64,000 nucleotides of DNA from Myxococcota bacterium (GCA_039028615.1 JBCCHT010000012.1:194465-258464), one strand, 5' to 3'; positions 1 through 64,000 are shown, counted from the stretch's first letter. Notes: a model not told the origin generated them from the letters alone. Translations and numbers: made by a program.

Positions 1-282
1 GTCGAGGGCTTCGGCATCGTGTTCCTCGAGGCCAACGCGTGCGGCAAGCCGGTCATCGGAGCCCGCAGCGGAGGCATCCCCGACGCGGTGGTCGAGGGGG
101 AGACCGGGCTGCTGGTCGAGCCGGGCAGTCCCGAGCAGCTCGCCGAGGCGCTGTGCGATCTGCTCGGCGACCCCGCCCGCTGCGAGGCCCTCGGCGCCGC
201 CGGACGAGCCCGGGTCGAAGGCTCGTTCACCTGGGACGTGGCGCACGCTCGCCTGCTCGCCTCCATGCAGCAGTCGGGCTAG
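1..282 (+). CDS. Glycosyltransferase family 4 (GT-B), C-terminal part; 5' end lies outside the window
   Basis: Frame is open from base 1. VEGFGIVFLEANACGKPVIGARSGGIPDAV matches the GT4 E-x7-E motif region. Confidence 0.9.
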   Translation, partial: VEGFGIVFLEANACGKPVIGARSGGIPDAVVEGETGLLVEPGSPEQLAEALCDLLGDPARCEALGAAGRARVEGSFTWDVAHARLLASMQQSG

Positions 283-291
283 CGTGGTGTG

Positions 292-1245
292 TCAGTCCAT
301 CCGCGACGGACCGAGCGGGTACAAGAACTCCTTGAGCCGCGCGTTGACCTTGGCGGGTCGGTCGATCTGCACCCAGTGGCTCGCGTCGTCGATCACGTCG
401 TAGCGGAAGTCGGGTGCAAAGGCCTCGGACGGCCGCGAGAACTCCTGCCCGATGTGCCGATCGCGTGCGCCCCAGATCACCTGCACCGGCCTCGGGATGG
501 GCCGCAGTGCACGCTTGAGGGCGAAGGGGCTGCGCCACAGCAGCGCCCGGTAGTAGTTGAGCGCGGCGGTGGTGGAGCCCCCGGACAGCGCCTGCACGTA
601 GCGATCGATGTCCGCCTCGGAGAACGCCCCCTCGCGCTCCGGCTCGTGCCGATACACCCTTCGCAGCAGCGCGCCGCCGTTTTTGGTCATGCGTCGCTCG
701 GGCAGCAGGGGCAGCTGCATGAGCAGCATGTACGAGCTCTTCTTGACCTGGGTGCGGCTGCGCATCATCTGCATCTGGAACTGCGGATGGGGGCAGTTGA
801 GCACCGAGAGCCGAGAGAGCCGGTCGGGGTGACGCATGGCGAACCACCATCCGACCAGGCCGCCCCAGTCGTGACCGACCACCGCGGCCCGGGTCTCCCC
901 GAGGCGCTCGACGAGCTGGGCGATGTCGGCCGTGAGTCGCTCGATTCGGTAGGCCCGGACGCCGCTGGGTTTGTCGGACAGGTTGTAGCCGCGCATGTCG
1001 GGCGCGACTACACGATAGCCTGCACGCACCAACACCGGGATCTGGAAGCGCCACGAGTACCAGAACTCGGGGAAGCCATGCAGCAGGATGACCAGGGGCC
1101 CCTCGCCGGCTTCGACCACGTGCAGGCGGACTTCGTCGAGCTGCACGTAGCGGTGCGTGACGAAGTCGTCGTTCCAGGGGATGAGCTCTGGAGCGAATCG
1201 CAAAGAAGTGGGGCTCGGCGTCTGCGACATCGGCGAGGTCTTCAT
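292..1245 (-). CDS. Alpha/beta hydrolase, epoxide hydrolase-like
   Basis: LHGFPEFWYSW, APDMRGY, GHDWGG nucleophile elbow, ASHWVQ catalytic His. Confidence 0.92.
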   Translation of the reverse strand: MKTSPMSQTPSPTSLRFAPELIPWNDDFVTHRYVQLDEVRLHVVEAGEGPLVILLHGFPEFWYSWRFQIPVLVRAGYRVVAPDMRGYNLSDKPSGVRAYRIERLTADIAQLVERLGETRAAVVGHDWGGLVGWWFAMRHPDRLSRLSVLNCPHPQFQMQMMRSRTQVKKSSYMLLMQLPLLPERRMTKNGGALLRRVYRHEPEREGAFSEADIDRYVQALSGGSTTAALNYYRALLWRSPFALKRALRPIPRPVQVIWGARDRHIGQEFSRPSEAFAPDFRYDVIDDASHWVQIDRPAKVNARLKEFLYPLGPSRMD

Positions 1246-1913
1246 TCTACGGCATGCACCGCGTCATGACCCGGCCATGTTTTCAGAGTCTGCGCCCACT
1301 GCTCGGGGGTATTGCAGCCCTGCACGACGCGCGGCTGCGGCAACGCGTCCACGTCGATCCGAAGGGCGTCCAGGGTCTCGAACAAAGATCGGGCAGAACG
1401 CTGCCCCGACTCCAGCAAACGATGGACCGCGGCTTTGGCCGGGGAAACCCGCAAGGCCGCGCACAGGGGATGAAGCCGGGCACGACCGTCCGATGACCCC
1501 GGCTGGGCCGGCACCACCGCGGCGGCATCGGGATTGCCGACGAGCTGCTCGATCATGAAGTGCAGGTGGGCGGCGTTCATCCACGGCGAGTCGCAGGCCG
1601 CCGTACACGCCAACTCGAGACCTCGCGACGCACAGTGATCGAGACCGACCGAGAAACCGCGCAAGGGCCCATCGAAGGCGCGCTCTGCGGGGTCGTCGAC
1701 CCGGACGGCCGGCGCGGGGAAGCTCGGCAGCGCACGCTGGGGCGAGCCGATCACCACCACCTCGAGCCCGGCGTCGAGCCCCGCCTGCACCACGTGCACC
1801 ACCAGCGGTCGCCCGCGCAGCTCGAGCCACGCCTTGTCGCGACCCATGCGCTGAGACCGACCCCCAGCAAGCACGACGAGCCCGGTTCGCATCGACATCG
1901 TGCTCCGCAGCAT
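1242..1913 (-). CDS. mobA: Molybdenum cofactor guanylyltransferase
   Basis: VLAGGRSQRMGRDKA, GPLRG, ACDSP, HPLCA and NTPE motifs. The start may be a few codons downstream. Confidence 0.85.
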   Translation of the reverse strand: MLRSTMSMRTGLVVLAGGRSQRMGRDKAWLELRGRPLVVHVVQAGLDAGLEVVVIGSPQRALPSFPAPAVRVDDPAERAFDGPLRGFSVGLDHCASRGLELACTAACDSPWMNAAHLHFMIEQLVGNPDAAAVVPAQPGSSDGRARLHPLCAALRVSPAKAAVHRLLESGQRSARSLFETLDALRIDVDALPQPRVVQGCNTPEQWAQTLKTWPGHDAVHAVE

Positions 1914-1978
1914 TGCTCAACCGCCGCCCCGCGTCGAGGTGCTCGGGACGAGCCCGGATGCTACCGTCCGGGCTCCCC

Positions 1979-2359
1979 ATGAAGCTCCGAATCCTCGATG
2001 ACTCTCTGCGTCTGCGCCTCCCCAAGAGCGAGGTCGAGCAGCTACGCGCCACCGGTCGGGTCGAGGCCGCCGTCCACTTCGGGCCCGGGCCGGAGCAACG
2101 CCTCACCTACGCGCTGGTCGTGGTGCCCGAGACTCAGCGAATCTCGGCCGTGCTCACCGATCGCGAGGTCGCGGTGCACCTACCCGAGTCGGTGGCCCAC
2201 GCGTGGGCGGACGGGGACGAGATCAGCCTGCGGGCAGAGCAATCGCTGGGCGACGACCGCTCGCTGTCGCTGCTGATCGAAAAGGACTTCAAGTGCGTCG
2301 TCCCCCGCGATGGCGAGCAGAACTACGACGGCTACGAAAACCCGAACCTCACCTGCTGA
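1979..2359 (+). CDS. Conserved small hypothetical protein (DUF7009-like)
   Basis: MKLRILDDSLRLRL N-terminus and LLIEKDFKC C-terminus. ATG at 1979 is in frame with ORF 1913-2359. Family name is from recall. Confidence 0.7.
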   Translation: MKLRILDDSLRLRLPKSEVEQLRATGRVEAAVHFGPGPEQRLTYALVVVPETQRISAVLTDREVAVHLPESVAHAWADGDEISLRAEQSLGDDRSLSLLIEKDFKCVVPRDGEQNYDGYENPNLTC

Positions 2360-2368
2360 GCGCTCGCC

Positions 2369-3202
2369 CTACGAGGGCCCGACCACCCGCTGCGCCCCCG
2401 CGTAGACGTTGAGGGTCTGGTCCCGCACGAAGGCCACCAGCGTCAGGCCGGCGCGCGTGGCCAGGTCGATCGCCAACGAGGACGGCGCGGAGACGGCCGC
2501 GATCACGGGCAAGCCCGCCGCGACGGCCTTGAGCGCGAGCTCATAGGACACGCGCCCCGAGACCATCAGCACGTGATCCCGCAGCGGCAGCCGCCCCTGT
2601 CGCAACGCCCAGCCCACGACCTTGTCGACCGCGTTGTGACGCCCGACGTCTTCGCGCACGACCAGCGGCTCGCCCTCCAGCGAAAACAGGCCCGCCGCGT
2701 GCAGGCCTCCCGTGCGACTGAACACCGCCTGCGCCTCGCGAAGCTTCGCGGGCAGCTCGTATAGCCGCGACACGGACACGCGAAAGTCGTCGTGCATCGG
2801 CTCGCACCGCGTCATGACCTGATCGATGGTGACCTTGCCGCACAGACCACAGCTGCTGCTCGCATAGAGGTTGCGTCGGAGTCGGGCGAGATCGACCTCG
2901 ACGTCGGGCGACAGCGTCGCTTGGATCACGTTGTTCTCGGCCGCCGGATCATCGACCACGGTGCAGTGCCGCACGCTCTGGATCGCCCCCGGTTCATCGA
3001 CCACGCCCTCGGTGGCCAGGAACCCGAGCGCCAGCTCCTCGTCATGACCAGGCGTACGCATGACTACCGCCACCGACACGCCGCCAATGCGAATTTCCAG
3101 GGGTTCTTCGCGGGCGATGTCGTCGACGTGGTCGTGGTGGGAGTCGTCACACCAACGCACACGTTGTCGTTGGACGTGTGGATCGTCGGGCTCGGCAGCC
3201 AT
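2369..3202 (-). CDS. fdhD: Formate dehydrogenase accessory sulfurtransferase FdhD
   Basis: EEPLEI, MRTPGHDEELALGFL, SSCGLCG, TGGLHAA, REDVGRHNAVDK, SAPSSLA. Confidence 0.95.
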   Translation of the reverse strand: MAAEPDDPHVQRQRVRWCDDSHHDHVDDIAREEPLEIRIGGVSVAVVMRTPGHDEELALGFLATEGVVDEPGAIQSVRHCTVVDDPAAENNVIQATLSPDVEVDLARLRRNLYASSSCGLCGKVTIDQVMTRCEPMHDDFRVSVSRLYELPAKLREAQAVFSRTGGLHAAGLFSLEGEPLVVREDVGRHNAVDKVVGWALRQGRLPLRDHVLMVSGRVSYELALKAVAAGLPVIAAVSAPSSLAIDLATRAGLTLVAFVRDQTLNVYAGAQRVVGPS

Positions 3203-3559
3203 GGAAGGTTCGCCAGGAGGACACAAGCGGAGATCGTTGTAGCAAGGAGCCTCGCCGGTCGTTGTCGCTTTCCGGTAAACCAGCCGCTACGCCCAGGTAG
3301 AGGGTCGTTGGCGGCCTTCTGCGAACACGCCTCGTCGTCGCAATCCCCGGTCGGTCCTGCGGCAAAAACCGACCCGGCGTCGCGCGGCGACGAGCGATCG
3401 ACGTCACACCGTGTCACCGCTCGGTCCCAAGTCCGACGAACTTCGCCCTCCCCAGGGATTCCCTCAGCGTGCGCGTCGTGTCGTGGGGCTCACCAGACGA
3501 ACGAACGCTCCGAACCGCGTTCGATGCCGCGTTGCGGATGGGTGTACATTTTCTGGGTG

Positions 3560-4756
3560 ATGCAACGAGGTGGAGTCGCGGCTGGTCTTGCCGCGGTGCT
3601 CGGGCTGCTCGTCGGGTGTCCGAGCAGCGACGAGGGGGAGGATGATGTCTTTGCGCGAGCGCTGATCGGGCCCGAGGGAGGTGAGGTCGCCGGGGGCAGT
3701 GTGGTCCTGGACATCCCCGCGGGTGCACTGACGGCGGAGACGGAGATCGAGCTTCGCCGCGCCGAGATCAACACGCTGACGGCACCGGGCTACCGCCAAG
3801 CGGGCGCGGTCATCTCGATCCACCCCGAAGGTCTGATCTTGCGACAGCCGGCTGCGCTGACCTTCACCAACAGCCGCGACGAGCCCGCCGTGCTCGTTCA
3901 GCAAGACGGCCTCCCCGTGGCCACGCACGGCGACACGGCCTACATCAACGAGTTTGCGGGGGCGGTGGCGAGCACTATCGAAGAGGAGACGATGCCTCGC
4001 GTGGTGGTGCAGGAGCCGAGCCTGGGGCTGCGCCCCGACGACGCGGGCACGACCCTTCGCGACACCGTGCGCCTGTCCTTGGAGGTCAGCGACACCCCCG
4101 ATCTGGCGGTGGTGCTGACCATCTACGACACGGACGAAGCCTACGACAAACCGCTCAACGGCACGGGCGAGGGCGAGTGCGGGTTCCGGCTGCTCAACAT
4201 CAACGGTGGCTCGCTCGCGGGCGACTGCACCGAGGGCTCATTCACGGGCACCGTTCGCACCACCACCTCGCTGGTCTCCTTCGATATCGAGCCCTTCCTC
4301 AGCGGCAAGATGGAGACCCCCGTCACCGTGGGCTTGGTGGTGGGCAACGAAGAGGTGGCCTATCACGCGGGCTTCTTCAGCTTCGACACCGGCTCGTGCT
4401 TCAACGAGACCTGCTCGGGCGTGGGCACCTGCGTCCCGCAAGGCGGCTCTGCGGTCTGCGAGTGCGACGAGGGCTTCCAAGCCGAAGGACTCGAGTGCGT
4501 CTGCGCCCCGCAATGCGACGGCCGACTCTGCGGACCCGACAGCTGCGGAGGCACCTGCGATCCGGGCTGCGGCGAGGGTGAGGTCTGCAACGACGAGGCC
4601 GGACAGTGCGAGCCCGATGACACCCCGCCGCCCGCGACCGACAGCACCGACGGTGGCGACAGCACCAGCGACGGCGGAGGCATGAGCAGCGACGGGATGA
4701 TGGGCACCACCGATGGCACGACCGGCGGTGGTGGCAGCAGCAGCGGCACCGGCTGA
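3560..4756 (+). CDS. Lipoprotein with ZU5-like N-terminal domain, Cys-rich EGF-like repeats and low-complexity tail
   Basis: Lipobox LLVGC. IGPEGG...LDIPAGAL...IHPEGLILRQPA is ZU5-like. CSGVGTC...CECDEGF is EGF-like. ATG at 3560 is in frame with ORF 2792-4756. Confidence 0.7.
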   Translation: MQRGGVAAGLAAVLGLLVGCPSSDEGEDDVFARALIGPEGGEVAGGSVVLDIPAGALTAETEIELRRAEINTLTAPGYRQAGAVISIHPEGLILRQPAALTFTNSRDEPAVLVQQDGLPVATHGDTAYINEFAGAVASTIEEETMPRVVVQEPSLGLRPDDAGTTLRDTVRLSLEVSDTPDLAVVLTIYDTDEAYDKPLNGTGEGECGFRLLNINGGSLAGDCTEGSFTGTVRTTTSLVSFDIEPFLSGKMETPVTVGLVVGNEEVAYHAGFFSFDTGSCFNETCSGVGTCVPQGGSAVCECDEGFQAEGLECVCAPQCDGRLCGPDSCGGTCDPGCGEGEVCNDEAGQCEPDDTPPPATDSTDGGDSTSDGGGMSSDGMMGTTDGTTGGGGSSSGTG

Positions 4757-4898
4757 CCATCGCCCGACAACAAAACCGGCCACAACTGCAGCGAATCGGC
4801 AGTTTCTGCCGGCTTTTCGAAAAAGTGACGGATCGAACCGGCGGTGCACATCTTACGCATCGACCGGTACCCTGCTCATGAACCGACGGAGTCTAGGC

Positions 4899-7355
4899 AT
4901 GCATAAGTCACTGTTGCTCACGGTCCCCATGCTCATGCTCGCTTGCGGGGACGACCCCGTGACCCCGAGCGATGGCGGCAGCAGTAGTACGGGCGGCACC
5001 ACCAGCGACGGCTCCACCGCGGCCACGCCCCCGAGCGCGGACGAGACGGGCACGACGGGCGAGGATCCGAGCACCGACGACAGTACTGGCGACGAGCCGG
5101 ATCCCAAGACGGTCGGCTGCACCTTCGCGGGATTCGAAGAAACCGCCTTTTCTCCCGAGGGCACCGCCTTCGACTGGGGCGAGGTCACACCCGACTTCAC
5201 CCTCGAGACGCTGCGCGGGCCGTGGACGCTCTCGGATCAGTGGGGCGACTGCTCGGTCGTCACCCTGCTGCCCTTCAACGCGCAGTTCACCGTGCAAGAC
5301 GTCGCGGACCTGGTCGAGGGTAGCGCACCGAACAACACCTATCTCATCTACTCCCGCGGGCTCGACCCCACCAACGACGTCAGCCAGATCGGAGCGGACA
5401 TCGAGGCGTACCTCGAGGCGCAGGGCCCCGAGGTCTACGAGGAGTGGACCGAGCGCTTCCGCTACGTGACCCAGACCACCGCCGGAGTGCCGCTCTTCGA
5501 CGCCACCGACGCGGTCAACACCCAGTACTTCGTCATCGACTCCCGCCAGCGGCTGCGCGACGCGGGCAGCTACAACGCCTTCAACGGCGACTTCACGCCC
5601 GCCATCGAGATGGCGAAGTTCGGCGCCCATTGGTTCAACTACGAGCGCCGCACCGAGGACAAGCTCGAGGCCGAGGCCCGCGATCCCGACGTGCTCATCG
5701 TCCCGTGGGTCACCGAGGGCTTCGACCAGACCGACGAGGGGCGGCTGGCGATCGAGCTGCCCTCCGCCGAGGAGATGGCCCGCTACGACCGCATGGAGAT
5801 CGTGGTCAAGGAGACCTGCGGCGAGGGAGCCCGCTTCCCCGTGCACTTCGGGCTGTGCCCCGCCTGGGACGTGGGCCACAAGATCAGCCTCTGCGAGGCC
5901 GAGGACGAGTGCACCAGCGACGAGTACAACCAGCTGTATCGCTACATCACGGGCTATCACTCCGGCGTGTGGCTATACGAGGACGTCTCGCACGGCCTGC
6001 CTTGGTTCAAGCAGGGCGGCACTCGCTGGCTCCGTACCAACCGCGGCGACTTCGTGGGCACGGTGGAGTTCCACTTCTTCGACGACGGTGAGCCCGAGCC
6101 CAGCGAGCATATCGGCGCGGCGCGGCACCTCACCGACCTGGGCGTGGCGAGCTTCGACGCCACCCACAACGACTCGTTCCCCAGCTACTCGTTCACCCCG
6201 CCGCCGGGTACCGTCCGCGTGATGCTCGACGCCCGGGTCCAGGGCGGCGGCAACCAGGCGGGCAACGGTTGCGCCGAGTTCTGCTCGCACGAGCACGACA
6301 TCGCCATCAACGGCCAGAGCTTCCAGCACACCTTCGTCATGAACCAGAGCGGCTACGAGTGTGCCGAGCGGACCCGCGAGGGCGTCACCGCGGGGCAGTT
6401 CGGCACCTGGTTCTTCGACCGCGGCTCGTGGTGCCCCGGCGGCCCCGTGGAGCGCTGGCAGGTCGACATCACCGACGCGGTCGATCTCGAGGGCCCCAAC
6501 GACGTGGTGATGACCAACGGCTTCGCGGGCAACACCTGGCCCCCCGGCGGAGGCCTGACCGCCACCGTCTGGGTCGTGTTCTACGGCGCCGACGGGGAGG
6601 CGCTCATCGAGCGCCAGCCCCCGGTGCAGTGCGCCAACCCTCCCACCGTCACCGTGCGCGACTTCTCGCGCACCCATCCCGACTTCGAGCCGATTCAGCT
6701 GGCCTGGACCGCGCTCGCGGACGGTGACCCGGTCAAGGAGGCGGCCCGAGGTGCGCTGACCGGCGTGGTCGCGCCCGACCTGGTGCTCGTGGACGACGAG
6801 TGGAAGCCGCAGCTCATCTGGCCCGAGGACACGCTGCCCTACACCACCGCCGCCAGCTTCGACGACTGGTGGCGAGACTCGGCCGACAGCTTCACCACCG
6901 TGCCCTCGCCCGACACCTTCGTGCGCAGCCGCCAGGGCACCGCCGGCTTCTTCCGCAGCTCGGGCGGGCTGTATGCCGCGGGCCCGCTGATCCCCGGCGA
7001 CTTCGGCTACGGCAACGAGGAGCTCACCTTCAACCTCCACGGCGTGGCCACCCCGGTCAACACGACCTACACCGCGGAGATCGTCGGCGACTTCGAGTAT
7101 CAGCCCGGTCAGCGCCTGCGCTTCGCCTCCAAGGCGGACCTGTTCGTGTTCATCGATCACCAGCTCGTGCACGAGTCGGGCGGCTTCTTGAACAAGAACT
7201 TCGGCGACAGTCGGACCATTCTCGAGCTCGACGACTTCGCGGGGCCCCTGGGCCTGGTGGCGGGCGACAGCTACGACATGCACATCTTCGCGGCGGGCAC
7301 CCGGGGGCAGTACGCCAACCCGCAGCTGTGGATCGAGCACCCCGCCTGCGACTGA
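4899..7355 (+). CDS. Lipoprotein with PNGase F-like domain and C-terminal fibro-slime/PA14-like domain
   Basis: Lipobox MLAC. CPAWD, CAEFC and RGSWCPG are PNGase F-like. VRDF..THPDFE and FEYQPG..F...DLFVFID..L are fibro-slime-like. Confidence 0.7.
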   Translation: MHKSLLLTVPMLMLACGDDPVTPSDGGSSSTGGTTSDGSTAATPPSADETGTTGEDPSTDDSTGDEPDPKTVGCTFAGFEETAFSPEGTAFDWGEVTPDFTLETLRGPWTLSDQWGDCSVVTLLPFNAQFTVQDVADLVEGSAPNNTYLIYSRGLDPTNDVSQIGADIEAYLEAQGPEVYEEWTERFRYVTQTTAGVPLFDATDAVNTQYFVIDSRQRLRDAGSYNAFNGDFTPAIEMAKFGAHWFNYERRTEDKLEAEARDPDVLIVPWVTEGFDQTDEGRLAIELPSAEEMARYDRMEIVVKETCGEGARFPVHFGLCPAWDVGHKISLCEAEDECTSDEYNQLYRYITGYHSGVWLYEDVSHGLPWFKQGGTRWLRTNRGDFVGTVEFHFFDDGEPEPSEHIGAARHLTDLGVASFDATHNDSFPSYSFTPPPGTVRVMLDARVQGGGNQAGNGCAEFCSHEHDIAINGQSFQHTFVMNQSGYECAERTREGVTAGQFGTWFFDRGSWCPGGPVERWQVDITDAVDLEGPNDVVMTNGFAGNTWPPGGGLTATVWVVFYGADGEALIERQPPVQCANPPTVTVRDFSRTHPDFEPIQLAWTALADGDPVKEAARGALTGVVAPDLVLVDDEWKPQLIWPEDTLPYTTAASFDDWWRDSADSFTTVPSPDTFVRSRQGTAGFFRSSGGLYAAGPLIPGDFGYGNEELTFNLHGVATPVNTTYTAEIVGDFEYQPGQRLRFASKADLFVFIDHQLVHESGGFLNKNFGDSRTILELDDFAGPLGLVAGDSYDMHIFAAGTRGQYANPQLWIEHPACD

Positions 7356-7973
7356 GGCGCTCGTCACCGTCACGACTCCGTGGTCGGGGTGCGATCACGA
7401 TCGATGAATCGGTCAGTTTCGTCGCCGCCCCGACCGCGCCCCCGGGACTTTCCCCGACGCTTCCGAACACCCCGTGACTGCGGCCACCAATCGAGCGGAC
7501 CCAGATCTACAGATCTGCGCTCACGCTCAAAAAATCCGCACGTAGGGCCAATTTTCTCCGCTCACGATCGCGGTGAAATATTGGTGTGCTCCACAGGGGG
7601 TTCGCGTCCTCACGGAAATCGGCTGGCACACCCCACCCCGTGAATCGAGCGGAATGACTCGGCCCGATTCCCGCTCCTACGGCGAGATGCGAACAATTGC
7701 GTCTTCCGCCGAGGCCTGTGACACCCAGACCTGTGGCTATGTGGCCTTGGGTTCGGCAAGCCCCATCGCAACGATTCTCCGATTTTCTAGAATCGCTCAA
7801 AACACCCGCTAGCTCCACGCTGAAGCCATTTGCGCACATCGGCGCACATTGAATGATCGGACGCTGCCCCCTAGGATGCCCTCGACCCGATCGCGGGTCG
7901 GGACTCGATGTTGTTCGCTGTGAGACGCACCGCACCGGTGTGGTCTCTCCGACTCCTGGGGAGTGTCAGAACG

Positions 7974-10274
7974 ATGAAGTTGCGCAGGAACAAACGAACG
8001 CTGGGACTCGGCACCATTGCCGTCACGCTCGGCCTCATGGCGACCGCCTCGTGCGGCAACGCCGACGAAAACGACGGCGACTGCCTGTCGAACGAGCAGT
8101 TCTTCCAGGAGAAGATCTATGCCCCCACGCTGACCGTGCGCTGCATCAGCTGCCACAACGACGTCGGCGAGGCGAGCAACACGAGCTTCATCCTGCGCGG
8201 CTCCGAGTCGGGCCCCGACTACCTCGAGCAGAACCTCAAGGTGTTCGAGCAGATGGCCAAGCTCGAGTACGACGGGGTCCCCTGGATCCTCGCCAAGCCG
8301 AGCAACGCAGTCGACCACTTCGGTGGCGAGCAGTTCCGAACCGACAGCGAGGAATATGCCGCCTTCCAGGAGATGATCGAGCGCATCGACAACCCGGTCA
8401 CCTGCGAAGAGACCGACGTCACCGAGGAGTTCTTCGACGGCGTCGAGCTGCTCGACGAGGTCGCCACCCTGCGCAAGGCCAGCCTGGCCCTGGTGGGGCG
8501 CCTGCCCACGGTCGAAGAGGAGCAGCTGGTCCGCGACGGCGGGTTCGAGGCCCTCGACACCGTGCTCGACGACATGATGACCGACGAGCGCTTCCTCGAC
8601 CGCGTCATCGAGATCTTCAACGACTCGTTCCTCACCGACCGCTACTACCCCACCACGCGGGCGCTCGACCTGTTGGCCGGGCTCACGGACGAGAACGACA
8701 ACCAGATCTACCCCAACGTCTACTGGTACGACGAGCTGCCCGACGAAGAGGCCGCGCTCGCCGAGAGCTTCTCCAACCGGGCCCTCGCTCGCGAGTCGCT
8801 CCAGCTGGTCGCCCACGTCGTCCGCAACGACCTGCCCTTCACCGAGGTCCTCACCGCCGACTACACGATGGTGAACTCGTACTCGGCGCAGAGCTACGGG
8901 GTCAGCGCCCAGTTCGAGACGGGCGACTACGGAGAGTTCGTTCCCGTCCAGATCCCGGGCATCCCCCACGCCGGCGTGTTGACCAACACGATCATCATGA
9001 CCCGGCTGCCCACCACGGACACCAACCGCAACCGGCACCGGGCGCGCAAGGTCTTCGAGTTCTTCCTGGCCACCGACGTGCTGCGCCTGGGCGAGCGTCC
9101 CATCGACGCGACGGGCTCGGACATCCTCAACCCCACCCTCAACAACCCCAACTGCTCCGTGTGCCACGCGGTCATCGACCCGGTGGCGGGCGCCCTGCAG
9201 AACTGGAGCATCGAGGGTCGCTACGCGCCGCGTGACGAGGGCTGGTACCCGGAGATGCGGCAGCCCGGCTTCGGCGACGTGGTCATGCCGCCCTCGGAGA
9301 ACGGTCGCGCCACCCAGTGGCTCGCCGAGCAGATCGCGAGCGACCCCCGCTTCACCGTCGCCCCGGTTCACATCATGTTCCGCGGCCTGTCGGGGCAGGA
9401 GCCGCTGCGCGAGCCCTCGGACCCGACCGACGAGTTCTACCTCCAGCACATCCGCGGCTTCGACGTGCAGTCCAAGGTCTTCCAGGAGATCGCCGACAAG
9501 TTCGTCGAGGACGATTACAACCTCAAGACGGTCGTCAAGGAGATCATCAAGTCTCCCTACTACCGCGCCCACAATGCCGAAGACCTCACCCCGGAGCGGG
9601 CCGCCGAGCTGTCCGACGTGGGTACGGGCCGACTGCTCACGCCCGAGCAGCTGCACCGCAAGATCGAGGCGATGACCGGTCAGCCCTGGCGAAACGGCGG
9701 CACCGACCTGCTGCTCACCGACGCCGAGTACTTGATCTTCTACGGCGGCATCAACTCCGATGACGTCACCGAGCGCATCACCGAGCCCAACGGCATCATG
9801 GCCAACGTGGCCTCCCGCATGGCCAACGAGATGGCCTGCTGGACGGTCGCCGGAGACTTCGCCAAGGACCCGTCGGAGCGGGCGATGTTCCCCTTCGTCG
9901 AGCTCAGCTACGAGCCCGAGGACGCCAACGGCTTCGAGGTCAACGGCTCGGCCGGAGCCATCCGAGCCAACATCCAGTACCTCCACCACCGCCTGCTGGG
10001 CGAGTTCGTCGACCTGAACGACCCCGAGGTCAACCGCAGCTACGAGCTGTTCCTCGAGGTCTGGAAGGACGGCCACGCCAAGGTCGGCCTGCCCGCCGAA
10101 GAGGGCGGCTACCCGGCCAACCTCCCGGGCGCCTGCCAGGCCACGACCGACTTCTGGACCGGCATGCCGCTTCCCGAGGAACGCCAAGTGGTGAACGACG
10201 AGGGCTACACCGTCCGCGCGTGGATGGCCGTCACCGCCTACCTACTCTCCGACTACCGCTTCCTGCACGAGTAA
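7974..10274 (+). CDS. Lipoprotein with two CxxCH heme-c motifs, DUF1588/DUF1592-like
   Basis: Lipobox TASC, CISCH, CSVCH-x-IDP, LRKASLALVGRLPT, PHAGVLT, RHRAR, and C-terminal YLLSDYRFLHE. Confidence 0.75.
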   Translation: MKLRRNKRTLGLGTIAVTLGLMATASCGNADENDGDCLSNEQFFQEKIYAPTLTVRCISCHNDVGEASNTSFILRGSESGPDYLEQNLKVFEQMAKLEYDGVPWILAKPSNAVDHFGGEQFRTDSEEYAAFQEMIERIDNPVTCEETDVTEEFFDGVELLDEVATLRKASLALVGRLPTVEEEQLVRDGGFEALDTVLDDMMTDERFLDRVIEIFNDSFLTDRYYPTTRALDLLAGLTDENDNQIYPNVYWYDELPDEEAALAESFSNRALARESLQLVAHVVRNDLPFTEVLTADYTMVNSYSAQSYGVSAQFETGDYGEFVPVQIPGIPHAGVLTNTIIMTRLPTTDTNRNRHRARKVFEFFLATDVLRLGERPIDATGSDILNPTLNNPNCSVCHAVIDPVAGALQNWSIEGRYAPRDEGWYPEMRQPGFGDVVMPPSENGRATQWLAEQIASDPRFTVAPVHIMFRGLSGQEPLREPSDPTDEFYLQHIRGFDVQSKVFQEIADKFVEDDYNLKTVVKEIIKSPYYRAHNAEDLTPERAAELSDVGTGRLLTPEQLHRKIEAMTGQPWRNGGTDLLLTDAEYLIFYGGINSDDVTERITEPNGIMANVASRMANEMACWTVAGDFAKDPSERAMFPFVELSYEPEDANGFEVNGSAGAIRANIQYLHHRLLGEFVDLNDPEVNRSYELFLEVWKDGHAKVGLPAEEGGYPANLPGACQATTDFWTGMPLPEERQVVNDEGYTVRAWMAVTAYLLSDYRFLHE

Positions 10275-10304
10275 GCGCCGAGGAACGAAAAGGAAAACGT
10301 CATC

Positions 10305-11576
10305 ATGGACCGCCGAGACTTCCTCAAGCTCTCCTCCGCTGCCGGCCTTTCCGTGGTCTCGCCCGTCGTCTACGGCGAGCGAGGCCTCAAGGAGCCACCG
10401 CGCAGCAGCTACGCGCCCTACGAGGGCAAGCTCTTCCTCTTCGTCAACGCCGCGGGCGGGTGGGACCCCACCAGCCTCTGTGACCCCAAGGGCGCGGCCT
10501 ACGAAGACGACCCGGAGCGGATGAACAACTACCTCGCCGCCGACATCGAGGAGGCGGGCAACATCCGCTACGCCCCGGTGGCGGGCAACAACGCCTTCTT
10601 CCAGAAGTACTACGACCGTACTTTGGTGGTGAACGGCATCGACATGCGCACCAACGGGCATGAGGCGGGCAACCGACACACGTGGAGTGGTCGGCTCTCC
10701 GAGGGCTACCCCTCGATGGCCGCGTTCTTTGCCGCCGCGTTCGGAGTCCAGCAACCGCTGGCCTTCATGACCTTCGGGGCCTACTCCGAGACGGCCGGGC
10801 TCGTGGCTCGTACGCGCTCGGGCAACGTCAACGTGCTCGAGCGGCTGGCATACCCCGCCCGCATGAACCCGGGTGACGAGACCTCGACCTTCCACAGCGA
10901 GCGCGCCCAGGAGCTGATGCTCAAGGCGCAGCAGGACCGCGAGGTCGCCCTGCTCGAGAACCAGGGCCTGCCTCGCATCCGGCACTCGATGTCGACCCTG
11001 TTCACCTCGCGCTCGGGCTCCAACGAGCTGCGCCGCCTCACCGAGTTCCTGCCGGAGACCTTCTCCGACAACCGCATCGGCGAGCAGGCCCAGCTGGCCC
11101 TGGCCGCGTTCCGAGCCGGCGTGTGTGTGTCCGCCAACCTCAGCATCGGCGGCTTCGACACCCACGGCAACCACGACGACAACCACTTCCCCAACCTCCA
11201 GCAGCTCACCGAGGGCCTGGACGTGCTGTGGGAAGAGGCCGAGGCCCACGGTGTCGCCGATCGCGTCATCGTGGCGGTGGGCTCCGACTTCGGCCGCACG
11301 CCGGGCTACAACGGCGGCAACGGCAAGGACCACTGGCCCATCAGCTCCATGATGTTCATGGGCTCGGGCATCCCCGGGAACAAGGTCATCGGCTCGAGCA
11401 CCGAGCGCCACCAGGCCAACGCCGTCAACCTCAGCACCCTGGCCGAAGACCCCAGCGGCTCGAACCTCGAGCCGGGCCATGTCTGCCAGGCCATGCGCCA
11501 GCTCGCCGGGCTCGAGAACTCCGAGCTCGCCGCGATGTTCCCCATCGAGAACGAGGTCGTGCCGCTGTTCAGCTGA
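10305..11576 (+). CDS. Tat-exported DUF1501 family protein
   Basis: MDRRDFLK twin-arginine signal, GGWDP, GGFDTH, SDFGRTP, GKDHWP. Confidence 0.85.
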   Translation: MDRRDFLKLSSAAGLSVVSPVVYGERGLKEPPRSSYAPYEGKLFLFVNAAGGWDPTSLCDPKGAAYEDDPERMNNYLAADIEEAGNIRYAPVAGNNAFFQKYYDRTLVVNGIDMRTNGHEAGNRHTWSGRLSEGYPSMAAFFAAAFGVQQPLAFMTFGAYSETAGLVARTRSGNVNVLERLAYPARMNPGDETSTFHSERAQELMLKAQQDREVALLENQGLPRIRHSMSTLFTSRSGSNELRRLTEFLPETFSDNRIGEQAQLALAAFRAGVCVSANLSIGGFDTHGNHDDNHFPNLQQLTEGLDVLWEEAEAHGVADRVIVAVGSDFGRTPGYNGGNGKDHWPISSMMFMGSGIPGNKVIGSSTERHQANAVNLSTLAEDPSGSNLEPGHVCQAMRQLAGLENSELAAMFPIENEVVPLFS

Positions 11577-11587
11577 GCGCTTTCGCC

Positions 11588-11640
11588 GACGACGCCGGGC
11601 CGGGCGGCACCCACGGGTGTCCCCGGCCTTCGTCGTTTTT
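11588..11640 (+). terminator. Intrinsic terminator
   Basis: GC-rich stem GGCCGGG...CCCGGCC with inner GGCACCC/GGGTGTC pairing, then a T-run, directly after the DUF1501 stop. Confidence 0.65.
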
Positions 11641-11708
11641 GCCGCCTGCTCGCTTCCGGGCTTCGCGGATCCCGCTGCCCCGGGCTATGCTCGGGGACCC
11701 CGGGCCGC

Positions 11709-12239
11709 ATGGGCTACCTGTTCCTCATCGTGGCTGGCTGGGCCACCTACGGCATCTTCCGCATGGTCCGCACCGGTCGGGAGAGCCAGCGCTACCTCAT
11801 CGAGTCACGCGAGGAGGTGCCGCTCCAGGTCGAGCACCTCAGCCGCCCCCTGGCGCGCCTGGCCGAGGACACCCGCCTGCTGCGAATCAGCCTCGAGGCG
11901 CCCGTGCGACAGATCCGCGAGCTTCTCACGGGCGACCTGGACACCACCAGCGTCGAGGACCTGCACGGCTTCGACAACATGTTGATCAACGTCACTCGGC
12001 AGCTCAACGAGTGGCTCCAGAGCGTCGATCGCCTGCCCCCCACGGAGACCGCCACCCTCCAGGACCTGGGCCTGAGCTCCGAGCCCGTCCGCAACGCCTT
12101 GAGCCAGGAGGGCTGGTCCTTCGACCGCCGCAACGTGCGAGGCCCGGGCGGCTCCATGGACCAGCGGATCCAGCGGATCATCGGCGAGCTGCACCGGGTC
12201 GAGACCCAGCTGCAGACCCCCGGGCGCCTGTATCGCTGA
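11709..12239 (+). CDS. Hypothetical protein with N-terminal membrane anchor
   Basis: Hydrophobic N-terminus MGYLFLIVAGWATYGIF, helical remainder, coding-like codon bias. Confidence 0.7.
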   Translation: MGYLFLIVAGWATYGIFRMVRTGRESQRYLIESREEVPLQVEHLSRPLARLAEDTRLLRISLEAPVRQIRELLTGDLDTTSVEDLHGFDNMLINVTRQLNEWLQSVDRLPPTETATLQDLGLSSEPVRNALSQEGWSFDRRNVRGPGGSMDQRIQRIIGELHRVETQLQTPGRLYR

Positions 12240-12450
12240 GCCCGTTTTCTGACACTTTGTCTGCCCGCGGTGCGGCGCGTTGTCGCGCTGGCGCGAGGCG
12301 AGTGGCAACTCCCGTCACCGGAAGTGTTGAAGGCTGCAACACCCGTGGGATTTGGCGCGTTTGAATCCAACGATGAATGTGCTGGCCCGCACTCTGCAAT
12401 GAAGACGCAGTGAACCTTTCGACTCCCCTTCGCGTCCAAATAGATGTCCG

Positions 12451-12543
12451 ATGATGGTATCTCCGATCACTATTACCCTCGCCTTGATGGCTTGTGCTTT
12501 CGTTATCGCCGTGGCTTACGTGGCCATCGACGAGCACGTCTGA
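12451..12543 (+). CDS. Candidate 30-aa single-TM small protein (not in ORF track)
   Basis: Hand translation MMVSPITITLALMACAFVIAVAYVAIDEHV*, in an otherwise empty intergenic gap. Confidence 0.4.
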   Translation: MMVSPITITLALMACAFVIAVAYVAIDEHV

Positions 12544-12772
12544 CACCGACCGAGGGTTTACCCCCGAGGGGGTCCACCAGTAGCCGTGCGGTCGCCCGAT
12601 CGCGCGGCTTCGGTGCGTCTGGAGCCCGGGAGAACACCCAAGGGGATCCACCCAAGGGTCTTCCACCCGTCCTCCCCACGCGACGACGGCGGCCCCAAAG
12701 CGCTCCAGAACGTCGCTGGAGCCACCTCAGGCCGCCGCTGCGCCCGCCGGGCTTCGCCGGCTGTGCCGCGGC

Positions 12773-13966
<1,194 letters not shown>

Positions 13967-14072
13967 GGTCTGTCGTCTCCGTCCGGGCGAAGGGTATCAA
14001 CCCCGGACGCAGCGCTGCCCGCAAATGGTTCAGCTATGGAACGTGAGCAGACCCGCCTAGTCTGGCCTCACG

Positions 14073-14164
14073 AAAAAGGGTGGCCCGGTCCCGACCGGTG
14101 AAGAGGGAGAGTTCGACGATACTGCCCCCAGACATCGCCGAACCGGTACGGGACCGGGAACACC
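14073..14164 (-). terminator. Long minus-strand hairpin plus U-tract (terminator or structured RNA) upstream of kbl
   Basis: Arms 14084-14099 and 14142-14158 with an inner stem closed by a GGGG loop. G-U pairs form only on the minus strand. Followed by CCCTTTTTC. Confidence 0.5.
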
Positions 14165-14165
14165 G

Positions 14166-14675
14166 CTATGGAATCACGATGCGACCAGGCGCCCCGGAAG
14201 CTCCGGTGGCCGTGTGACACGACGAACAGCTCCCATTGACTTGCATGGTGTTCATCAGTCGAGTGGCGCCGTTGACAACGACGGAGGCCCGGTACGGCAT
14301 TGCAACAGGACCATCGTTCGCCGCGAGGTAGAAGTTACCGGCCTCGTTGGTCGGCAGGCTGATCTCACGCCCGTTGGCGTCGACGATCTCGACCGTGGCG
14401 CCCTCGAAGCCGAAGCACTCGTTGGGCTCCGCGAACAGCTCGTAGACGGTGCCCGCGATCAGGAACTCGGGGCCGCCGTTGGTGGCATGGCAGGCGATGC
14501 AATCGCCCCCGGGGTGCATCTGCGGGGACCCCTCGTTGCCTCCGACCCAGCGCCGCCCGGACACGCATTCGTCGTTGGAGACGGTCGCGACGAGCGGACC
14601 GCCGTCATCGTCGTCACAGCCCGCCAGGGGAATCGAGAGCAATACCGCAGCGAACGCAAGGCGAAGGTCGACCAT
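14166..14675 (-). CDS. Small diheme c-type lipoprotein with carboxypeptidase-regulatory-like beta domain
   Basis: Lipobox LAGC, MHPGGDCIACH, GSCSSCH, TNEAGNFY. Confidence 0.75.
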   Translation of the reverse strand: MVDLRLAFAAVLLSIPLAGCDDDDGGPLVATVSNDECVSGRRWVGGNEGSPQMHPGGDCIACHATNGGPEFLIAGTVYELFAEPNECFGFEGATVEIVDANGREISLPTNEAGNFYLAANDGPVAMPYRASVVVNGATRLMNTMQVNGSCSSCHTATGASGAPGRIVIP

Positions 14676-14731
14676 CACCCACCCCTTGCGCCGAGCGCCC
14701 CGATCGTTACAAACCAAATCGGGATGCTGGG

Positions 14732-16093
14732 TCAATTCGCCAGCGGCGCGTCGAGCTCGCTGACCCCGACCACCAGCCGTCCCACCGAGCCATCGGCCAG
14801 GTTCGTCCAGTACAGCCAGCGCCCCTCGACCTGGCCGCGGCCGAAGTGGAGGTTGTTGAAGCGCGAGCGCCCGGCCGCGGGCGCCGACCAGCTGCGGCGG
14901 ACCTCGGTGGGCCCTTCGGCGGAGTAGCGCGCCAAGACCAGGGTCTCGGTGTCGGGGCAGCCCACCCAAAGGCTGCTGCCCTCGTCGAACACGAGCCCCT
15001 CGACGCGGCAGGTGGCATCGAGCTCGAGGTAGGTCTCGGGCTCACCCGCCATACCGCCTTCGAGCAGGGGCACGCGCCAGACCATGCCCGAGCCGCCCAC
15101 GTAGATGGCGTTGCCCTCGGGGCCGAAGGCCATGGCCCCCGGATCGAGCACGTCGGTCTCGCTGAGGAACTCGGAGGTGGTCGTGCGCTTCGCATCCCAG
15201 CGCAGCACACGGCCGCCGACTCCGGTGGAGACATACACGTTGCCGCTGGTGTCGGGCAGCGGCAGCTCGACCTCGCCTGGGCCTTCGGCGTCGAGGCTGA
15301 ACAGGTTGCTCACGTTGCCGCTGACCGAGTTGAGCTGATCGACGCGAGGCGAGCCGACCTCGCGATTGGCGATGATCAGGTTCTCGCCGCTGAAGTTGGC
15401 GCCCGCGGGCGCACCCGACATCGGGTAGCTCTGGAGGAGCGTGCCCTCGCCATCGAAGAGCGAGACGAAGCCCTCGTTCGAGACGACCCACATGCCGGCT
15501 GCGTCGAAGTCGATGCCGTCCGGGGTCCCGAGTTCGGCGGGGTCCTCGACCCCGGACAGGAAGTCTTCGAAGGTCTCGTCGATGATCGTCAGCTCGACGT
15601 CGGCCTCGACGGTCACGGAGTTGCGCAGCGCGGTGAGGCGCAGGGTGACCACCTCGCCCGCGGCGATGTCCGTCGGCAGCACCACCGCGATCTCGAGCGT
15701 CGTGGCACCGAGGATCTCGACGGTCGGGCCGCCCGCCTGCGTCCACGAGAACTCTTCGGCCATGACATCCGCGCTGACCGGCACCACCAGGCCCGCGATG
15801 ACCTCGCGGCCCTCGTCGACCTCGACCTGCGGGCCCAAGGCGCACTCGTCTTCGACGCAGAACAGGCCGCCGATGCAGGCGCCCTCGAGGCACGCACAGC
15901 CCTGGTTGCCGGGCACACAGCCGCCGCTGTCGTCGGCCGGCCCGCTGTCGAGCGACACGTCGGGGCTCGTGGTGGCGTCACCGGTATCGACCGCCCCGGG
16001 GGCGCTCATGTTGGCGGGGGACGAGTCGCCGTCGGGGCACGCACCAACGACCAGCGCCAACGCGCCCAGCCACCATCCTCGAGTCCAAGCCAT
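14732..16093 (-). CDS. Lipoprotein with Cys-rich segment, Ig-like domain and SMP-30/gluconolactonase-like beta-propeller
   Basis: Lipobox VGAC, CVPGNQGCAC, FSWTQAGGP (PKD-like), propeller blades PDGIDFD, PGAMAFGPEG and VEGLVFD. Confidence 0.65.
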   Translation of the reverse strand: MAWTRGWWLGALALVVGACPDGDSSPANMSAPGAVDTGDATTSPDVSLDSGPADDSGGCVPGNQGCACLEGACIGGLFCVEDECALGPQVEVDEGREVIAGLVVPVSADVMAEEFSWTQAGGPTVEILGATTLEIAVVLPTDIAAGEVVTLRLTALRNSVTVEADVELTIIDETFEDFLSGVEDPAELGTPDGIDFDAAGMWVVSNEGFVSLFDGEGTLLQSYPMSGAPAGANFSGENLIIANREVGSPRVDQLNSVSGNVSNLFSLDAEGPGEVELPLPDTSGNVYVSTGVGGRVLRWDAKRTTTSEFLSETDVLDPGAMAFGPEGNAIYVGGSGMVWRVPLLEGGMAGEPETYLELDATCRVEGLVFDEGSSLWVGCPDTETLVLARYSAEGPTEVRRSWSAPAAGRSRFNNLHFGRGQVEGRWLYWTNLADGSVGRLVVGVSELDAPLAN

Positions 16094-16145
16094 GCGGCAT
16101 TGTACCCGAGCCGGTCCTCCCCTTCTCGGGGGCGCTAGGCCTCGA

Positions 16146-17111
16146 TTACTTGGAGTTCATCCACTCTGGATCGTCGCGCACGAGCTGGCGGATCCGAGGG
16201 ATCAGGTCGGCGGTCATGCCGTCGAGATCGAAGTTCGGTTTCCAGCCCCAGTCGGCGCGGGCACGGCCGTCGTCGAGTTCGTCGGGCCAGGAATCCAAGA
16301 TGGCCTGGCGCGCGAGGTCGGGCATGAACCCGATCTCCACGCCGTCGATCGCCCGCGCCACGCTTTCGGCGATCTCCTGGGCGGTGGGGCTGAACGCAGC
16401 GATGTTGTAGACGCAGCGGTGCAGCCCTTCGCGGGGCGCGTCGGGCAGCTCGGCCAGCGCCCGCACCCCGTCGGGCATGTACATCAAAGGAATGCGCGTG
16501 TCGGGGCGACAGAACGCTTCGTAGCCGCCGCGCCGGATCCCGTCGACATACATATAGAGGGCGTAGTCACTCGTGCCTCCGCCGGGCAGCGACGCGCTGA
16601 TGAGGCCGGGGAAACGAACCCCGCGAAAGTCGAGGCCGTAGCGACGGTGGTAGTACTCGCCGAGCAGCTCGCCCGCGACCTTGGTGACCCCGTACATGGT
16701 GGTCGGGTGCAAGGGTACGTCGTCGCCGACGCGCGCGGGCAAGCCGGGGCCGTACACCGCGATGGTGCTGGTGAACACGACCTGCTCCACCCCGTGCTGA
16801 CGACAGGCCTCGAGCACGTTCCAGGTGCCGTGCTGGTTGACGGCATAGGTACGCTGCGGGTTGGCCTCTCCGCGAGCGCTGAGGATCGCGGCGAGGTGAT
16901 AGACCCGCTCGATCCGAAGCTCGCGGATGAGCCCCTGCACCGCGTCTTCGTTCAAGACGTCGAGCTCGTGCCACGGGACCTCGGGCGCCAAAGCCCGCTC
17001 CCCCGGTCGCGCCACGACGTCACTGCCGTGAACCTCGTGCCCGCGCGTGCGTAGATCTGCAATGAGGTCGAGTCCGACCTGCCCTGCTGCCCCCGTGACC
17101 AGTATTCGCAT
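16146..17111 (-). CDS. NAD-dependent epimerase/dehydratase, probable SDR-type L-threonine 3-dehydrogenase
   Basis: ILVTGAAGQVG, HLAAILSARGE, TMYGVTK (YxxxK), PGGGTSDYA, RQAILDSWP. kbl is nearby on the same strand. Confidence 0.85.
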   Translation of the reverse strand: MRILVTGAAGQVGLDLIADLRTRGHEVHGSDVVARPGERALAPEVPWHELDVLNEDAVQGLIRELRIERVYHLAAILSARGEANPQRTYAVNQHGTWNVLEACRQHGVEQVVFTSTIAVYGPGLPARVGDDVPLHPTTMYGVTKVAGELLGEYYHRRYGLDFRGVRFPGLISASLPGGGTSDYALYMYVDGIRRGGYEAFCRPDTRIPLMYMPDGVRALAELPDAPREGLHRCVYNIAAFSPTAQEIAESVARAIDGVEIGFMPDLARQAILDSWPDELDDGRARADWGWKPNFDLDGMTADLIPRIRQLVRDDPEWMNSK

Positions 17112-17237
17112 TCGTCTTGCCCCAACCGTTCGTCCCCCGACCGGCCACCGATGATCGCGAGCCCACCCGGCGCCGGCAAGCGAGCAGCCGCACCACAGGC
17201 GACGTGCCAGCCCTTCGGCGCCGTGGGGGCGCTCACA

Positions 17238-18914
17238 TCACGATGCGACGAGCGACGGGTCGGTGGCGAAGAACCGATTGAGCTCGGCGCTCTGGTAGCT
17301 GCGGTAGTCGATGGCCCAAGGCGTGACCGTGGTTTCACCCCCCTTGCGGGCGATGGTCAGGGCCATGGGGCGGACGTCGCGGTAGTTGCTGTCCTCGGGC
17401 ACGTCGTCGTTCTCGACGCCGCCCGCGGAGAAGACCGTGAGTAGGCGGATGTCGTCACGCGGGTACATGTCGCGGAACCCGGCGTTGACCTTCTCGTGGC
17501 CGCGCACCATGAGCGCGCACCCGATGTCCGACATGAAGCGCCGGAACTGCTGGCGGCCGAAGGGGAAGCGGGCACTCGACTTCTGCAGCTCGTCGGGGAT
17601 CACCTCGGCGCGGCTGGGGTCGCTCCACAGCATCTGGAAGCGGATGTCCGGGTCGTTGAGCGACTCGAGGCCCTTCCAGCGCTCGCGCAGCAGGGCGTCG
17701 CGGGGGATGCCGCCATGCACGAACAGCAAGTTGTCGTAGAGCAGGCTGTTGGGCATTCTCTCGAAGAAGGCCAAGTAGCGCTCGAAGACCTCGCCGGGCA
17801 GCACCTGCGAGAGGCTGTTGATGGTGTCGGCCGGCTTCACGCCGCCGTAGATCCGCCCGTTGTACTCGATGTAGTACTCGTGGTTTCCGCGGAGCACGAC
17901 CACGTGCTCGGGCACCGTCATATAGAGCTTGAGCACCGCTCGCAGCACGCCGTTGAAGGCAAAGCGCCCGCGATCGATGTAGTCGCCCAGCAGAACCAGC
18001 CGCGGCTCGGGGTTGTTCTCGGGGTCCGCCCGATAGTTGCGGACCTTGTTCATGAAGTCGGCCTGCATCACGGCCGCTTTGAGGCAGCTGTAGCAGCCGT
18101 GTAGATCTCCTAGAACGATGAGTTCGAAATCCTTGGGGCGTGAAACGACGTGCACATGCCCGTCGAGGTGATCACCCGGCTCGGTGAAGTCCTCGATCGA
18201 CTGCTTGCCCGCGAGCACCCCCTGGCTCGCCTCGCGACGCGCGTCCCAGTTGGCCTCCACCTCCTCGAGCAAGCGAAGGTCGGCGTCGATCTGCTTGCGG
18301 ATGAGGTCGGGATCGGCCGAGTAGTGGTGCTCGAACCCGGCGAAGAAAGGATGGTCCTGCTGCTTGGAGCGGAGCTCGGCCGGCTTTTGGATCTCGAGCT
18401 TGGCATCGGACCCGGACACTTCTTCGAAGCGCACCTCGGCGCCGAGCAGCGCGGCCAGGTCGTTGCGGAAGCGGACCTCGGCCGGGTGCACCACCCCGTC
18501 GGCCCCGATGAAGTCGTCGACGATGCCGAGCAGCGCCTCGCGGTTGTCCGAGGTCAACGCCCGAAACATCTCGTAGCAGCGCAGATGCAGCTTGCTGAGC
18601 ACGAAGCCCTGCGGGTCCTCGCCTTCCGCCACCGCCTCCGTGAACAGCGAACGGACGTCGTAGTCGATCTGCTGGAAGCGCTCGACGTAGTGCTCGTGCT
18701 GCCGCTCGATCTGCTCGAAGCGAACCTCGGCCGACAGCTCGCCCTGAGCGTCGACGCGGGCCGTGACCAGCTTGCGAAGGAACGACCGCACGAAGGCTTT
18801 TTCGCGGAGGTCGAACTCCGAGTCGATATAGCCGCAGGCCGTTAGGTAGAAGATGACCGCCTCGATCTGCTGTTCTGCGATCTTGGGGTCCTGGCTGAGC
18901 TGGATCATCGCCAT
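17238..18914 (-). CDS. PPP-family Ser/Thr phosphatase with N-terminal TerB-like domain
   Basis: GDLHG, GDYIDRG, LRGNHE, VHGG, LWSDP, RGHE, TVFSA. N-terminal YIDSEFDLRE and GADGVVHPAE are TerB-like. Confidence 0.8.
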   Translation of the reverse strand: MAMIQLSQDPKIAEQQIEAVIFYLTACGYIDSEFDLREKAFVRSFLRKLVTARVDAQGELSAEVRFEQIERQHEHYVERFQQIDYDVRSLFTEAVAEGEDPQGFVLSKLHLRCYEMFRALTSDNREALLGIVDDFIGADGVVHPAEVRFRNDLAALLGAEVRFEEVSGSDAKLEIQKPAELRSKQQDHPFFAGFEHHYSADPDLIRKQIDADLRLLEEVEANWDARREASQGVLAGKQSIEDFTEPGDHLDGHVHVVSRPKDFELIVLGDLHGCYSCLKAAVMQADFMNKVRNYRADPENNPEPRLVLLGDYIDRGRFAFNGVLRAVLKLYMTVPEHVVVLRGNHEYYIEYNGRIYGGVKPADTINSLSQVLPGEVFERYLAFFERMPNSLLYDNLLFVHGGIPRDALLRERWKGLESLNDPDIRFQMLWSDPSRAEVIPDELQKSSARFPFGRQQFRRFMSDIGCALMVRGHEKVNAGFRDMYPRDDIRLLTVFSAGGVENDDVPEDSNYRDVRPMALTIARKGGETTVTPWAIDYRSYQSAELNRFFATDPSLVAS

Positions 18915-19337
18915 GCCGATCCGGGTCCTTGGTCAGTAACGGGTGAAGGATCTCGTCGGCCGCTGGCTCGTCGCTAAGGTGACAGCGACCGTGCAGACAC
19001 GTGCGCGCGGCAGAGTGTAGTCCTCAAACGAAGGTTCCACAGTGATCCACGCCGCGCAACGGTTTCCGGCCGCCTGACCGATGCATTGCAAACCCGTGTT
19101 CCGTGCGATCAGAATGAAGCGGACCGCTGGTTTCCCCGACCCGAATTTCCGTATTCAATCTGGAGCAGATGAGGTCGCGCACGGTGCTAGCGGCCCAAAT
19201 TCAGGCCATTCGAATTCACGGAAAATTCGGGATCCGTTTGACCCCGATTCGTCGCGTTTGGCATAAGTTCCGTGCCTGCGGTCGAGACGTTTTCGTCCCG
19301 GCCCAACCCACCACCTACTCCCGCGAGGAAACCGATA

Positions 19338-19544
19338 ATGCGAAAGACCGCTGCTCTTCTGTGCGCCCTCATGGCCCTCCCCGCTGTTGGCTGCGCCTAC
19401 GGCGACATGGTCGTCCACCCCAACGGCAAGATCTACGTCCAGCGCCAAGACAGCTTCCTGTTCGGCGCCCTGCGCAAGATGTACGAGTGCACCCCCGACG
19501 GTGCCGGCAACGTCACCTGCGTGGACATGGCGGGCAAGCCCTAG
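19338..19544 (+). CDS. Small lipoprotein, tandem copy 1 (68 aa)
   Basis: Lipobox AVGC, GAGGA RBS-like sequence upstream, near-identical to the next gene. Confidence 0.8.
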   Translation: MRKTAALLCALMALPAVGCAYGDMVVHPNGKIYVQRQDSFLFGALRKMYECTPDGAGNVTCVDMAGKP

Positions 19545-19600
19545 TCAGCTCGGCGACCACTCGTTGGTCGCCATGACTCACCGCGAAACGGACAAGAACA

Positions 19601-19807
19601 ATGCGTAAGACCGCTGCTCTTCTTTGTGCCCTCATGGCCCTCCCCGCCGCCGGCTGTGCCTACGGCGAGATGGTCGTTCACCCCAACGGCAAGATCTACG
19701 TGCAGCGCCAGGATGCCTTCCTGTTCGGCGCCCTGCGCAAGATGTACGAGTGCACCCCCGACGGCGCCGGCAACGTGACCTGCGTCGACATGGCTGGCAA
19801 GCCCTAG
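19601..19807 (+). CDS. Small lipoprotein, tandem copy 2 (68 aa)
   Basis: Lipobox AAGC. 65/68 aa identical to copy 1, with additional synonymous differences. Confidence 0.8.
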   Translation: MRKTAALLCALMALPAAGCAYGEMVVHPNGKIYVQRQDAFLFGALRKMYECTPDGAGNVTCVDMAGKP

Positions 19808-19828
19808 GCTGCAAGCATTCGTATGAGC

Positions 19829-19868
19829 TCGACCCCGTGGTGCACCGCACCCCGGGGTCGAACTTTTT
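19829..19868 (+). terminator. Intrinsic terminator
   Basis: TCGACCCCG/CGGGGTCGA stem with inner GGTGC/GCACC pairing, then ACTTTTT. Confidence 0.6.
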
Positions 19869-19887
19869 CCGGCCCGAGTTTTTTTCG

Positions 19888-20385
19888 ATGAACCGTTCGA
19901 CCGTGCTCCGCCCCTTCGCCGCTTTCGCCCTGCCGTGTTTGTTGCTCACCTCGACCCTCGGGTGTGGTGGCTCGGACCAACCCGCGCCTCGACCCGGTAA
20001 GCGAGCCAAGGGTCGCGAGGGTGATCCCGCGCTCGTTCACAACTGGAAGATGCCAGCCGACAAGAGCGTGCTCGAAAGCGCCGACCTCGGCTCGGACCCG
20101 CCCGCTCTCGCCGACGCGTTCATGACCGGAAGCGGTGCACCCGGGATCAGCCATCGCATCGCGAACACGTGCGCGACCGAAGGAGTGCTGGCCGGAGTCG
20201 CAACCATCGCCCTGCGCTTTTCCGCGACCGAGGCCGGAGCGATCGAGAAGGTCGAAGGCGACCCGGCCGGCAAAGCGGCCGACTGTCTCGTCAAAGCCTT
20301 CCAAGCCGAGGTCGAAGGCGCGAACGGGCTCCCCGCGGGAGCTGCGCTGATGGTGTTGCGTTTTCATCCCCCCAAGGCCCGTTGA
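19888..20385 (+). CDS. Hypothetical lipoprotein
   Basis: Signal peptide ending TLGC. ATG at 19888 is in frame with ORF 19624-20385. Confidence 0.65.
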   Translation: MNRSTVLRPFAAFALPCLLLTSTLGCGGSDQPAPRPGKRAKGREGDPALVHNWKMPADKSVLESADLGSDPPALADAFMTGSGAPGISHRIANTCATEGVLAGVATIALRFSATEAGAIEKVEGDPAGKAADCLVKAFQAEVEGANGLPAGAALMVLRFHPPKAR

Positions 20386-20475
20386 GGGCATTGCCAGGCG
20401 GCACGAGTCGTCGAAAGGGGCCTCGCCGAAGGCCGGCAGTGGTCGTCGCACGGGCTTTCGGTTAGCCTGGCGGCC

Positions 20476-21405
20476 GTGCGCTGCCGCGCGTACCAAATCC
20501 CCTCCGAGGTCTATCGAGAGATCGAGACCCAGGTCCTCCAGCAGCTTCGCGACGGTGATCGCGATCAGCTGCTGCACCTGCTCGCCGAGCACGACCTCGA
20601 AGTCGAGCTGCTGAGCGGCGAGTGGCGAGTCCTGTTCGCTGCGCTCTCCGATTTCTTCCAAGAGGTCGACATCGAAAAGCGCATCGCTCGAATGGCGGTG
20701 AGCCCCGACGAGCTGGCCGAGTTCGTCGACTTCCTCCGCAACGAGCAGCGCAAAGAAGCGTGGCGCCCCATCTCCTTCGGGCTGGCCGAGCTCACCGATG
20801 CTCTCCCCGTGGGGGTCGACCTGGTCGGCGTGGTGATCATCGAGGAGTCCGACGACTGGCTGTGGGCCGAGCCCGTACACGAGCTGGTCGCCATTCGCCC
20901 CGAGGTCTACCCCTTGCTCGAGCCGCACCTGCGCTCGTTGATGCAAGCCGGAGACTTCGCCGCGCTCGCCCGCTTGGCCGGCGACCACGCCGAGGGCAGC
21001 GTCGAGTTTTCCGCGGAGCAGTGGCGCCTGCTCATGGAGCACTCCGAGCAGCGGGTGCCCGAGCTGCTGTCGATCTACGAGCAGCGCCTGTCCGTGCCCG
21101 ACGACTACACCAGCATCCTCGAGGCGATGGTGCAGGTGGCCGACCCGCGCTACCAGCCCAGCCTAGACGCCTGGCTGCGCGTGCACTCGGGCATCGCCCA
21201 GTACGCCCTGTACTTCCGCGACGCTCACCTCGAGCGGCGCGAGCTCGAGGGCTCGGGGCTCATTCGCATCCAGGACGTGAACTTCGAGGCCCAGGTGACC
21301 CGGCCCCTGCCCGCGGTCGAAGGCGGCTCGGAGCAAGGCGACGTCGCGGCTGCGCCCGCGACCCAGCAGTCGTCCTTCGAGCCCGGCTCCAACGAAGAGG
21401 GCTGA
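20476..21405 (+). CDS. Conserved-looking hypothetical protein (acidic, helical)
   Basis: 309-aa ORF with strong coding codon bias. No family recognised. Confidence 0.7.
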   Translation: MRCRAYQIPSEVYREIETQVLQQLRDGDRDQLLHLLAEHDLEVELLSGEWRVLFAALSDFFQEVDIEKRIARMAVSPDELAEFVDFLRNEQRKEAWRPISFGLAELTDALPVGVDLVGVVIIEESDDWLWAEPVHELVAIRPEVYPLLEPHLRSLMQAGDFAALARLAGDHAEGSVEFSAEQWRLLMEHSEQRVPELLSIYEQRLSVPDDYTSILEAMVQVADPRYQPSLDAWLRVHSGIAQYALYFRDAHLERRELEGSGLIRIQDVNFEAQVTRPLPAVEGGSEQGDVAAAPATQQSSFEPGSNEEG

Positions 21406-21414
21406 GCCTGCCGG

Positions 21415-23193
21415 CTACTCGACGGTCAGCGGGCTCACCGTGAGCACGCCGGCGTCGCCGCTGCCCATCTGGATCGCGCGCACGCTGGCCGCCACGCGGC
21501 GCCACTGCTCGAGGCCGGCGTCCACCCGCACACGGGCGGCCACCTTGTCGCTGTTGCTCGGGCCCCCGCCCAGCAGGCGCTCGACCAGGCTCTTGCTCTG
21601 CGGGAAGCGACGCAGCTCGATGCTGGCGTCTTCGTCGATCTCTGCCGCGGCCCGGGCCAGCTCGATGGCCTTGGTCATGCCGCCCAGCTCGTCGACGAGG
21701 CCGAGCTCCTTGGCGCGCTTGCCCGACCACACGCGGCCGCGCGCCAGTTCCTCGACCTGCTCGGGCGTGAGCCCCCGCCCTTCGGCCACGCGCTGCTTGA
21801 AGTCGGCGTAGACCTGGTCGAGCCACGCGTCGAGCCGCGCCCGACCCTCGGCGTCGTAGCCCTCGTTGGCCGTCCAGAACGCGGCGTTGTTCGAGGTCTG
21901 GACCGAGTCGTAGGTGACCCCCAGCTTGTTCCAGATCCCCCGCGTGACCATCTTGACCGACAGCACGCCGATGGACCCGGTGAGCGTGGACGGCAGGGCG
22001 ACGATCTTGGTGGCGCCGGCCGAGACGTAGTAGCCGCCCGAGGCCGCATAGTTGCCCATGCTGATGATGACCGGCTTGCCCGCTTCCTTGGCGCGCTGGG
22101 TGACCCGCCAGATGGCGTCCGAGGCCACGGCCGAGCCGCCCGGGCTGTCGACGCGGAACACGATCGCCTCGACCTCCGGGTCGTCGATGGCGGCCTCGAA
22201 GGCAGCGATGATCGTCTCCGCCCCGAGGATCGAGTAGCCCTCGATGGGATCGAAGGCACTGGGGCCGCGGGAGATCCCGCCCGCGCCGTAGATCACCGCG
22301 ATGACCTGGCCCTCGTCCCAGGGCCCGCCCGCCCGCTCGAGGTAGGGCCCGGCGTACAGGCGCTCGGCATCTTCGCCGACCTGCTCCTCGAGCCGCGACA
22401 GCATGCCGTCGCGATAGCTGAGGCTGTCGACCAGGCCGAGTTCCTTCGCTTCACCGGCCAAGTACGGACCCTGCTCGATCACCTCGCGGGCCCGCTGGGC
22501 GTCGTCGTCGAAGCGGGGCGCCAGCGCGGCCACGAGCTGCTCGTGCATGTCGGCGAGCAGCACCGTCGTCTGCTCGCGGTCGGCATCGCTCATGCGGCGC
22601 GCGGTGTAGCGATCGTAGGCCGACTTGTACTCCGAGCGCTGGCCGCCTTCGGGCTCGATGTCGAGCTTGTCGAAGGCCCCTCGCAGGTACATCCGCTCGC
22701 TCCGCAGCCCGGTGAGGCCGAGGCCTCCCGTGGGCTGCAGGTGGATCTCGTCGAACGCGGTCGCCAGGTAGTAACCCTGGTTGCCGGGCCCGAGCTCACC
22801 GAAGGTCTCCGAGAACGCGATGGCCGGCTTGCCCGTGGCCCGGAACGCCAGCACCGCTTCGCGCAGCTCCTCGACCACCGCCATGCCGTGGGAGGTGCCG
22901 TCGATGTGCGCGACTACGCCCACGACACGATCGTCGTCGGCGGCTCGGTGCAGCGCAGCCAGGACTTGCTGGGCCGTGGGACCACCCGCCCCGAGCACCG
23001 AGGCGAGGGGATCTTCGGCTCCTTCCACGCCCAGCCGTCGGTCGAGGTGCAACTCGAGCACGGTCTTGGGCGCGACTTCGTCACGAGTCACGCACGTACA
23101 CGTCACCGCCATCACCCCCAGGAGCATGAACCCCGTGGTGATCATGCCGATGACGGTGAAGACAGTGACGAGGCGTCGCCGCGTCTTGCTCAT
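21415..23193 (-). CDS. sppA: Signal peptide peptidase SppA (67K type)
   Basis: N-terminal TM, two S49 domains, YYLATAFDEI, EYKSA, RVDSPGGS, AASGGYY, TLTGSIGV, GRVWSG. Confidence 0.93.
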   Translation of the reverse strand: MSKTRRRLVTVFTVIGMITTGFMLLGVMAVTCTCVTRDEVAPKTVLELHLDRRLGVEGAEDPLASVLGAGGPTAQQVLAALHRAADDDRVVGVVAHIDGTSHGMAVVEELREAVLAFRATGKPAIAFSETFGELGPGNQGYYLATAFDEIHLQPTGGLGLTGLRSERMYLRGAFDKLDIEPEGGQRSEYKSAYDRYTARRMSDADREQTTVLLADMHEQLVAALAPRFDDDAQRAREVIEQGPYLAGEAKELGLVDSLSYRDGMLSRLEEQVGEDAERLYAGPYLERAGGPWDEGQVIAVIYGAGGISRGPSAFDPIEGYSILGAETIIAAFEAAIDDPEVEAIVFRVDSPGGSAVASDAIWRVTQRAKEAGKPVIISMGNYAASGGYYVSAGATKIVALPSTLTGSIGVLSVKMVTRGIWNKLGVTYDSVQTSNNAAFWTANEGYDAEGRARLDAWLDQVYADFKQRVAEGRGLTPEQVEELARGRVWSGKRAKELGLVDELGGMTKAIELARAAAEIDEDASIELRRFPQSKSLVERLLGGGPSNSDKVAARVRVDAGLEQWRRVAASVRAIQMGSGDAGVLTVSPLTVE

Positions 23194-23282
23194 GCGTGGA
23201 TCGTACGGCAATCCGAGCATTCGACCCTGGGGCCGGGAGGGGAGTTTCGATCCTCTCGGCTTGGCCCCAGGGTTTCAGTGGA

Positions 23283-24212
23283 TCACGCCGGCAGGATGCA
23301 GGCGCCCACGTGCTCGAGTCCGGGCGGGGAGGCGCCCTCCTCGAACCAGGTGTCGCACATCTGGCCCGGGAGCGAGCAACCCGCGTCGGGGTCGGGCTCG
23401 GTCACGTCGCAGAACTCGCTGCAGCAGCCGCCGGAGCCCTGGCAGTCGGGCACCGCATCGGCGTTCGCGCAGAACAGGCCGGGGTCGCAGGCGTTGAGGA
23501 ACTCGCAGGGATCGCCGGGGGCCCCCATCTCGCCCGATGCATCGACGATGCATACGAAGCCGTCGCTACCGGCGGCGCCCAGGCAGGCCGCGCCGTCTTG
23601 GCAGTCCTGCAGCAGCGGGTCACAGGTCGCGCGGCAGAGGATCAAGACGCCGTTGTTGGAGATGGAGCACAGGAAGCCGGGCTCACAGATCGGGGTCTCG
23701 GGCGAGCCTTCACAGAAGCTCACGCACGTGCCGATGTTGGTCTCTCCGTCGACGTAGTAGCACATGCTGCCCACGTCACAGTCGTCGATCCCGGCCACGC
23801 CGCTGCCCTCGACCATGCAGGTATCGCCCACCTGGCCCGGGTTGTCGGCGACGGGCGAGCACCGGGTGGCATTCCACGCGCTGCCGCCATCGTTCGCCCA
23901 CGGCATGCACTTTTCACCGTCGGGGCAGTCTTGCTCCCAGACGTCGCACTCGACCTCGGGGCCACCACCGTCGGGCATCTGCAAGAAGCCGGCACCGGTC
24001 TCTTCGTCCGCGCCGTCGCTCGAGCCGCTACCACCCTGGCTCATGGCGCCCGTCTCGGACGTCATCGACTCCGGGGGCGTCGCCGCTCCGGTGCTCTCCG
24101 CCGCGTCGTCGGTCGCTGCCGCGGGCGAGTCCTCGTTGCCCTGGTTGTTGTCGACTGTCCCACACCCGAGCCCGAGCGCAGCGATGACCGTAATGAACAA
24201 TGTGCGATTCAT
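23283..24212 (-). CDS. Cys-rich lipoprotein (CD..QDC repeat family typical of Nannocystaceae)
   Basis: Lipobox GLGC, Ser/Thr/Gly linker, CDVWEQDCPDGEKCMPWANDGG, CDPLLQDC, GCCSEFCD. Confidence 0.8.
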   Translation of the reverse strand: MNRTLFITVIAALGLGCGTVDNNQGNEDSPAAATDDAAESTGAATPPESMTSETGAMSQGGSGSSDGADEETGAGFLQMPDGGGPEVECDVWEQDCPDGEKCMPWANDGGSAWNATRCSPVADNPGQVGDTCMVEGSGVAGIDDCDVGSMCYYVDGETNIGTCVSFCEGSPETPICEPGFLCSISNNGVLILCRATCDPLLQDCQDGAACLGAAGSDGFVCIVDASGEMGAPGDPCEFLNACDPGLFCANADAVPDCQGSGGCCSEFCDVTEPDPDAGCSLPGQMCDTWFEEGASPPGLEHVGACILPA

Positions 24213-24371
24213 CAGCTTCGTTACCTTGCGGAATCGAAGTCGCAGTATTGCCTCAGACAGGGGTTCCTGTCGAGTCCGATCCGCCCGCCGACTCTTGAAC
24301 GGTACCGGCGCTGAGTTCGCGCTGAAGGTCAGCGCAATTCCCGGCCATGTACCGCCACCCCCCTTGAGAGG

Positions 24372-26213
24372 ATGTCCTCCGTGACTCGACACGCCCTAGC
24401 CATAATCACTGCACTCACCGGGCTTACGCTCCCGGCGCCGGCCCACGCCGGTGGAGCCAGCTTCGACCGGATTGCCGACGCGTTCGATCCCCAGCCCTGC
24501 GGCGGCAACGGCTGCTTCACCAACCACCTGCGCGTGACCGATATCGACGGTGACGGCGACCTCGATGTGGTGATGGCCAACTACGCCGACTTCTTCGGGG
24601 GCGGCAACGCGCCCGAGCCCTTGCTCGTCTACACCAACGACGGCAGCGGCAACCTGACCGACGACTCGGCCAATGCGGTCGGCAACTATGCCGGCAACCT
24701 GCGACAGATCGCGATCGGTGATGTGGACGGTGACGGCTCGCCCGATATCTATGGCAGCCAGGGCAACGGTGACGCGCACGTGCTGTTCATCAACGACGGC
24801 AGCGGAGCCTTCGCCGACGAGGCCGACGCTCGCCTCCCCGCCGACTATCCCGCGGGTGCGGCCGCGCGCATGGGCGACGTCGACAACGACGGCGACCTCG
24901 ACATCTTTGCCGCCGATGCCTACGCCAGCAGCGGGCCTCCCTTCGGCCGCCTGTACATCAACGATGGCATGGGCGTGTTCACCGAGGCGATGGCCGCGAT
25001 CCCCGACTCGATCTCCGGCATCGACATCGACGACGTGGAGTTCCTCGATGTCGACCGCGACTTCGACCTCGACCTCGTCGTCAATGCCCACGCCAACGGC
25101 ATCGGAGCCCTGTGGCTCAACGACGGCGAGGGTGTGTTCACCGCGGGCGGCTCGCTGGCGCCTCCCGCCACGATGAACTTCCACTACAACATGGCGCCGT
25201 GCGACGTGGACGGCGACGGTGACCTCGACCTGTGGGTCGACAACATCGGCGGTGGCTTCACCGAGCAGCTGCAGATCAACGACGGCGCGGGCAACTTCAC
25301 CGACGAGACCGCCGCCCGAGTCACGGGTAACCCCGCCGCCGACGACAACGGCGTCATCTGTGCCGACATCGACAACGACGGTGACTTCGACGGCGTGGTG
25401 CTCTCGCTGAGCTCCACCGAGCGCTTCCTCGTCAACGACGGCAGCGGCAACTTCACCTTCGTCCAGGGCATGTTCCCGCAGCCCGACGACAACACGCTGT
25501 GGGGCGAGTTCGGCGATCTCGACGGCGACGGTCGCTTCGATCTGGTCACCGCGCAGGGCGAGGGCAACCCGCCCGACACCCACAACCAGGTCTACATCGC
25601 CAACGACCTGCTGCCCGAGGACTCGATCGCGCCGGTCATCATCGACGTCGAAGACCCGGGCATGGTGCCCGCGGGCGTCGAGGCCATCGTGCGCTTCGCG
25701 GTCAGCGACCGCACGGTGACCGACGAGGGGCCGCGGCTCGATCGCGCGTTCGCGGTCGTCGATCCCGACGGCGACGCCACCCCGGTCGACGCCTGGTTCA
25801 TGGGCGGAGACGTCTTCCGCGTGGCGCTCCCGGGCGCCGACGAGGGCCCGGTGGAGTTCCAGGTCTGCGCCGAGGATCGCAACGCCAACCTCGGCTGCTC
25901 GGAGACCCAGACCTACGACATCGGCGGTGAGCCGCCGGGCGAGACCGGCGACGAGTCCACCGGTGGCGGGGGTGTCGACGACACGATCGGCGGCAGCGAC
26001 CCCACCGAGACCATGTCGGCGACGGGCAACGGCAGCAACGCCGGCTCGGACGGCACCGGCTCGGGCAGCACCGAGACCGAGACCGAGACCGCCGGGGCGG
26101 GTGACGACGGCGGCAGCGGCTGCTCCTGCACCCAGGACCCCAACGGTAGCGGCTTCGGCTGGATGGCGCTGGGCCTGCTCGGTCTGGGCGCGCTTCGTCG
26201 TCGACGCGACTGA
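24372..26213 (+). CDS. Secreted FG-GAP/VCBS repeat protein with MYXO-CTERM sorting signal
   Basis: Signal peptide ending AHA, about 7 DxDGDGDLD repeats, C-terminal GCSC...GWMALGLLGLGALRRRRD. Confidence 0.88.
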   Translation: MSSVTRHALAIITALTGLTLPAPAHAGGASFDRIADAFDPQPCGGNGCFTNHLRVTDIDGDGDLDVVMANYADFFGGGNAPEPLLVYTNDGSGNLTDDSANAVGNYAGNLRQIAIGDVDGDGSPDIYGSQGNGDAHVLFINDGSGAFADEADARLPADYPAGAAARMGDVDNDGDLDIFAADAYASSGPPFGRLYINDGMGVFTEAMAAIPDSISGIDIDDVEFLDVDRDFDLDLVVNAHANGIGALWLNDGEGVFTAGGSLAPPATMNFHYNMAPCDVDGDGDLDLWVDNIGGGFTEQLQINDGAGNFTDETAARVTGNPAADDNGVICADIDNDGDFDGVVLSLSSTERFLVNDGSGNFTFVQGMFPQPDDNTLWGEFGDLDGDGRFDLVTAQGEGNPPDTHNQVYIANDLLPEDSIAPVIIDVEDPGMVPAGVEAIVRFAVSDRTVTDEGPRLDRAFAVVDPDGDATPVDAWFMGGDVFRVALPGADEGPVEFQVCAEDRNANLGCSETQTYDIGGEPPGETGDESTGGGGVDDTIGGSDPTETMSATGNGSNAGSDGTGSGSTETETETAGAGDDGGSGCSCTQDPNGSGFGWMALGLLGLGALRRRRD

Positions 26214-26274
26214 GCTGTCGCTCGGCACCGACCTGCGGCCAGGTCTTCGCCTTCGGGCGAGGCCTGGCCGTCGT

Positions 26275-28695
<2,421 letters not shown>

Positions 28696-28785
28696 GCAGC
28701 TGCGGAGTCTACCAAGCCCCATCCGAGGGGACCATGCGGCCGGCCAGCTCCGACCCGAACGCCCGGCCATGACATACTGAGCCCG

Positions 28786-31185
<2,400 letters not shown>

Positions 31186-31323
31186 CCCTTCCCTGCCCCG
31201 CGGGTCTCCCGCCCGGGCGTTTCACGAGTGTCGCCGTCCATTTACCGGTCGCTTCCGATCCCTCTGCCCGCGCGTTCCGCCCCCCGCAGCACCTCGGTTC
31301 GAGATCCGCTACCCTCCCGCGCC

Positions 31324-32583
31324 GTGAAGGCCGACGGCGCCACCGCATTTCGCTCTGTCCCTCGTACCGGGGTCATCTTCGTCACCACCGAAGCGGTTCG
31401 GCGTGGCTACTCGGGCGAAGACCCGCAGTGGTGCAACCTCGGCCAGGGCCAGCCCGAGACCGGGCTCATCGAAGGCGCCCCGCCGCGGGTCGAAGGCGTG
31501 ACCATCGACCCGCGCGACCGCGACTACGCCCCGGTGGGCGGCATCGACGAGCTCCGCGAGGCGGTCGCGGCCATGTACAACCGGCTCTACCGCAAGGGCA
31601 TGCCGTCGCAGTACACGGCGGAGAACGTCGCGATCAGCAGCGGCGGGCGAGCGGGGCTGACCCGAGCCGCCGCCTCCCTCGGGCGCGTCAACCTGGGGCA
31701 CTTCCTGCCCGACTACACCGCCTACGAAGAGCTGCTCGACATCTTCCGGGCCTTCACCGCCATCCCCATCCTGCTCGAGCCCGAGCGCGGCTACAGCTTC
31801 CGCCCCGAGGACCTTCGGCGCGAGGTCGCCGGCCGTGGCCTGGCCGCCCTGCTGATCTCCAACCCCTGCAACCCCACGGGCAAGCTCATCTCCGGCGACG
31901 AGCTGGCCGGGTGGGTCTCGGTGGCGCGGGAGCTCGACTGCACCCTGCTGATGGACGAGTTCTACTCGCACTACGTGTGGAGCCACGTCCCCGGGGACCT
32001 GCCGGTCGAGAGCGCGGCCCGCTACGTCGAAGACGTCAACCGAGACCCGGTCGTGCTCGTCGACGGGCTGACCAAGAACTGGCGCTACCCCGGCTGGCGC
32101 GTGGCGTGGACGGTGGGTCCCAAGAAGGTCATCGAAGCGGTGACCTCGGCCGGCTCGTTCCTCGATGGTGGCGGCAGCCGGCCGCTCCAGCGCGCCGCGG
32201 TCGACCTGCTCGAGCCCTCCGTCGTCGAGGCCGAGACCCGGGCCATCCACGAGTGCTTCCGTCGCAAGCGGACGTGGTTCATCAACCGCCTCGCCGAGAT
32301 CGGGGTCGAGCTCGATCGTCCGCCCGAGGGCACCTTCTACGTGTGGGGCAACCTCTCCAAGCTCCCCGCCCCGCTGCACGACGGCATGGGCCTGTTCAAG
32401 CAGGCGCTCGAGGAGAAGGTCATCACCGTCCCCGGCGTGTTCTTCGACGTGAACCCGGGCAAGCGGCGTAGCCAGCAGGTCTCGCGCTTCCACTCCTATA
32501 CGCGGTTCTCCTTCGGGCCCCCGAAGGAGGTGCTCGAGCAGGCCTGCGATCGACTCGAGAAGCTGGTCGCCCAGGCCCGCTGA
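31324..32583 (+). CDS. PLP-dependent aminotransferase class I/II
   Basis: NLGQGQPE, SNPCNPTG, MDEFY, GLTKNWRYPGWR (PLP Lys). Start uncertain: GTG at 31324 or 31228. Confidence 0.88.
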   Translation: MKADGATAFRSVPRTGVIFVTTEAVRRGYSGEDPQWCNLGQGQPETGLIEGAPPRVEGVTIDPRDRDYAPVGGIDELREAVAAMYNRLYRKGMPSQYTAENVAISSGGRAGLTRAAASLGRVNLGHFLPDYTAYEELLDIFRAFTAIPILLEPERGYSFRPEDLRREVAGRGLAALLISNPCNPTGKLISGDELAGWVSVARELDCTLLMDEFYSHYVWSHVPGDLPVESAARYVEDVNRDPVVLVDGLTKNWRYPGWRVAWTVGPKKVIEAVTSAGSFLDGGGSRPLQRAAVDLLEPSVVEAETRAIHECFRRKRTWFINRLAEIGVELDRPPEGTFYVWGNLSKLPAPLHDGMGLFKQALEEKVITVPGVFFDVNPGKRRSQQVSRFHSYTRFSFGPPKEVLEQACDRLEKLVAQAR

Positions 32584-32596
32584 AGTCGTACTACGC

Positions 32597-33832
32597 TTGG
32601 GCCTCGTGGCCTCCCCCAACCGACCGGTCCCCGCGGCGTTCCCCTGGGCGGACCCGCTGTTCACCTACGGCGTCACCGGGACCAACGGCAAGACGTCCAC
32701 GTGCGCCTTCATCAGCGCGTGCTTGCACGCCGCGGGCCGCAAGGTCCTGACCGTCGGCACCACGGGTGCGTTCATCAACGGGGAAGAGCAGGTCAAGGGC
32801 AAGACCTTCGACGAGTTCACCGCCCTCATCGAGCGCAGCAAGGACGAGGGCTGCCGCGACATCGTCATCGAGACCACCAGCTACGGGCTGAAGATCGGCT
32901 ACGCCCAGAAGTGGCGCTTCGACCTGGGGGTCTTCACCAACCTGTCGCCCGATCACCTCAAGACCCACGGCACCTGGGAGGACTACCTGGCGGCGAAGGC
33001 CCAGTTGTTCCTGCACCTGGGTCCGGGGTGCCCGATGATCCTCAACGCGGCCGACCAGTACGCGATGTTCATCGACCGCGCCACGCCCGAGGACGTACGG
33101 CGGCTGCGGTTCCACGTGCCCTCGCGCGGCCCCGCCCTCGCTCCGGCCGACCTCGCCGCGACCGAGGTCTCGGTGACCGCCGAGGGCACCGTCGCCACGC
33201 TCGCGCCCAGTGAGCTCGCCGATGCCCTGGGCGGCACGCTGCGTACGCGCATGGTCGGCGAGGTCTTCGCCGAAAATGCCCTCGCCGCGGCCCTGGCCTG
33301 CCATGCCACCGGCATCAGTCCCGACGCCATCGCCCGCGGCCTGGCCGAGTGCGAGGTCGTGCCCGGTCGCTTCGAGGTCGCCTCCCGCGACCCGGTGGTC
33401 GTCGTCGACTACGCCCACACTCCCGATGCCCTCGAGCGCACCTGTGCCACGGCGCGCCGCATCGCCAGCGATCGGGTCATCGTCGTCTTCGGCGCGGGCG
33501 GGGGCGCCATGGTGAAAAAGCGCGGCCCCATGGGTGCCGCCGTCGCCCAGGGCTGCGACCACGCCATCATCACCAACGACAACCCGCGCCGCGAAGACCC
33601 GGCCGTCATCGCCGACATGGTCGCCGCGGGTTTTCGTGGGATCGACGGCGGCGCGCCCTTCGAGATCATCCTCGACCGTCGCCAGGCCATCGCGCACGCG
33701 ATCGAAATGGCGAAGGCCGGAGACGTCGTCGTCGTCGCCGGCCGGGGTCACGAGCAGATGCAGCGGGTCGGCACCGAAGACCGCCCCTTCTCCGATCGTG
33801 AAGAGGTCCTCCGGATCACCGCCGAGGGCTGA
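32597..33832 (+). CDS. MurE-like Mur ligase lacking the N-terminal domain
   Basis: GVTGTNGKTS, FTNLSPDHL, PGRFE, VDYAHTPD, NDNPR, AGRGHE. The P-loop begins only about 25 aa from the start. Confidence 0.82.
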   Translation: MGLVASPNRPVPAAFPWADPLFTYGVTGTNGKTSTCAFISACLHAAGRKVLTVGTTGAFINGEEQVKGKTFDEFTALIERSKDEGCRDIVIETTSYGLKIGYAQKWRFDLGVFTNLSPDHLKTHGTWEDYLAAKAQLFLHLGPGCPMILNAADQYAMFIDRATPEDVRRLRFHVPSRGPALAPADLAATEVSVTAEGTVATLAPSELADALGGTLRTRMVGEVFAENALAAALACHATGISPDAIARGLAECEVVPGRFEVASRDPVVVVDYAHTPDALERTCATARRIASDRVIVVFGAGGGAMVKKRGPMGAAVAQGCDHAIITNDNPRREDPAVIADMVAAGFRGIDGGAPFEIILDRRQAIAHAIEMAKAGDVVVVAGRGHEQMQRVGTEDRPFSDREEVLRITAEG

Positions 33833-33864
33833 GGGATCCGAACGACCTCGGGTTCAGTGAAGCG

Positions 33865-34434
33865 TTAGCGGCACGAGGCTTCGTCGCTGCCGTCCTTGCA
33901 GTCTTCCTCGTTGTCGCAGACCCACGAGATGGGGATCTCCATGCCGTCGTCGCAGACCCAGATGCACTGCTCGTCGGCCTCGTCCTCGCCGTTGGGGCAG
34001 TCCGCCCCTTCGTCGCAGACCCAGTCCTCGGGGATGATGGTGCCGTCGTCGCAGGTGAAGCCGCAGCCCTCTTGGGCCTCGTCCTCGCCGCCTTCGCAGT
34101 CGGGCACGCCGTCGCAGATCTGCTCGCCCGAAAGCTCGGAGCCGTCCTCGCACACGAAGGGCTTGGACGCCGTCTCGTCGCCGGCCGTCTCGTCACCGCC
34201 GGTATCGGTGGCCGCACCGCTGTCGCCGGTTGCCGCTCCCGTATCCCCCGTGGCCGCGGGATCGGTGGTCGCCGCCGTGCCTTCGCCCGCATCGGTATCG
34301 CCGTCGGACGTCGCGTTGTTGGTGGAGGCGTTGTCGCTCTCGTTCGTCTCGCCGTCGTCGGTGAGAATGATGCAACCGGTCGCGTTGCTCATCAGCGTGG
34401 CCGCGGCGAGGAATTTCTTGAAGTCGATGTTCAT
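33865..34434 (-). CDS. Lipoprotein with three LDL-receptor class A-like repeats
   Basis: Lipobox ATGC, then CDGVPDCEGGEDE, WVCDEGADCPNGEDE and WVCDNEEDCKDGSDE. Confidence 0.85.
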   Translation of the reverse strand: MNIDFKKFLAAATLMSNATGCIILTDDGETNESDNASTNNATSDGDTDAGEGTAATTDPAATGDTGAATGDSGAATDTGGDETAGDETASKPFVCEDGSELSGEQICDGVPDCEGGEDEAQEGCGFTCDDGTIIPEDWVCDEGADCPNGEDEADEQCIWVCDDGMEIPISWVCDNEEDCKDGSDEASCR

Positions 34435-34796
34435 GGGACAAAGGGGCGCTGGTGTTGCGCGGTCGGGAGTGTAGCGTCGAGATTGCCTTCCGTACGCCTA
34501 CCGCTTCGTGTGCATTCCACTCGGGAAACCTCCTACCTCGGTGCTCCCGGGGCCGCCCGACGACCGGCCGCCCGACTCGAGTCCAAACGAGCAACGGCGT
34601 TTCCGTCGACGACTCATCGTTCCGGCGATCGGCGTCCCCCTCCACGCGTCACTGCACACACCAATGCCGCCCGCCCATGGTCGAGAACACGTCACGACTC
34701 GGTGCCATTTTCGGGCGCCGCCGACCGTGATCGACCCGAATCCTTCCGGTCGCTCGCGGGACGCTGGAGCAAGCCCTCGTTGCTACACTTTCGCGC

Positions 34797-35753
34797 ATGC
34801 CTTTGTCTTCCTTACGGCCCTGGGGAATCGTGTTCTCGACCCTCGCGGCCGGCTGCGTCGCGACGTCGCCCGAAGATCCCGAGTCGACGTTCGGGGGCTC
34901 CTCGGCCACATCGGCCGCAGCGACGGACAACGGCTCCGGTAGCTCACCCACGACCGGCGTGAACCCGTCCGTCGACGGCACCATGGGCGGCTCCTCGAGC
35001 GACGACGGCTCCGGCCTCGTGCTCGACGTCGGCCCCGGGGACATCGGCAGCACGCCCCCCGAAGTCGCCGAGGTCTTCGGGCACAGCGGCAGCGAGCTGT
35101 ACCGCCTCGACGTCGACACCAACGAAGTCACCAGCGTCGGTCCCTTCGACGGCTGCACCGCCTCGATCATCGACATCGCCCTCGACGCGGACTCGCAGAT
35201 GTTCGGCACCGCCTTCGGCTCCCTGTGGTCCATCGATCGCCTCACCGGGGACTGCACCATGATCGCCGAGGGCAGCTACCCCACCTCCCTGTCCTTCGTC
35301 CCCGCCGGCACCGTCGACCCCGATCGCGAGGCCCTCGTGGGCTTCGTCGACGACGAGTACATCCGCATCGACGAGCAGACCGGCCAGATCACCCCCCTCG
35401 GCACCTTGACCGACGGCCTCGAATCCAGCGGCGACATGGTCTCCGTCATCGGCGGCGGCAGCTTCCTCACCGTGGTCGGACCGGGCTGCGACGCGGGCGA
35501 CTGCATCATCGAGATCGACCCGTCGAACGGCGCCGTCCTGCAGAACTTCGGGCCCCTGCCCTACACCCAGGTCTTCGGCCTCGCCTTCTGGGCCGGCCGT
35601 GCCTACGGCTTCGCCCGCGAAGGCGTGCTCTTCGAGATCGAGTTCGACGGCGGCAGCGTCACCACCACCGTCATCCCCTTCCCCGTCGCCCCACCCGACC
35701 TCGAGTTCTTCGGCGCCGGATCGACGACGGCGGCTCCGCCCGCCGAAGGGTGA
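34797..35753 (+). CDS. Lipoprotein with probable beta-propeller
   Basis: Lipobox AAGC, Ser/Thr/Gly linker, repeated LYRLD, LWSID, YIRID and IIEID blades. Confidence 0.72.
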   Translation: MPLSSLRPWGIVFSTLAAGCVATSPEDPESTFGGSSATSAAATDNGSGSSPTTGVNPSVDGTMGGSSSDDGSGLVLDVGPGDIGSTPPEVAEVFGHSGSELYRLDVDTNEVTSVGPFDGCTASIIDIALDADSQMFGTAFGSLWSIDRLTGDCTMIAEGSYPTSLSFVPAGTVDPDREALVGFVDDEYIRIDEQTGQITPLGTLTDGLESSGDMVSVIGGGSFLTVVGPGCDAGDCIIEIDPSNGAVLQNFGPLPYTQVFGLAFWAGRAYGFAREGVLFEIEFDGGSVTTTVIPFPVAPPDLEFFGAGSTTAAPPAEG

Positions 35754-35768
35754 CCCGCCCGAGGGTCG

Positions 35769-37067
35769 TCAGTCGGCGACGGCGACGTAGCTGGGGCCGA
35801 CCTCGTCTTGCCAGGGGATCACCACCGACTCCTTCCCGTCGAGGCTCGCGACCTGTAGTTCGTTGGTGCCGGGTAGAGGCACGAACGCCAGCTCATCGGC
35901 CACGCTGAGCGCCACGCCGAGCGGGAAGCTGGTGCCCTTGGTGATGATCTGCCACCCGTCGATCGGAGTGCCGTCTTCACCGATGGTCTCGCGCCATAGG
36001 GTGGTGGTGATGAAGTCGGTGGAGGTCAGCAGGACGTCGTCGGTGCCGGGGATGCTGGCGACGGCGTAGAAGCTCCCGAGCGCGGCGGGGCCCTCGACGA
36101 CCTGGACGAGCGCAGCGGGATCGCTGACGTCGAGCACGACGTAGTTGGAGGGGTTGAGCGAATTGGTGGCGACGGCGAAGGTGGTGCCGGGGATGAAGGC
36201 CACGTCCGAAGGGTCGGAGCCGATCTCGAGCGGCGGCGACAAGGTCCCGGCCGGGTCGCCGACCTCGAAGGCACGGATGGCCCCGGTATCGACGACGTTG
36301 AGCAGGCCGACGTTGCCCTCGGAGTCGAGGCTGACCTGCTCCGGCCGTACGCCGACCTCGACCTCGTCGAGCACGGTATTGGTCTCGAGATCGATGACCG
36401 ACAGGGTGCTGCCCGCAGGATCGTCGAGCCCGTAGTTGGCGGTGAAGGCCCGCGTGCCGTCGGGGGTGATGGCAATCCCCATGGGCACGTGCATGGTCGC
36501 GATCTCGGTGACCTCTTCGGTCTCGAGGTCGACGACGAGCAGCGTTCCGTCTTGCTCCACGTCGCCGGCATCGATGAGGTTGCCGACGAAGCCCGCGAAG
36601 AACCCAGGCGAGATGCTGACGACGGCCCGAGTCGACCCGGGTACGAGTTCCACCTGCAGCGGGCCAGGAGCGTACTCGGAGAGGTCGAGGGTGCGAGCGA
36701 CGATCTCGTCGCGGGTCCGAGCCCCGGAGGCGAGCGCATCGAGATCGATGACGGACAGGCTCCGGGCCTTCCAATCGGCGGTCACGGCCACGCGAGCGGG
36801 CAAGGGCACCTCGCCCGTGCTCTCGCCAGCGGTCGTGTCGGCCCCGGTCGCCATGCCGCTGCTGCTGCTGGTCCCGCCCGAGGACGAGCTCGTGGACGCC
36901 GCAGTCTCGGCGGCGGTGGTGTCGGAGCCCGTGGAGCCCTGAGCTCCCCCTCCGTCGTCGCTGGGGCAACCGAACCCCAGCACCAGCGACGACACCATGC
37001 CGGTGCGCACCAGGCCGAAATGGGACCCTTGGCGGGCGGTCGAGACGAGCCGATCGACGGTGACCAT
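35769..37067 (-). CDS. YVTN/YncE-like beta-propeller lipoprotein
   Basis: Lipobox GFGC, PMGIAITPDGTRAFTAN, TLSVIDLET...VGVRPEQV. Start approximate. Confidence 0.75.
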   Translation of the reverse strand: MVTVDRLVSTARQGSHFGLVRTGMVSSLVLGFGCPSDDGGGAQGSTGSDTTAAETAASTSSSSGGTSSSSGMATGADTTAGESTGEVPLPARVAVTADWKARSLSVIDLDALASGARTRDEIVARTLDLSEYAPGPLQVELVPGSTRAVVSISPGFFAGFVGNLIDAGDVEQDGTLLVVDLETEEVTEIATMHVPMGIAITPDGTRAFTANYGLDDPAGSTLSVIDLETNTVLDEVEVGVRPEQVSLDSEGNVGLLNVVDTGAIRAFEVGDPAGTLSPPLEIGSDPSDVAFIPGTTFAVATNSLNPSNYVVLDVSDPAALVQVVEGPAALGSFYAVASIPGTDDVLLTSTDFITTTLWRETIGEDGTPIDGWQIITKGTSFPLGVALSVADELAFVPLPGTNELQVASLDGKESVVIPWQDEVGPSYVAVAD

Positions 37068-37252
37068 CCCTCCGAGGATCGGCGGCTGTGGCGTCCAACG
37101 CAAATGCCACGAAGCTCCCTCGCGAGCGGGTGAGGGTACGGCCGGTCTCGTGTTCGATTGTGCAAGTTGCCCAAGCGCGTGGCCGCATGGTGCGCTGGGG
37201 CGGGCCAACGATGGAAGTTTCTCGCCGTGAGCGTTACTCTGGTCCGGCTGTG

Positions 37253-38854
37253 ATGCGGAAAACGAGTTGGAACCCGAGGTTGGTCGTGACCTTCGGCGGA
37301 GCGCTGGCTCTGACCGGCTGCAAGGACACCACCGACCCTGCACCCGCCCAGGACACGGGCGTCGCCACCGAGACCAACGACGACGAGAACGACTCGAGCG
37401 GGAGCACGGTCGACGACAGCGGCAGCACGGGCGAGGACGACCCGAACCGGGCCGAGGTCGTCCACAGCTTCGGCGAGTACGTGCTCAGCCCGCACGAAGA
37501 GATTCAGCCCTGCATCCAGTGGACGCTGAACAACGAGCGGCCCATCTACATCCAGGCGGTCACGCTGGCCAACCAGGGCGGCTACCACCACTCCAACTGG
37601 TTCGTGGTGCCCGACGATCTATACGAGGGTGAGGACGGGTTCTTCGACTGCTCGGACCGCGGCTTCACCGAGCTCGACGCCGCGATCCAGGGCACGGTGC
37701 TCACCGCTCAGTCGACGCAGTCTCGATACGAGCGCATGGAACTGCCGCCGGGTGTGGTCATCAAGGCGCCGCCCCGCCACAAGATCATCGCGGGCGGCCA
37801 CCTGCTCAACCTGGCCAACGGCGACTACGCCACCGAGCTGCGCATGGGCCTGGACATCATCCACCCGTCGGAGGTCGATGTGGTCGCAGCTCCGTTCCGG
37901 CTCACGTACTTCGATCTCCAGATCCCGGGCTTCACCGAGGCTCGCTTCACGGCCAGCTGCAACCTGGCCGACGCCTACGAGACGGCTGCGGCTCGCCCCA
38001 TCGATCTGAAGCTCTACTACGTGCTGCCGCACTACCACTACCTGGGCAACTTCTTCGACCTCACCATCTCCGGGGGTCCGCAAGACGGGGAGAGCGTGTT
38101 CCGCCTCGATGGCTTCAACGCCGACGCATCGGGCCGCCCCTACCCCGAGCCCATCGACCTGACCGGCGCCGAGGGCTTCACCTTCACCTGCGGCTTCAAC
38201 AACTGGACCGATCAGCAAGTCGGCTGGGGTATCGGCGACCAAGAGATGTGCGTGATGCTCGGGCTCGCCGATTCGCGCGTGATCATGGACGGCTCGGCGT
38301 ACAACAACGAGATCGTGGGCACCGACGGCGAGATCCTGCTCAACGAGTCCAGCTGTGACGTGCTCGGCCTGCAAAAGAACGCCGCGCAGACCCTGCCCGA
38401 AGACGACGAGCTCACCGCCCCGCTGTACATCCCGCCCTCGGACCCCGGCGACGACGGCTTGCCACCCGTAGACGAGTGCAAGGACACGCCCGCCGACGCC
38501 GCCCCGGCCGGAGAGGCGACGCTCACTCGGCTGCGAGAGACGCTGTTCGTCTCCACCTGCCAGTTCTCCTCGTGTCACTCGGGCGCCAACGCCTCGGCGG
38601 GGCTCGACCTGGCCGCCGACAACCTCCACACCACGCTGCTCGAGCACGAGGTCACGGGGGCGACGAGCCTGCCGCTGATCGCTCCGGGCGACCCCGAAGG
38701 CAGCTGGCTGTATCAGCGGGTGGCGTACTGCAACCCCACCGACGACGCGGGCAACCCGGTGAGCCACATGCCGCTCAACTCGCCCGAGCTGTCCAACCCC
38801 GAGCTGGTGGCCACGCTCCGCGACTGGATCCAGGCCGGCGCTCAGGACAACTGA
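37253..38854 (+). CDS. Copper type II (PHM/DBH-like) monooxygenase lipoprotein with C-terminal heme-c-like domain
   Basis: Lipobox LTGC, YHHS and GGHLLN (CuH-like), PHYHYLG and DQEMC (CuM-like), CQFSSCH...MP...LRDWIQAGA. Confidence 0.72.
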   Translation: MRKTSWNPRLVVTFGGALALTGCKDTTDPAPAQDTGVATETNDDENDSSGSTVDDSGSTGEDDPNRAEVVHSFGEYVLSPHEEIQPCIQWTLNNERPIYIQAVTLANQGGYHHSNWFVVPDDLYEGEDGFFDCSDRGFTELDAAIQGTVLTAQSTQSRYERMELPPGVVIKAPPRHKIIAGGHLLNLANGDYATELRMGLDIIHPSEVDVVAAPFRLTYFDLQIPGFTEARFTASCNLADAYETAAARPIDLKLYYVLPHYHYLGNFFDLTISGGPQDGESVFRLDGFNADASGRPYPEPIDLTGAEGFTFTCGFNNWTDQQVGWGIGDQEMCVMLGLADSRVIMDGSAYNNEIVGTDGEILLNESSCDVLGLQKNAAQTLPEDDELTAPLYIPPSDPGDDGLPPVDECKDTPADAAPAGEATLTRLRETLFVSTCQFSSCHSGANASAGLDLAADNLHTTLLEHEVTGATSLPLIAPGDPEGSWLYQRVAYCNPTDDAGNPVSHMPLNSPELSNPELVATLRDWIQAGAQDN

Positions 38855-38900
38855 GCGGCAGCACGCAGGTGACGGCCCGGCTCGCTGGACGAGTCGGGCC

Positions 38901-39428
38901 TCACTTTTGGTTCGCGAACTCGATGCAGGACTCCGGCGGGCACGGCCGGTCGTGGCCCGTGTACTCCTGCGCTTCGGTGAGCATCACGTGGGCTCCATCG
39001 GGGCACCGCGCCAGCAGCGTGGGCTTTTCGAGGGTCATGGCACCGATGGTCAGCGGCCCTTCGATGTCGGCCAGCTCCTCGCGGTAGGAGCTCATGTTCA
39101 TGGGGCAGCCCATGGGCCACTGCTCGCGGGGTCGCGGAGTGTACTTGCTGGTGGTGGCCGTGCCGTCGACGGTCACCGTGATGCTCGTGGCCTCGCGGTC
39201 AATCTTCACCGTGACCGCAGGCACGGGCACGGCGTCGGCCTTCGCTTCACTGCCCGCTTCGGCTTTGGCGTCGCCCTTCGCGTTACCGCCCGCCTCGGTC
39301 TTCGTGTCGCCCTCGTCGGGCGGCGGCACCACTGCATACTCACCGCTTCGAAGCTCGGCGTAGTGCGACTCGCACCCGGCGACCACGAACATCACGAACA
39401 TCGACGCGACAAGCCGAGCGGAGTGCAT
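38901..39428 (-). CDS. Hypothetical lipoprotein
   Basis: Lipobox VAGC, Ala/Glu/Lys linker, four further Cys. Confidence 0.65.
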   Translation of the reverse strand: MHSARLVASMFVMFVVAGCESHYAELRSGEYAVVPPPDEGDTKTEAGGNAKGDAKAEAGSEAKADAVPVPAVTVKIDREATSITVTVDGTATTSKYTPRPREQWPMGCPMNMSSYREELADIEGPLTIGAMTLEKPTLLARCPDGAHVMLTEAQEYTGHDRPCPPESCIEFANQK

Positions 39429-39472
39429 GACTCCACTCTATCAGCCGTACGCCGTCGCTTCGCGCCCCGCGT

Positions 39473-40003
39473 TCAGACGCAGACCATGGCCTCGCCGAGC
39501 GCCAGGCACTCCATGCCCAGGGGGCAGGTGGCGTCCATCGAGCAGGCCAGCGCGCAGACCTGGGCCCCGGTGGCATCTTCGACGCACGCCGGGGCGGCGG
39601 TGGCCGTGGCTCCCGGGTTGGCGGCGCAGTCACTCGCGGGAGCCTTGCAGCCCGCGCTGGTGCAGAACCCGGTCGACGCGCCACCGACGAGGACGCAGCT
39701 GGTCAGCCCGATGCAATCGGTATTGGTCAAGCACTCGGAGTACATGCCGTCTTCGGGCTGCTCGTCGGCGGGGTCACCCGTCGCACCCCCCGAGGTCTCG
39801 ACGTCACCGGTCGCGACCTGGGTCTCCGAGTCTTCCGGGGCATCGTCGCCCGTCGCTTCGGCGCTGGAGTTCGACCCCATCGAGTCCGGATCGGAGGTGG
39901 GATCGGCGAAGGTCGTGGCAACGTCTTCGGTGTCGACGTTGCAAGCAAAGGACATGGCTCCGGCGACCACGAGCAAACGAAAGCCAAGAAAACGGGCCGG
40001 CAT
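39473..40003 (-). CDS. Cys-rich lipoprotein
   Basis: Lipobox SFAC, acidic linker, C-terminal Cys-rich module ending CPLGMEC...VCV. Confidence 0.7.
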   Translation of the reverse strand: MPARFLGFRLLVVAGAMSFACNVDTEDVATTFADPTSDPDSMGSNSSAEATGDDAPEDSETQVATGDVETSGGATGDPADEQPEDGMYSECLTNTDCIGLTSCVLVGGASTGFCTSAGCKAPASDCAANPGATATAAPACVEDATGAQVCALACSMDATCPLGMECLALGEAMVCV

Positions 40004-40152
40004 GGGCTGGAGTATGGCGTCAGGTCCGAGACCAGACAAACGCGGCGCACGATGGCTCTACGAGCGGCTCGCGGTGTGATCTGGAGCATGGCCAGGCGCT
40101 CACGGCGTCCGACGGAACGCGATGACCCGACAGACGGCCACCGGTTGCCCGC

Positions 40153-40632
40153 TCAGCGCTCGAGATGTGACTCGGCCTCGTGAAAGCTCAGCGCCGTTTC
40201 GTACAGTCGCCGCCGCGTGGCCCCACCGACCTCGAGCGAGTCGAGGGCCTGCGGTAGGTCTTGCCAGGCATAGGCATCGAGCTTCGCACCGAACCATGCG
40301 ACCGCCATCGCCCACCCTCGCGTGATTCGATTGTCGGTCAACACCACCGAAGCCGAACGCGCCCGCATCGCCGCGTTCGTGAAGCGTCGGCGTTGGCCGG
40401 CGTCGATCGTGACCGCTCCCACGCTCAAGAGCAGACAGTGCTTGGGCCTGCGCTCCGCGAGCACGTCCAAGTAGCTACGCCAGGTCTGCTCCGGCACGGT
40501 GCCGGGCAGCGTCAGCGAAGCGAGCACCCCATCGACCAAGCGCCAGCGATGAGGCGAGGGCCGACCCCTCTGTTCGAAGCCCCCCGGCTCGTCGGGTTCC
40601 TCATATTCCGCCAGCTCTTGTAAGGGGTTCAC
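40153..40632 (-). CDS. STAS/SEC14 (SpoIIAA)-like myxobacterial protein
   Basis: IDAGQRRR, VVLTDNRITRGWAMAVAWFG, ALDSL pattern. Confidence 0.55.
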   Translation of the reverse strand: MNPLQELAEYEEPDEPGGFEQRGRPSPHRWRLVDGVLASLTLPGTVPEQTWRSYLDVLAERRPKHCLLLSVGAVTIDAGQRRRFTNAAMRARSASVVLTDNRITRGWAMAVAWFGAKLDAYAWQDLPQALDSLEVGGATRRRLYETALSFHEAESHLER

Positions 40633-40896
40633 TTATCTTCAGATGATACCGGAGAGGGTCGGGTCGGATCGGCCCAATCATGGCCGAAAGAGCATTCAGG
40701 TGGCGCTCGGGTGCCGTTGTGCTCGATTGCGCGAGTCTCGGGCGCTCGACTGCGAACTAGAATGCAACGATTATATATTAATATGAACTACCAATATTTC
40801 ACAGTCATGGTACAGTGCTTCCAGTCGCGTCACGGCACGGTGTTCGCCTTGGTGGGGTGGGCTTCGGTGACGCGATCGTTCTTCTTCGCTGAGTGT

Positions 40897-40970
40897 CGCC
40901 CCGTCGCGACGTCGTAGCGGTCCGTTATCGGGGGGTAACCCGGGCCCAACGTCGTGACGGGGCGTTGTTT
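40897..40970 (+). other. Long plus-strand hairpin followed by TTGTTT (terminator of a candidate sRNA or leader)
   Basis: 16-bp stem 40897-40912/40949-40964 with one G-U pair, inner GTTATC-GGGG-GGTAAC stem-loop. Confidence 0.45.
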
Positions 40971-41080
40971 CGTGCGCTCGTCGATCGCACCGCAAAGGCG
41001 TGACACGGTGCGAGGAAACGCGGATCCGTGGGTGATCTACGGCAACGAGGGATGCTGTACATTGCGGACCTCGTATCGCC

Positions 41081-43135
41081 GTGCCCCGTCATCGCCCTAA
41101 GGCATCGCCTCCCGCCGACATCGACCTCAACCCGCGGACCGATCCGCCGCTGGACTTCCCGGTCCGCACGCTCGAGGAGATGACGCCTCGGGACTACGAA
41201 ATCCTGGGGTTCATGTGCGGGCTCGAGGTGCATCAGCAGCTCGATACCCGCGGCAAGCTGTTCTGTCGCTGCCCCGCAGGCGTCCGTACCGACCGCGTCG
41301 ACGCCGAGGTGCTCCGCCACATGCGGCCCACGCTGAGCGAGCTGGGCGAGTACGACGGTACCGCGTTGATGGAGTTTCGGACCCGCAAGGAGATCGTGTA
41401 CCTGCTCGATCGCCGTACGGTCTGCACCTACGAGATCGACGACACCCCGCCCTTTCCCATCGACGACGAGGCCGTTCGCTACGCGCTCGAGGTGGCGAGC
41501 CTGTACGGGCTCGATCGCGTCTCCGAGCTGCAGGTGATGCGCAAGCAATACCTCGACGGCTCGATCCCCACCGGCTTCCAGCGCACGGCCATGGTGGCGC
41601 TCGCGGGCTCGCTGCCCTTCCCGGACAGCGAGCTCGGCTCCGACCGCGTGCTGCGAATTCGCCAGCTGACGCTCGAAGAAGACTCGTGCCGCGAGGTCTC
41701 CGACCAGGGGCACCGCGTCGTGTTCCGCACCGATCGCCTCGGCATGCCGCTGACGGAGACGGTCACCGAGCCCGACCTGCTCACCCCGCGCGACGTATTG
41801 ACGGGCGGGCGCCTGCTGGCCCGGGTCGCCCGCGCCACCGGTCGCGTCCGTCGGGGCCCCGGCTCGGCTCGGCAGGACGTCAACGTGTCGATCGCGGGCA
41901 GCCGCCGGGTGGAGATCAAGGGGGTCTGCCAGCACAAGGTGCTGCCGCGGCTGGTCCACATCGAGGCCTATCGCCACCTCGAGCTGCTGCGTATCCGGGC
42001 CGAGCTGCGGCGCCGCGGCGTGACCGAGCCGATGCTCGAGCTGACGAAGCTCGATCCGCCTTGGGACAGCCCCCTGGCCATCGACGCTCGCTCGTTGCTC
42101 CGCGCGTCCCCGGCCACGCCGCTCTGCGAGGCGCGCGAGCGCAGCGACATGATCGCCGCCGTGCGCCTGCCCGGGTTCGCGGGGATGCTCAGCCACCGCA
42201 CGCAGCCGGGCCGCTGCTTCGACCACGAAATCTCCGAGCGCTTGCGAGTCATCGCCTGCCTGACCGCACGCCCCTTCATGACCCACTCCGACGCCGACGA
42301 CGGCATGCTGCGCGACTCCGAGTGGCAGCAGCTTCGCGCGGCCCTGCGCGCGGAGTCGGGCGATGCAGTGGTGGTGGTCTGGGGCCCCGAGGCGGACGTC
42401 GAGACGGCCGTGGAGGAGATCGTCGGCCGTAGTCGCGAGGCCCTCATCGGCGTGCCCTCGGAGACCCGCCAGGCGCACGGCAACGGCACGACCGGGTTCG
42501 AGCGCATCCTGCCCGGACCGGAGCGCATGTACCCGGACACCGATACTCCGCCCTGGCCCGTGCCCGACACATGGCTGGCCGAGATCGATGCCGATCCGCC
42601 CGAGCGCCCCCACGATCGAGAGCAGCGCTACATCGCGGGCGGGCTCACCCGTCGGGCCGCGCAGGCGCTGATGGACCTCGAGCTCGCCGGGCTCTTCGAC
42701 GCGCTCGCCCCCACCACCGAGGTCGGTCGCCGCCGCCTCGCCTCCGCGCTGGAGTGCCGGGTGGTGGCATGGTGGCGTGAGATCGGGTCCCGCCCCACGC
42801 CCAAGGCCGAGCGCCTGCGCCCGCTGGTCGACGCGGTGGACTCCGAAGCGCTGCGAGCCGAGGCCTACGACGCGGTCTTCGACGCGCTGCTGCGCGACAC
42901 CCAGACCGAGCCCGCCGCGATCGTGGCCCGCCGCCTCGAGGGCAAAGACGCGCTCGGCGACCTGCAGCGCGCCATCGACGAGCTGCAGCCGCGCCTGGCC
43001 ACCATGCGCTTTTCCTCCGCCGAGGCCCGCCTGCGCTGGGCCTTCGGCCAGGTGATGCCCGTCGTGCTCGGGCGCCTGTCCCCCGACATCGTCCGCGAAA
43101 AGCTCGTCGCCGCCCTCGGAGGCCCGAACCAATGA
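41081..43135 (+). CDS. gatE: Glu-tRNA(Gln) amidotransferase subunit E (archaeal-type)
   Basis: GLEVHQQLDT-KLFCRCP, RPTLSELGE, MRK..LDGS..TGFQRT, LEED, DRLGMPL, RQDVNVSI..RVEIKGV, AspRS-like insertion (RLPGFAG..QPGR..HSD), GVPSETR...LPGPERMYPDTD. Confidence 0.93.
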   Translation: MPRHRPKASPPADIDLNPRTDPPLDFPVRTLEEMTPRDYEILGFMCGLEVHQQLDTRGKLFCRCPAGVRTDRVDAEVLRHMRPTLSELGEYDGTALMEFRTRKEIVYLLDRRTVCTYEIDDTPPFPIDDEAVRYALEVASLYGLDRVSELQVMRKQYLDGSIPTGFQRTAMVALAGSLPFPDSELGSDRVLRIRQLTLEEDSCREVSDQGHRVVFRTDRLGMPLTETVTEPDLLTPRDVLTGGRLLARVARATGRVRRGPGSARQDVNVSIAGSRRVEIKGVCQHKVLPRLVHIEAYRHLELLRIRAELRRRGVTEPMLELTKLDPPWDSPLAIDARSLLRASPATPLCEARERSDMIAAVRLPGFAGMLSHRTQPGRCFDHEISERLRVIACLTARPFMTHSDADDGMLRDSEWQQLRAALRAESGDAVVVVWGPEADVETAVEEIVGRSREALIGVPSETRQAHGNGTTGFERILPGPERMYPDTDTPPWPVPDTWLAEIDADPPERPHDREQRYIAGGLTRRAAQALMDLELAGLFDALAPTTEVGRRRLASALECRVVAWWREIGSRPTPKAERLRPLVDAVDSEALRAEAYDAVFDALLRDTQTEPAAIVARRLEGKDALGDLQRAIDELQPRLATMRFSSAEARLRWAFGQVMPVVLGRLSPDIVREKLVAALGGPNQ

Positions 43136-44529
43136 CCGACGCCAACGAGGACTTCAAGGGCTATCGCGAGCCGATGCTCGGCGTGATGCAGCGCTTCGGC
43201 GTGACCGTCTGGTCCGAGATCGAGGCCCACACCACGCAGGGCGACTTCGAGGGCCTGGTGCTGCCGCGCTCGGAGACGGCCGACGCCGACCACCTCGTGC
43301 TGAAGCTGGTCAGCGGCTACAACATCGGGATTCGCCACGACACGGTGATCGAGCTGCGCAAGGTCGGCTACCGCAAGGCGGAGTACAAGATCCCCGAGGA
43401 GCCCTTCCCCAGCGATCCGGGCAAGCCCAAGGTCATGCTCTTCGGCACCGGGGGCACCATCGCCTCGCGGCTCGACTACCGCACGGGCGCGGTCATCCCC
43501 GCGTTCAGCCCGGGCGAGCTGTACGGCTCGGTCCCCGAGCTGGCCGACATCTGCAACCTCGAGACGGAGAAGCTCTTCGGCGTCTTCTCCGAGAACATGG
43601 GCAAGGACGAGTACCTCACGCTCGCCACCCGGGTCGGCGAGGCCATCGAGGCCGGCTACGACGGCGTCGTGGTGGGCCACGGCACCGACACCATGCACCA
43701 CACCGCCGCGGCGCTGTCGTTCATGGTCCACGACTCGCCCATCCCCATCGTGATGGTGGGCAGCCAGCGCTCCTCCGACCGGCCCTCCTCCGATGCCGCG
43801 CGCAACCTGATCGCCGCGACCACGGCCGCCGCCACCGGGCCCTACGCGGAGACGATGGTCTGCATGTTCGGGCCCACCTCCGACCGCTACAACCTGCTGC
43901 ACCGCGGCACGCGGGTTCGGAAGATGCACAGCTCGTACCGCAGCACCTTCCGCACGCTGGGCGACATCCCGCTGGCGATGGTGCAGGAGGACGGGGCCAT
44001 CGAGCCCATCGCCACCAACATTCGGCCCCGTCGCGACGACCGCAAGGCCAACGTGCGCGTCGCCTTCGACGACAAGGTCACGCTCCTTTATTACTACCCG
44101 AACATGCAGCCCGACGTGATCGACGCGTTGGTGCAGTGTGGCTACCGCGGCATCGTCATCGCGGGCACGGGCCTGGGGCACGTGAACAAGAAGGTCTATC
44201 CCGCGCTCGAGCGGGCCCGCGACGCGGGCGTGCACGTGTACATGACGCTGCAGACGCTGTGGGGCTTCGTGCAGATGAACGTGTACGAGACCGGCCGCGA
44301 GATCTTGGGGCTGGGCGTGGTGCCGCTGGCCAACATGCTGCCCGAGGTCGCCTACATCAAGCTCGGCTGGGCGCTGGGCCTGCATCCCGACGAGCCGGAC
44401 GAGGTTCGCACGCTCATGACCACCACGCTGGCCGGCGAGATGACCGAGGGCGAGCCCTTCGACGGCTATCTCGTGCTGCAAGGCGGCGTGCCCGAAGCCG
44501 AGCAGCTCATCGGCAAAATCTGGTGGTGA
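43132..44529 (+). CDS. gatD: Glu-tRNA(Gln) amidotransferase subunit D (archaeal-type)
   Basis: GatD N-domain EGLVLPRSE..VLKLVSGYNIGI, then TGGTIASRLDYRTGAV, HGTDT, SQRSSDRPSSD, HRGTRVRKMHSS. ATGA overlap with gatE. Confidence 0.94.
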   Translation: MTDANEDFKGYREPMLGVMQRFGVTVWSEIEAHTTQGDFEGLVLPRSETADADHLVLKLVSGYNIGIRHDTVIELRKVGYRKAEYKIPEEPFPSDPGKPKVMLFGTGGTIASRLDYRTGAVIPAFSPGELYGSVPELADICNLETEKLFGVFSENMGKDEYLTLATRVGEAIEAGYDGVVVGHGTDTMHHTAAALSFMVHDSPIPIVMVGSQRSSDRPSSDAARNLIAATTAAATGPYAETMVCMFGPTSDRYNLLHRGTRVRKMHSSYRSTFRTLGDIPLAMVQEDGAIEPIATNIRPRRDDRKANVRVAFDDKVTLLYYYPNMQPDVIDALVQCGYRGIVIAGTGLGHVNKKVYPALERARDAGVHVYMTLQTLWGFVQMNVYETGREILGLGVVPLANMLPEVAYIKLGWALGLHPDEPDEVRTLMTTTLAGEMTEGEPFDGYLVLQGGVPEAEQLIGKIWW

Positions 44530-44548
44530 TTTGGGCTACGATGGAGCC

Positions 44549-45691
44549 ATGCGTGTTGGGTGGCCCGTCGCTCTTTGCCTCGTGCTCGGCGGCTGCGCGC
44601 GCGAAAACCCCAGCTACGACGCTGGGGCCGTGCCCACGACCACCGACGGCACCCCACCGGTCACCAGCGGCATGGGCAGCGACGGCGTCACCTCGTCTTC
44701 GCCGCCCGTCGACACCCAGAGCCCGCCGGTCTCGGACAGCGGCTCGCTCGATACGGAAGACTCCGGGCCAAACCTGAGCGAGGGCCCCTGCCCCACGTAC
44801 TTCGCCGACTTCGACGAGGACGGATGGGGCAGCGACGCCGATGCGCTCGAGACCTGCGACCCGCCCCAGGGCTATGTCGAGCAGGGCGGCGACTGCGACG
44901 ACGACGACCCGCGCGTGTTCCCGGGGCGGCTTCGATGTGACACCAAGTCGCCCTCGCTGTTCGCGTGGTATCGGCTCGATGGCGACGAAGAGTACGTCGC
45001 CGACGACTCGCACTACGGCAACCCGGCGGCCCCTGGTTCGACCACGCCCGCCCAAGTCATCGACGGGGCGTTCCGCGAGGCGCGGGGCTTCGGCTTCGGC
45101 ACCCGGCTGCTTCGCGTGCACGACATGCTCTCGGCGCTCGGCACCCAGCCGGGCGACGTGCTGCGCCAAGGAACGCTGGCGGCGTGGCTGCGCATCGAGA
45201 ACCCGGCGTTGGCCTGCGCGAGCGAGTTCTGCCTCGTGCCCGCCGTGCACTTCGCCGACGAGTCGGGCAACGGCTTCGGCTTCGAGCCCGAGGTCCACAT
45301 CCACGCCGCCCGCGGCAAGTTCTCCATCGGCTTCGAATGGGAGGGCTGGATCACCACCGCGGGCGAAGGCGCGGGCGCGGGGTGCTGGGCCACCGGTCCC
45401 ACGATCATGTACGACGAGTGGACCCACGTCGCGTTCGTCTGGGACGAGCAAGGCGACGGGAGCACCGAGTGTGCGCTCTTCGTCAACGGTCAGCTCGCCG
45501 GCGACGACTACTCCCCCGCCCCCGTGCTCCGGGAGCCTCTGTGGCGGGCGGGCGGGATCGGAGGCATCGCCAACGACATCAGCGACGTACTGTCGTTCCC
45601 CGGCTCGATCGACGAGGTGATGTTCTTCACCGAGCGCCGCAGCCCCACCGACATCCAGCTCGACTGCGGGCTGGACCGCTGCTTCGAGTAG
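44549..45691 (+). CDS. Lipoprotein with MopE-related/putative metal-binding repeat and LamG-like domain
   Basis: Lipobox LGGC, YFADFDEDGWG...GDCDDDDPRVFPG, WTHVAFVWD, FPGSIDEVMFF. Confidence 0.78.
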   Translation: MRVGWPVALCLVLGGCARENPSYDAGAVPTTTDGTPPVTSGMGSDGVTSSSPPVDTQSPPVSDSGSLDTEDSGPNLSEGPCPTYFADFDEDGWGSDADALETCDPPQGYVEQGGDCDDDDPRVFPGRLRCDTKSPSLFAWYRLDGDEEYVADDSHYGNPAAPGSTTPAQVIDGAFREARGFGFGTRLLRVHDMLSALGTQPGDVLRQGTLAAWLRIENPALACASEFCLVPAVHFADESGNGFGFEPEVHIHAARGKFSIGFEWEGWITTAGEGAGAGCWATGPTIMYDEWTHVAFVWDEQGDGSTECALFVNGQLAGDDYSPAPVLREPLWRAGGIGGIANDISDVLSFPGSIDEVMFFTERRSPTDIQLDCGLDRCFE

Positions 45692-45697
45692 CGGGCG

Positions 45698-48600
45698 TCA
45701 GTCGTCATGCAGCGGCGCGAGCCGAGGGTCGGCGGCGATGCGATCGGCGAGGTAGAGCGGACGCGGGCTGCGTTCCATCGCGCGCTGCACCAAGGTCGAG
45801 GCGTCTGCTGGCCGGCCGTCGGCCACCGCGACCGCGGCCATCTCCAGCGCCAGCTCGGTACGAGCGGAGCTGCTCTTCGCGGCCGGCAAGCGCTCGACCA
45901 GGGCCGCAGCCGCCTCCAGATCGTGGCTCGCGGCGTCGAGCCGACGACTGCGCAGATGCACGCGGGCCCGCGCCATCAACAGGTGAAACGACGGATCGAC
46001 CGGGCGCGCGTCATCGACCTCGTGGGGCTCCAGGTCGAAGGGCAGAGCGACGAGCTCGCGCTGAACCCGAGGATCGTCGAGGTGGTGGCGGATCGCGACC
46101 TCCCATGCACGATGCGCCGCTTCGGGAAAGCGCGGGCCGAGGATCGAGCGGAGCAAGGGCCCGTACACCGCTGGGCGGAGCCGCAACAGCGTGGTGAAGG
46201 TCGCCGCGTTGCTCTCGAAATCGATGGCCAGGGCCCGTAACTGCTCGCTCGCTTCATCGAGCCGCCCTCGGTGCACCGCGCTGTGGATCCGCGGCTCGGT
46301 GACGGCCGGGGAGTCGCCCAACCGCGCGAAGATCTCGTCGGCGGCACGATAGTCGGTCTGCGCGAAGGCACGGGCGGCCATTGCCGCGTCCGAAGGCTGC
46401 TCGCCGACGTCACGGACCTGGGCCCCCGACAGCGTGAGTCGGTCGATCCTCACCGCGCCCCAGGCCGCCGCTTCCTGCATCGCTCGGATCTCCAGGCGAT
46501 ACGCCCCCGGCGGCGGATAGTGTGCATGCGGCAGCCGATGCACCGTGTTGGGGGGAATCGGTCCGTCGGGGTCGAAGAGGACGCAGTGACGCTCGTGGAG
46601 CTCGGGGAACAACGAGCCTCGCTGCCGTTGGTGCGCGCTCGCCCCGGGCTCCCGCTCGAGCGGCTCGATGAGCGACACCGGAGGCCGGGGATGCTCGGCG
46701 TCCGTGCCCCACACGTAGCACCGAAGGGTCGTCTCCACCCGATCCGCACCGCCTTGCGATCTCGCGACCATGCTCATGACGGGCGGGCCGCCTCCCTCGG
46801 GGACCAGCCGGACCTCGATCGACGCGCTCCACTCCATCAGCTCGATGTGCCAGTCGAGGTCGAGGGTCAGCAAACCGCCCGCCCAGACCACCGGGATCGA
46901 CGCGATGAGCCCGGGTCGGGCACCAGCGATCTCCAACGAGCCCGATGCGGGGTCACGACGCAGCGCCAGGGGTTGATGCACCTCCAGCGCGTCCGGCAGC
47001 GGCCGGTCCTGGCGAATCTCCACCGTCGCATCACCGCGCGTGACGGCCGAGGTCTGATCGAGCAGACGTGCCACCGAGTCTCGTTGCTCGGGGTCGAGCG
47101 AGGGCTGCTCGAGCAGCGCCTGTGCGATGCGAGCGACGGCCGCGTACTCCCCGAGTCGGAGGTTGGTCTCGAGCGCTCCCCGTAGGCCCGCGACGGCGTG
47201 CTCGGGCTGGGCTCCCACGCGCTCGTAGAGCGTCAGGGCCCGCTCGTACTCGTTGGACTGCGCGTAGAGCTGGGCCGCCCGCAGCCAGGCATGAACGCGG
47301 CCTTCGGGCGTCCCGGCCGCGATCTCCTCGAACGAGTTCGCCGCTTCCACGAACAGCCCCATCGCCACCAGCTCTTCGGCGCGAGCCCACTCGGGCGCCG
47401 GCTGGGGTGGCGTGACGGGCTCGCCGGAGAGCGCGGCTGCCGGACGGACCTCACGCAGCGGCAACGCCTCATCCCCGTGTCCGACTAGCCACAGCGAAGT
47501 GTCCGACTCGCCGATGACGAGCGCGATGAGCTCGGGCGTCTCGTCGTCATCGACCTCGACCCTCTGCATCGGGACCATCCGACCGAGCACCATGGGCACG
47601 AAGGTCTCGTCTGCAGCCTGGAGCAGCACGATCATCCCCAGTCGACCCCGCGTCATCCGAGCACAGATGTCCTGAAGCCCATCTCCGTTGAAGTCCGCGA
47701 CCAGCAGGTTCGACATTGCAGCCGGCTTGCTCGCCTTGCGGATCGGCTCGTAGCGCGGATCGGGCATCGAGAGGGTGCTGGCTCGTCGCAGTGCTTCGTC
47801 CGCGAAATCCAGCACGTAGATTCCGCTGGGCTCCCCGAACGGGCGCTCCTCGGGGAACACCACCGTATTCGCCAGTTCATCGAGCTTGGCGGCGAGGATC
47901 CGAGTCTCGTCGCTTCCGGTCGCAATCGGCACGAGGTCGCTGATGAGGCCCAGGTGGTCGCGCGACCGCAGGCGCAGCGCGTCGCCACGGCGATGAAAGA
48001 CCCGCACGTCGTAGGACTGCCAGCCGCCCGTGCCGACGAACAGCTCGGGCGTACCATCGCGATCGGCGTCGACGATGGTCATCGCCAGCGTGTCCGAGCG
48101 CGAGGCCTCGGCCTCCGAGACCGGGGCCTGCCACTGCCAGCGACCGCTCGGGTCGGGCTCGAGCACGACGATGCGACGACTCGGCGGTCCGCTGCCCACG
48201 TAGATTTCCGGCCGGCCGTCGCCATCCAGGTCCCCCGCGGCGACGCTCTGTGCCCCACCGTCGGGCCAGCGAACTTCCTCGGTCCACGACCCGTCGCGAC
48301 GAAGGGTGAGCAGCCGCGACGTGTCGCGCTCGTCATTGGAGACCACGATCATCCCCGGCCGGCCCTGCCCGAGCGAGACGACCTCGGCACCGTCGACTCC
48401 CAGCTCGTAGCGCGCGATCTCGGGGAACTCGGGGCTCTGCTCGACCACCCGCGCGACGCCGCTTTTGGTCTCGAGCACGAACAGCTCGTCCCGACCATCC
48501 CCCTCGAGATCGAAGGGCAGCAGCAAGACCTCGACCGGAAAGGGCAGCGGCTGCCCTTCTTCGAAGGCCCGCAGCGCACCAATGCGGGGGTCACCCGTGG

Positions 48601-50164
48601 CTCCCGTGCGCTCGAGCCAGGCTCGCGCCCCCGCGAAATCTCGGCGCTGCAGCAACGAATCCAGCTGCAGCTCCGCGACGGCCGGCTCCGCGAGCGTGGC
48701 CTCGTGTCGCCGCTCGATGAGCGCCAGCACCTCCCCCAAGGCATGCCAGTCGAGCAACCCGTGAAAGACCTGGGCCAACCCCACCAGGACCTCGGCCTCG
48801 AGCTCGGCCCGACCGGCCCGCATGTACGCGCGCGCGTAGGCGTCCTTGGCTCCGTCGACGTCCTCGTCCCCATGCCGCCGCCCCGCCTCGCTCGCCCACG
48901 CGCGCCCGATGACGCCCGTGCCCTGGAGGTCGGTCCGGGACACGAAGGCCTCGAACAACCGACGCGCGAGCGGGTGATCCCCCTGCTCACGCGCCTGCGC
49001 GATCCGGCGCTCGAGCTGCTGGAGCTCCGCCACCGCGTCCGCCTCCCGCTGACGCTCCACGTACGCCTCCCGCATGCGCAGGCCGGCCAAGACCGCGACG
49101 GTGGCGAGGACGGCGACGGTGACCACCAGCGCGAGCAGCCGCAGACGCCGACGCCGAGCCACGGCCGGATCGTCGGCCAGCGCCTCGAGCAGCGCGTCCA
49201 TGGAGGGAAAGCGCTCCGCCGGGGCGTGCGACAGACCCCGCAGGAGCACGGCACGGAGCCAGGCGGGCACGTCCTGGTCCGAGGTCGGCGAGCGCACCAC
49301 GCCACGCTCGAGGCTGGCCAGGCGCTCGACGGCGCTCTCACCCTCGAAGGGCGCCTCGCCATAGACCGCCTCGTAGAGCGAAGCACACAGCGAGAACTGA
49401 TCGCTGTACTCGTCGGCCACCTGCGCCCGCGCCTGCTCGGGGGCCATGTACGCGACGGTGCCGAGGACCAGGCCGGTCGTGGTCAAGCGAGACTCGAGAG
49501 CACTCTCCGCGACCGCCCCCACCCCCTCGGTGCTCCCGTCGTCGAGGGTCTCCGCCTCGTCGATGCCCGCGCGCCGCACCAGGCCGAAGTCGAGGACACG
49601 CACTCGCCCGGCGTCGTCGATGATGCAGTTCGATGGCTTGAAGTCGCGGTGGATCAGCCCTCGTCGGTGCGCGGCGGCGAGGCCCTGCCCGGCCTGGCGA
49701 TAGACCTCGACGCACGCGGCCCACGACCGGGGCTCCCGCCGCCAACGATCCAAGGTCTGGCCGTCGAGCAGCTCCATCGCGATGAAGGTGGCCCCGTCGA
49801 TCTCCCCGACCTCGAAGACCTGGACGACATTGGGGTGGGACAGGCGCGCCAGCGCCTGCGCCTCTCGGAGCAGGCGAACACCGTGGCCCGACTCGAGATC
49901 GCGGTGGAGGAACTTGAGGGCGACCTCTCGATCGAGCTTGTCATCGTACGCCCGCACGACCCGAGCCATGCCGCCGCGCCCCAAGGGCCCACGCACCCGA
50001 TAGCGACCGATCTGCGGCTGCGGCGAGCGCTTGAACAGCGAAGCCCGGATCGACGCCTTGCTGATCGGGTGCATCGGCTCGGGCAGCTCCGGCGTGGGCA
50101 CGGAGGCCATCTCGACGTCGGTCGGCTCGACACCGGCCGGCTCCGCGATCGTAGACCCCGGCAT
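45698..50164 (-). CDS. Large transmembrane Ser/Thr kinase with TPR-like helices and FG-GAP repeats
   Basis: LGRGGM, VALK, HRDFKPSN, DFG, YMAPE, DQFS, a TM segment, then GDLDGDGRPE, DADRDGTPE and DFNGDGLQD repeats. Start approximate. Confidence 0.85.
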   Translation of the reverse strand: MPGSTIAEPAGVEPTDVEMASVPTPELPEPMHPISKASIRASLFKRSPQPQIGRYRVRGPLGRGGMARVVRAYDDKLDREVALKFLHRDLESGHGVRLLREAQALARLSHPNVVQVFEVGEIDGATFIAMELLDGQTLDRWRREPRSWAACVEVYRQAGQGLAAAHRRGLIHRDFKPSNCIIDDAGRVRVLDFGLVRRAGIDEAETLDDGSTEGVGAVAESALESRLTTTGLVLGTVAYMAPEQARAQVADEYSDQFSLCASLYEAVYGEAPFEGESAVERLASLERGVVRSPTSDQDVPAWLRAVLLRGLSHAPAERFPSMDALLEALADDPAVARRRRLRLLALVVTVAVLATVAVLAGLRMREAYVERQREADAVAELQQLERRIAQAREQGDHPLARRLFEAFVSRTDLQGTGVIGRAWASEAGRRHGDEDVDGAKDAYARAYMRAGRAELEAEVLVGLAQVFHGLLDWHALGEVLALIERRHEATLAEPAVAELQLDSLLQRRDFAGARAWLERTGATGDPRIGALRAFEEGQPLPFPVEVLLLPFDLEGDGRDELFVLETKSGVARVVEQSPEFPEIARYELGVDGAEVVSLGQGRPGMIVVSNDERDTSRLLTLRRDGSWTEEVRWPDGGAQSVAAGDLDGDGRPEIYVGSGPPSRRIVVLEPDPSGRWQWQAPVSEAEASRSDTLAMTIVDADRDGTPELFVGTGGWQSYDVRVFHRRGDALRLRSRDHLGLISDLVPIATGSDETRILAAKLDELANTVVFPEERPFGEPSGIYVLDFADEALRRASTLSMPDPRYEPIRKASKPAAMSNLLVADFNGDGLQDICARMTRGRLGMIVLLQAADETFVPMVLGRMVPMQRVEVDDDETPELIALVIGESDTSLWLVGHGDEALPLREVRPAAALSGEPVTPPQPAPEWARAEELVAMGLFVEAANSFEEIAAGTPEGRVHAWLRAAQLYAQSNEYERALTLYERVGAQPEHAVAGLRGALETNLRLGEYAAVARIAQALLEQPSLDPEQRDSVARLLDQTSAVTRGDATVEIRQDRPLPDALEVHQPLALRRDPASGSLEIAGARPGLIASIPVVWAGGLLTLDLDWHIELMEWSASIEVRLVPEGGGPPVMSMVARSQGGADRVETTLRCYVWGTDAEHPRPPVSLIEPLEREPGASAHQRQRGSLFPELHERHCVLFDPDGPIPPNTVHRLPHAHYPPPGAYRLEIRAMQEAAAWGAVRIDRLTLSGAQVRDVGEQPSDAAMAARAFAQTDYRAADEIFARLGDSPAVTEPRIHSAVHRGRLDEASEQLRALAIDFESNAATFTTLLRLRPAVYGPLLRSILGPRFPEAAHRAWEVAIRHHLDDPRVQRELVALPFDLEPHEVDDARPVDPSFHLLMARARVHLRSRRLDAASHDLEAAAALVERLPAAKSSSARTELALEMAAVAVADGRPADASTLVQRAMERSPRPLYLADRIAADPRLAPLHDD

Positions 50165-50307
50165 CTTCGCCTCCGTCACCCGTTCCCCACTCCATCGAGC
50201 AGGGTACCCAATCCGATGAGGCTCGGTACGAGCCTTCGAAGGACGCGGCTGAACCTCGTACCGCGGCGCGGAGCAACGTAACGCGAATCCGAGTGAGCGG
50301 CCCGACG

Positions 50308-51903
50308 TCAGCCCGCGCTGGGATCGCGGGCGACCCAGCGCTGCCGGGTGCCCCGCGGCGGCAGGGCGTGGCCATCGAGCAGCGCCAACCAGGCGGGATA
50401 GACCCAGGCCGGATCGGCGGCCACCGCCTGCACGCAGGCGCGCACGGTGGGGTTGCTCCGCGGCAGCAAGAGGCCGGGCGGAGACTCGGCCGTGCGCCGC
50501 GGTGCCCCATCGCCTTCGCACATCTGCACCGACGACACCACGCGATGGCCTCCCACGGCGTGACTGCGCAGGGCATGCAGGAACTCGCGCTCGTCGGGGC
50601 CGAGCCGATCTTCGGGCACGGGCGCTCGCCGCAACGGGTGCCGCAGCAGATCGAGCAGCCGCGCCCCGCCCCTCGACATGCCGTGCACCGCCCGACGCCA
50701 GGCCGCCAGAATCCCATGGGCGTCGTCGCGCAGCTCGGGCAGCTGAAAGCGCAGGTTGAACAGCTCGGAGAGCAGCGCCCGCTCGGCCTCGTCGGCGATG
50801 AGCACCAGCCCGTCACCCAGGGCGTAGTGCTCGGGCCGCTGATTCGGATACAGCGCCATCAGCACCCGCTCGGGGCCCTTGCCGAGCACCTCGGATCGCA
50901 GCGCCATCATGTCCACGGTGCGCTCGCCGCTGGAGTCGACGACCCGAAACACGGGCACACGCCCCAAGGTGGGCATGAGCATGCGCCGTCGCATGGCCCG
51001 CAGGGTGAGCTGCGCGAGGCGATGACGGGCCGCCTCGTTGTAGCCGCCGACGTCTCGCGCCACATGGGCCAGGGCACCGACCGCTTGGCGGACCAGGGTC
51101 TCCACGTGGGGCTGCACGGCCTCGCGCAGGCGGGCCGCGCTGAGCTCGGTGCGCGCCACTTCGCCCAGCTCGACCGCCGCCTCGAAGCACGGAGAGTCGG
51201 GCACCGCCACGTGCCCCGTGACCAGGCCATGCTCGAGCAGCCACGCGTGGGCGGTATCCCCTTCCATGGGGATGGCCACGCGCCCGCGGAGCGGCTCTTC
51301 GAGGTCCTGTACGCCCAGCGAGCCCACGAAGCCCACGTTGACCGGCTCGCCATCGACGACCACCGATGCGGGGGCGAAGCGGGCGGCGCCCGAGAGCCAC
51401 TCGGCGGCGCGGCGTCGCTCGAGCTCGCCGTGCTGCACCACGACCACCGTGGAATCGCTCTCCGGGGTGGCATCGACGGTCATCCAGGGGGTGCGCCCCT
51501 GCTGGTACGCCAGGCACACCACCCGGCCGCCGCGAGCGGAGCGAATCTGGAGCGTGCGCGGCTCGAGCCCGGCGAGCATCAACAACACCAGCTCGCCCGT
51601 GGCCTCGAGCGCGGTCAGGGCCGCGTGCCGCTCCTCGTTGCTGCGGCGATCGTCGAGCAACACGCCCGTCCACTCGAGGTGGGTCTCGGGCACGCCCCGG
51701 CCGTTGTCGCGGACCTCGGCCCGGTGTCGCGCCAAGTCGACCTCGACTTGGCTCGCCCCGTCACGCAGCGCCCGACGGACGAGCTCGGAGGGCAGCTGCC
51801 ACGGCCCCTGCAGCTGCGCGAGCGAGAGCTTGCGGAGCTCGGAGGCCACGTCGATGGTCAGCAGGCCGCCGACGTCGATCAGGGAGGAAATCTCGGAATT
51901 CAC
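50308..51903 (-). CDS. GHKL (Hsp90/MutL-like) fold protein with degenerate ATPase motifs
   Basis: ELVRRALRDGA (N-box without Asn), VRDNGRGV. GTG at 51903 overlaps the upstream TGA. Confidence 0.65.
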   Translation of the reverse strand: MNSEISSLIDVGGLLTIDVASELRKLSLAQLQGPWQLPSELVRRALRDGASQVEVDLARHRAEVRDNGRGVPETHLEWTGVLLDDRRSNEERHAALTALEATGELVLLMLAGLEPRTLQIRSARGGRVVCLAYQQGRTPWMTVDATPESDSTVVVVQHGELERRRAAEWLSGAARFAPASVVVDGEPVNVGFVGSLGVQDLEEPLRGRVAIPMEGDTAHAWLLEHGLVTGHVAVPDSPCFEAAVELGEVARTELSAARLREAVQPHVETLVRQAVGALAHVARDVGGYNEAARHRLAQLTLRAMRRRMLMPTLGRVPVFRVVDSSGERTVDMMALRSEVLGKGPERVLMALYPNQRPEHYALGDGLVLIADEAERALLSELFNLRFQLPELRDDAHGILAAWRRAVHGMSRGGARLLDLLRHPLRRAPVPEDRLGPDEREFLHALRSHAVGGHRVVSSVQMCEGDGAPRRTAESPPGLLLPRSNPTVRACVQAVAADPAWVYPAWLALLDGHALPPRGTRQRWVARDPSAG

Positions 51904-54900
51904 GATGAGGACGGAAAGGACTCGAGGAGGGCCGCGCGGGCCCCTTCGGAGAGCAGGGCCGCTCGGCGATCTTCGGGGAGGTCGAGCTGCTCGGCGAGGC
52001 GATCGAGCACGGAGAAGGTGGCGGCGTTCGGGCTGACCCCATGCAGCGTCTCGGCCTCGATGACCCACGGGCTGCGGTTGTCGACGAGCACGATGCGGCT
52101 GCCGTGCACCCCGGGGATGCGCGCCTTGAGGCCGGCCAGCTCGAGGGTGGCCACGCGACCGCTGATCTCGGGAGCGAGCCGCACCGACCAACGCTCGCCC
52201 CCCCGCCGTAGCTGGCGATTGACGTCATCGATGAGCTGGGTGCGGCAGGAGGCTTCGATGCGAGTGTGCCACAAGTCGAGATCGATGGCGCCCAGGGCAT
52301 CGGCCACGGTGTCGCCTTCGGGGCTGCGAGCATCGAGCACCACCGCGCCCGCCCGGCTCGCCCGCGTGGCCAGAGGCGGCCGCGCCGAGGTGCGATACAG
52401 CTTGCCCTTGGCCGCCAGCTCCCGCGCCCGCTGCAAGGAGATGGCACCGCCGTCGAGCACGGGCACCAAGGGGCGGTACAGCAGAGCCGACATCGCGCCG
52501 AAGGCCCCCGGCTGCTGCAACACGCCCTGGAGCAGCCGCGACAGATCGGCGCTGTCGTCGAGCTTGAAGGCCCGCCGCGTGCGTCGTCCCGCGATCGAGA
52601 GGATCACGCCGAGCAACAGCAGCCCGGCCACGCCCGAGAACGCCCACGAGGGCCACGCCCGGGACTCGCTCGCCGAGGACGAGGCCGCCGCGACTTCCTC
52701 GGGGCCTGCGCCCGGCTCGGGGCGAGGCGCCACCGCGGGCGCGGCCCCGGCCGGGGCCGCGGCGCCCGGTGGGGGTCGGGTGGGCGATGCCGGATCGACG
52801 CCGACGCCCGCCGCGACGCCACCGTCGGAGGGGCGATCGCTCGGGGCCTTGCCTCCGGGGGTCGCCGGATTCGTGGGTGGCCGCGCCGCCACCCGAGGCG
52901 CGGCCACAGCCGGGCGCTCGCTCGCATCGGCGATGTGCCAAAAGCCCCGCTCGTCGCGGTACTCGACCCATGCGTGGAGCCAGGGCAGCGCCTGCCCTTC
53001 GACCCCGAGATAACCCACCGCCAGCCGGGCGGGCACGTTCGCCGCCTGCAAGAGCGCCACGAGCAGGCCGTTTTGCACGTCGCAATCGCCCTTGCCCAGC
53101 TCGAGGGTGCGATCGATGAACCCCTGCCCGCGCTCGAGCGCCTCGGTGTGACGCAGCGACATCTCGGGCGAGCGGTCGTAAGCGACCTGCGCCCGCACGT
53201 AGCCGAGCAGCTTGCCCACGCGCTCGTTGACCGGCAGCTGCCGCAGGTCGCGAGTCTTTCGCTTCAGCTCCGCGGGCAGCTGCGAGACCACCTGGGGCGG
53301 CGGCGGCACGCCGGGATCGGCCGCCAGCGTGGTCTGGTAACGCAGCGCCCCTTCGGCCCCCGCGCCCAGGTCGAGGGCCGGGTGCCCGTGCTCGGTGGAG
53401 AACACCTCGATGCGCTGCCCGTCGAGGGTGAGGCTGCCGCCGACCAAGCGATGCCCGGTGGGCACGGGCAGGCGAACGACCCCGCGACCCCGCGTGGGCA
53501 ACGAGACGTCGAAGCAGTCGCGCACGCACTCGGCCCCGCGGTACAGGCCCGCGATGCGCACCTCGGCCTCGTGATCGGGCGCCCCGTCGTCACGCAGCGA
53601 AGGAAAGGTCAGCGCGGCGAAGTGCAGCCGCGTGGCCGAGGGCTCGTAGCTCAGCTGGATGGGCTCGGCCGCGCTGGGAGCCAGCACGTCGACCCGAGGC
53701 CCGCGGTAGCGATGGCCGAGATCCTCGTAGCTGCGCGGGGCCATGGCCCCCTCGGTCTTGGCCGCCACGCCCACCGCGATGGGGGCGGTGGCGTCGGCCT
53801 CGGCGGGCGCGTCGAGACCCCGACTGCCCCACAGCCCCAGCGACAGCAGCACCGCCGCGGCGGCCCCGATGGCCGAGCCGGTCAGCGTGCGCCAGGCCAA
53901 CGACTCGCGCAGCCGCGACCGCATGTGCTCGATGCCGCGGCGATACCAGGGCAAGGGCCGCGCGAAGGACAGCTGGCGCTCGACCAGGCGCTCGAGCTCG
54001 CGCTGGGCCAGCTTGACCAGGCGAGCCAGCGCCCGGCCGTCGCGAGCATCGGAGCGCGAGAGCATGACCTCGAGCGCCTCGCTCTCGAGCAGTGCCTGCG
54101 GCGCGAGGCCAGCGGGAAGCTCGGGGAACTGCACCCGGATCCGCGCCGTGTGGCGACCGGCGGGCGCGACCAGATCTTCGAGGCACGCCGCCGAGCGCAC
54201 CCGCAGGCCGCGGCAGAACAGCTCCACCCGCGGCGCCCGGCCCAGGCCCACCACGCCCCGCACCGAGCGGCGGCGGAACGAGGCGCTCGGCGCTTCGAGG
54301 GCGAACTCGGCGTTGGCGGCCCGGCCGTTGATGGTGATGGGCAGCGCCTCGTCGGTCGAGTCGCGGCGATGCAGGTACCGCGCGCTCTGCCAGACGGCGT
54401 CGTAGATCCGGTGTTCGAGCCGACCATCACGACGCGGCCGCTCGAGCATGATCTCGGTGCCGGGTCGCTCGGGCGGATCGACATGCTCCGCGTGCTCGAG
54501 CGTGCCGTCGAGGCGTACCGCCCACGGAGCCCCGCTGCGCGGGCGCGAACGAATGATGATCGACTTGGGGTCGAAGCGCAGAATCGACCAGAAGCCCACG
54601 CCGAACTTGCCGGCTTGGTTCTTGCGGTCTTCCTTGCTCGAGGCGTACAGCGCAAAGAGGTAGCGGCGGGCGTGCTCGAAGGTCATGCCCTCGCCGTCGT
54701 CGTGACACGCGACCCACTCGGTCACCCCGTCGGGGCCCGTGTTCTCTCCCACGGTGAACGCCACGGCGTTCGCGCCCGCGTCGCGCGAGTTCTGCAGCAG
54801 CTCGCGAACGAAGATCCACGGGTCCGGCCCGTAGCGATCGGCCTCGAGCCGCGCACGCTCGCGAAAGGCTCGGGACCTATCGGTCGCGCTCGGACCGGGC

Positions 54901-54923
54901 CCATTGGTCACGGATGCAAGCAT
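51900..54923 (-). CDS. GHKL ATPase fused to a TM-flanked transglutaminase-like domain
   Basis: RELLQNSRDAGA, DDGEGM, GKFGVGFWS, TM1, GDCDVQN...VPARLAVGY...HAWVEY..GFWHIAD, TM2. Confidence 0.82.
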   Translation of the reverse strand: MLASVTNGPGPSATDRSRAFRERARLEADRYGPDPWIFVRELLQNSRDAGANAVAFTVGENTGPDGVTEWVACHDDGEGMTFEHARRYLFALYASSKEDRKNQAGKFGVGFWSILRFDPKSIIIRSRPRSGAPWAVRLDGTLEHAEHVDPPERPGTEIMLERPRRDGRLEHRIYDAVWQSARYLHRRDSTDEALPITINGRAANAEFALEAPSASFRRRSVRGVVGLGRAPRVELFCRGLRVRSAACLEDLVAPAGRHTARIRVQFPELPAGLAPQALLESEALEVMLSRSDARDGRALARLVKLAQRELERLVERQLSFARPLPWYRRGIEHMRSRLRESLAWRTLTGSAIGAAAAVLLSLGLWGSRGLDAPAEADATAPIAVGVAAKTEGAMAPRSYEDLGHRYRGPRVDVLAPSAAEPIQLSYEPSATRLHFAALTFPSLRDDGAPDHEAEVRIAGLYRGAECVRDCFDVSLPTRGRGVVRLPVPTGHRLVGGSLTLDGQRIEVFSTEHGHPALDLGAGAEGALRYQTTLAADPGVPPPPQVVSQLPAELKRKTRDLRQLPVNERVGKLLGYVRAQVAYDRSPEMSLRHTEALERGQGFIDRTLELGKGDCDVQNGLLVALLQAANVPARLAVGYLGVEGQALPWLHAWVEYRDERGFWHIADASERPAVAAPRVAARPPTNPATPGGKAPSDRPSDGGVAAGVGVDPASPTRPPPGAAAPAGAAPAVAPRPEPGAGPEEVAAASSSASESRAWPSWAFSGVAGLLLLGVILSIAGRRTRRAFKLDDSADLSRLLQGVLQQPGAFGAMSALLYRPLVPVLDGGAISLQRARELAAKGKLYRTSARPPLATRASRAGAVVLDARSPEGDTVADALGAIDLDLWHTRIEASCRTQLIDDVNRQLRRGGERWSVRLAPEISGRVATLELAGLKARIPGVHGSRIVLVDNRSPWVIEAETLHGVSPNAATFSVLDRLAEQLDLPEDRRAALLSEGARAALLESFPSSS

Positions 54924-55046
54924 AGCGCGCCCATCCTCCCCAACACCCGACATCCTCACCCTCGCAGACCTCGCACGTGCGCGCACATGCCCCTGTTCCA
55001 ATATACGGTCAGCAACCGACATTTGGCCTCGACTATGGTGGGCCCG

Positions 55047-55535
55047 ATGAATCGAGCGCGCACTGCGATCGCATGCCTGTCGGCCTGTCTCGGGCTGGGG
55101 CTGCTGCCCGGCTGCGGAGACGACGGAACGACGAACGTCGGCATGACTCCGCCTCCGCCCGCAGATGGCGGCGCTGCATCCGGCACCACGACGGGCGCAG
55201 GCGAGTCGACGGCCGCCACCGAGCCCTGTCAGTGCCGACTCGATTGCACGTGCCCCGCCGATGGCTTCTGCGCGGCCCCGTTCTCGGTCGGCGATCCCGT
55301 CCCGGCCGACGAAGCGTTCGTCTGCCAGGCCGAGTGCGTCCCAGTTGGGGCCATCGCGTTGTGGTGCTCCGACGATGCCAGCTGCTGCGAGGGGAGCTGC
55401 GGCAAAGACGGGGTCTGCCATGTCGCCTCGGCGGACGAGGGCACGACCGACGGCGGCACCGATTCGTCGGGGTCCGAGAGCGGCTCGAGCTCGAGCGGAG
55501 GCTCGAGCTCGAGTTCAGGCGGCGACGGGGGTTAG
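55047..55535 (+). CDS. Small Cys-rich lipoprotein
   Basis: Lipobox LPGC, CQCRLDCTC and CSDDASCCEGSC, Ser/Gly tail. This is the 3' end of ORF 52266-55535. Confidence 0.68.
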   Translation: MNRARTAIACLSACLGLGLLPGCGDDGTTNVGMTPPPPADGGAASGTTTGAGESTAATEPCQCRLDCTCPADGFCAAPFSVGDPVPADEAFVCQAECVPVGAIALWCSDDASCCEGSCGKDGVCHVASADEGTTDGGTDSSGSESGSSSSGGSSSSSGGDGG

Positions 55536-55563
55536 CCCCGCCGCGCCTCGGAATGGCCCCCGC

Positions 55564-57369
55564 TCAGGCGAAGATCTGCTCGTCGAGCGCGGAAACGTCG
55601 CCCGACTGCACGACCTTGGCCCACGCCACCGCCTGCGGCAGCAGGTGATTGACGTAGAAGTCCAGCCCGAGGACCTTGCGGCGCCACAGCGGCTTGTCGC
55701 CGTGCTCGGCGATGAGCTTCTTGGCCACGCGCGCCTGATCGAGCGCCTCCATGGCCAGCAGCGTGTAGCCGAAGGTCTTGAGGAAGGGCACCGCCTGCAG
55801 GAACGCGGTGTCGATCTCGCGATCGCTGGCGAGCTTGCCCAGGTGCATGGCAGAGGCGCCGAGCTGGCCGATGCAGCGGTTGATGGCGCCACACTGGTCA
55901 CCGAAGCCCTCTTTGCCCGCGGCCTGGAGCACGGCCTGAGCGTCGGCCATCCACTCCATGAACAGCGCGCCGCTGTCGACCCGCATCTTGCGACCGAGCA
56001 GGTCCATGGCCTGGATGCCGTTGGTGCCCTCGTAGATCGCCTGGATCTTGGAGTCGCGGACGAGCTGCTCGACCGGGAACTCCTGGGTGAAGCCGTAGCC
56101 GCCGTAGACCTGGACCGCCATCGAGGCCATCTCGAACGACAGGTCGGTGCAGTGAGCCTTGAGCACCGGGATCAGCAGGTCCATGCGTCGGCGCAGGCGC
56201 TTGGCGAGCTTCTCGTCCTTGGTGGAGGCCGCGAGATCCTCGTCCATGGCCACGCGGTAGCAGGCGGCGCGGGTGGTCGCGGCGACGACCTGTAGGGTCA
56301 TGAGCATGCGACGCACGTCGGGGTGACGAACGATGGGCACGCGGCGGGCCTCGCCGTCGCGGGTGCGCATGAGCGAGGTGCCCTGCACGCGCTCGGTCGC
56401 GTACTGCACCGCATACTGGTAGGCGTTGTTCGACGTCGCGGAGGCCTGGCCGGCCACGCCGATGCGGGCCTCGTTCATCATGTGGAACATGACCGTGATG
56501 CCCTGACGCTCCTTGCCCACGAGCCAGCCCTTGCACGGGCCCTCGGCGCCGAGCGCCAGCACGCAGGTGGCAGAGCCGTTGATGCCCATCTTGTGCTCGA
56601 GGCCGACGACCTTGGCCCCGTTGCGGGCGCCCGTGTTGCCCTCTTCGTCGAACTCGTACTTGGGCACGAGGAACAGGCTCAGGCCCTTGGTGCCCTCGGG
56701 CGAGTCCGGCGTCCGAGCCAGCACCAGGTGCATGATGTTGTCGGCCAGATCGCTGTCACCACCGCTGATGAAGATCTTCTCGCCCTCGAGCAGGAACACG
56801 CCCTCCTCGTCCTTGGAGGGCACCGCCTTGCAGCGGTTGTCGCCCACCGAAGAGCCGGCGCCGGCCTCGGTCAGGCACATCGTGCCCGCCCACTCGCCGG
56901 TGAACATCTTGGTGGCCACCAGCTCCTGGAAGCGGGGCTGAGCGAAGGCCGCGATGACGCGGGCCGCGGCCGCGGTCAGGCCGGGATACATCATGAAGGC
57001 GCAGCACCCCGCGGTGAACAGGTCGTTGCAGACCATGCTGACCGCGCGGGGCATGCCCACGCCGCCGAGCTCGGGCGGGGCGGACGGCGCGATCCAGCCG
57101 CCCTCGGCCATTTGGGTCCACGCGTTGCCGTAGCCGTCGGGCGTGGTGACCTTGCCGTCCTCGAGCGTACAGCCCTGGCGATCGCCGGGGCCGTCGATGG
57201 GGTGCAGGACCTCCTCGGTCAGGCGCTTGATCTCGCGAAAGGTCGCCGCGTAGGTGTCTCGATCCAGCTCGGCGTAAGGCTCCAGCTCTGCGAGGCGCTC
57301 GTGGCCCTTCAGCTGGTCGAAGAACACGAATTCCACATCGTCGATGTCGACTTTGAAGGGCGTACTCAT
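55564..57369 (-). CDS. Acyl-CoA dehydrogenase (long type)
   Basis: GTMCLTE, GEKIFISGG, EHKMGINGS, FHMMNEAR, QVYGGYGF, IYEGTNGIQ. Confidence 0.95.
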   Translation of the reverse strand: MSTPFKVDIDDVEFVFFDQLKGHERLAELEPYAELDRDTYAATFREIKRLTEEVLHPIDGPGDRQGCTLEDGKVTTPDGYGNAWTQMAEGGWIAPSAPPELGGVGMPRAVSMVCNDLFTAGCCAFMMYPGLTAAAARVIAAFAQPRFQELVATKMFTGEWAGTMCLTEAGAGSSVGDNRCKAVPSKDEEGVFLLEGEKIFISGGDSDLADNIMHLVLARTPDSPEGTKGLSLFLVPKYEFDEEGNTGARNGAKVVGLEHKMGINGSATCVLALGAEGPCKGWLVGKERQGITVMFHMMNEARIGVAGQASATSNNAYQYAVQYATERVQGTSLMRTRDGEARRVPIVRHPDVRRMLMTLQVVAATTRAACYRVAMDEDLAASTKDEKLAKRLRRRMDLLIPVLKAHCTDLSFEMASMAVQVYGGYGFTQEFPVEQLVRDSKIQAIYEGTNGIQAMDLLGRKMRVDSGALFMEWMADAQAVLQAAGKEGFGDQCGAINRCIGQLGASAMHLGKLASDREIDTAFLQAVPFLKTFGYTLLAMEALDQARVAKKLIAEHGDKPLWRRKVLGLDFYVNHLLPQAVAWAKVVQSGDVSALDEQIFA

Positions 57370-57643
57370 TGGCGCCGGGAGGATAGCAGGGCGGACCCGA
57401 TATGGCCGGTGTTGGCGGGTTGCGCCGATGGAGGTTCACCACGCGAAAGCGCGCGGTTTAGCGCTCTTCCCGCGACGCTCGAGCGTTCCTCCGTGAGCCG
57501 CGCGATCACGCGTGGTGCTCGCTTGAGCCGTATCAACTTGTGTGGTTCGCTCCCTTACGTCCGCTGAAACTCGACTCGTAGAACCAACGTGCCGTGTCCC
57601 CCGCGCAAAGGGACGGACGACGCCGCGCAGGAAACACCATCCG

Positions 57644-58051
57644 ATGAGCGAACAAAAGCCGAGCACCATCGAATTCGTGGAGCCCTGCGTCGTCGAGCTG
57701 GAGCTGTTCGGTGACATCGACCAGGCGGAGCTGGCCCTGCTCATCGACGAGTTCGAACCGAAGGTTTGGAAGCAGCCCTTCATGGGCCTGCAGCTGGGCA
57801 TGCAGCAGACGACCAGCGTCACGCCCGAAGCTCGTCGACTCGGCGCCGAGCGCTTCTCGATGCTGCCCAACATGTTCGTCGCCGTGGTGACCGAGAGCTT
57901 CAGCCAGCGGATGATCGCCAAGCTGGTGATGACCGCCCTGCAGCTGCTCAAGCCGGGCCATGTGATCGCCGAGTTCTTCAGCGACCCCGAGGGCGCCCGC
58001 GCGTGGCTACGCGAGCAGGTCACGACCCACGAGACCTTCCCCGTCGAGTGA
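57644..58051 (+). CDS. STAS/SEC14 (SpoIIAA)-like protein
   Basis: SVTPEARR, VAVVTESFSQRMIAKL, FFSDPEGARAWL. Confidence 0.7.
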   Translation: MSEQKPSTIEFVEPCVVELELFGDIDQAELALLIDEFEPKVWKQPFMGLQLGMQQTTSVTPEARRLGAERFSMLPNMFVAVVTESFSQRMIAKLVMTALQLLKPGHVIAEFFSDPEGARAWLREQVTTHETFPVE

Positions 58052-58099
58052 TCGGGCCAACCTCGCCAGCCCGGCACCCGCGCTGATACGCTCGCGTTC

Positions 58100-59476
58100 G
58101 TGCGTTTTTGGGACTCCGGGATCGTCGTCGACCTTCTGATCCTGGCCTTCGTCCTCGGGATCGCGATGGTGCTGATCCGCTCGGTCGGCGTCCTGCGTCG
58201 GCTGGCCCTGCCCAATGCCATCGTCGCCGGCCTCATCGGTCTGTTGCTCGGGCCCAGCGCGCTGGGGGTCCTGCCCACCGACATCGAGGCGATGGAGCTC
58301 ATCGTCTATCACGCGTTCGCGGTGATCTTCATCGCGGTGGGGCTGCAGGCCACGCCCAAGACGGAGCGACCCGGCTCGGCCCGATCGCTGGCCGTGGCCA
58401 ATGCCTCCATCGGCGTGCTCCAGGCGATCTTGGGGCTGTTGTTCGTCGCGGTGTGGCTGACCTTCGACGACTCGGTGCACTCCGGCTTCGGCTTCCTCGT
58501 CACCGAGGGCTTCCAGCAGGGTCCGGGTCAGGCCCTCACGCTGGGCAAGGGCTGGGAAGACTCGGGCATGCAGGACGGGGTTCAGCTCGGGCTCATCTTC
58601 GCCACCCTCGGCTTCTTGTACTGCATCGTGCTCGGCATCCCCATGGTGGCCATCGCCCGCCGCAAGGGGCTCATCGGTCCGCTGCAGATGTCCGAAGAGG
58701 AAGCGGCCGAGACCGCCTCCGCGTCGACCGACGCACAGGCGGACGCCAGCCTCGAGCCGCTGTCGACTCAGCTCATCATGGTGGGCTGCGTCTACCTGCT
58801 CGTGTTCGTGTTCATCGAGGGCATCGTGTCGCTGCTGCCTCCGGGCGCAAAGCTGAGCAACACCGCCTACGCGATGCACTTCATCTTCGGCTCGCTGTTC
58901 GCGATCGGCCTGCGCTACGCCGCCCGCCGCACGAAGCGAGAGGGCCCCTTCCGCGACGACATGCTCGCGCGCATCTCCGTCGTCGCCGTCGACATCACCA
59001 CCGCGGGCGCGATCTCGGCGGTGAGCCTCGACGTGCTGCAAACCTGGTTGGTGCCGGTCCTGTTGATGACGGTGATGGCGGGCGGGCTCACGCTGCTGGG
59101 CTGCCTGTGGCTGGCTCGCCGGGCGTTCCCCGAGTCACCCTTCGGTCACACGCTGGTGCTGTTCGGCATGGGCACCGGTACGGTCTCTACCGGACTCGCC
59201 CTGCTGCGCATGCTCGATCCCGAATTGCGCGGGACCGTCGCTCGCAACGCCGTCATCGGCGCGACCGTCTCCGTGCCGTTCAACGCCCCCATGTTCGTGG
59301 TGGTGATTCCCTTGGCGTTCGGGCTGTCGTCGCAGGGGCCCCTGGTGGCAGTGGGTGGCCCGCTGGCCATGCTGGTGGTCTACCTCCTGGTCCTAATCGC
59401 CTGTTGGCAGTCCCTGACGCCCCTTCGGGTGCTACGGCCACTTCGCTCCCTTTGGCCGCCGGACCCCGACGAATGA
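58100..59476 (+). CDS. Sodium/glutamate symporter family (GltS-like) transporter
   Basis: About 12 hydrophobic segments, LPNAIVAGLIG, GFQQGPGQA, FGMGTGTVSTGLALLR. Confidence 0.78.
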   Translation: MRFWDSGIVVDLLILAFVLGIAMVLIRSVGVLRRLALPNAIVAGLIGLLLGPSALGVLPTDIEAMELIVYHAFAVIFIAVGLQATPKTERPGSARSLAVANASIGVLQAILGLLFVAVWLTFDDSVHSGFGFLVTEGFQQGPGQALTLGKGWEDSGMQDGVQLGLIFATLGFLYCIVLGIPMVAIARRKGLIGPLQMSEEEAAETASASTDAQADASLEPLSTQLIMVGCVYLLVFVFIEGIVSLLPPGAKLSNTAYAMHFIFGSLFAIGLRYAARRTKREGPFRDDMLARISVVAVDITTAGAISAVSLDVLQTWLVPVLLMTVMAGGLTLLGCLWLARRAFPESPFGHTLVLFGMGTGTVSTGLALLRMLDPELRGTVARNAVIGATVSVPFNAPMFVVVIPLAFGLSSQGPLVAVGGPLAMLVVYLLVLIACWQSLTPLRVLRPLRSLWPPDPDE

Positions 59477-59579
59477 GAGTTTTCGCCGGCTCTTGCCCGA
59501 TCCGGCGCCTTTTTCTATAGCAGTGCAAACGGATGGCTGGCCGGACGCTGCCCGACCGCAGCCCCCAGGAGATGAGCCC

Positions 59580-62453
59580 ATGACCCCTCTCGAGAAGCTG
59601 GCGACGCAGGGCCAATCGATCTGGCTCGACTACATCCGCAGAGGCATGACTCGCAGTGGCGAGCTGTCGCGCCTCGTGAAGGAGCAGGGCCTGCGAGGCA
59701 TGACCTCGAACCCCGCGATCTTCCAGAAGGCAATTACGGGTAGCGACGACTACGACGACGTCCTCGGTGAGTTCATCGCCGACGCCGAGCTCGACGCCAA
59801 GCAGATCTTCGAGCGCCTCGCGGTGGTCGACATCCAAGAGGCCGCCGACGCCCTGCGCCCGGTCTACGACGAGACCAAAGGCCTCGACGGCTACGTCAGC
59901 CTCGAGGTCTCGCCCAGCCTGGCCTTCGACGCCGAGGGCACCATCGAGGAAGCCCGGCGTCTGTGGCAGGCGGTCGACCGACCCAACCTGATGATCAAGG
60001 TGCCGGGCACGCCTCCGGGCCGCGCCGCGATCGAGCAGCTCATCGCCGAGGGCATCAACGTCAACGTCACCCTGATCTTCGCGCGCGAGGACTACCGGGC
60101 GATCGCCTGGGCCTACGTGACCGGGCTCGAGCGCCGCGCCGCCGCGGGTGATCCGGTCGGGCACGTGGCCAGCGTGGCCAGCTTCTTCGTCAGTCGCATC
60201 GACAGCGAGGTCGACGGGCGCCTGAACGCCCTGCGAGCCGCCACCGACGACGAGGCCGCGCACCGCCGCATCGACGGGCTGCTCGGCGTGGCCGCGGTGG
60301 CGAACGCCAAGCTCGCCTACGCGATCTACCAGGAGATCTCCACGTCCGAGCGCTGGAAGGCCCTGGTCGACAAAGGTGCCCAACCCCAGCGCCTCCTGTG
60401 GGCGAGCACGGGCACCAAGAATGCCGCGTACAGCGACGTGAAGTACGTCGACGAGCTGGTCGGTCCCGACACCGTCAACACGGTGCCGCCCAAGACCTTC
60501 GAGGCCTTCTGCGACCACGGCAACCCGACCCCCGCGCTGCTCGACGGCGCCGAGCAGGCGGCCCGATCGATTCGCGACCTCGAGGAGGTCGGCGTGTCGC
60601 TCGACGAGGTCACCGACCTGCTGCTCGCCCGCGGCGTGGCCCTGTTCGAGGACGCCATCGATGCCCTCATGGCCACCATCGCGCAGATGCAGCGACGCCA
60701 GCGGGGGCCCCGGCTCGACCGTACCGGCTCCACCCTGCCGCCCGCCCTGACCGAGAAGGTCGCCGAGGCCATGAAAGCCTGGGACGCGGCGGGCAACACC
60801 GGTCGACTCTGGCGCAAGGATCCCACGCTGTGGACCGACTCCGGGGAGGACCGCTGGCTGGGCTGGCTCGACATCGTCGACGCCCAGCGTGAGCGTCACG
60901 ACCTGTTCGCCGAGCTTTCGGGCATGGTGCGCGGCCGCGGCTTCACCCATGCCCTGCTCATCGGCATGGGCGGCTCGAGCCTGGGCCCCGACGTCCTTGC
61001 CCAGACCTTCGGTGCCTTCGTGCCCAAGGGCTCGCCGCAGCTGGCCATCGTCGACTCCACCGACCCCGGGCAGATCGCCGCCATCGAGGCCTCGGTCCCG
61101 CTCGAGACCACGCTGTTCATCGTCTCCAGCAAGTCGGGCAGCACGCTCGAGCCCAAGGTCATCCTCCAGCACTTCCTCACCCGCATGAAGAAGGAGCGCG
61201 GCGAGGGCGAGGCGGGGCGGCACTTCATCGCCATCACCGATCCCGGCTCCAAGCTCGAGCAGCTCGCCAAGGACGAGGGCTTCCTGCGCATCCTCTCCGG
61301 CGTGCCCGAGATCGGCGGACGCTTCTCCGCCTTCTCGCACTTCGGCATCGTGCCCGCGGCCGCCATGGGCATGGACGCGACCGGCTTCCTCGACGAGGCC
61401 GCGCTCATGGTCGACGCCTGCCGCAGCGAGGTGGCCGAGGAAAACCCCGGCGTGCAGCTGGGCATCGTGCTCGGTGCGGCCGCCAACGCGGGCCGCGACA
61501 AGCTCACCCTGGTGGCCTCGCCTCGCGTGGCGCTGTTCGGGGCCTGGCTCGAGCAGCTCGTGGCCGAGTCGACCGGCAAGCTGGGCAAGGCGATCATCCC
61601 GCTCGAAGGCGAGCCCTTGCGCCCCCCCGCTCAGTACGGCGACGACCGGCTCTTCGTGTACCTGCGCCTGCGCTCCACCCCCGACGCGGCTCAGGACCGC
61701 GCCATGGCGGCGATCGAGGCGGCCGGGCACCCCGTGGTGCACATCGAGCTCGACGACATCCACGCCCTGAGCCAGGAGATGTTCCGCTGGGAGGTCGCCA
61801 CCGCGGTCGCGGGCGCCCTGATGAACATCAACCCCTTCGACCAGCCCGACGTCGAGTCGGCCAAGGTCGAGGCGCGGGCCATGATGGAGGCCTACGAGCG
61901 CGACGGGGCCTTCCCGGCCGAGACGCCCATCCTCGAGCAGGACGGCATGGCCCTGCACACCGACGAGGCCAACGCCAGCGCGCTGCGAGACGCGGCCGGC
62001 AAAGACGGCGACCTCGTCGGCCTCCTGCGGGCACACTTGGCACGCATCCAGCTGCGCGACTACTTCGCCCTGCTCGCGTTCCTGCCCATGAACGACGAGA
62101 ACACGCGGATGCTCCAGCGCATGCGCGCGCGGGTGCTCAAGCGTCGCGGCGCGGCCACGTGCCTGGGCTTCGGCCCCCGCTTCCTGCACTCGACCGGCCA
62201 GGCCTACAAGGGCGGCCCGGGCAACGGCGTGTTCTTGCAGGTCACGTGTGACGACGCCGTCGACCTGCCCGTGCCGGGGCAGCGCTACAGTTTCGGGGTG
62301 GTGAAGACCGCCCAAGCCCGCGGAGACTTCGAGGTCCTGGTCAGTCGCCAGCGCCGAGCCCTCCGCGTTCACCTGGGTTCTGACATTGCAGCCGGACTGG
62401 CTGCACTCGACGCGGCCATCACTGCGGCCGTGGAGGAGGACACCGGACCATGA
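59580..62453 (+). CDS. Bifunctional transaldolase / glucose-6-phosphate isomerase
   Basis: QSIWLD, GMTSNP, VSLEVSP, NLMIKVP and LWASTG (Tal), then IGMGGSSLG, SKSGST, GGRFS, EQLVAESTGK and PFDQPDVE (Pgi). Confidence 0.95.
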   Translation: MTPLEKLATQGQSIWLDYIRRGMTRSGELSRLVKEQGLRGMTSNPAIFQKAITGSDDYDDVLGEFIADAELDAKQIFERLAVVDIQEAADALRPVYDETKGLDGYVSLEVSPSLAFDAEGTIEEARRLWQAVDRPNLMIKVPGTPPGRAAIEQLIAEGINVNVTLIFAREDYRAIAWAYVTGLERRAAAGDPVGHVASVASFFVSRIDSEVDGRLNALRAATDDEAAHRRIDGLLGVAAVANAKLAYAIYQEISTSERWKALVDKGAQPQRLLWASTGTKNAAYSDVKYVDELVGPDTVNTVPPKTFEAFCDHGNPTPALLDGAEQAARSIRDLEEVGVSLDEVTDLLLARGVALFEDAIDALMATIAQMQRRQRGPRLDRTGSTLPPALTEKVAEAMKAWDAAGNTGRLWRKDPTLWTDSGEDRWLGWLDIVDAQRERHDLFAELSGMVRGRGFTHALLIGMGGSSLGPDVLAQTFGAFVPKGSPQLAIVDSTDPGQIAAIEASVPLETTLFIVSSKSGSTLEPKVILQHFLTRMKKERGEGEAGRHFIAITDPGSKLEQLAKDEGFLRILSGVPEIGGRFSAFSHFGIVPAAAMGMDATGFLDEAALMVDACRSEVAEENPGVQLGIVLGAAANAGRDKLTLVASPRVALFGAWLEQLVAESTGKLGKAIIPLEGEPLRPPAQYGDDRLFVYLRLRSTPDAAQDRAMAAIEAAGHPVVHIELDDIHALSQEMFRWEVATAVAGALMNINPFDQPDVESAKVEARAMMEAYERDGAFPAETPILEQDGMALHTDEANASALRDAAGKDGDLVGLLRAHLARIQLRDYFALLAFLPMNDENTRMLQRMRARVLKRRGAATCLGFGPRFLHSTGQAYKGGPGNGVFLQVTCDDAVDLPVPGQRYSFGVVKTAQARGDFEVLVSRQRRALRVHLGSDIAAGLAALDAAITAAVEEDTGP

Positions 62454-63448
62454 AGATCCTGTCCGGGGACATCGGAGGCACCAACGCCCGCCTCGCCTTG
62501 TGCGAGGTCGAAGGCCGTACGGTGCGCCGCGACATTCAAGCCACCTACGACAGCAAGCGCTACGACACGCTGGCCGACATCGCCCGCGACTTCATTTCCG
62601 AGCACAAGATCGAGGTCCGCAACGCGTGCTTCGGCGTGCCGGGGCCCGTGCAGGGCCGACGGGCGCAGGTCACCAACCTGCCCTGGAACGTCGACGCCGA
62701 CGAGCTCGAGCGCAACCTGGGCATCGACTCCGTCTTCCTGCTCAACGACCTCGAGGCCAACGCCCACGGTCTGGAGACGCTGTCGGACGCCGATTTCCGC
62801 GAGCTACGACCCGGCTCGGGCGTCAGCGGTAACGCGGGCCTGCTCTCGGCCGGCACCGGTCTCGGCGAGGCCGGGCTCGTGTGGGATGGCCAGCGCCACC
62901 GCCCCTTCGCCTGCGAGGGCGGCCACACCGACTTCGCCCCGCGCGACGACGAAGAGATCGATCTGCACCGCTTTTTGCGGGCCAAGTTCGGGCCTCACGT
63001 CAGCTGGGAGCGCTGCGTGTCCGGGCCGGGCTTGGTCAACATCTACGAGTACTACCTGAGCGTCGATCCGGGTGCGGAGGACAAGGCCCTGGCCGATGCC
63101 ATCGCCAACGGTAGCGATCCGGCGGCGGAGATTTCCAAGGCGGCGGCCTCGGGCAAGGGGTCGCTGGCGTACCGGGCGGTGATGAAGTTCCTGGCGCTGT
63201 ACGGCGCGGAGGCGGGCAACTTGGCCCTCAAGGTGCTGGCGGTCAGCGGCATGTACCTCGGAGGTGGCATCGCGCCCAAGCTGGCGCCGCTTTTGCCCGA
63301 GTCGGACTTCATCGAGCGGTTCCAGGCGAAGGGGCGCATGCGTCCGTTGCTGGAGTCCATTGGGCTGAGCATCGTGATGAACGACCGGGCTGCCCTGCAG
63401 GGGGCGGCCAGCTACGCGGCTCGGCGGGCTCGTGGCGAGCAGGCCTGA
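62450..63448 (+). CDS. glk: Glucokinase
   Basis: GDIGGTNARL, TNLPW, LLNDLEA, GTGLG, EGGH, ERCVSGPGL, GGGIAPK. ATGA overlap with tal-pgi. Confidence 0.95.
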   Translation: MKILSGDIGGTNARLALCEVEGRTVRRDIQATYDSKRYDTLADIARDFISEHKIEVRNACFGVPGPVQGRRAQVTNLPWNVDADELERNLGIDSVFLLNDLEANAHGLETLSDADFRELRPGSGVSGNAGLLSAGTGLGEAGLVWDGQRHRPFACEGGHTDFAPRDDEEIDLHRFLRAKFGPHVSWERCVSGPGLVNIYEYYLSVDPGAEDKALADAIANGSDPAAEISKAAASGKGSLAYRAVMKFLALYGAEAGNLALKVLAVSGMYLGGGIAPKLAPLLPESDFIERFQAKGRMRPLLESIGLSIVMNDRAALQGAASYAARRARGEQA

Positions 63449-63471
63449 GTCGGTCTCGCACGGAGAATCGA

Positions 63472-63508
63472 GAGGGGGAGTCCGGGGGTGCCTGGGCTCC
63501 CTTTCTTC
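63472..63508 (+). terminator. Probable intrinsic terminator after glk
   Basis: GGGAGTCCGGG/CCTGGGCTCCC stem followed by TTTCTTC. Confidence 0.55.
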
Positions 63509-63625
63509 ATTGGTTGCGGTGTGGACCCAGGCTCCGTTTCTTCTTTGCGGAGGCGCGAGGATATCTGGGTTGAGCGCTCGGGGTGTGGGGAAGGTTTGGC
63601 GTGCCGGTCCGCAGGGGTCGCCTGT

Positions 63626-63771
63626 TCGCCGGGCCGAGGGTGCCGTCCGTGCTCAAACAGTTGACGCGATGCCCTAGGGGCAGCGTACGACCTCGTGCCC
63701 CGATGGTTGACCTCGGGGGGTGTGGGCGAGGCACGGCAAACTGCGCGCGCACGGCACCCTCGGCCCGGCGA
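63626..63771. repeat. 21-bp perfect inverted repeat pair (REP/MITE-like)
   Basis: TCGCCGGGCCGAGGGTGCCGT (63626-63646) is the exact reverse complement of 63751-63771, with imperfect extension on both sides. Confidence 0.7.
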
Positions 63772-64000
63772 GCGGCTCCCTCTGTACACCGCCACTGAGA
63801 CCGATCCAGAGTGCGTGGGTGGTGGGGTTGGTGGCGCGCCAGGGGGGTTCGCCTCGGGTGGACGTCGTCGGTCATTCGGGGGTTGTGTCGGTGGCTCGGG
63901 GGCCCCGCTGAACTCGTGGTTTTCGCTTCCGATCTTTGGCTCGAGCGTTGCCAGCGGGCCGGCATTGGAAGCGACCGCGCGAAGCTACGTCTGACTTCAA

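Follow-up and report, generated by a model that had tools for sequence, protein, structure and literature searches.

GatDE is presented, in passages of PMC2811023 and PMC9499178, as an amidotransferase confined to archaea, and this status has served arguments on how old the two amidotransferases are and on why archaea never took up GlnRS. The archaeal enzyme, solved from M. thermautotrophicus (2D6F) and P. abyssi (1ZQ1), consists of two subunits and is described as reading the A1:U72 pair and the D-loop, in organisms that are themselves described as lacking GlnRS (passages of PMC9499178). Bacterial GatCAB shares the overall reaction type, GatB and GatE being paralogues, but its glutaminase GatA belongs to the amidase-signature type whereas GatD is of the asparaginase type, and GatB, which has no insertion domain, carries a 3-10 turn and a Lys-rich tail motif; the tail of GatE is YqeY-like (sections of PMC2811023). 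An amidotransferase kept despite direct synthetases is described in part of PMC4206432 for Thermus thermophilus, Deinococcus radiodurans and Bdellovibrio bacteriovorus, which have AsnRS, GlnRS and GatCAB; there the extra route is explained by ND-AspRS and asparagine supply. A further comparison is the Deinococcus-type GlnRS with its YqeY tail (NF011291), which the GatE tail resembles.

Here we analyse a gatE-gatD pair in a 64,000-nucleotide stretch of the genome of a marine Myxococcota bacterium (the window). The two proteins resemble archaeal GatDE in domain order, in full-length alignment, in their catalytic motifs and in the short positive loop (RRGPG in the window GatE) that replaces the GatB 3-10 turn. 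Unlike archaeal GatDE, they occur in a bacterial host with U1:A72 tRNA-Gln and a GlnRS, lack an archaeal-type ND-GluRS partner and are encoded by tightly coupled genes in the order gatE-gatD; GatE is only 31–38% identical to archaeal representatives and has a divergent insertion and tail. The host shares the GatCAB, ND-AspRS and AsnRS set of the three bacteria named above, but, unlike the situation described for them, a matching non-discriminating GluRS for GatDE is not visible in it.

Locus organisation and family assignment

The window encodes both subunits as full-length open-reading frames (Table 1), coupled by an ATGA overlap: positions 43130-43138 read aaccaATGAccg, so the gatD ATG (43132-43134) overlaps the gatE stop codon. 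In the 448 nt upstream of gatE, Rfam models gave nothing at E ≤ 1, and sites resembling a sigma-70 promoter or a terminator were likewise not found.

Table 1 Features of the gatE-gatD locus, from the ORF listing, profile matches and alignments (positions counted from the first nucleotide of the window).
Feature	Position	Strand	Description
Intergenic, 5' of gatE	40633..41080	.	448 nt, with a patch rich in AT around 40760-40810; putative promoter region
gatE	41081..43135	+	684 aa; GTG start, TGA stop 43133-43135; TIGR00134 over cut-off
GatE N-terminal extension, residues 1-37	41081..41191	+	Absent from archaeal GatE; alignments begin at query ~37-38
GatE cradle part 1, residues 38-330	41192..42070	+	Boundaries approximate; bacterial vs archaeal consensus comparison
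GatE-specific insertion (AspRS/GAD-like), residues 331-455	42071..42445	+	Boundaries approximate; divergent
GatE cradle part 2, residues 456-505	42446..42595	+	GVPSETRQA, RILPGPERMYPDTDTPP; 1zq1_C alignment and consensus
GatE helical and YqeY-like tail domains, residues 506-684	42596..43132	+	Most diverged part of GatE
GGAGG, likely gatD ribosome-binding site (putative function)	43117..43121	+	Sequence; within the end of gatE
gatD	43132..44529	+	465 aa; ATG start; GatD_N (29-75), asparaginase N (100-287), asparaginase C (315-429)
Putative lipoprotein (MRVGWPVALCLVLGGC...), outside the enzyme	44549..45691	+	Concanavalin-A-like/LamG domain; Pfam Laminin_G_3 5.7e-13

GatE scored 398.4 bits against TIGR00134 (cut-off 319.55) and 439.9 bits against NF003107, slightly below the cut-off of 456, whereas the GatB models gave 95–135 bits and every GatB cut-off was failed (best 135 vs 338). 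Among solved chains it was closest to P. abyssi 1zq1_C, with 294 bits over query residues 38-678, followed by M. thermautotrophicus 2d6f_C (271), the best GatB reaching 83, and a genome-wide search with GatE profiles returned this locus as the sole match over cut-off. The Pfam GatB_N domain is split by the insertion, residues 45-499 spanning profile positions 2-276 with ~180 extra residues. GatD reached 483.3 bits against TIGR02153 (cut-off 324) and 478.7 against NF003217 (cut-off 310), vs 349.4 for the type I asparaginase model, and matched 1zq1_A (391.5 bits) and 2d6f_A (359.4) far above the best asparaginase (144); Pfam assigned both asparaginase domains and GatD_N (45.2 bits). Its motifs TGGT (T106-T109), HGTDT (H183-T187), SQRSSDRPSSDA and RKMH align identically to 1zq1_A and 2d6f_A, and SQRSSDRPSSD lies at S211-D221. 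In GatE we found RPTLSELGE, RQDVNVSI and GVPSETR...RMYPDTD and, in cradle part 1, GLEVHQQL, KLFCRCP, RPTLSELGEYDGTA, DGSIPTGFQRT, LEEDSCRE, DRLGMPL, RRGPGSARQDVNVS and RVEIKGV; particular cradle residues we take to be catalytic. The pair is thus GatE and GatD by family, with intact catalytic motifs and operon structure, as an earlier note on this DNA had proposed from the same motifs, all of which are present in the translations. An identity as GatB plus an ordinary asparaginase is ruled out by the profile scores and the solved relatives.

Composition and context mark the locus as native, its codon make-up resembling that of its neighbours (GC3 of 0.91 and 0.96 for gatE and gatD vs 0.83–0.93 for flanking ORFs). 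Synteny with three same-genus loci (L028, L029 and L030) covers the genes upstream, at 37.4-40.6 kb, and stops at the putative lipoprotein, which gave no NCBIfam match and stands where the same-genus loci have glnS. Logan contigs from a run (X1) that is probably the source sample match 40000-41907, 41878-43398, 43369-44121 and 44094-46500 with 0 differences; the gatE/gatD joint is therefore bridged, as are the two junctions. No transposase or integrase family was detected among the 17 flanking ORFs scanned. The earlier description of an intact locus with native codon bias and no mobile element in its flanks agrees with these results, and the locus is not a chimeric join.

Conservation and divergence of GatE

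We compared the GatE consensus between 66 bacterial-clade rows and 83 archaeal rows. Of 85 columns conserved at ≥90% in archaea, 65 stay at ≥90% in the bacterial clade and most of the remaining 20 keep the same majority residue, while 13 switched columns are specific to the bacterial clade. The residues that the earlier note had flagged as divergent (CTYEIDDTPP, KQYLDGSIP and GSARQD) proved to be clade-defining substitutions of this bacterial branch. Agreement of the window GatE with the archaeal consensus was 45% of positions in cradle part 1, 30% in the insertion and 50% in cradle part 2, falling to 23% in the helical part and 17% in the tail. The insertion aligns continuously with 1zq1_C, although the archaeal motif HSDELPYGI is replaced by THSDADDGML, and the position of the archaeal tail motif GxxAxGx (itself only ~50% conserved in the 83 archaeal rows) reads AEARLRW. 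Pfam GatB_Yqey gave no match on the tail; a weak YqeY-type match was obtained with NF011291 (residues 511-680, E 3.7e-4). In the N-terminal extension N17, P18, R19 and L24 are invariant across 19 bacterial sequences. Judged from these alignments, the catalytic core and the cradle residues holding the aminoacyl end are conserved while the tRNA-binding parts have diverged from archaeal GatE, and the amidotransferase chemistry is probably kept.

A bacterial GatDE clade

Searches of species genomes recovered 548 related stretches, the best 80 of which all carry bacterial-type titles, and sequence comparison places the window pair within a large monophyletic bacterial GatDE clade of at least ten phyla. 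An archaeal import private to this myxobacterium does not survive this breadth. The closest archaeal GatE is from Heimdallarchaeota, but the direction and age proposed in the earlier note, an old transfer from archaea to bacteria, are not supported, as the AU test leaves reciprocal monophyly of archaeal and bacterial GatDE unrejected (p 0.80). Within the Myxococcota 43 of 301 genomes have the pair, it is kept throughout two families (14/14 and 5/5 genomes), and GatE occurs in four of five other genomes of the same genus; gatED has long been resident in the lineage.

Neighbourhoods were compared in the best 80 of the 548 stretches (loci L027-L106), 68 of which had room for gatD, the other 12 ending at a contig edge. 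All 68 have gatD after gatE and in the same orientation; among them are one fusion (L066), one pair separated by 980 nt (L055) and one whose gatD is interrupted by frame breaks (L081). Identity across phyla is 64–86% for GatD and 40–77% for GatE, levels that fit purifying selection. ORF clustering of these 80 loci found glnS and GluRS as conserved neighbours and no others, and the window locus is an ordinary member of the clade, notable only for the loss of its adjacent glnS. As the earlier note had anticipated, NCBI automated annotation already names these bacterial proteins GatE, in contrast to the archaea-only statements of reviews. The literature searched yielded no biochemical data on any bacterial GatDE. 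For the window alone the result is modest; more broadly, an intact and conserved GatDE occurs in hundreds of bacterial species from ten or more phyla, nearly always with GlnRS in the genomes examined.

Synthetases, amidotransferases and tRNA-Gln

The host genome encodes GlnRS, a gatC-gatA-gatB operon, AsnRS, a non-discriminating AspRS (NF003483, 518.7 bits) and a single GluRS, apparently of the discriminating type. Its only GlnRS (583 bits) lies apart from gatED on another contig (C36), lacks a YqeY tail and is a divergent copy, with 75% identity to one relative and 50–55% to the rest. GluRS-type genes comprise a single gltX_bact (461.5 bits) and a single GluQRS. Where T. thermophilus has Arg358, the GluRS also has Arg, as do 26 of the 29 GluRS rows that were readable in GatDE genomes, among them 12 of 12 readable rows from those lacking GatB. 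Such an Arg is described as specific to D-GluRS, in a section of PMC3927822 that also gives the rule as phylum-dependent and as having failed in H. pylori. The third route to Gln-tRNA put forward in the earlier note stands in gene content, since the genome holds both GlnRS and gatCAB, but a working route would require Glu-tRNA(Gln), and the only GluRS has the discriminating-type Arg. All three host tRNA-Gln genes have U1:A72 rather than the archaeal A1:U72 that had been raised for this pathway. This outcome concerns the pathway as described for archaea and not the sequence-based family membership.

Among 30 other GatDE genomes, GlnRS was over cut-off in 28, the two without it being small genomes, and it was present in 12/12 GatE-positive vs 21/29 GatE-negative relatives. 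In 13 of the best 80 of 548 loci, from three phyla, glnS adjoins gatED (four Myxococcota; eight Gemmatimonadota, downstream; one Planctomycetota, upstream), whereas the other 67, like the window, show no glnS within the available flanks. The gatED-linked GlnRS score best on the GlnRS/YqeY-fusion family NF011291 (870–940 bits), that of the Deinococcus type; with linked GlnRS, the archaeal GluRS model gave 357 bits and the bacterial one 72. Unlike the Deinococcus type, most linked copies are tail-less, with one complete GlnRS-YqeY fusion in L033.

Function of the bacterial GatDE

The reading we prefer, to which we give an even chance, is that the operon encodes a working bacterial-branch GatDE, a tRNA-dependent amidotransferase likely to serve as a parallel or clean-up route to Gln-tRNA(Gln). 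By homology, GatD, as an asparaginase-type amidase, would free ammonia from glutamine or asparagine, and GatE would bind the acceptor end of glutamylated tRNA(Gln), phosphorylate its side-chain carboxyl with ATP and amidate the activated carboxyl to give Gln-tRNA(Gln). Any Glu-tRNA(Gln) that arises could be its substrate, and the tRNA-binding domains, remodelled relative to archaeal GatE, may allow action on the bacterial-type U1:A72 tRNA(Gln). GlnRS is present, GatDE is surplus and GatCAB is also there, therefore a parallel or clean-up use is most likely, and the adjacency of glnS elsewhere in the clade would link gatED to tRNA(Gln) charging. Several points stand against a working Gln route: an evident source of Glu-tRNA(Gln) appears to be lacking, given the discriminating-type Arg of the only GluRS; the U1:A72 pair and the apparent loss of the insertion and tail motifs do not fit the archaeal pattern; GlnRS and GatCAB make GatDE dispensable on paper; and the literature searched offers no bacterial GatDE biochemistry.

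The partner of GatDE might instead be GlnRS rather than a bacterial GluRS, docking on GatE and sharing tRNA(Gln), either for repair of Glu-tRNA(Gln) made at low glutamine or as a tRNA-binding aid comparable to the YqeY tail of Deinococcus GlnRS. GlnRS has the archaeal/eukaryal GlxRS fold, as does ND-GluRS, the archaeal partner of GatDE, and GatE's insertion domain and catalytic domain make up a pocket modelled to hold archaeal ND-GluRS (part of PMC2943598). The near-constant presence of GlnRS in GatDE genomes, the 13 glnS-adjacent loci and the model scores of the linked GlnRS all point the same way. We nevertheless consider this unlikely: 67 of the best 80 loci show no glnS within the available flanks, the window has kept GatDE with no glnS beside it and a divergent sole GlnRS on another contig, and, to our knowledge, the GlnRS enzymes studied to date strongly reject glutamate.

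We also hold it improbable that GatDE was recruited outside translation, with a different glutamylated tRNA or carrier as its substrate, such as one used to make a secondary metabolite or cell-envelope component. No need for it in translation is visible, its tRNA-binding domains are remodelled and the N-terminal extension is clade-specific; yet the cradle residues for the aminoacyl end are conserved, the best 80 loci have no conserved neighbour besides glnS and GluRS, and its neighbours in the window, the lipoprotein and a Ser/Thr kinase, include no gene for biosynthesis.

A changed tRNA specificity, by which the clade would amidate Asp-tRNA(Asn), alone or in addition to Glu-tRNA(Gln), as an asparagine route, is a long shot. 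The non-discriminating AspRS of the host, the 14 of 30 GatDE genomes without an over-cut-off GatB and an asnA fragment directly after gatD in one KSB1 locus would be in keeping with it. Against this, the host gatCAB is available to serve the ND-AspRS, AsnRS is over cut-off in 29/30 GatDE genomes and AsnB in 24/30 (AsnA in two of five tested genomes without any AsnB match), and a clear ND-AspRS-type gene occurs in only four of the 30, of which the three without GatB have no other AspRS. The GatE insertion domain is moreover predicted to exclude ND-AspRS (part of PMC2943598).

Equally speculative, and in our view quite doubtful, is an origin of the clade as a relic of the change-over from indirect to direct Gln-tRNA(Gln) formation: a gatE-gatD-glnS module, either acquired from a donor that was Asgard-like or of the early eukaryote line or dating back to the archaea/bacteria split, would have spread among bacteria, working with GlnRS instead of the bacterial GluRS in a transamidosome-like manner. 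GatDE and GlnRS, a homologue of ND-GluRS, would then keep tRNA(Gln) correctly charged at low glutamine. The Heimdallarchaeota affinity, the AU result, the lack of GlnRS in only two of 30 genomes and in none of the 12 GatE-positive relatives, and the glnS adjacency in three phyla are consistent with such a history. That gatED is a decaying or functionless leftover is very improbable, dispensable on paper as it is and with the gatD frame breaks in L081, as its frames are intact, its codon bias native and its catalytic motifs conserved, and the pair is kept in every genome of two Myxococcota families.

The widespread co-occurrence of bacterial GatDE with GlnRS implies either a role beyond the current two-route picture or a charging of tRNA(Gln) that is less clean than assumed. 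A gatE-gatD-glnS operon is present in Paraliomyxa miuraensis, which is cultured, so this question is open to bench testing.

The gatED pair

The gatED pair of the window is an intact, native and conserved bacterial GatDE. The TGA of gatE is overlapped by the ATG of gatD (aaccaATGAccg around position 43132), which is preceded by a GGAGG 11 nt upstream, and all of the motifs quoted in the earlier note were found in the two translations. Against the NCBIfam profiles GatE scored 398.4 bits on TIGR00134 (cut-off 319.55) and 439.9 bits on NF003107 (cut-off 456), with the best GatB model at 135 bits, whilst GatD scored 483.3 and 478.7 bits on two GatD models, both above cut-off, and 349.4 bits on the type I asparaginase model. 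By Pfam, GatB_N is split in GatE by ~180 extra residues, and GatD is made up of two asparaginase domains and GatD_N. The top solved relatives were the Pyrococcus abyssi chains (GatE 294 bits, GatD 391.5 bits), followed by those of Methanothermobacter thermautotrophicus (271 and 359.4 bits); solved GatB reached 83 bits against GatE and solved asparaginase 144 bits against GatD. The curated-model scores and solved relatives therefore confirm a true GatE/GatD pair and exclude a GatB beside an ordinary asparaginase, the outcome named beforehand as the one that would overturn this identity.

Coordinates of features in the window and in the host genome (C, host-genome contig; L, locus)
Feature	Position	Strand	Remarks
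gatE	41081-43135	+	684 aa, GTG start (ORF listing)
gatD	43132-44529	+	465 aa, ATG start (ORF listing)
Putative lipoprotein, LamG/concanavalin-like domain	44531-45691, likely start 44549		Signal peptide ending LVLGGC
ORF with two LDL-receptor class A repeats	33865-34434	-	189 aa; repeats unusual in bacteria
ORF of no known family	37088-38854		588 aa; two tandem copies in same-genus L028 and L029
Transaldolase fused to phosphoglucose isomerase domains	59493-62453	+	986-aa ORF
GlnRS gene	C36:101418-103109 (L007)		Only GlnRS of the host
gatC-gatA-gatB operon	L108:2650-6063		Contig C11
Non-discriminating-type AspRS gene	C23:145512-146855 (L107:1013-2356)		NF003483, 518.7 bits
tRNA-Gln(UUG)	C9:257781-257854		C2:G71, four-pair D-stem resembling tRNA-Glu
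tRNA-Gln(CUG)	C13:127948-128021		C2:G71, four-pair tRNA-Glu-like D-stem, A73; 3 nt from tRNA-Glu(CUC)
tRNA-Gln(UUG)	C17:161497-161571		G2:C71, G73, three-pair D-stem
tRNA-Asn(GUU) call	C23:6712-6790		Odd, 79 nt; G1:C72, long variable region; normal copy also present
tRNA-Asp(GUC) call	C85:7915-7989		Two acceptor-stem mismatches; normal copy also present

Integrity and surroundings of the locus

The codon bias had been described as like that of the neighbours, and GC3 bears this out (0.91 for gatE and 0.96 for gatD, flanking ORFs 0.83-0.93). In a family scan the 17 flanking ORFs belonged to ordinary myxobacterial families of large genomes, including a Ser/Thr kinase with FG-GAP repeats, a transglutaminase-like protein and an acyl-CoA dehydrogenase; none of the 17 was a transposase or integrase, in keeping with the proposed lack of a mobile element at the flanks. 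Independently built contigs from X1, a public sequencing run labelled marine metagenome and probably the source sample, span 40000-41907, 41878-43398, 43369-44121 and 44094-46500 with 0 differences. X1 was the sole DNA run listed as containing the stretch, and the listing gave no RNA run. Both junctions are bridged, so the joins are not an artefact of the submitted assembly, though the underlying reads are the same, and the chimeric assembly that had been considered was not borne out.

Synteny with same-genus loci takes in the genes 5' of gatE (37.4-40.6 kb) and stops exactly at the gatD stop; the LamG-domain lipoprotein gene begins 19 nt past that stop, at the place held by glnS in same-genus genomes. 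No glnS remnant was found in the window, the best tblastn match (E 0.039) lying elsewhere in it. Between 38 and 47 kb there was no Rfam match at E ≤ 1, and promoter and terminator scans found nothing. The 448-nt spacer 5' of gatE holds an AT-rich patch at 40760-40810 (…gattatatattaatatgaactaccaatatttcac…) in a genome of 68% G+C, with neither an Rfam nor a promoter-consensus match.

Distribution of bacterial GatDE

GatDE is called exclusively archaeal in passages of two papers (PMC2811023, PMC9499178), and our full-text searches found no paper reporting bacterial GatDE by title or abstract start, others being possible elsewhere. When one genome per prokaryotic species was scanned, 548 stretches were found to encode a relative. 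The best 80 of these had bacterial-type titles throughout (79 resolve to Bacteria, one title lacks a rank): 26 Gemmatimonadota, 9 Planctomycetota, 8 Myxococcota, 8 Acidobacteriota, 6 Eiseniibacteriota and 5 Krumholzibacteriota, with Cloacimonadota, Ignavibacteriota, Fermentibacterota/Aegiribacteria, Zixiibacteriota and KSB1 among the remainder. The window GatDE thus belongs to a very large bacterial clade, and the idea of a transfer private to this myxobacterium falls.

At E ≤ 1e-20 the protein collection contained at least 8000 scored candidates, the best 120 of which were 58-100% identical to the query (the window's GatE); the value of 100% belongs to the query protein itself. Bacterial homologues had been expected in automated annotation, and several of these 120, from Paraliomyxa, Myxococcales, Acidobacteriota and Planctomycetota, indeed carry the NCBI name "Glu-tRNA(Gln) amidotransferase subunit GatE". 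Among the matches listed, the closest GatE (77%) was recorded under Paraliomyxa miuraensis SMH-27-4, with Nannocystaceae and Myxococcota MAGs also near. GatE was present in 12 of 41 relatives, host included (4 of 5 other same-genus genomes, 1 of 19 other family genomes), and in 43 of 301 genomes sampled evenly across Myxococcota, where its patchy occurrence is stable within lineages: every genome has it in two families (14/14 and 5/5) and none has it in another two (0/27 and 0/23). Controls at the same threshold matched the GatE family in 4/4 archaeal and 0/10 bacterial genomes. As a single finding the window GatDE is a further member of a known family; it is the bacterial clade as a whole that deserves a biochemical look.

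Phylogeny of GatE

The phylogeny was built on GatE. Exhaustive searching of 50%-identity representatives found 563 proteins (E ≤ 1e-30), whose identity to the query shows a clear step between a group at 42-69% and another at 31-38%. In a FastTree phylogeny of 150 rows rooted on the host's own GatB, one clade (support 100, stem 0.41) held all named bacterial sequences and ~40 representatives, and its sister was P0162, a representative whose cluster is Heimdallarchaeota. Cluster look-ups of further representatives gave Thorarchaeota (P0183), Odinarchaeota (P0186), Hodarchaeales (P0237), Parvarchaeota (P0182), Aenigmarchaeota (P0209) and a CSSED10-310 bacterium (P0130). An IQ-TREE quick search (58 rows, LG+C20+F+G4) again placed the Heimdall row (SH-aLRT 97) as sister of the bacterial clade (SH-aLRT 100), and an ingroup-only run (LG+F+G4, 1000 ultrafast bootstraps) split bacteria from archaea at 100, with the Heimdall row nearest the bacterial side (99 for its split from other archaea).

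When all 28 archaeal rows were constrained to one group, the log-likelihood rose by 20.3 units over that of the free quick tree (p-AU 0.80); the data are therefore compatible both with a bacterial clade placed within the Asgard archaea and with one that is the sister group of the archaea as a whole. Long-branch attraction between the GatB outgroup and the stem of the bacterial clade is a real risk. The rooting thus settles neither the direction nor the age of the archaea-to-bacteria transfer suggested in the earlier note.

Changes relative to archaeal GatDE

When 66 bacterial-clade GatE rows were compared with 83 archaeal rows, 65 of the 85 columns conserved at ≥90% in archaea stayed at ≥90% in the bacterial clade, and 13 had switched to a different conserved residue. 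The switches include CTYEIDDTPP in bacteria against archaeal CLVElDEEPP, RKQYLDGSIPTGFQRT against RKtViDGSNTSGFQRT, and EEDSCRE against EEDAAR; the odd residues flagged earlier as possible marks of a bacterial clade are these clade-switched columns. Three of the switched residues, T116, T122 and Y157, equal the host GatB. Beside the first tRNA base pair the query has the short, positive loop of GatE (RRGPG) in place of the 3-10 turn of GatB, following the comparison of the two in a section of PMC2811023. The query matched the archaeal consensus at 45-50% of positions in the cradle, and less well in the insertion domain (30%), the helical domain (23%) and the tail (17%). Neither the archaeal insertion motif HSDELPYGI nor the tail GxxAxGx is kept, and a ~37-residue N-terminal extension is conserved in the query's subgroup. 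GatD retains TGGT, HGTDT, SQRSSDRPSSDA and RKMH. Our reading of these alignments is that the chemistry has probably been kept and recognition of the tRNA or of a partner remodelled.

tRNA charging in the host and in other GatDE genomes

The host genome (12.27 Mb, 94 contigs, 96.7% complete) encodes a GlnRS (583 bits), a gatCAB operon, an AsnRS (606.7 bits), a non-discriminating-type AspRS (ND-AspRS), two AsnB-family genes, one bacterial GluRS and one GluQRS. With GlnRS and gatCAB both present, GatDE counts by gene content as a third option for amidation or charging, and in this sense the proposed third route to Gln-tRNA holds. The obvious client of the host GatCAB is ND-AspRS, and the host shares with Thermus/Deinococcus a double route to Asn-tRNA (ND-AspRS and gatCAB beside AsnRS and two AsnB). 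The host GlnRS shares 75% identity with the enzyme of one same-genus genome and only 50-55% with those of all other relatives, the gatED-linked GlnRS of close relatives included. A foreign copy seems to have taken the place of the original gene.

Of the 86 host tRNA genes called by ARAGORN, three are for tRNA-Gln, each with U1:A72; the archaeal A1:U72 pair, raised earlier as a distinguishing preference, is thus absent from the host's tRNA-Gln. The three are of two structural kinds, the C17 gene standing apart from those on C9 and C13; we take the C17 tRNA to resemble the E. coli type. The tRNA-Glu-like features of the C9 and C13 genes are a possible lead to a source of substrate for GatDE.

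Of 30 GatDE genomes, picked from the loci by size and spread, 28 had a GlnRS over cut-off, the other two being 1.7 and 2.9 Mb in size. AsnRS was over cut-off in 29, AsnB in 24 and GatB in 14, with GatB split or partial in two more. On the GlnRS and AsnRS inventories, bacterial GatDE is therefore no stand-in for a missing GlnRS or AsnRS. Among the relatives GlnRS was present in 12/12 GatE-positive versus 21/29 GatE-negative genomes, these 41 being kin and the figures a description, not a test. AsnA was found in two of five tested GatDE genomes without any AsnB match, and a clear ND-AspRS type in 4 of the 30, being the only AspRS in three of these without GatB; a role in making asparagine on tRNA is unsupported by the AsnRS, AsnB, AsnA and ND-AspRS inventories. 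When five GatDE genomes that lack GatB were searched by pattern for tRNA-Gln genes, ARAGORN recognised none of the 5 hits as a tRNA.

The host GluRS aligns from end to end with the discriminating Thermus thermophilus enzyme and has Arg at the position equivalent to Arg358, as do 26 of 29 readable GluRS rows of GatDE genomes (12/12 of those readable in GatB-lacking genomes) and, in four Gemmatimonadota loci, the GluRS encoded beside gatE. These alignments argue weakly against a dedicated non-discriminating GluRS that supplies GatDE, because Arg358, given as specific to discriminating GluRS in part of PMC3927822, is a rule that failed in Helicobacter according to the same source.

Gene neighbours and possible roles

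Wherever there was room to see it among the best 80 of the 548 loci, gatD followed gatE on the same strand (68/68), the 68 including an in-frame GatE-GatD fusion in Krumholzibacteriota (L066:6001-9432), a locus with a 980-nt gap between the genes (L055) and one with gatD broken into three frames (L081:8041-9425). In a separate set from relatives, gatE and gatD were convergent in L026, and L024 had no gatD within 1.5 kb. A KSB1 contig has an asnA fragment directly after gatD (L103:6192-6413).

All-against-all clustering of 3914 ORFs from the 80 loci and the window gave no conserved neighbour and also missed glnS, which direct tblastn revealed as the only recurrent gatED neighbour, in 13 of these best 80 loci. 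It lies directly downstream of gatD in Myxococcota (L027, L028, L029, L031) and Gemmatimonadota (L036, L052, L055, L057, L058, L059, L064, L090), and upstream, as a GlnRS-YqeY fusion, in a Planctomycetota locus (L033). Six Gemmatimonadota loci have, in addition, a GluRS gene divergent from gatE.

Our leading reading, about as likely as not, is that the window GatDE still amidates Glu-tRNA(Gln). The most interesting alternative, unproven, is a role coupled to GlnRS, because the linkage of glnS to gatED recurs and GlnRS is homologous to the archaeal partner of GatDE (PMC2943598). Across the 60 loci scanned for tRNA genes there was no tRNA-Gln beside gatED; the tRNA genes found there were tRNA-Ser(GCU) in five loci, tRNA-Glu(UUC) in two and tRNA-Val in one.
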